DNA from: an uncultured virus (IMG/VR IMGVR_UViG_3300045119_000497)
Lineage: Duplodnaviria; Heunggongvirae; Uroviricota; Caudoviricetes
Direction: 5' to 3' (one strand)
DNA length: 20,000 bases
IMG/VR virus record: IMGVR_UViG_3300045119_000497
Both the position numbers and the translations under genes were made by a program. How positions within the stretch are numbered: the first letter of the stretch is position 1; each line of letters begins with the position of its first letter. Positions 1-20,000 of this stretch are shown piece after piece. The notes below the pieces were generated by a model that was not told where the DNA came from, ran no database searches, and was given only the letters and a program-made list of their open reading frames with translations.

Positions 1-555
1 CGTGATTAGGGAAAATTTCGCATTCGGATCGAGGCCGCGTTGGACCCGACGAGCCCATTCGTAGAACCAATTCTTCTTGCCTTTGACGTTGCCGATAATC
101 ACCGCCTGGCCGTTGGTCGCGGTGAGGGTTGAACGAACCGCGTGCCACGCGTCGGCTTTCGACCGACTCGCCTCGTCCATCACGGCGCGTTTTACGTCTT
201 CGCCATAGAGCGAGTCTGGTTTGTCGGCGGAGCGAAACGAAACGTCCGCGCCGTTGATGAGGGTGATAGTCGGAACCGGACTCTCGCGCGACGTGTAGGA
301 GCCGGGGGTGAGTTGCTGCTTGATTCGCTTGAAGGCGATCTGAGCTTGGTCACTCACCGGTGCCACCCACCAGGAGTGGTCACCGGGGTCGTCGCCGAAC
401 GCTCCTTCGAGAATCCACGCAATCGAAGCGACGGTTTTGCCGCTCTTGGTCGATGCTTCGACGAGCTTCCAGCGTTTTGGGTTGAAGATTGCGTCGTGCT
501 GCTTGGGGTAGAGATAGGGCCGCTCGTAGGCAAGGACGTTGCCAACTAGGGACAA
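1..555 (-). CDS. terL: Phage terminase large subunit, N-terminal ATPase domain (partial; runs off the left edge)
   Basis: Not in the ORF track. Manual translation: MSLVGNVLAYERPYLYPKQHDAIF...EASTKSGKT (Walker A)...WWVAPVSDQA...FRSADKPDSLYGEDVKRAVMDEAS (Walker B)...VIIGNVKGKKNWFYEW. TTG start at 555, in-frame TGA at 559-561, AAAGG about 10 nt upstream. Confidence 0.9.
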   Translation of the reverse strand, partial: MSLVGNVLAYERPYLYPKQHDAIFNPKRWKLVEASTKSGKTVASIAWILEGAFGDDPGDHSWWVAPVSDQAQIAFKRIKQQLTPGSYTSRESPVPTITLINGADVSFRSADKPDSLYGEDVKRAVMDEASRSKADAWHAVRSTLTATNGQAVIIGNVKGKKNWFYEWARRVQRGLDPNAKFSLIT

Positions 556-575
556 AGATCAGAGCCTTTGTAGTG

Positions 576-620
576 AAAAAAGAGGCCGTCGAGAGCGATT
601 CGCCCTACAAAACGGCCTCT
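576..620 (-). terminator. Intrinsic terminator-like hairpin in the terL leader
   Basis: Minus strand: AGAGGCCGT...ACGGCCTCT stem (620-612 with 589-581) followed by TTTTT. Confidence 0.55.
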
Positions 621-685
621 AAGTTTCGACCAACCCAACGCACGAAAGGCGGAAGGACGCAACTGATACGGCCTCTCGCGGAGCG

Positions 686-694
686 ATTATACCA
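686..694 (-). promoter_or_regulatory. Leftward extended -10 promoter upstream of terL
   Basis: Minus strand reads TGGTATAAT (TGn-TATAAT). No good -35. Confidence 0.5.
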
Positions 695-727
695 TCTGGC
701 GGAAAACAGCCCTATGATAAAGGGGTA

Positions 728-755
728 TTGCCAACACCTCAAAAAGTGCTATAAT
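728..755 (+). promoter_or_regulatory. Sigma70-type promoter for the endonuclease gene
   Basis: TTGCCA (728-733), 16 bp spacer, TGC-TATAAT (747-755). Confidence 0.65.
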
Positions 756-801
756 ACAAAGGCTTACGAGCCAGGGCATGATTTGCATCCAGGAGGGCAT
801 T

Positions 802-1398
802 ATGCGGCATACAAGAACCAATGCTCGCATTGAAAAGGCATTATTCGAATTTGAGACTCAAGTTAGACAAAGCGGTTCTATATATACACCGACCTGCAAT
901 GGATGTGGAAGAAATTTAGGTCCCTTTGATTTGAAAAGTGGTCTCTGTCCTAGCTGTCGATCTTTAAGATATAGAGCACGAGAAGTCAAGAAACAAAAGA
1001 AACAAATGGGAAGCCAAGTTGGCTTGATAGCTGTACTTAAACGTCGACTTACCTCAGCTACACAACGTGCAGGGAATATGGTCTTTGCTGATGGACGCAG
1101 ATTGCAAATAACGATAACAATGCCGTTCCTTATAAAATTATACGATCAACAAGAAGGAAAATGCGCGATTTCAGGACGTCCATTATCATTAGGAGCAGAG
1201 GTTCTCAACGGATTTGATCCAAACACGATTTCGCTAGATAGAAAAGATCCAAACAAAGGATATTCAATGGACAATGTCCAACTTACAACCCTACAAGTAA
1301 ATATAGCAAAAGGGCGATCTACGGACGAGGAATTTATTAAGATGTGTGAGGACGTAGTTGCAAATAAGAATCAGAAAGCAAGTCCTGTAAGCGAATAA
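802..1398 (+). CDS. HNH-like (putative homing) endonuclease with N-terminal Zn ribbon
   Basis: CNGC...CPSC, then QQEGKCAISG...SLDRKDPNKGYSMDNVQLTTLQVNIAKG, a typical phage HNH-like pattern. AGGAGG precedes the ATG at 802. AT-rich and opposite in orientation to its neighbours. Confidence 0.75.
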   Translation: MRHTRTNARIEKALFEFETQVRQSGSIYTPTCNGCGRNLGPFDLKSGLCPSCRSLRYRAREVKKQKKQMGSQVGLIAVLKRRLTSATQRAGNMVFADGRRLQITITMPFLIKLYDQQEGKCAISGRPLSLGAEVLNGFDPNTISLDRKDPNKGYSMDNVQLTTLQVNIAKGRSTDEEFIKMCEDVVANKNQKASPVSE

Positions 1399-1813
1399 CT
1401 ATCTCGTTTGAAATTCTCGCTGCACAATCCTGCAAAGCCATCTCATGTTTATACATTGCAGTCTTGTGATCGCAATGTAATTTGCGTCCAAGCCAACGCC
1501 AAGATCGCAAGTGTCGGCCTGAAATAGGATGTACTAACATTCTATAATGTAGAAGTTTGCGATAAATGTCATAGTTACAGAGATTTGGTAAAAGAAGAAT
1601 TTCATCCATAATAGGAATTTCTTCCTTTGACGGAGCGCTAGCTCGTAAAGGAATGTTGCCTCGAAAGTCTAAAACTTCAAATTGATCTTGAGAATACTCG
1701 GGCCAAATTACTTTGAGACGTCTCGGACCAATACTAGTACTAGGCATTGCCACGAGCCGAGCGCCGGCCCATTCAAGCCACGTCTGGAGTTCGCTGGGCG
1801 AGAGATTCGACAT
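1337..1813 (-). CDS. Hypothetical phage protein, DUF6362-like (possible late regulator)
   Basis: Start MSNLSPSELQTWLEWAGARLVAMP... overlaps the upstream stop (TAATG). WP motif, 'PSKEEI..MDE.L', and a C-terminal HTH-like 'SWRWLGRKLHCDHKTA'. Confidence 0.55.
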   Translation of the reverse strand: MSNLSPSELQTWLEWAGARLVAMPSTSIGPRRLKVIWPEYSQDQFEVLDFRGNIPLRASAPSKEEIPIMDEILLLPNLCNYDIYRKLLHYRMLVHPISGRHLRSWRWLGRKLHCDHKTAMYKHEMALQDCAARISNEIVIRLQDLLSDSYLQLRPHTS

Positions 1814-2271
1814 TAGAGTTGAATCGTCCCACGTCCGAGCCACTGAATGAGCGGGTCGGGAGCGATGAGACCGAACGAGAGGGTGGATTGAGGACGTGGA
1901 GCGTCGGGAGTGAGATTCTTGACCAAGACGAGCGGCTTCGTGGGCCGGTCCAGAGCGCGCGAAACGACCGGACAATAAAGCGAGCGAAGTTTGGGGAGGG
2001 CGCTAGGGACCCAGGTGTTTTTAATCTCAATGACGATCGTGTAGCCGAAGTCGTTGTCGTGGATTAGAATGTCGGGACAACAGGCGCTGCGGACGCCTTC
2101 CGAGGCGGTGTAATAGAACCAGGGGTTGTGTTCGAGGGACATTGACTTCGGAAGAATCGACTTGAGCATCCTCGCCGCTTTGCGCTCGAAGAGAAGTCCT
2201 TGGTACCCGGCCGCATTGGAAGCGCGACTATTGTGGACCCGCTCAGGTGCTCGGGAAGCGGAAAGGATCAC
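1813..2271 (-). CDS. PD-(D/E)XK nuclease (possible resolvase)
   Basis: GLLFERKA...CPDILI...IVIEIKNT motif arrangement. Confidence 0.65.
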   Translation of the reverse strand: MILSASRAPERVHNSRASNAAGYQGLLFERKAARMLKSILPKSMSLEHNPWFYYTASEGVRSACCPDILIHDNDFGYTIVIEIKNTWVPSALPKLRSLYCPVVSRALDRPTKPLVLVKNLTPDAPRPQSTLSFGLIAPDPLIQWLGRGTIQL

Positions 2272-2282
2272 CGACGGAATCC

Positions 2283-2456
2283 CTAGGCCGCCACTCGGGG
2301 TTGGTCGTTAGTTTCGCGGCCTTTGCCGAAGGCCGGCGACCGAATCGGGAGGGCTACGACTTTCGCGGTCGGTTTCGAAGCGATCTTTTCGACGGTCCAA
2401 ACCAGTGGCCGTCGGGCGCCGAGGCGAAAGGGAGTGGAGGTTTTGATCCTATTCAT
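2283..2456 (-). CDS. Small basic hypothetical protein (57 aa)
   Basis: MNRIKTSTPFRLGARRPLVWTVEKIASKPTAKVVALPIRSPAFGKGRETNDQPRVAA. Fills the gap, overlaps the upstream gene end, AGGA upstream. Confidence 0.4.
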   Translation of the reverse strand: MNRIKTSTPFRLGARRPLVWTVEKIASKPTAKVVALPIRSPAFGKGRETNDQPRVAA

Positions 2457-3036
2457 CGTCCTGGTCCTGGTGTTCGATTACGAGACCTTCGTCGTCTTTC
2501 GGCCGGATGTCCCGTTTTCCCATATTAAAGGTGATCTTCACCGGCGGATTCGCAATCGGAGTTGCGTTCTTAATCGGAGTGTGGGTCCGATCGCCGGTGT
2601 CGACCATCAAGCGCCGGAGTTCGTCGATCGGAATGTCCTTCATCTTCGTGGGGTCTTCGAGGCGTTGGATGATTTCGCCCCGTGCGAGGTCGTTGATGTC
2701 GGCGTAGTCGCGATAGGCAAGAGCGGCGCCCGAGAGGTCGATCTCCTCGATTTGGGTCCGGTAGTACTCTACGAGATCGGCGAAGGCCGGGTCGCGCTTC
2801 AGATCGCCAATGCGCTGGGCGGAGCGCCCCACTTCGATCCCCACTTCGACGTCGGACTTTCCCGCCGCCACGAGCCGCGCCGCGCGTTGATGGACTTCGC
2901 GCAGGCGTTGGACGATCGGAGGTGAGGTCAGTGGGTGGTCATTCACAGCTACAAACCTGAAGAGATCATCGGAGGTTAAATGTCTTTCGACGGTCATCAT
3001 GAAGAGGACGGGAGGTCGGCCCCGCTTTGGTAGCAT
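2449..3036 (-). CDS. HTH protein, possible terminase small subunit
   Basis: HTH-like segment HQRAARLVAAGKSDVEVGIEVGRSAQRIGDLKRDPAFADLVEYYR. Strong AAGGAGG RBS. Same strand as, and upstream of, terL. Confidence 0.6.
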   Translation of the reverse strand: MLPKRGRPPVLFMMTVERHLTSDDLFRFVAVNDHPLTSPPIVQRLREVHQRAARLVAAGKSDVEVGIEVGRSAQRIGDLKRDPAFADLVEYYRTQIEEIDLSGAALAYRDYADINDLARGEIIQRLEDPTKMKDIPIDELRRLMVDTGDRTHTPIKNATPIANPPVKITFNMGKRDIRPKDDEGLVIEHQDQDDE

Positions 3037-3198
3037 CGCCGGTCCTCCTTTGGTGAATTTCGAAACGAATCGCTTGTGAACGAATCTTTCGACGTGTTAC
3101 GAAGGTATGAACTCAAGAAAGTGGAGAAAAATTCAGGAAGTGCTGATGCGTTCTTTGACTTAGCAACTCTCGATTGAGGCTCCAACGGGGGGTGGGTC

Positions 3199-3229
3199 GG
3201 GAAACGCGAGGCTTTCGCCCCGCGCTCCC
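3199..3229 (-). terminator. GC-rich hairpin with GAAA tetraloop downstream of the 182-aa gene
   Basis: Minus strand: GGGAGCGCGGGGC-GAAA-GCCTCGCGTTTCCC. No clear U tract. Confidence 0.4.
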
Positions 3230-3259
3230 TTCCATTCGACTCAACCCGCGAGCGGTCGA

Positions 3260-3808
3260 TTACAACTCCATCGTCTCTTTGCTCGCTGCCGGCGTCCGTT
3301 TGGTTTCGCGCTTCGGACCGGCAGTCGTACCGGCTTCAAGTGCTTCGCGGATCGTGGTGTCGTAATACTTCGCCCGGTTCTTTTCGCTCGCCGCGTTGCT
3401 CTCGATCAACTTGGTACGCGCGAGGCGATCCGCGGCGCTCATGGCCTTGATGGCCGCCGCGTCCCAGCCCTTCGCGGAGTCGGTCAATTCCGCGATCTTG
3501 TCCCGATACACCGCATCGAACGCATCGTTCGACTTGGCGCTCGGTAGCGTAGTGCCGCTCGCCGCTGCCGCTGCGGCCGCCTCCGGCGATACGCCGTTGC
3601 GGTTCGCCACGACTCGGTTGCGGAGATACTCGGCGTAACCGTGCGCCACCGCGAGCGGCGAGGTCGGCGCTACGATCTTGAACACCGCGCCGTCCTGTTC
3701 GCCGTAGGCGAAACCCTCGTGGATGCGAAAGCCGCGCGCGGCCAGCGCCGTATTCAAGTCGTCTTGTGAGAACACGAAACCCGAAGGGGTTTGATTGCCT
3801 TGTGCCAT
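3260..3808 (-). CDS. Hypothetical Ala-rich protein with C-terminal MEL tag
   Basis: GGAG RBS, 182 aa, ends ...KRETKRTPAASKETMEL. Confidence 0.8.
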   Translation of the reverse strand: MAQGNQTPSGFVFSQDDLNTALAARGFRIHEGFAYGEQDGAVFKIVAPTSPLAVAHGYAEYLRNRVVANRNGVSPEAAAAAAASGTTLPSAKSNDAFDAVYRDKIAELTDSAKGWDAAAIKAMSAADRLARTKLIESNAASEKNRAKYYDTTIREALEAGTTAGPKRETKRTPAASKETMEL

Positions 3809-4100
3809 GTTAGAAACTCCGTTTGGATTGGTGGTAGTGATCGCTGGCGATGCGCGCCAGCTCGCTCCGTTGGCCTGCGGCTATCGCGTAGCCCTTACGC
3901 CGTGCGCGATCATGGCAAGCCTTCCCTCCCGCTTCTGCTCCGGAACCGGGCTGCCCCGGTGTTGGGTAGAACCAACAAAAAGATAGTACGCGCGCGCATG
4001 TAGGATTGCCACAACTTTTTTCGTTCGCGTGTGCGATTTTTCGCGCAGCACTAGAAAGTGTTGCGGCTAGGCCACATGCGGTTTGCTGGCCCTGTCGTGG

Positions 4101-4109
4101 TGCTACAAT
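4101..4109 (+). promoter_or_regulatory. Possible extended -10 element
   Basis: TGCTACAAT, nearly identical to TGCTATAAT at 747-755. TTGCTG lies 15 bp upstream of the hexamer. Confidence 0.35.
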
Positions 4110-4444
4110 GCCCTATTTCGGATTGGCTATCGAGATACGACTTAACTCATTCCCTGCCCTCTGCGGCGTTTTCCCGTTTAACGCGAGTTCGGAGTCGCAA
4201 CTCACTCTCGCCTGACGTGTGGGGAGATACGACTCGGAGTTTCGCAGCATACATGGGGGGCACCCCCAAAGGCATACAAAAACCCGTGAGTCCGATAAGT
4301 AAATGCCCCAAGCATCATAGACAAACAATGGAATATCTTAACAGTTCTAGTATATGGGGGTCGGCCTCAGAGGGTAGATTCTACTGACTATCATCCTCGC
4401 TCGACTGCTATCCTCTCCCGACCTCAAAAACGTCTTCTTCTGAA

Positions 4445-4489
4445 AAAAATAATAGTCGAGAAAAAAGTTTTTTTCTCACAATTATTATT
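4445..4489. repeat. AT-rich imperfect palindrome in the divergence region
   Basis: AATAATAGTCGAGAAAAAA-GT-TTTTTTCTCACAATTATT. Confidence 0.65.
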
Positions 4490-4613
4490 CGGACCCCCCG
4501 TTAAGGTATGCCCGCAGGCAGGCTCCCTCACCCCCACATACTGAAACTACTAACGCAACCCGTTACTTACCTCTATTATCGCCCCCAAGCAACATATACC
4601 GGAGTGCCCTCCC

Positions 4614-5279
4614 ATGCCAATAACCCAACAACGCATGATAACTCTAGTCAAATCGTCACTATTCTACACCAATATGGTCAACGACCTGCGGAAAATACTC
4701 TACATCTATGTTTCGCAGGCCGAACGCGCGATGAAAAGCCTCGACGACTCGGACAATCTTTCCGAAAAGCAAAAGGAACAAATCACGGTGATTTGGGAAA
4801 CAATCCGCGGAATCGTAGACAGAGTCGACCCAATCCTTCCCGAAGAATTCGAAGCATATCGAAACATCATTAAGGAATCGACTCATTTCAACGCGCAACG
4901 AATAAGTCATAACAACGCCCAGGCGAGATACAATCGCCGCTTCAGGGCGAAAAAATACGTCGAAACAGGCAACAACGTCGGCGAACCAATCAAACGTCGC
5001 CCACGAGCACCGACCGAACAGGAGCAACTATTACACGAACTTCACCGACGACTTTGGTTAATAGAAGAAAAAGAATCCTGGCGAGCATCAGAGCTGATCG
5101 ACGTTATTTCAGCTACAATTCCTAAGCAATCGCCAACAGCAATTCTTAACGAATTGACTGAAACAAAGCGAATTTCCCACATTCGGGCAACAAACACTTA
5201 CGTTATTGAGAATCCAAATATACGAGGAAACGAGACAACAAATCAGACGACCGAAGAGCCTCTTACCGACACGGAATGA
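4614..5279 (+). CDS. Hypothetical protein, possible C-terminal winged helix
   Basis: GGAG upstream of the ATG, 221 aa, more AT-rich than downstream genes. WRASELIDVIS...TAILNELTETKRISH...YVI resembles a wHTH. Confidence 0.6.
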   Translation: MPITQQRMITLVKSSLFYTNMVNDLRKILYIYVSQAERAMKSLDDSDNLSEKQKEQITVIWETIRGIVDRVDPILPEEFEAYRNIIKESTHFNAQRISHNNAQARYNRRFRAKKYVETGNNVGEPIKRRPRAPTEQEQLLHELHRRLWLIEEKESWRASELIDVISATIPKQSPTAILNELTETKRISHIRATNTYVIENPNIRGNETTNQTTEEPLTDTE

Positions 5280-5340
5280 GCTATGCGTTTAACGCGGGTC
5301 TCCTATGCAAAATCAGGGTATGAACAATCCGCGAACACCG

Positions 5341-5348
5341 GCTATAAT
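5341..5348 (+). promoter_or_regulatory. -10 element for the early operon
   Basis: GCTATAAT in the intergenic gap upstream of the GAGGTG RBS of 5406. Confidence 0.5.
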
Positions 5349-5405
5349 CGAGGCCGGGCCACTCCGACCCGACTAGGCTCATGCCCCGACTAGAGGTGAC
5401 GCGAA

Positions 5406-5807
5406 ATGACCGCACCGCAAGCGCAACTCATAATCGCCTTTGACGGCGCAACCCTTCGGATCGAAGCGCCCGGCCAGAACGGCGCGCGAAAGAGGGTCGA
5501 AGGCATCGCCTTTTCCGACCTTCCAATCGAAATCCGGGCGGAACTCACCGACCAGCTTGACCGCCAGCGGACCGCTCAGCGGGCGAAACTCATGGCCACA
5601 CAGTCTCAGAACATCCAATATGTCGCCGAGACCCACAACATCGCCCTCGCGCGAAAGGTGTGGGGCAACGACGTCGCCGAGTCGCGCGTCATGCGGGCCA
5701 GGCTTCGCTACTCCAGTCCCGAAGCCGGAAACATCGACGCAAGCGGCAAGCCCAAAGCGGCGAAGCGCGAAACCACAAAGTCACTCCCGCCTCCAATGGA
5801 CCTGTGA
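5406..5807 (+). CDS. Hypothetical protein with C-terminal MDL tag
   Basis: GAGGTG RBS, ends ...KAAKRETTKSLPPPMDL. Confidence 0.8.
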   Translation: MTAPQAQLIIAFDGATLRIEAPGQNGARKRVEGIAFSDLPIEIRAELTDQLDRQRTAQRAKLMATQSQNIQYVAETHNIALARKVWGNDVAESRVMRARLRYSSPEAGNIDASGKPKAAKRETTKSLPPPMDL

Positions 5808-5815
5808 GGCCCGCC

Positions 5816-6070
5816 ATGATCCAAATCTACCGTCGCGACGGCCTTTTCCTCCTATTCGACAACATTCGCAACGCCACCTACCGCATCGCCTCCACGTCGC
5901 AACACGACGCCAAAGCGACCATTCTGCGTGCTAGTCTCGCGTCCGAAGCCGATTGGCTCGACTCCGAAACGCTCGACCGCGCCCTAAAGTGCGTTGCGCG
6001 ACAGCGCCAGCCCGAGCGTGGCACGTCTGCGACTGCGACCCCAACCCAATCCCAAGCCATGGAGCTCTAA
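5816..6070 (+). CDS. Hypothetical protein (84 aa) with C-terminal MEL tag
   Basis: ATG at 5816 after GAGG, MIQIYRRDG...TPTQSQAMEL. Confidence 0.75.
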   Translation: MIQIYRRDGLFLLFDNIRNATYRIASTSQHDAKATILRASLASEADWLDSETLDRALKCVARQRQPERGTSATATPTQSQAMEL

Positions 6071-6072
6071 CA

Positions 6073-6255
6073 ATGCAAGTCGGCATTCAAATCTACACCA
6101 AACGCGGCTTCTACGGCCCGTCCATCGAGAAGTCGATGCGCACCGTGGCCGAACTCCCGAAGGTTCTCGCGGAGGTGTTCGACGAAACACCCGACCAATG
6201 CGAGGACCAGAAGTTTCTCGACTGGACCAAAATCGAAGTGGAGATCCGGCGATGA
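6073..6255 (+). CDS. Hypothetical protein (60 aa)
   Basis: GGAG upstream, MQVGIQIYTKRG..., ATGA overlap with the next gene. Confidence 0.65.
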   Translation: MQVGIQIYTKRGFYGPSIEKSMRTVAELPKVLAEVFDETPDQCEDQKFLDWTKIEVEIRR

Positions 6256-6458
6256 CCCAAGTTCGCGAATACTTTCGTTTTCACCAAGACAAGGCCTCAT
6301 CACCATTCGACATGGTAATTGAGGAAGCAGGTCTGAACGGCGGCTTCACCTTCTATCGCGAAGAAAAGGACGGCGAAGTGTGGAACGTCAAAACCTTCGC
6401 CTACCTGTCCGAAGCCTTCGCTTACTTCGCCCAACAACTCAAAGAATGCGGGAGATAA
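6252..6458 (+). CDS. Hypothetical protein (68 aa)
   Basis: MTQVREYFRF..., GGAG RBS, translationally coupled. Confidence 0.65.
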   Translation: MTQVREYFRFHQDKASSPFDMVIEEAGLNGGFTFYREEKDGEVWNVKTFAYLSEAFAYFAQQLKECGR

Positions 6459-6463
6459 TCTCC

Positions 6464-6724
6464 ATGTCCATCTTCACCCGACGCCACTACATCTACCTTG
6501 CCAGCGTGGCGCGTGACGCTCGGCGTGAGGCGCTCGGCACGACGGAAAATCCGCTCGTCTTAGAGGGTGTCGACTTCGCCATCTCATCCCTCGCCATCGC
6601 ACTCGCGGGCGAAAGCGACGGTTTCGACAAGGACCAGTTCCTCCGCAACGTCTACGGCCCCTTTCTCGACAACGAAACCTCGGAGCATGAGAAATGTCCA
6701 GCTCTACCGACACCATCGAACTAG
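6464..6724 (+). CDS. Hypothetical phage early protein (86 aa)
   Basis: GGAG RBS. MSIFTRRHY...LAIAL...FDKDQFL resembles a common small phage family. Confidence 0.7.
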   Translation: MSIFTRRHYIYLASVARDARREALGTTENPLVLEGVDFAISSLAIALAGESDGFDKDQFLRNVYGPFLDNETSEHEKCPALPTPSN

Positions 6725-8139
6725 AAATCCAACAGCGACACGGAATTCGCCCCGGACCCTATCTGCGCGGCGTCCACCCGACTCCCAACTACCCAACCGA
6801 CTCAGCGGGAATACTCGCCGACTGGCTCGTCTCGCTTGGCGTAGATGCGATCAAAGCAACAGCGATGTCGCCCTCCGGCCGCCAGAACGCCTACAACGCC
6901 GGCCGCGAATGGGTTCGACGCAATCTCTCCGAAGACAAACCATTCGTTCCCGGTCGCCAATTCAAGCGCCACCGCGGCGTGGGGCAGATGGACCTCACCG
7001 AGGGCTTCGCCCCCAACGAAGTGATCGGACTGCTTGGCGGAACGGACACTCCAGCTCCAACTCCTGTTGGCGACGAGATGCCAACCAGCGAAGCTCTCAT
7101 CGACGCCATCGCACGCACCGCGGACCCTCTGATCGCTAAGCGCCTCACCGATGCCGAGCAGCGCCTCCAACGCGCAAGCGCAGCGGTTATCAAGTCCGAA
7201 GTGGAGCGCCAGGTCCGGCCGCAGGTCATCGCTGAGGTCGAGAAACTTAAAATCGCCGTCTTGGAGGAGACCAAAGCGAAGATCAGCGAAATCGCCACGC
7301 AAGCGGCCCAGGCGGAAACGGAACGACTAATCAACGAACGAATTCCTCGCAGGTTGGAGATCATCTCACCCCGCGGACGCAAGATCCTCGACGCCGAGCC
7401 ACGCCATGAAGCCTTCGACCGGATTTTCTTCTGGCTCGCCCTGAAGCGCCACGTCTATATCGTTGGGCCGCACGGCACTGGCAAGACCCACCTGTTCAAA
7501 CAACTCGCGCAGGCCCTTGACCTGACTTACTTCCCAATTGGCCAGACGTTAACCAAGTACGAACTCTCGGGTCACAAAGGTCCGACCGGCGAGTACATCG
7601 GCACCCTCTTGCGCGAAGCGATCGAAACCGGCGGCTTCGTCGGCATCGACGAGGGCGACACCTGGGCGGCCGCCGCGATGGTCTTTCTCAACACCCCACT
7701 AGCGAACGGCTATTGTTCCTTCCCCGACAAGGTCGTCCAGGTCCACCCCGACTTCGTTTGCGCCATCGCCGCAAACACCTGGGGCCACGGAGCGACCATG
7801 CAATATCAAGGCCGCAACCCACTCGACGCAGCCTCGCTCGACCGCTTTGCGTTCGAAGAGGTCGACTACGACGAGAACCTCGAAATCCAGCTCTACGGCA
7901 ACACGGCGTGGACCCAATACTGCCACCGAGTTCGAAAGGTCGCCCGCGAGTTGCGGATCTACGAAGCCGCCCCGTCGATGCGCGGAATTGAAATGGGGAA
8001 TTTAGCATTGGACGCAGGCGGAGACGCCGACCTCGTCCAGAAATCCGTCCTCTGGAAGGGCCTCGCCCCCGACACCGTAGCGAAGATCAAAACCCAAGCC
8101 GGCACATTCGGCAAAGTTAACATAAGAGAAGTCGCATGA
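6694..8139 (+). CDS. MoxR/CbbQ-NirQ-NorQ-type AAA+ ATPase with N-terminal coiled coil
   Basis: Walker A GPHGTGKT, Walker B VGIDEGD, sensor-1 AANT, Arg finger LDAASLDRF, 'HPDF', 'PSMR'. Confidence 0.9.
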   Translation: MSSSTDTIELEIQQRHGIRPGPYLRGVHPTPNYPTDSAGILADWLVSLGVDAIKATAMSPSGRQNAYNAGREWVRRNLSEDKPFVPGRQFKRHRGVGQMDLTEGFAPNEVIGLLGGTDTPAPTPVGDEMPTSEALIDAIARTADPLIAKRLTDAEQRLQRASAAVIKSEVERQVRPQVIAEVEKLKIAVLEETKAKISEIATQAAQAETERLINERIPRRLEIISPRGRKILDAEPRHEAFDRIFFWLALKRHVYIVGPHGTGKTHLFKQLAQALDLTYFPIGQTLTKYELSGHKGPTGEYIGTLLREAIETGGFVGIDEGDTWAAAAMVFLNTPLANGYCSFPDKVVQVHPDFVCAIAANTWGHGATMQYQGRNPLDAASLDRFAFEEVDYDENLEIQLYGNTAWTQYCHRVRKVARELRIYEAAPSMRGIEMGNLALDAGGDADLVQKSVLWKGLAPDTVAKIKTQAGTFGKVNIREVA

Positions 8140-9293
8140 ACCCGCGCCCAAATAACGCCCCCTGGCGGCTCTTGTGGCAATACGTCTGCTTATGGGATGA
8201 GGACCAGAACGGTCTCCAACCCGAGGCGAACGACGAGCCCGGTCTCCTCGAAGACCAAGACGGCGAAATCGACCCCGAAGCGGACGGCCCCGAGAACGGC
8301 GACGGCGAGGGTCTCGGCGAAGACGAAACCGAGGACGAGATCCCAATCGGCGACGAAGGCCCCGGCGACGACTACGGAATCTCCGAACCCGAACCGTCGC
8401 CGCCACAAATTCCCGGCTTCCTCTTGTTGCGAAACGACAACGGCTCCGTCGACTATCTCCGCGAATTCGCTTCGTGGTGGGACTTCGCCACTGCGGCCGG
8501 CGACGCGTCATTGACCGCGTGGCGCTCCGAGAACCGCACTTCGCAAGAGATCGACCGTGAGTCGTGGGCCGGAACCCGCAGTTTCGACGAGGCAATGGAC
8601 ATGGCCCTTCGTCGCGGCTGGCCCGAAGGCCGAGAGTTGCTGCGAGATAGCCTCGTTTCGGTCCGTCCCCGACCCAAGGTTTACGAAAGCCTCGAATTCG
8701 AAGTGGCCGGCGCGGTTCCATGCGTTCCGGTCTATTGCGCTGGCGACCCCGCGTGGATGATTTCCGACCCCGGCGCCAGCACCCGCGCAGCCAAGCCAAT
8801 CGTCCGCATCGACTACAATCACTGGGTCCACTCCGGCGTGGACATCAAGTCGATGATGCTCCGCGGCGCTGCGATCGTTTCGCTCGCCGACTCTCTGGAA
8901 CGCCAAGGCCTTTCGGTCGAACTCCGCATCATCGGCAACTCCAAGGACTTCGACAGCAGGGCCACCTTCAGATATTCTATCACCTACAAACAAGCAGGCG
9001 AACCTCTCGACTTGGATCGGGCGGCATTCGCGATTGCGCATCCAGCGTCGATGCGCCGCCTCGCCTTCTCTATCCTCGAACAACACAAGGAACTCGAACG
9101 GTCGATGCGCGGCAACTACGGCGTTCCGCTCTACGAACAAAACCCGAGCGGCGACACACGGACTTTGGACTCCATGACCGTCCTGTTCATTCCCGGCCCT
9201 CGCGGCCGCGAAACCCCCGACTCGGCAAATGCAGCGGTGACTAAAGCCGCGTCAAATCTCCTCAACCAGCTCAACGAAAGGCTTGCGGCATGA
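8136..9293 (+). CDS. Probable VWA-like partner of the AAA+ ATPase, with acidic N-terminal extension
   Basis: ATGA-coupled to the ATPase. RGAAIVSLADSLERQGLSVEL...KQAGEPLD...HPASMRRLAF...GNYG pattern. MoxR ATPases are typically paired with VWA proteins. Confidence 0.7.
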   Translation: MNPRPNNAPWRLLWQYVCLWDEDQNGLQPEANDEPGLLEDQDGEIDPEADGPENGDGEGLGEDETEDEIPIGDEGPGDDYGISEPEPSPPQIPGFLLLRNDNGSVDYLREFASWWDFATAAGDASLTAWRSENRTSQEIDRESWAGTRSFDEAMDMALRRGWPEGRELLRDSLVSVRPRPKVYESLEFEVAGAVPCVPVYCAGDPAWMISDPGASTRAAKPIVRIDYNHWVHSGVDIKSMMLRGAAIVSLADSLERQGLSVELRIIGNSKDFDSRATFRYSITYKQAGEPLDLDRAAFAIAHPASMRRLAFSILEQHKELERSMRGNYGVPLYEQNPSGDTRTLDSMTVLFIPGPRGRETPDSANAAVTKAASNLLNQLNERLAA

Positions 9294-9673
9294 CCAGGAA
9301 ACCCGAAACCCCACCCGAATCCTTCCGCTGCCCCATCGTCGGAATGAAATACTACCCCGGCGCGCTCGCGATCGTCACCAACCTCCCAGTCGGAACCCCC
9401 TTGTTCGCCCTCGCGGAACCCACCAACCCACACGACCCAAACGCCATCCAAGTTTGGATCGAAACCCGCCACATCCCACAAGTCACTCTCGATCGCGTCC
9501 CGAACTCCGGCCGGCTCGCCTCAGCGTCCGCCTGGCAACTCGGACACATCGCCCGCGAATTCGCTGCGAAACTCAAAATGATTGGGTTTCCAGAGGATTG
9601 CGAAATCGCCGGAACCCTCCAGATCGGGAACGACGGCGGAAGTCGTATCACCCTAACGAAGACCTGGAGCTAA
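9290..9673 (+). CDS. HIRAN-domain protein
   Basis: IVGMKYY...LAEPTNPHDPNAIQV...QLGHIAREFAAKL. Confidence 0.85.
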   Translation: MTRKPETPPESFRCPIVGMKYYPGALAIVTNLPVGTPLFALAEPTNPHDPNAIQVWIETRHIPQVTLDRVPNSGRLASASAWQLGHIAREFAAKLKMIGFPEDCEIAGTLQIGNDGGSRITLTKTWS

Positions 9674-9695
9674 CCCAACCTCTGGAGAAACCAAA

Positions 9696-10004
9696 ATGAC
9701 CACGAAGATCAACTCCAACGCCTTCTACACCATTCTAATGACCAACTTCGCCCTCGCCCGGGACGAGATCAAACTCGCAACCGACGAGGACGTCACCTTC
9801 TTTATCTTCTCGGTCCATTCCTACAAAGGGCCGCAAAACCCGCAAATCACCATCAAGAACGACAAATACGGCGATGAAAAGATCGAGGTCGAAGGCTCCT
9901 CACTCTCGGACCTCGTCGATGAGTTCATCCGACGGAAGAAGTTCTCCAACGCCCAGGCGAATCTTCGTCTCGGCCCGCCCCAAATCGAAGGAGAAATCTC
10001 ATGA
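9696..10004 (+). CDS. Hypothetical protein
   Basis: GGAG RBS, coupled to the next gene. Confidence 0.7.
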   Translation: MTTKINSNAFYTILMTNFALARDEIKLATDEDVTFFIFSVHSYKGPQNPQITIKNDKYGDEKIEVEGSSLSDLVDEFIRRKKFSNAQANLRLGPPQIEGEIS

Positions 10005-10399
10005 CTAAAGTCTTCATCAAACTCGACTTGAGCGTTGTCCAAGAGGCCATCAAGGCGAAGGTTCCCGCCGCCGTCGAGGACGTGCTCCGTCGCTACGACC
10101 TCCAACGCCTCATCGAAACAGCGATCACATCCGACAAAACGCCCGAGATACCAACGACACACGACAAGCCCATGCTCGAACCAACGATCTGGAGCCTAAT
10201 ATCGCCGTCACTATCCTCGCCACGGAGCATTTTCGAACAGTCTATGAACTCGGCAATTGCCGAGGCGCTCGACGAAGCGGCGACCAAGTACCTTCAATCC
10301 CACCCTGAGATCCTACAACCCGCTCTCGACCGTGCCATTCCGAAGGCCCTCGCGAAACTCAAATTTCGAATCGAGGAGGACGACAACGATGACGACTGA
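10001..10399 (+). CDS. Hypothetical protein
   Basis: AAGGAG RBS, ATGA overlap, acidic tail. Confidence 0.7.
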   Translation: MTKVFIKLDLSVVQEAIKAKVPAAVEDVLRRYDLQRLIETAITSDKTPEIPTTHDKPMLEPTIWSLISPSLSSPRSIFEQSMNSAIAEALDEAATKYLQSHPEILQPALDRAIPKALAKLKFRIEEDDNDDD

Positions 10400-10466
10400 C
10401 ACTCAGGGCCGCCCCAACGACGAGGACCTAGTCGGCATCTATCGAAAAGAAGGTTTCGTCCGATGA
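10389..10466 (+). CDS. Possible 25-aa micro-ORF
   Basis: GAGGAGG upstream, MTTDTQGRPNDEDLVGIYRKEGFVR, ATGA overlap with the next ORF. Confidence 0.35.
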   Translation: MTTDTQGRPNDEDLVGIYRKEGFVR

Positions 10467-10597
10467 TCGCCCGCGCGATCATATTCTATGTCGGCATCTG
10501 GCTCGTTCTCATCGCTGCCACACAGACCGTCGAACCAACCTCCACCACCCCCGGCTCAATCGCCGACCTCACCCTTCACGGAAAGTTTTCGAAATGA
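10463..10597 (+). CDS. Small membrane/secreted peptide (44 aa)
   Basis: MIARAIIFYVGIWLVLIAATQTVEPTSTTPGSIADLTLHGKFSK. Hydrophobic N-terminus, ATGA overlaps at both ends. Confidence 0.55.
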   Translation: MIARAIIFYVGIWLVLIAATQTVEPTSTTPGSIADLTLHGKFSK

Positions 10598-10926
10598 AAA
10601 CCCAAAGCGACCAAATCCTCGACCTCGTCAACGCAATGAACCGAGCGAAGGCGAGCGGCAAGACCGATGCCGAAAAGGCTAAGTCGAAGGCTTGGTTTGT
10701 CCTTCTCCAGAAGATTAAGGACGAATGTGACGCGACCCATTCCGAGACCGAGGAAGAATCCCTCTCGGGAACCAAACTTGAAACAGCGGACATTCTCAAC
10801 GTCCTTGCCGCCATCACCGGCTGGCACATCGGAACCTATTCCAAGAACCAAACGGGCGAAGCCATGCTTCTCCTCGCCTTCGTCGACCGTCTTAGCCAAG
10901 CTGTTGCCATGGCAAAAGGACTCTAG
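10594..10926 (+). CDS. Hypothetical protein
   Basis: 110 aa, fits the operon packing. Confidence 0.7.
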   Translation: MKTQSDQILDLVNAMNRAKASGKTDAEKAKSKAWFVLLQKIKDECDATHSETEEESLSGTKLETADILNVLAAITGWHIGTYSKNQTGEAMLLLAFVDRLSQAVAMAKGL

Positions 10927-10937
10927 GAGGAAACCCA

Positions 10938-11453
10938 ATGACCCGCTACGCCATCATCGAACCGCAAGCGCGGAAGATCCGCACGGGACTTTTCAACGAC
11001 TACCGAGACGCCGTCCGCGATGCCGGACTCAATCCCAGCGAACTCGACTTCGGAACCTGCGCTAGGTGGCCAGACGGAAGGACGCTCTCCATCATCGTCT
11101 ACGAGTTCGGCCTCATGAACGGCGACCCTTCGGCATACTTTGGCTTCAACGGAAGCCTTTACAACGGACCTGCGGTCCTCTTCATGGCCAATTCCGAAGG
11201 CGAAACCATCGACATCTCTGAGGCTCTAGTCGCGCACTTTGCCTCCGAGTCGTGTCCGCATTTCCTCTGGTTCGCTGATCTCTCCGAGGTCGAAGACGCG
11301 ATCCGACTCCGAAAGATCGCGCGCCCCCAAAGTGCCGTGAACGGAAAAGTCGTATGGCAGTGGACCGGCAAGGCGGAGAATATCGACCGGTTCAAAAGCG
11401 ACATGTCCAATGAGATGCAAAATCTCCTCAAGAAAGGAACATCCGATGTCTGA
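10938..11453 (+). CDS. Hypothetical protein (possibly DUF3846-like)
   Basis: AGGAGG RBS, IIVYEFGL...YNGPAVLF...EGETID pattern. Confidence 0.7.
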   Translation: MTRYAIIEPQARKIRTGLFNDYRDAVRDAGLNPSELDFGTCARWPDGRTLSIIVYEFGLMNGDPSAYFGFNGSLYNGPAVLFMANSEGETIDISEALVAHFASESCPHFLWFADLSEVEDAIRLRKIARPQSAVNGKVVWQWTGKAENIDRFKSDMSNEMQNLLKKGTSDV

Positions 11454-11679
11454 ATTAAAGCCCAACTACAATCACGACCTTCGGCCATCATCAGCCAATC
11501 CTGGTCCGCTCACGACCGAGCGCGTCTGGACCATTTGTGAACTCATCATCTACCGGTTCCGGGACAAGATGGCAGCCAAGGATAGCCTAGCATACAAGGA
11601 CTGTTGTACCATCGCCGACGAAGTTCGTGAAATTCGTATGGCGTGGGAACGGTACGATCGTTTTGGGAGCCAGGGATGA
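11446..11679 (+). CDS. Hypothetical protein (77 aa)
   Basis: AAAGGA RBS, MSELKPNY..., coupled to the next gene. Confidence 0.65.
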   Translation: MSELKPNYNHDLRPSSANPGPLTTERVWTICELIIYRFRDKMAAKDSLAYKDCCTIADEVREIRMAWERYDRFGSQG

Positions 11680-11969
11680 GCGCGGAACTCGTTCGACGCT
11701 ACTTCGAGGAGAAAAATCTCACGAGCCTCGTCACTTTGTTCGAAGCTTTGACCGAGCAACGTGACCGCTCAGAGCTTCTCACTCGGAGCTATCTCCATCA
11801 AATAAAACTCCTCTCGGAGAAGTTCCAAGCCATCACCGAACCCAAGACAGGCCGACCCGTGACGGAACGCGTGGAGCGTGGCGAGAGGCGTGACGCAACC
11901 GAACCACGCTCCACGAAACCCTTCGCGAAACCAGCGGCGAAACCTACCGTCGAAGCAATGGAACTTTGA
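11676..11969 (+). CDS. Hypothetical protein (97 aa) with C-terminal MEL tag
   Basis: GGAG RBS, ATGA overlap, ends ...KPAAKPTVEAMEL. Confidence 0.75.
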   Translation: MSAELVRRYFEEKNLTSLVTLFEALTEQRDRSELLTRSYLHQIKLLSEKFQAITEPKTGRPVTERVERGERRDATEPRSTKPFAKPAAKPTVEAMEL

Positions 11970-11981
11970 CGGGATGAAAAT

Positions 11982-12014
11982 GTATGCCCAAGGGGGAGAC
12001 CCCCTCCGGCATAC
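11982..12014. other. Intergenic hairpin (terminator, processing site or operator)
   Basis: GTATGCC-CA-AGGGGG-AGA-CCCCCT-CC-GGCATAC. Confidence 0.55.
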
Positions 12015-12025
12015 CAAATCAGCCC

Positions 12026-12054
12026 TTGACCCCCCTCTCATACTCCCTTACGAT
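12026..12054 (+). promoter_or_regulatory. Sigma70-type promoter
   Basis: TTGACC, 17 bp spacer, TACGAT. Confidence 0.6.
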
Positions 12055-12067
12055 AACAGGCAAGCCA

Positions 12068-12430
12068 ATGACCGACACACCTCTCGATCCAACGACAAAC
12101 CCCGATGCCCAAGAAGCCCTGTCAACGCGCTATGGCAGCGAGGCCCTGATTCTCGTGGTGTTAAAAAGTGGCAACATCGCGATCTTTGGTCGCGACTCTC
12201 AACTCCACACCATCCTCTACGACGCCCCCTCGGTCGACGAGTTGCGGCGATTGAGTCGTGAAATCGCCACGAAGTTGTTGCGCCAAAAGGTCCTCGACGC
12301 CGAATCAGCCTTCCTCGGCGAACCTTCCGACCGTCAAATGGCCCGCGACCTCCGGCGCGAGGCGAGCGGCGAACGGCGAGCAGTAAGCATTCCGCGTCCC
12401 TCCCGCTCAATCGAACCGATGGAACTATAG
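12068..12430 (+). CDS. Hypothetical protein with C-terminal MEL tag
   Basis: Start at 12068 preferred over 11984 because a hairpin and promoter lie between them. Ends ...PRPSRSIEPMEL. Confidence 0.75.
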   Translation: MTDTPLDPTTNPDAQEALSTRYGSEALILVVLKSGNIAIFGRDSQLHTILYDAPSVDELRRLSREIATKLLRQKVLDAESAFLGEPSDRQMARDLRREASGERRAVSIPRPSRSIEPMEL

Positions 12431-12442
12431 GACAAAACCCCA

Positions 12443-12712
12443 ATGATCGCCAACCAGCGCCTCACCCTCACCGAACTTGTCGACCGAGAGTCGCGAGAGA
12501 TCGCCAAAGAGATTCTCGAAAAGAGATTGGCCGAGCAAGACTTGCCGCTTCCCGAAAGCGGCATCGACATCCACATCAATGAACTTCTGTCCGTGAGTCC
12601 GCGAATCCGCGAAGCGGCTCGGGAGCGGGTGGAGTTGCGCCTCGATGCCTATTCGAAGGCCCTCAAGGCGATCGGCATCGACCCCACCCCGATCGAAGCT
12701 ATGGAACTCTGA
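12443..12712 (+). CDS. Hypothetical helical protein with C-terminal MEL tag
   Basis: AGGA RBS, ends ...GIDPTPIEAMEL. Confidence 0.8.
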   Translation: MIANQRLTLTELVDRESREIAKEILEKRLAEQDLPLPESGIDIHINELLSVSPRIREAARERVELRLDAYSKALKAIGIDPTPIEAMEL

Positions 12713-12720
12713 GTCGAGTC

Positions 12721-12951
12721 GTGTCCCTCCAATCCGAAATCGCCTACGGAATCCTCCGCGAAGCCCTTTCGTCCGAACACGGAATCCAAATTGTGATCCA
12801 CGACCCACCGACGCCGGTCCCTGCGAAATCGCTCCGGGCGAAGTCGATTCTCCTACGATTCAAGAACGAAAACCCGGACGAATTCGGCACCTTGGTCATC
12901 CGTCCCGCGCCCTACGACCCCAACAACCGTCTCTGGATCACGAAGGAATAA
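12721..12951 (+). CDS. Hypothetical protein
   Basis: GTG start, 76 aa, fills the operon gap. Confidence 0.65.
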   Translation: MSLQSEIAYGILREALSSEHGIQIVIHDPPTPVPAKSLRAKSILLRFKNENPDEFGTLVIRPAPYDPNNRLWITKE

Positions 12952-12955
12952 AACG

Positions 12956-13456
12956 ATGGCTTCGGACAAACCACTCACCATAATAACACAAGAACGACTA
13001 AAATATTGGTTAACCTATAATCCTGAGCTAGGACAATTCTATTGGAACAATGCTCCGAGACAAGGAATTAAAAAAGGTTCAATAGCTGGGGCTGCCAAGA
13101 GTGGATATTGTCATATTGGACTAGAAAAAATATCATATAGCGCGCATCGACTAGCGTGGCTATATATGACGGGTAGATGGCCAACAGATGAAATAGACCA
13201 TATCGACGGAGATGGTTTTAACAACAAATGGTCAAATCTTAGGGAGGCAACTAGATCACAGAACCAAGCGAATCGCCAATTTCAGGACATAGCAGGATTT
13301 ACCTTAATAGGAAAAAACCACTATCGAGTTAAAATAGGACACCAAGTCCTAGGAACTTTTTCTTCTGAAAAAGAAGCTCGTGCCGTATACTTAAAAGCAA
13401 GAAAAGAACGTTATGGAGAATTCAATCCAGACCATATATTGAGGGAGAAACCCTAA
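12956..13456 (+). CDS. HNH homing endonuclease with AP2-like C-terminal domain
   Basis: TQERLKYWLTYNPELGQFYW...AHRLAWLYMTGRWP...IDHIDGDGFNNKWSNLREAT..QN..N...LGTFSSEKEA...YGEF. AT-rich. Confidence 0.92.
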   Translation: MASDKPLTIITQERLKYWLTYNPELGQFYWNNAPRQGIKKGSIAGAAKSGYCHIGLEKISYSAHRLAWLYMTGRWPTDEIDHIDGDGFNNKWSNLREATRSQNQANRQFQDIAGFTLIGKNHYRVKIGHQVLGTFSSEKEARAVYLKARKERYGEFNPDHILREKP

Positions 13457-13665
13457 TGGCTTCTGATCGCCCACTAACCCGCATCTGCGTCCGGGTCTTC
13501 AAGGCGGACTACGACAAAGCCTGCGACGTGGCAGCGGCCCGAGGCGTCCCCGTCAACGAAATAATCCGCCAGGCTCTACACACCGTGATCCTCCACCTCA
13601 ACGACCTCGAACGCAAGGCTCTCGACACAACAGAACGGCCGAGACTCGTCGACGCCGCTCAATAA
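13456..13665 (+). CDS. Ribbon-helix-helix DNA-binding protein
   Basis: RICVRV strand, helix, ARGVPVNEIIRQAL. Confidence 0.7.
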   Translation: MASDRPLTRICVRVFKADYDKACDVAAARGVPVNEIIRQALHTVILHLNDLERKALDTTERPRLVDAAQ

Positions 13666-13679
13666 AAGGACCAACCCCG

Positions 13680-13940
13680 ATGCCAACCCGCTACGTCTCG
13701 AACGCCCGAACTCGCGCCGAACTCCACGCCGAGTTCCTCTCCGACCTTCAACGTCGCCTCGACGACCTGGACAAGTACCTCCGAACCCAGGTGCGAAGCG
13801 TGACCGAATCCGCGCGCATCGCCCGAGCGAGGAACGAACTCCTCGATCTCCAAGACTATTGGAAGCACATCGAACTCGCCCACGAAACCGAACCCACCAC
13901 CGCACAGCCCGGAACCCGTCTCGGACTCGGAGCCGCGTAG
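13680..13940 (+). CDS. Hypothetical coiled-coil protein
   Basis: AAAGGA RBS, 86 aa. Confidence 0.7.
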   Translation: MPTRYVSNARTRAELHAEFLSDLQRRLDDLDKYLRTQVRSVTESARIARARNELLDLQDYWKHIELAHETEPTTAQPGTRLGLGAA

Positions 13941-14288
13941 ATGCCCTTCCAACCAAACGAAAACTTGACCGCCGCCCTTCGAGGCACGCTCCGAATCGTC
14001 GAAGCGGAAGCGAAACGTGAAGTCCAAGTTCCGAGTCCCGAACAACCCATCCCAACCGGCCCGTCACCGCTCTCCGAAGTCGAGGCCAACTCTCTCGACG
14101 AAGAGATCGACCGAATCAACCAACATTTCATCGACGGAACCCCCGAGAAGATCACCGACGACGCACTCGACCGCGCCATCGACCGCTTTCGGGCCGAGGC
14201 ACTCAAGTGGGAACAGGACGAACAAACCAAAAAGTCCAAGGCCCGGACCACCACCAAGCGACTTCATGTCGAGGCGATGGAACTCTAA
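13941..14288 (+). CDS. Hypothetical protein with C-terminal MEL tag
   Basis: GGAG RBS, ends ...KKSKARTTTKRLHVEAMEL. Confidence 0.8.
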   Translation: MPFQPNENLTAALRGTLRIVEAEAKREVQVPSPEQPIPTGPSPLSEVEANSLDEEIDRINQHFIDGTPEKITDDALDRAIDRFRAEALKWEQDEQTKKSKARTTTKRLHVEAMEL

Positions 14289-14289
14289 G

Positions 14290-15306
14290 ATGGACACCCT
14301 TCTCGAAACCATCGAAGAGGTTCGCGACGAGACCGAAACCGCATCTGCGCCGGCGGTCAATTCCTCCTTCTCGACCATCGAACCGCGACTTCAAATCGCT
14401 CACGACTCCACCTCGATCAAGGCCGGAATGAAATGCTGGCGCTACTATGAATATTCAATTCTTCACGGCTACGGACTGTCCGGCCCCGAAAACGACCATC
14501 TGGTCTTCGGCACCATCTTCCATGCCGCGACCGAGCTTTACGACCGCCTCACAGCCCGTGGCGCGGACCACCAAAGCGCAGTTCGTGGCGCGATCCGCTA
14601 TACCCTGGCGGCCACTTGGGACTTCGAACTCGGCCGCCCCTGGGTGAGTCAGGAACCGACCAAAAGCCGCGACACCCTGCTTCGCACGGTCATCTTGTAC
14701 TTAGACAAGTACAAAGATTCCCATCTGGAAACTTTGATCCTCGCCAACGGCAAACCTGCCGTCGAACACCACTTCCACATCGACATCGAAATCCAATCTC
14801 CCACCGGCGAAGACTACATTCTTGTCGGTCATCTCGACAAGGCTGTCATGTTCGGCGACTCCGTGAAGATCATCGACAAGAAAACCACCAAAGCAGCCCT
14901 GGACGACCATTACTTCAAGCAGTTCTCTCCCGACATTCAAATGTCCCTTTACACCTTTGCCGGGAAGATCATCTTCTCCTCCGAAATAGATGGCATCATG
15001 ATCGACGCCGCTCAGATTCTCGTCAACGGCAGCCGATTCGTCCGCCAACCAATCACTCGCTCCGACGGCGAACTCGACGAATTCTTCCGCGACTTCCAAA
15101 TCTACGCCAAAGAACTCGAACGCAACATCAGCGACAACTATTGGCCCAAGCGCGAAACCTCATGCGGCTTCGGTCGGTATCGTTGCGCCTTCTCCCCCGT
15201 TTGTTCCAGCGACCCCGCAGTGCGGCAAGAAATCCTGGACCGTTTTTACACCAAACGCAAAGCCTGGGACCCCAAGGTTCCAAGAACAGAAGACAAGGAA
15301 ATATAA
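14290..15306 (+). CDS. Cas4/RecB-like PD-(D/E)XK exonuclease
   Basis: KCWRYY...FGTIFH...GHLDK...IIDKKT...QMSLY...SC-x6-C-x5-C (1+3 Cys pattern). Start at ATG 14290. Confidence 0.85.
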   Translation: MDTLLETIEEVRDETETASAPAVNSSFSTIEPRLQIAHDSTSIKAGMKCWRYYEYSILHGYGLSGPENDHLVFGTIFHAATELYDRLTARGADHQSAVRGAIRYTLAATWDFELGRPWVSQEPTKSRDTLLRTVILYLDKYKDSHLETLILANGKPAVEHHFHIDIEIQSPTGEDYILVGHLDKAVMFGDSVKIIDKKTTKAALDDHYFKQFSPDIQMSLYTFAGKIIFSSEIDGIMIDAAQILVNGSRFVRQPITRSDGELDEFFRDFQIYAKELERNISDNYWPKRETSCGFGRYRCAFSPVCSSDPAVRQEILDRFYTKRKAWDPKVPRTEDKEI

Positions 15307-15307
15307 A

Positions 15308-15970
15308 ATGTCCGAAACGACCGACCTTGAAATCCAAAACGCCGAAGTCGACGACCTAAGGCCGAACGGCACCCTCGTTGTCGCGAACGAATCCCCACCA
15401 CCTGCGGTCTCATCGCCGTCGCAACTCCTCTCCGCCATTATCGAGATGGCAAAGGACAAATCTCTCGACCTCGACCGTCTCGAAACGCTTCTCGAAATGC
15501 AACAAAAGATGGAAGTTCGTCAGGCAGAAGTTGAATTCGCCCAAGCTCTCGCTCGGCTTTCTGCAAAAATGCCTCACGTTTCAAAAAACGGAACCGTTTC
15601 CCTCGGCCAAGGCAAGGGCTCTTATAGATTTGCCAAATGGGAAGATATGGACAAAATAATTCGCCCTTTAATGGCCGAAGAAGGATTCGTTCTATCATTC
15701 GACTCGAAACCCGACGACAACAGAATCATAATAACCGGAACCCTTCTACACAAGCTCGGCCACTCACGTTCTGCGTCGATGCAACTCCCCATCGACTCAT
15801 ACGGCAGCGGAACCGGACGCAACGAACTCCAAGCCCGCGGCGGAACTCTCGCCTACGGCAAACGCTACACCGCAGAAATGCTTCTGAACATCGTCCGTGA
15901 AGGCGATGACACCGACGGCCAAAGCGGCCCCAAAGGTTTCGGGGCCGGCGAAACCGTCGGAAAACGCTGA
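15308..15970 (+). CDS. erf: ERF-family single-strand annealing protein
   Basis: YRFAKWEDMDKIIRPLMAEEG...LLHKLGH...QARGGTLAYGKRY...DDTDG. Follows the exonuclease. Confidence 0.88.
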   Translation: MSETTDLEIQNAEVDDLRPNGTLVVANESPPPAVSSPSQLLSAIIEMAKDKSLDLDRLETLLEMQQKMEVRQAEVEFAQALARLSAKMPHVSKNGTVSLGQGKGSYRFAKWEDMDKIIRPLMAEEGFVLSFDSKPDDNRIIITGTLLHKLGHSRSASMQLPIDSYGSGTGRNELQARGGTLAYGKRYTAEMLLNIVREGDDTDGQSGPKGFGAGETVGKR

Positions 15971-15996
15971 CCAAACCTCCAGAAAGGAAAACGAAG

Positions 15997-16539
15997 ATGA
16001 CCGACGAAACCAACCCTCTCTCGCGAACCTACCACAACCACAAAATCGAATTCCATCCCTCGGACCTGAAGTTCCACGTCTCCGGCCCCGAGTTCGAACA
16101 CTTTAAGGAATCCTATTGTACGTTCCCGTCCTTTGACGAGGCGCGCTCCCAGATCGACAAACTGGTCGACGACGCCGCCAAGTTCAAGGCTCAGAACTCA
16201 AAGTTCGAGGCACGGGTCTGCGACGAACACGGAAACCTGACAACCATCACCGGAATAAACCGCTCCACCGGTCGCATCCAAGGCGTCGACACCCGCTACA
16301 TCTATCCCGATGTCGAATGGGTCGTCACGGATCTACGGCGCTACGATGTCCTCTGGACCGAACTCAAACAGATCGAAAACCGAATCTCGCCCCTACGAAT
16401 CAATACCGGACAGACTTCCAGCCGAATCGCCGCTGACGACTACCCACGTCGTCTCGAAGCCCTATCGAAGTCTCTCAACGAGAAACTTGAGCTGGCGAAA
16501 CAACAAACGCCGGCCGAAATTGTCGAATTGAAAGCCTGA
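15997..16539 (+). CDS. Hypothetical protein
   Basis: AAAGGA RBS, 180 aa. Confidence 0.75.
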   Translation: MTDETNPLSRTYHNHKIEFHPSDLKFHVSGPEFEHFKESYCTFPSFDEARSQIDKLVDDAAKFKAQNSKFEARVCDEHGNLTTITGINRSTGRIQGVDTRYIYPDVEWVVTDLRRYDVLWTELKQIENRISPLRINTGQTSSRIAADDYPRRLEALSKSLNEKLELAKQQTPAEIVELKA

Positions 16540-16588
16540 AGGCCGCCGATTCGACCCCACCAACCCATCTTAACTCCAGGAGTAAGTT

Positions 16589-17098
16589 ATGGCTGACGAA
16601 CAGACCCCGGTCAATCTCGTTGACCTTCTCGGCAAGCCGATGTCGGACTTTCCCGACCTCCCCAACCTTCCCGGCATGAAGTGGTTCTACGGAAAACTTC
16701 TCGACGTTACCGCAGACCACTCCTCCCAGAAGAAGACCCCACTTTACGATTTCTCCATCCGCATCACCGACCCAGGGAAGGACGTTTCGGCCGCGGAACT
16801 GAAGGCCGTGACCGACGCCGGCTTCTCACTCGCCGACTACGAGGCCCATGCGAAGTTCTACCTCACGCCGAACGCCCTCAAGATGCTCCGGCGTTTCGTA
16901 ACTTCGCTTGGCTTCCCACCCAGCGTCTCGTTCATCGAAGCCCTGGCGCTCGACCCGGCGACCGGCAACCCGACGGCCGAGACCAAAGAGAAGATCCTCG
17001 GCCGCGACGTCATGTTCCGCACACCGGCGGCCGATGACCAGGGCCGGGTCTATCTCTCCAACGTCGACATGGTGACAGGGGAGATCAAGACCCCGTAA
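16589..17098 (+). CDS. Hypothetical protein, possible DUF669-like ssDNA-binding protein
   Basis: AGGAG RBS, strong codon bias, P-x-LPG-x2-Y...FYLT...LRRFVTSLG...LGR pattern, replication-module context. Confidence 0.55.
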   Translation: MADEQTPVNLVDLLGKPMSDFPDLPNLPGMKWFYGKLLDVTADHSSQKKTPLYDFSIRITDPGKDVSAAELKAVTDAGFSLADYEAHAKFYLTPNALKMLRRFVTSLGFPPSVSFIEALALDPATGNPTAETKEKILGRDVMFRTPAADDQGRVYLSNVDMVTGEIKTP

Positions 17099-17277
17099 CC
17101 CTCAGCGAGTTCGGTGTTGCAAGGACGGGGACCTATACCCCGAAACCTGATAAGGCCGACGGGACATTGAGCGCAACTAGGTGTCCCAAACGGGCCTTGG
17201 CGGTTGGGCCTCATCAACCGCCACCCTTTTGACGTAATTCGCCACGCGCCCCTCAGGGGCTCAGGAGGCAAAAGACA

Positions 17278-17805
17278 ATGGCCTTTCGTGAAGGCGAAGT
17301 TCCGGTCGGGGAAGCGATCGAAAAAGACCGGATCATCAAGAGTCTAAATCTCTTGCGCGCCGTGGTGGCCGAGAAGGTCGACTTGGATAAAAAGGACTTT
17401 GGTCTCTGTCCGTTTCACGACGAGAAGACCCGCAGCTTCCACATCTTCGTCGCACGTCGTTCGGGTCGCGCTCGGTTTCATTGCTTTGGTTGCGGCGCTG
17501 GTGGCGACATCTTCAACTACCTACGTCTCTCAGACAATCTCGACTTCATTTCAGCAACCATCCGGCTCAGTGAAATTCTTAATCGCGAGATTTCGACAAA
17601 TCCAACCGAAGTTATTTCTTCTTCCAGAGCACCGGAGCACAGTGAGACGTGTGGCGAAACCAGCGACAAGTTCTGCGAACGCGACTGCCTGAAGTACGCC
17701 AACCTGCGAACCGACTACGAGATCCTTCTCGAAGAAAACGAAACCTTAAGACAGAAGCTCGGAATGTCCGAATTTCGTCCCTCGAACGAAACTCAAGAGG
17801 ATTAA
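17278..17805 (+). CDS. Stand-alone CHC2 zinc-finger protein (primase-type zinc-binding domain)
   Basis: GLCPFHDEKTRSF...FHCFGCGAGGDIF, AGGAGG RBS. Confidence 0.88.
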   Translation: MAFREGEVPVGEAIEKDRIIKSLNLLRAVVAEKVDLDKKDFGLCPFHDEKTRSFHIFVARRSGRARFHCFGCGAGGDIFNYLRLSDNLDFISATIRLSEILNREISTNPTEVISSSRAPEHSETCGETSDKFCERDCLKYANLRTDYEILLEENETLRQKLGMSEFRPSNETQED

Positions 17806-17811
17806 CCTCTG

Positions 17812-19200
17812 ATGAACACCATCCCAATCACCTCGATCGTCGTCCGCGACCGCCAGCGCAAGGCACCCGACGTGGACGAAGCCTTCGTGGCGAGCGTCCG
17901 GAAACGACTCATCCATCCCATCGTCCTACGGCGCGAAAACGGCGACGACGCGCCGATTCTGGTCGCTGGTGAGCGGCGCCTCTTGGGGCTTCAAAAAGCC
18001 GGAATCTCCGACCTCGAAGAGGGAATCCACTTCCGATTTTTCGACGACCTCTCCCCGACCGAAGCCCGGGTGGTGGAACTGGAGGAGAACGTCAAACGCT
18101 CCGACCTTCCGTGGCGCGATCACGTCACAGCGGTGGCCGGCTTACATAAAATCTATTCCGACGAAAATCCCGGTTGGACTCCCGAAAAGACCGCAAAAGA
18201 AATCAACGCCTCCGACGAACACCACCTTCGCCGCATCCTGGTCATCAATAAAAACCTCCAGTCGCCACTCCTTCGCGACTGCACTGGAATCGTCCAAGCC
18301 TATTCGATCCTCGAACACGCGGCGCAGCGACGAATCGCCGCCATCGTTGGCGACATCGCCCGCGTAGGGAACCAAATCTTCGAAACAAAGGACGAAACGG
18401 AAGGCGAGACCGAAGATGAAGATTCTAGTCCTGATTCTCCCCCTCCCACTGGTGATCCTGTTAACGGACTTTCTCCTTCGCCACTTCCTGACCCGAAGCC
18501 CAAGCCACCCCCGCCGGCGGTAATCTGCGTTGACTTCTCCAAGTGGCTCCAAACCTATTCCGGACCTAAGTTCACCCTAATCCACTGCGACTTCCCCTAC
18601 GACATCAAATACGACTCCTACGCCAAGTCGGTCACTTCGTCAACCGAGGACTACGACTCCACCGGCTATTGGCCCCTGCTTGACGCCCTGTGCGACAATC
18701 TAGACAAGATTGCCTCCTACCAAAGTCACGTCATGTTCTGGTTCTCGATGAAATTCTACCAACGGACTAAGAACCGTTTGATAAAGGGCGGCCTTTTCGT
18801 CCACGACCATCCTCTCATTTGGCACAAAACCGACAACGCGGGGATAATTCCCGGAGCGGACGGCACCTACCCGCGGCGAATCTATGAGACCGCCCTCTTG
18901 TGCAGTCGCGGCAAACGGCCCCTAATCAAACCCCTCGCCAACGCCTACGGGGCACCCACCGCCTCCAATCCCGTCCACCCCTCTCAGAAACCCGAACCCG
19001 TCCTTCGCCATTTCTTCTCCATGCTCGTCGACGAAACGACCGACGTTCTCGACCCAACCTGCGGCTCCGGTTCGGCGCTCCGAGCGGCCGAAGACCTCGG
19101 TGCCCGGAGCGTTCTCGGACTGGAATTCGACCTAAAATATGCCGAAACCGCCGAGAACCTAACCCAAACCGCTCGAACCATGCGGAGGCTCCACCGATGA
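17812..19200 (+). CDS. ParB/Srx-like domain fused to beta-class N4/N6 DNA methyltransferase
   Basis: LIHPIVL...LVAGERRL...ELEENVKRSDL (ParB). IHCDFPY (motif IV variant), WHK, HPSQKP, VLDPTCGSGS (motif I). Confidence 0.88.
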   Translation: MNTIPITSIVVRDRQRKAPDVDEAFVASVRKRLIHPIVLRRENGDDAPILVAGERRLLGLQKAGISDLEEGIHFRFFDDLSPTEARVVELEENVKRSDLPWRDHVTAVAGLHKIYSDENPGWTPEKTAKEINASDEHHLRRILVINKNLQSPLLRDCTGIVQAYSILEHAAQRRIAAIVGDIARVGNQIFETKDETEGETEDEDSSPDSPPPTGDPVNGLSPSPLPDPKPKPPPPAVICVDFSKWLQTYSGPKFTLIHCDFPYDIKYDSYAKSVTSSTEDYDSTGYWPLLDALCDNLDKIASYQSHVMFWFSMKFYQRTKNRLIKGGLFVHDHPLIWHKTDNAGIIPGADGTYPRRIYETALLCSRGKRPLIKPLANAYGAPTASNPVHPSQKPEPVLRHFFSMLVDETTDVLDPTCGSGSALRAAEDLGARSVLGLEFDLKYAETAENLTQTARTMRRLHR

Positions 19201-19550
19201 GAGTTTTGGTTTGTGGTGGCCGCGATTACATTAACCAGCCTCACTTATTCGCATGGCTTGACAAATTCCATGCGGCCTTCACCATTAACGAGATTATCGA
19301 AGGCGGAGCCAAGGGCGCCGACCGTCTCGCGTGGCATTGGGCTTGTAAGAACGACGTTCTGGCTACCGAGGTTCCCGCTGAGTGGCGAAAATTTGGCCGC
19401 CGTGCAGGGACAATACGAAACCAGGCTATGCTTGACCTAAAACCCGACGCCGTTATCGCGTTTCCCGGCGGAGCCGGTACGGCACACATGACCTCAATTG
19501 CCCGAAAAGCCAAAGTCAAAGTCTACGATGGGAGTTCGCTCGAATGGTAA
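19197..19550 (+). CDS. SLOG-family (DUF2493/YspA-like) protein
   Basis: MRVLVCGGRDY...IIEGGAKGAD...AEW...AGTIRNQAML...AFPGGAGTAHM. ATGA overlap start at 19197. Confidence 0.88.
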   Translation: MRVLVCGGRDYINQPHLFAWLDKFHAAFTINEIIEGGAKGADRLAWHWACKNDVLATEVPAEWRKFGRRAGTIRNQAMLDLKPDAVIAFPGGAGTAHMTSIARKAKVKVYDGSSLEW

Positions 19551-20000
19551 GGACGCGAGCGGTCATCGTGGGCGAGGCCTGGGGTCGCCGTGAGGCGCAA
19601 TTCCAACACGCGCTCGTTGGACCCACCGGCCGCGAACTCTCCCTCGAAATGGGAATCGCCGGCTTCGCCCCGTTTCTCGCGCTTCGTTGTCGCAAATGCA
19701 AACGCGAAACCGAGTTCACAACCGCCCGCTGCGAACACTGCTCCGAGTTCGTGTGGCCCTCAGAGTTCGACCTCATTCCCTACTGGAAACGCCTGCGGGA
19801 AAATTTCGGAATCCACGTCACCAACGTTTTTAACGAACAACCTCCGTCGAATAATCTCGGCCACTTCTTCGGAACCACTCCCGAAACCCCGATGCCCGGC
19901 TGGAAAGCGAACCGAACCGAAGGCGGCTCGCATTTGAAAGCTGAATATTTTCATCATATAAAAAGACTATGGAAAGAAATAGACGAAATGAATCCTAATT
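19544..20000 (+). CDS. Uracil-DNA glycosylase family-4-like domain protein (partial)
   Basis: Not in the ORF track. Manual translation: MVRTRAVIVGEAWGRREAQFQHALVGPTGREL...VTNVFNEQPPSNN...LWKEIDEMNPN. GGAG RBS. Confidence 0.8.
   Translation, partial: MVRTRAVIVGEAWGRREAQFQHALVGPTGRELSLEMGIAGFAPFLALRCRKCKRETEFTTARCEHCSEFVWPSEFDLIPYWKRLRENFGIHVTNVFNEQPPSNNLGHFFGTTPETPMPGWKANRTEGGSHLKAEYFHHIKRLWKEIDEMNPN

Follow-up and report, generated by a model that had tools for sequence, protein, structure and literature searches.

The window analyzed here is a 20,000-nucleotide stretch of DNA from an uncultured virus, and an ORF scan showed that seven ORFs within it end in M-[ED]-L followed directly by a stop codon (Table 1). 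These are the ORFs and ends that a sequence-only reading had listed. The tail was present on 7 of 33 complete gene ends, as called by simple ORF rules (the earlier count was ∼38 genes), versus 2.7e-4 per end expected from composition (binomial P, 4e-19). M[ED]L occurred internally once in the 5490 residues of the window proteins. Six-frame translation of the 20 kb yielded eight M[ED]L-coding nonamers, of which seven directly abutted a stop codon; the eighth encodes a copy of the motif within the disordered N-terminal linker of a nearby AAA_5 ATPase. The motif is thus not equally common internally or out of frame, and its recurrence at gene ends is far above chance, as had been estimated. Pairwise BLASTP among the seven tagged proteins gave E values above 0.05 throughout, and no Pfam family was found for any of them; as claimed, the carriers are mutually unrelated, with no pairwise similarity except the tail. 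The linker that was described ahead of each tag was also borne out, with a net charge of +1 to +4 at residues −25 to −6 in all seven tagged proteins (the 26 untagged proteins range from −5 to +5).

Table 1. Tagged genes and associated features of the window
Feature	Position	Strand	Length (aa)	C-terminal end	Motif codons	Remark
Tagged gene 1	3260..3808	-	182	..KETMEL	MEL, 3263-3271	
Tagged gene 2	5406..5807	+	133	..PPPMDL	MDL, 5796-5804	
Tagged gene 3	5816..6070	+	84	..SQAMEL	MEL, 6059-6067	Longest frame starts at 5660
Tagged gene 4	11643..11969	+	108	..VEAMEL	MEL, 11958-11966	Start in sequence-only reading, 11676
Tagged gene 5	11984..12430	+	148	..IEPMEL	MEL, 12419-12427	Start in sequence-only reading, 12068
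Tagged gene 6	12443..12712	+	89	..IEAMEL	MEL, 12701-12709	
Tagged gene 7	13941..14288	+	115	..VEAMEL	MEL, 14277-14285	
AAA_5 (MoxR-type) ATPase	6694..8139	+			MDL (M99-D100-L101, internal), 6988-6996	Pfam AAA_5, E 4.5e-7
DUF7192 protein	8136..9293	+				Pfam DUF7192, E 2e-25; partner of AAA_5 ATPase
Tail-less family member	12721..12951	+				Window copy stops straight after conserved core

The window carriers are therefore seven small proteins of unknown function and a MoxR-type AAA_5 ATPase with an internal copy. Gene 1 heads a minus-strand operon that extends to the terminase large subunit, and gene 7 lies directly upstream of a PD-(D/E)XK nuclease in the window and, by synteny, in the related lineages L013 and L010. 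The tail-less gene is followed by an HNH endonuclease gene for which no counterpart was found in relatives, and the window ends inside a UDG-like gene.

Codons of the tail were tabulated across the seven genes. Leu was encoded by CTC (three genes), TTG, CTG, CTT, and CTA, and Glu/Asp by GAA (four genes), GAG (two genes), and GAC. The codon at −4 took seven forms among seven genes, its second base always being C, and the stop codons were TAA (three genes), TGA (three genes), and TAG (one gene). That codons vary and all three stops are used had been noted from the sequence and holds here. Since the variation is concentrated at synonymous sites, at third codon positions, the tail is under selection at the level of the peptide.

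In three families, homologues from protein collections retained the tip while the linkers varied. Among 44 homologues of gene 7 (27 to 55% identical), position −1 was hydrophobic in 38, −2 acidic in 29, and −3 hydrophobic in 34; positions −2 and −4 were the only ones commonly acidic, and a basic tract was located at −11 to −22. Six other homologues of gene 1 end in EAQEL, ESMEL, QAEEL, ESIEL, EAMKF, and ESEEL, and gene 2 homologues end in PPPMEL, PEPMEL, EIMEL, and AALKL, with indels within the linker. A "MEL" tag is thus present, but the conserved unit is wider, comprising a basic tract and then a small/polar, a hydrophobic, an acidic, and a hydrophobic residue.

For five of the tagged families, orthologues were identified in seven further lineages of uncultured phages, and the tails of all carriers are lineage specific: [IV][DE]I[DE]L, [VI][LM][ED]I, I[DE]ITL, LDLDL, A[LI]DL, [IV][DE]VEI.., and IDIDL. 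The last residue is Ile in six of seven L020 tails, and Thr occupies −2 in five of six L021 tails. Orthologues of gene 1 end in ..DAVMEL (L020) and ..SAALDL (L023), those of gene 2 in ..AIEIDL (L018), ..VVLEI (L020), and ..ILDLDL (L022), and the sole orthologue of gene 3 that was found (L020) in ..PILEI; a tagged ORF at the gene 3 position in L013 has no sequence similarity to gene 3. Gene 4 orthologues in eight related loci (seven lineages) each carry the tail of their own lineage. Even the family of the tail-less window gene is tagged elsewhere (L018 ..EVEIDL, L019 ..IIPIDL, L023 ..DEIDL, and L048 ..ALEIDL). Eleven untagged conserved families had no tail, with one exception, gained in L021, and 19 distant phages with DUF7192 had no tails above chance.

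As read from the termini, these comparisons show that the eight phage lineages each have their own form of the tail, exchanged in parallel across the full set of carriers. Such parallel change points to one co-evolving partner, and there is strong support for a peptide on these unrelated proteins that a single shared, putative partner reads, as the sequence-only reading had inferred. Its suggested check, whether homologues keep or co-vary the tag, returned both outcomes: the tip is kept, and it changes together lineage by lineage. All relatives are uncultured viral contigs of one clade, which makes the lineages less than fully independent, and genes were called by simple ORF rules. Candidate lineages farther away (L078, L118, L115, L082, and L121) contribute only three to five tails each, of putative orthology.

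Copies of the motif away from a protein end bear on how the tail may be recognized. The internal copy in the AAA linker is present in the window, L020, L021, and L023, and tails are followed by 1 to 4 extra residues in L018, L019, and L048 and by about 19 in L010. Both observations suggest that a free carboxylate next to the motif is not needed for recognition. Of the earlier claim of selection on the free C terminus, selection on the peptide stands, but the free end as a general requirement does not. The tail appears to behave as a linear docking motif near the end of the protein and not as a C-terminal degron-type signal; an ssrA-type degron or a PDZ-type C-terminal ligand, each with a free end after the motif, does not fit the internal and off-end copies.

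In the AAA_5 ATPase, the internal motif is preceded by a basic stretch and lies within a disordered linker. The structure model placed residues 82 to 131 (pLDDT, 32 to 40) between a helical N-domain (35 to 77) and a long helix (135 to 216), and it predicted no docking of the motif in cis. By alignment, the internal motif co-varies with the tail of each lineage. The adjacent DUF7192 protein has an acidic, disordered N-terminal extension of ∼108 residues (30 Asp plus Glu and 3 Lys plus Arg), and residues ∼217 to 385 were predicted to adopt a VWA-type fold (pLDDT of the model, 79). VIA-align gave moderate Z scores with Rea1-MIDAS (7.0), MDN1-MIDAS (6.8), and NorD VWA (6.6), the remaining matches being nearly all VWA domains, and the best Foldseek match was NorD VWA (E 1.9e-3). 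A polyacidic extension (88 to 226 residues; net charge, −18 to −73) was present in six of six tail-bearing relatives; in 17 of 19 tail-less DUF7192 proteins, 9 to 33 neutral residues replace it, and the acidic extension is limited to tail-bearing lineages. The AAA_5/DUF7192 pair itself is present in all six tail-bearing loci that cover the region and in all 19 tail-less loci, its clade-specific ties to the tails being the acidic extension and the internal AAA motif. In the 37.6-kb L010 record (54% complete), the pair was not found; synteny would place it past the contig end.

Taken together, the tail is probably a short linear docking motif by which a constant group of otherwise unrelated phage proteins is tethered to one co-evolving, putative receptor. 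The motif would consist of a flexible Lys/Arg/Pro-rich tract and then the small/polar-hydrophobic-acidic-hydrophobic tip, at or near the C terminus. The alternating tip would sit in a hydrophobic groove, most likely as an extended strand or a short amphipathic segment, and the basic tract would add electrostatic affinity, toward either DNA or an acidic surface, for instance, the polyacidic DUF7192 extension. Given that those clients with recognizable domains are DNA-acting proteins and that the replisome is clamp-less and T7-like, the receptor may be part of the AAA/VWA machine or be located on phage DNA undergoing replication.

Whether the AAA/VWA machine is that receptor is a more speculative matter. 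The tail could be the substrate-addressing code of a phage MoxR-type AAA+/VWA machine, in which the polyacidic DUF7192 arm would catch the basic tracts, a groove of the AAA/VWA complex would read the hydrophobic-acidic tip, the internal copy in the ATPase would serve as a tether or pseudo-substrate, and the machine would remodel or load a defined set of DNA-handling proteins on replicating phage DNA; we consider this conceivable but rather doubtful. To our knowledge, "CobS/CobT-like" MoxR AAA+/VWA pairs are widespread in phages and have no known role. As in the MoxR AAA+/VWA remodelers NorQ/NorD and Rea1-MIDAS, an AAA_5 ATPase adjoins a VWA-fold partner, and the conserved acidic residue of the tails, flanked by hydrophobics, recalls the acidic residue gripped by a MIDAS; for NorQD, PMC13036017 proposes that the MIDAS binds acidic residues of the substrate. 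Unlike in those systems, DUF7192 lacks the canonical DxSxS..T..D, and the pair also occurs in tail-less phages; the tail does not match the definition of a MIDAS ligand, although the VWA fold beside AAA_5 was found. With MIDAS positions assigned by eye from the model strands and not by residue-level superposition, strand 1 is followed by D226 (54 of 58 sequences), N228 (41 of 58; Ser in 7), and W230 (32 of 58; Ser in 8), and Pro353 (47 of 58) follows the last strand at the expected Asp. In the AAA, DUF7192, 1813, and 2449 families, no column showed a conserved Lys/Arg that was lost specifically in L021 (0 in each).

The same charges admit an arrangement with no separate receptor, in which basic tracts, acidic-hydrophobic tips, and polyacidic DUF7192 co-assemble the carriers, whether by zippering of strands or by condensation driven by charge into, for example, a replication compartment. 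The distribution of the acidic extension, the basic tracts on all carriers, and an alternating pattern suitable for strand pairing are in its favor. It is nevertheless unlikely: charge-driven assembly needs no precise tip, parallel residue-specific swaps (e.g., in L020, Leu to Ile at −1, and in L021, Thr at −2) would be unneeded, and the correlation with the acidic extension, being restricted to one clade, counts as one event.

Position at the very C terminus in all seven window cases, behind a flexible linker, and retention of the terminal hydrophobic residue in 38 of 44 homologues would suit a degron by which a host or phage protease clears a set of early proteins on schedule. We regard this as quite improbable, because the AAA linker copy lies ∼380 residues from the protein end and copies in relatives lie 1 to 19 residues off it; moreover, ssrA-type ends are nonpolar, unlike the tails with their acidic −2 residue, fast lineage-specific change is unexpected with a conserved host protease, and the scanned regions yielded no protease gene.

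Clients that can be identified in relatives include HNH_3, a homing HNH endonuclease (L048; ..HAIDIDL), and a ParB_N plus N6_N4_Mtase protein (candidate lineage L121; ..GQIDLDL). Replication genes in relatives encode UDG-like, family A polymerase (DNA_pol_A), DUF3987 helicase, CHC2 primase, and Zn_ribbon_DnaG proteins, and no clamp family matches were found among the 29, 26, and 20 proteins scanned. The tails might bring such DNA enzymes to host sliding clamps as clamp-binding motifs. Like the beta-clamp motifs (QL[SD]LF and variants), they are short linear motifs that many unrelated proteins carry in disordered tails, frequently at the very C terminus, and the terminal hydrophobic-x-hydrophobic-x-hydrophobic of relatives alternates as does QVELEF(D) at the C terminus of Escherichia coli Pol III alpha. 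Hydrophobics at clamp-motif positions 2, 4, and last are present in the A-V-D-I-E-L and L-D-L-D-L of relatives, but the window variant V-E-A-M-E-L has Glu at 2, where a hydrophobic is required. According to PMC11139829, many unrelated proteins bind this one hub through motifs that are C-terminal, N-terminal, or occasionally internal, the free carboxylate contributes, and Gln is the most critical residue. Gln is found at the corresponding first position (−5) in one of seven window tails and does not rank among the top five residues at −5, −6, or −7 in the 44 homologues. The replisome, moreover, is T7-like, and the tails change fast between related phages, whereas the clamp pocket is conserved; clamp binding is therefore very unlikely.

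The present phages share with T7 a replisome that has a family A polymerase and primase/helicase but no recognizable clamp. In T7, flexible C-terminal tails of different replication proteins compete for one receptor, as described in bioRxiv 10.64898/2026.05.20.726333. The acidic tails of T7 gp4 primase-helicase and gp2.5 SSB dock on basic patches of gp5 polymerase/thioredoxin. T7, however, has two carriers with long polyacidic tails (17 residues in gp4); the present set comprises at least eight carriers, in which a tip of only 1 to 3 acidic residues alternating with hydrophobics follows a tract that is basic in all seven window carriers, not acidic, and the long polyacidic form of the T7 tails is thus absent. 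The functionally unrelated T4/RB69 proteins gp43, gp33, and gp55 have in common a C-terminal peptide that plugs into the phage-encoded gp45 clamp, a parallel in organization, but the motif chemistry differs and a clamp gene was not found within the available regions. Concerning encapsulin or capsid cargo, the tail/structural module of G001 carries no tails, and a carrier (gene 1) heads the terminase operon. Among the matches listed in a full-text literature search, none described a phage system of this sort.

A DNA- or RNA-level signal at the ends of genes (ribosome binding or translational coupling, a terminator, or a recombination linker), to which the peptide would be irrelevant, might be suspected from a next start codon 1 to 15 nt past six of seven tagged genes and from the GGAG within ATGGAG, but it is contradicted already by spacing, codon, and orthologue data and is hardly credible: GAA leaves four of seven genes with no GGAG, spacing to the next start is uneven, the 224 nt downstream of the minus-strand gene are free of genes, differences cluster at synonymous positions, the peptides of orthologues in other lineages differ in sequence but keep the chemistry, 380 codons separate the internal AAA copy from a stop, and there were no Rfam matches.

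Early genes of uncultured phages are mostly without known function, and a tag that would make eight or more such unknowns the clients of one receptor would join them into one testable network; an identified hub would reveal a process common to all carriers. Parallel tag replacement provides a clean natural experiment in peptide-receptor co-evolution, and lineage-specific tags could explain the limited exchange of gene modules between related phages. The local tag on a homing endonuclease and on a DNA methylase in some lineages suggests that newcomers can join the network by gaining no more than a few codons.

The sequence-only reading had reported seven ORFs that end alike, and all seven were present in the window. 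Heuristic ORF calls gave 33 complete gene ends, and the M-[ED]-L tail occupied 7 of them, against 2.7e-4 per end expected from composition (binomial P = 4e-19), bearing out the proposed enrichment over chance. The motif also favored gene ends over internal or out-of-frame positions: on both strands and in all frames, a stop directly followed 7 of the 8 M-[DE]-L nonamers, and internal M[DE]L in window proteins occurred once in 5490 residues. The seven proteins were indeed without evident similarity to one another, with no pairwise likeness beyond the tail, and comparison with Pfam (no matches) and PHROGs (none informative) yielded no assignment. An ESM Atlas search gave no usable feature match; the Atlas model was poor, and matches were low-TM, unrelated, and helical. 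The basic linker described before the tag was found in 7/7 tagged proteins, in which residues −25 to −6 (position −1 being the last residue) carry a net charge of +1 to +4; in untagged window proteins, the same residues range from −5 to +5.

Features of the window and of related loci, with their ends or motif copies
Coordinates (strand)	Feature	End or motif copy
1813-2271 (-)	Conserved gene	
2449-3036 (-)	Conserved gene	
3260-3808 (-)	Tagged protein	..TMEL
3808-4614	Region of ~800 nt without a convincing ORF	
5406-5807 (+)	Tagged protein	..PMDL
5816-6070 (+)	Tagged protein	..AMEL
6073-6255	Untagged protein	..KIEVEIRR
6694-8139 (+)	AAA_5 ATPase	..GQMDL (internal)
8136-9293 (+)	DUF7192 protein	
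11643-11969 (+)	Tagged protein	..AMEL
11984-12430 (+)	Tagged protein	..PMEL
12443-12712 (+)	Tagged protein	..AMEL
12721-12951	Untagged here, tagged in relatives	
12956-13456	HNH endonuclease (Pfam HNH_3)	
13941-14288 (+)	Tagged protein	..AMEL
15997-16539	Untagged protein	..AEIVELKA
L048:15720-16292	HNH_3 homing endonuclease	..HAIDIDL
L121:8885-10234 (L121/L114)	ParB_N plus N6_N4 methylase	..GQIDLDL

Other genes of the window encode a terminase, HNH endonucleases, HIRAN domain and UDG-like proteins, a PD-(D/E)XK nuclease, ERF, a CHC2 primase zinc ribbon, and a DNA methylase, in addition to the AAA_5 ATPase and the DUF7192 protein. Two untagged proteins have a motif-like end followed by two residues; orthologues do not keep the ..AEIVELKA end, and both ends may be chance or decayed copies. 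The ORF-poor region lies between divergent operons, has lower GC (0.485 for 4001-5000) and a 17-nt direct repeat at 4306 and 4583 (88% identical), and is probably a control region. Two conserved minus-strand genes separate the tagged minus-strand gene from that of the terminase large subunit. On visual inspection, 1813-2271 shows a nuclease-like D..E-x-K motif, and 2449-3036, for which Pfam was empty, resembles a small terminase or HTH protein.

Codon variation among the seven tails was confirmed, with differences at synonymous positions: five codons are used for Leu and three for Glu/Asp, all three stops occur, and position −4 has seven different codons in seven genes, each with C in the middle. 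A Shine-Dalgarno or translational-coupling signal was ruled out by this synonymous variation, by GAA at 4/7 Glu codons (so that GGAG is absent there), by stop-to-next-start spacing of 1 to 15 nt, and by the isolated minus-strand tagged gene, whose downstream 224 nt are gene-free. Rfam and tRNA scans were empty. Together with the mixed stops, these features show that selection acts on the peptide rather than on the nucleic acid.

Homologues of three families drawn from protein collections keep the tail. For the 3260-3808 protein, six other homologues (59 to 78% identical by BLASTP) end in EAQEL, ESMEL, QAEEL, ESIEL, EAMKF, and ESEEL; for the 5406-5807 protein, four end in PPPMEL, PEPMEL, EIMEL, and AALKL, with indels in their linkers. 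For the 13941-14288 protein, an exhaustive search gave 44 representatives (27 to 55% identical), which were aligned from the C terminus. Hydrophobic residues occupy −1 in 38/44, −3 in 34/44, and −5 in 20/44, acidic residues occupy −2 in 29/44 and −4 in 22/44, and between −11 and −22 most positions have Lys/Arg as their commonest residues. From these frequencies, the conserved unit is [EQ]-A-[LIM]-[DE]-L preceded by a basic tract, and two further residues may extend it.

Related viral contigs, all metagenomic and covered for 12 to 21 kb each, were retrieved with the 13941 family, DUF7192, and the methylase as anchors. Seven further lineages have the same gene order as the window and orthologues for five of its tagged families (11643, 11984, 12443, 13941, and 5406), as well as a sixth family (12721) that is tagged in relatives and untagged in the window. 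Covariation of the tail among homologues, proposed as a check, was found, with each lineage having its own variant on all its carriers.

Tail variants in related phage lineages
Lineage	Tails
L018/L019	[AV][IV][DE]I[DE]L
L020	AVMEL, VVLEI, PILEI, QVLDI x3, EIMDI
L021	AIAITL, VIDIDL, VIDITL x2, AIEITL, IIDITL
L022	ILDLDL, LDLDLDLDL, LELDLDL, AMDLDL
L023	AALDL, LAIDL, LALDL, EIDL, LAMDL
L010	VIEVEIGDI, VIDVEIPEF, two IEIEIP.. copies ~19 residues before the end
L048	AIDIDL x3, PIDIDL, ALEIDL, AIDIGDLFQ

Thr at −2 in 5/6 tails of L021 and Ile at −1 in 6/7 tails of L020 are parallel changes in unrelated proteins. The final three residues were tallied without bias for every open frame of at least 45 aa in six frames, and the commonest ending was the lineage's tail both in the window and in all seven close relatives retrieved with DUF7192 (MEL x6, ITL x6, LDL x4, and IDL, IEL, or LDI x3). 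L010 was the exception, with its motif a few residues inside the end. The same tally in 19 distant DUF7192 loci returned low-complexity noise only. Eleven untagged conserved families used as controls had no tail, the one exception being VIDITL, gained by the 13456 family in L021. The L010 structural module likewise had none. Five distant methylase-bearing phages (L078, L118, L115, L082, and L121) have 3 to 5 similar tails each and are candidate tail-bearers only. Named phages contained no near-identical or related DNA, and the exact window DNA was absent from viral contigs. Locus searches with single proteins and alignment A1 gave short spurious matches only; a degenerate DNA pattern for the tail gave three chance matches, none at an ORF end. 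In L046, L047, and L048 (about 11400-13700), a UDG-like protein encoded just upstream of a family A polymerase has a conserved ..LKRDE end.

Selection on the free C terminus had also been proposed; the peptide-level part of that claim stands on the synonymous variation, and the strictly terminal position does not. The AAA_5 ATPase carries its copy internally, behind basic residues in a linker modeled as disordered (pLDDT 32 to 40). With this copy as the eighth M[DE]L in the window, 8/8 occurrences belong to the system, and it tracks the lineage tail (..NIDLD in L018/L019, ..VLDLD in L020, ..IDIDLD in L021, and ..GIDLD in L023). In relatives, some copies are followed by 1 to 4 residues. The internal and nonterminal copies disfavor degron- or PDZ-type readers of the free carboxylate and argue for a docking motif. 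Docking of the internal motif in cis was not predicted in the model.

The adjacent AAA_5 and DUF7192 proteins were considered as a candidate receptor. The DUF7192 model (pLDDT 79) has a VWA fold at residues ~217 to 385; its best structural matches are Rea1-MIDAS (Z 7.0), MDN1-MIDAS (6.8), and NorD VWA (6.6), further matches are almost purely VWA domains, and the first Foldseek match was NorD VWA (E 1.9e-3). On this model, the pair is a predicted MoxR/VWA-type machine. For NorQD, one report proposes that acidic target residues are held by MIDAS (PMC13036017). A metal-mediated grip of this kind by DUF7192 was unsupported, as only the first Asp of the canonical MIDAS residues is kept. The pair also occurs in 19/19 tail-less loci, which counts against specificity, and in none of four candidate receptors was a conserved basic residue lost specifically in L021. 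All 6/6 tail-bearing relatives have a polyacidic N-terminal extension of DUF7192 (88 to 226 aa, net −18 to −73; D+E 30 and K+R 3 in the window), and 17/19 tail-less loci have 9 to 33 neutral residues instead. This extension and the ATPase's own motif favor a link of the pair to the tail system; both come from one clade and thus count as a single event. Querying solved structures by sequence with the DUF7192, AAA, and 16589 proteins was uninformative. Among named phages, the AAA protein had distant matches only (<60% identity; Rhizobium, Staphylococcus, Listeria, and Mycobacterium phages), and 0 of 426 covered 80% of the query; homologous AAA proteins there carry the annotation "porphyrin biosynthesis protein."

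The phages have a T7-like replication module, and the proteins scanned, which cover the genomes in part, included no Pfam clamp family. A search of genome contigs with alignment A4 gave one weak match, in a Hyphomonadaceae MAG; that locus had no tails, and DUF7192 was not found in this MAG or in 401 sampled genomes of its phylum. The clamp-binding tails of T4 are a near precedent of shared docking tails. The tails described here are placed as a putative variant of the shared docking peptide, a kind already known, yet distinct in that the Gln defining clamp-binding motifs is not conserved and the tails are not polyacidic. The acidic tails of T7 gp4 and gp2.5, which compete for polymerase (bioRxiv 10.64898/2026.05.20.726333), and clamp-binding motifs, defined by that Gln (PMC11139829), are likewise near precedents. 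A literature search gave no relevant description of such a system in phages among the matches listed, which does not prove absence.

The window 12721-12951 gene stops just past its conserved core, and orthologues in L018, L019, L023, and L048 run on into a linker and the lineage tail; the HNH endonuclease gene directly after it has no counterpart in relatives. The tail of this gene was thus probably lost in the window, and the HNH insertion may have removed it. In relatives, an HNH homing endonuclease and a ParB/DNA methylase protein end in the local tail variant, which suggests that proteins can enter the tagged set by gaining a few codons.
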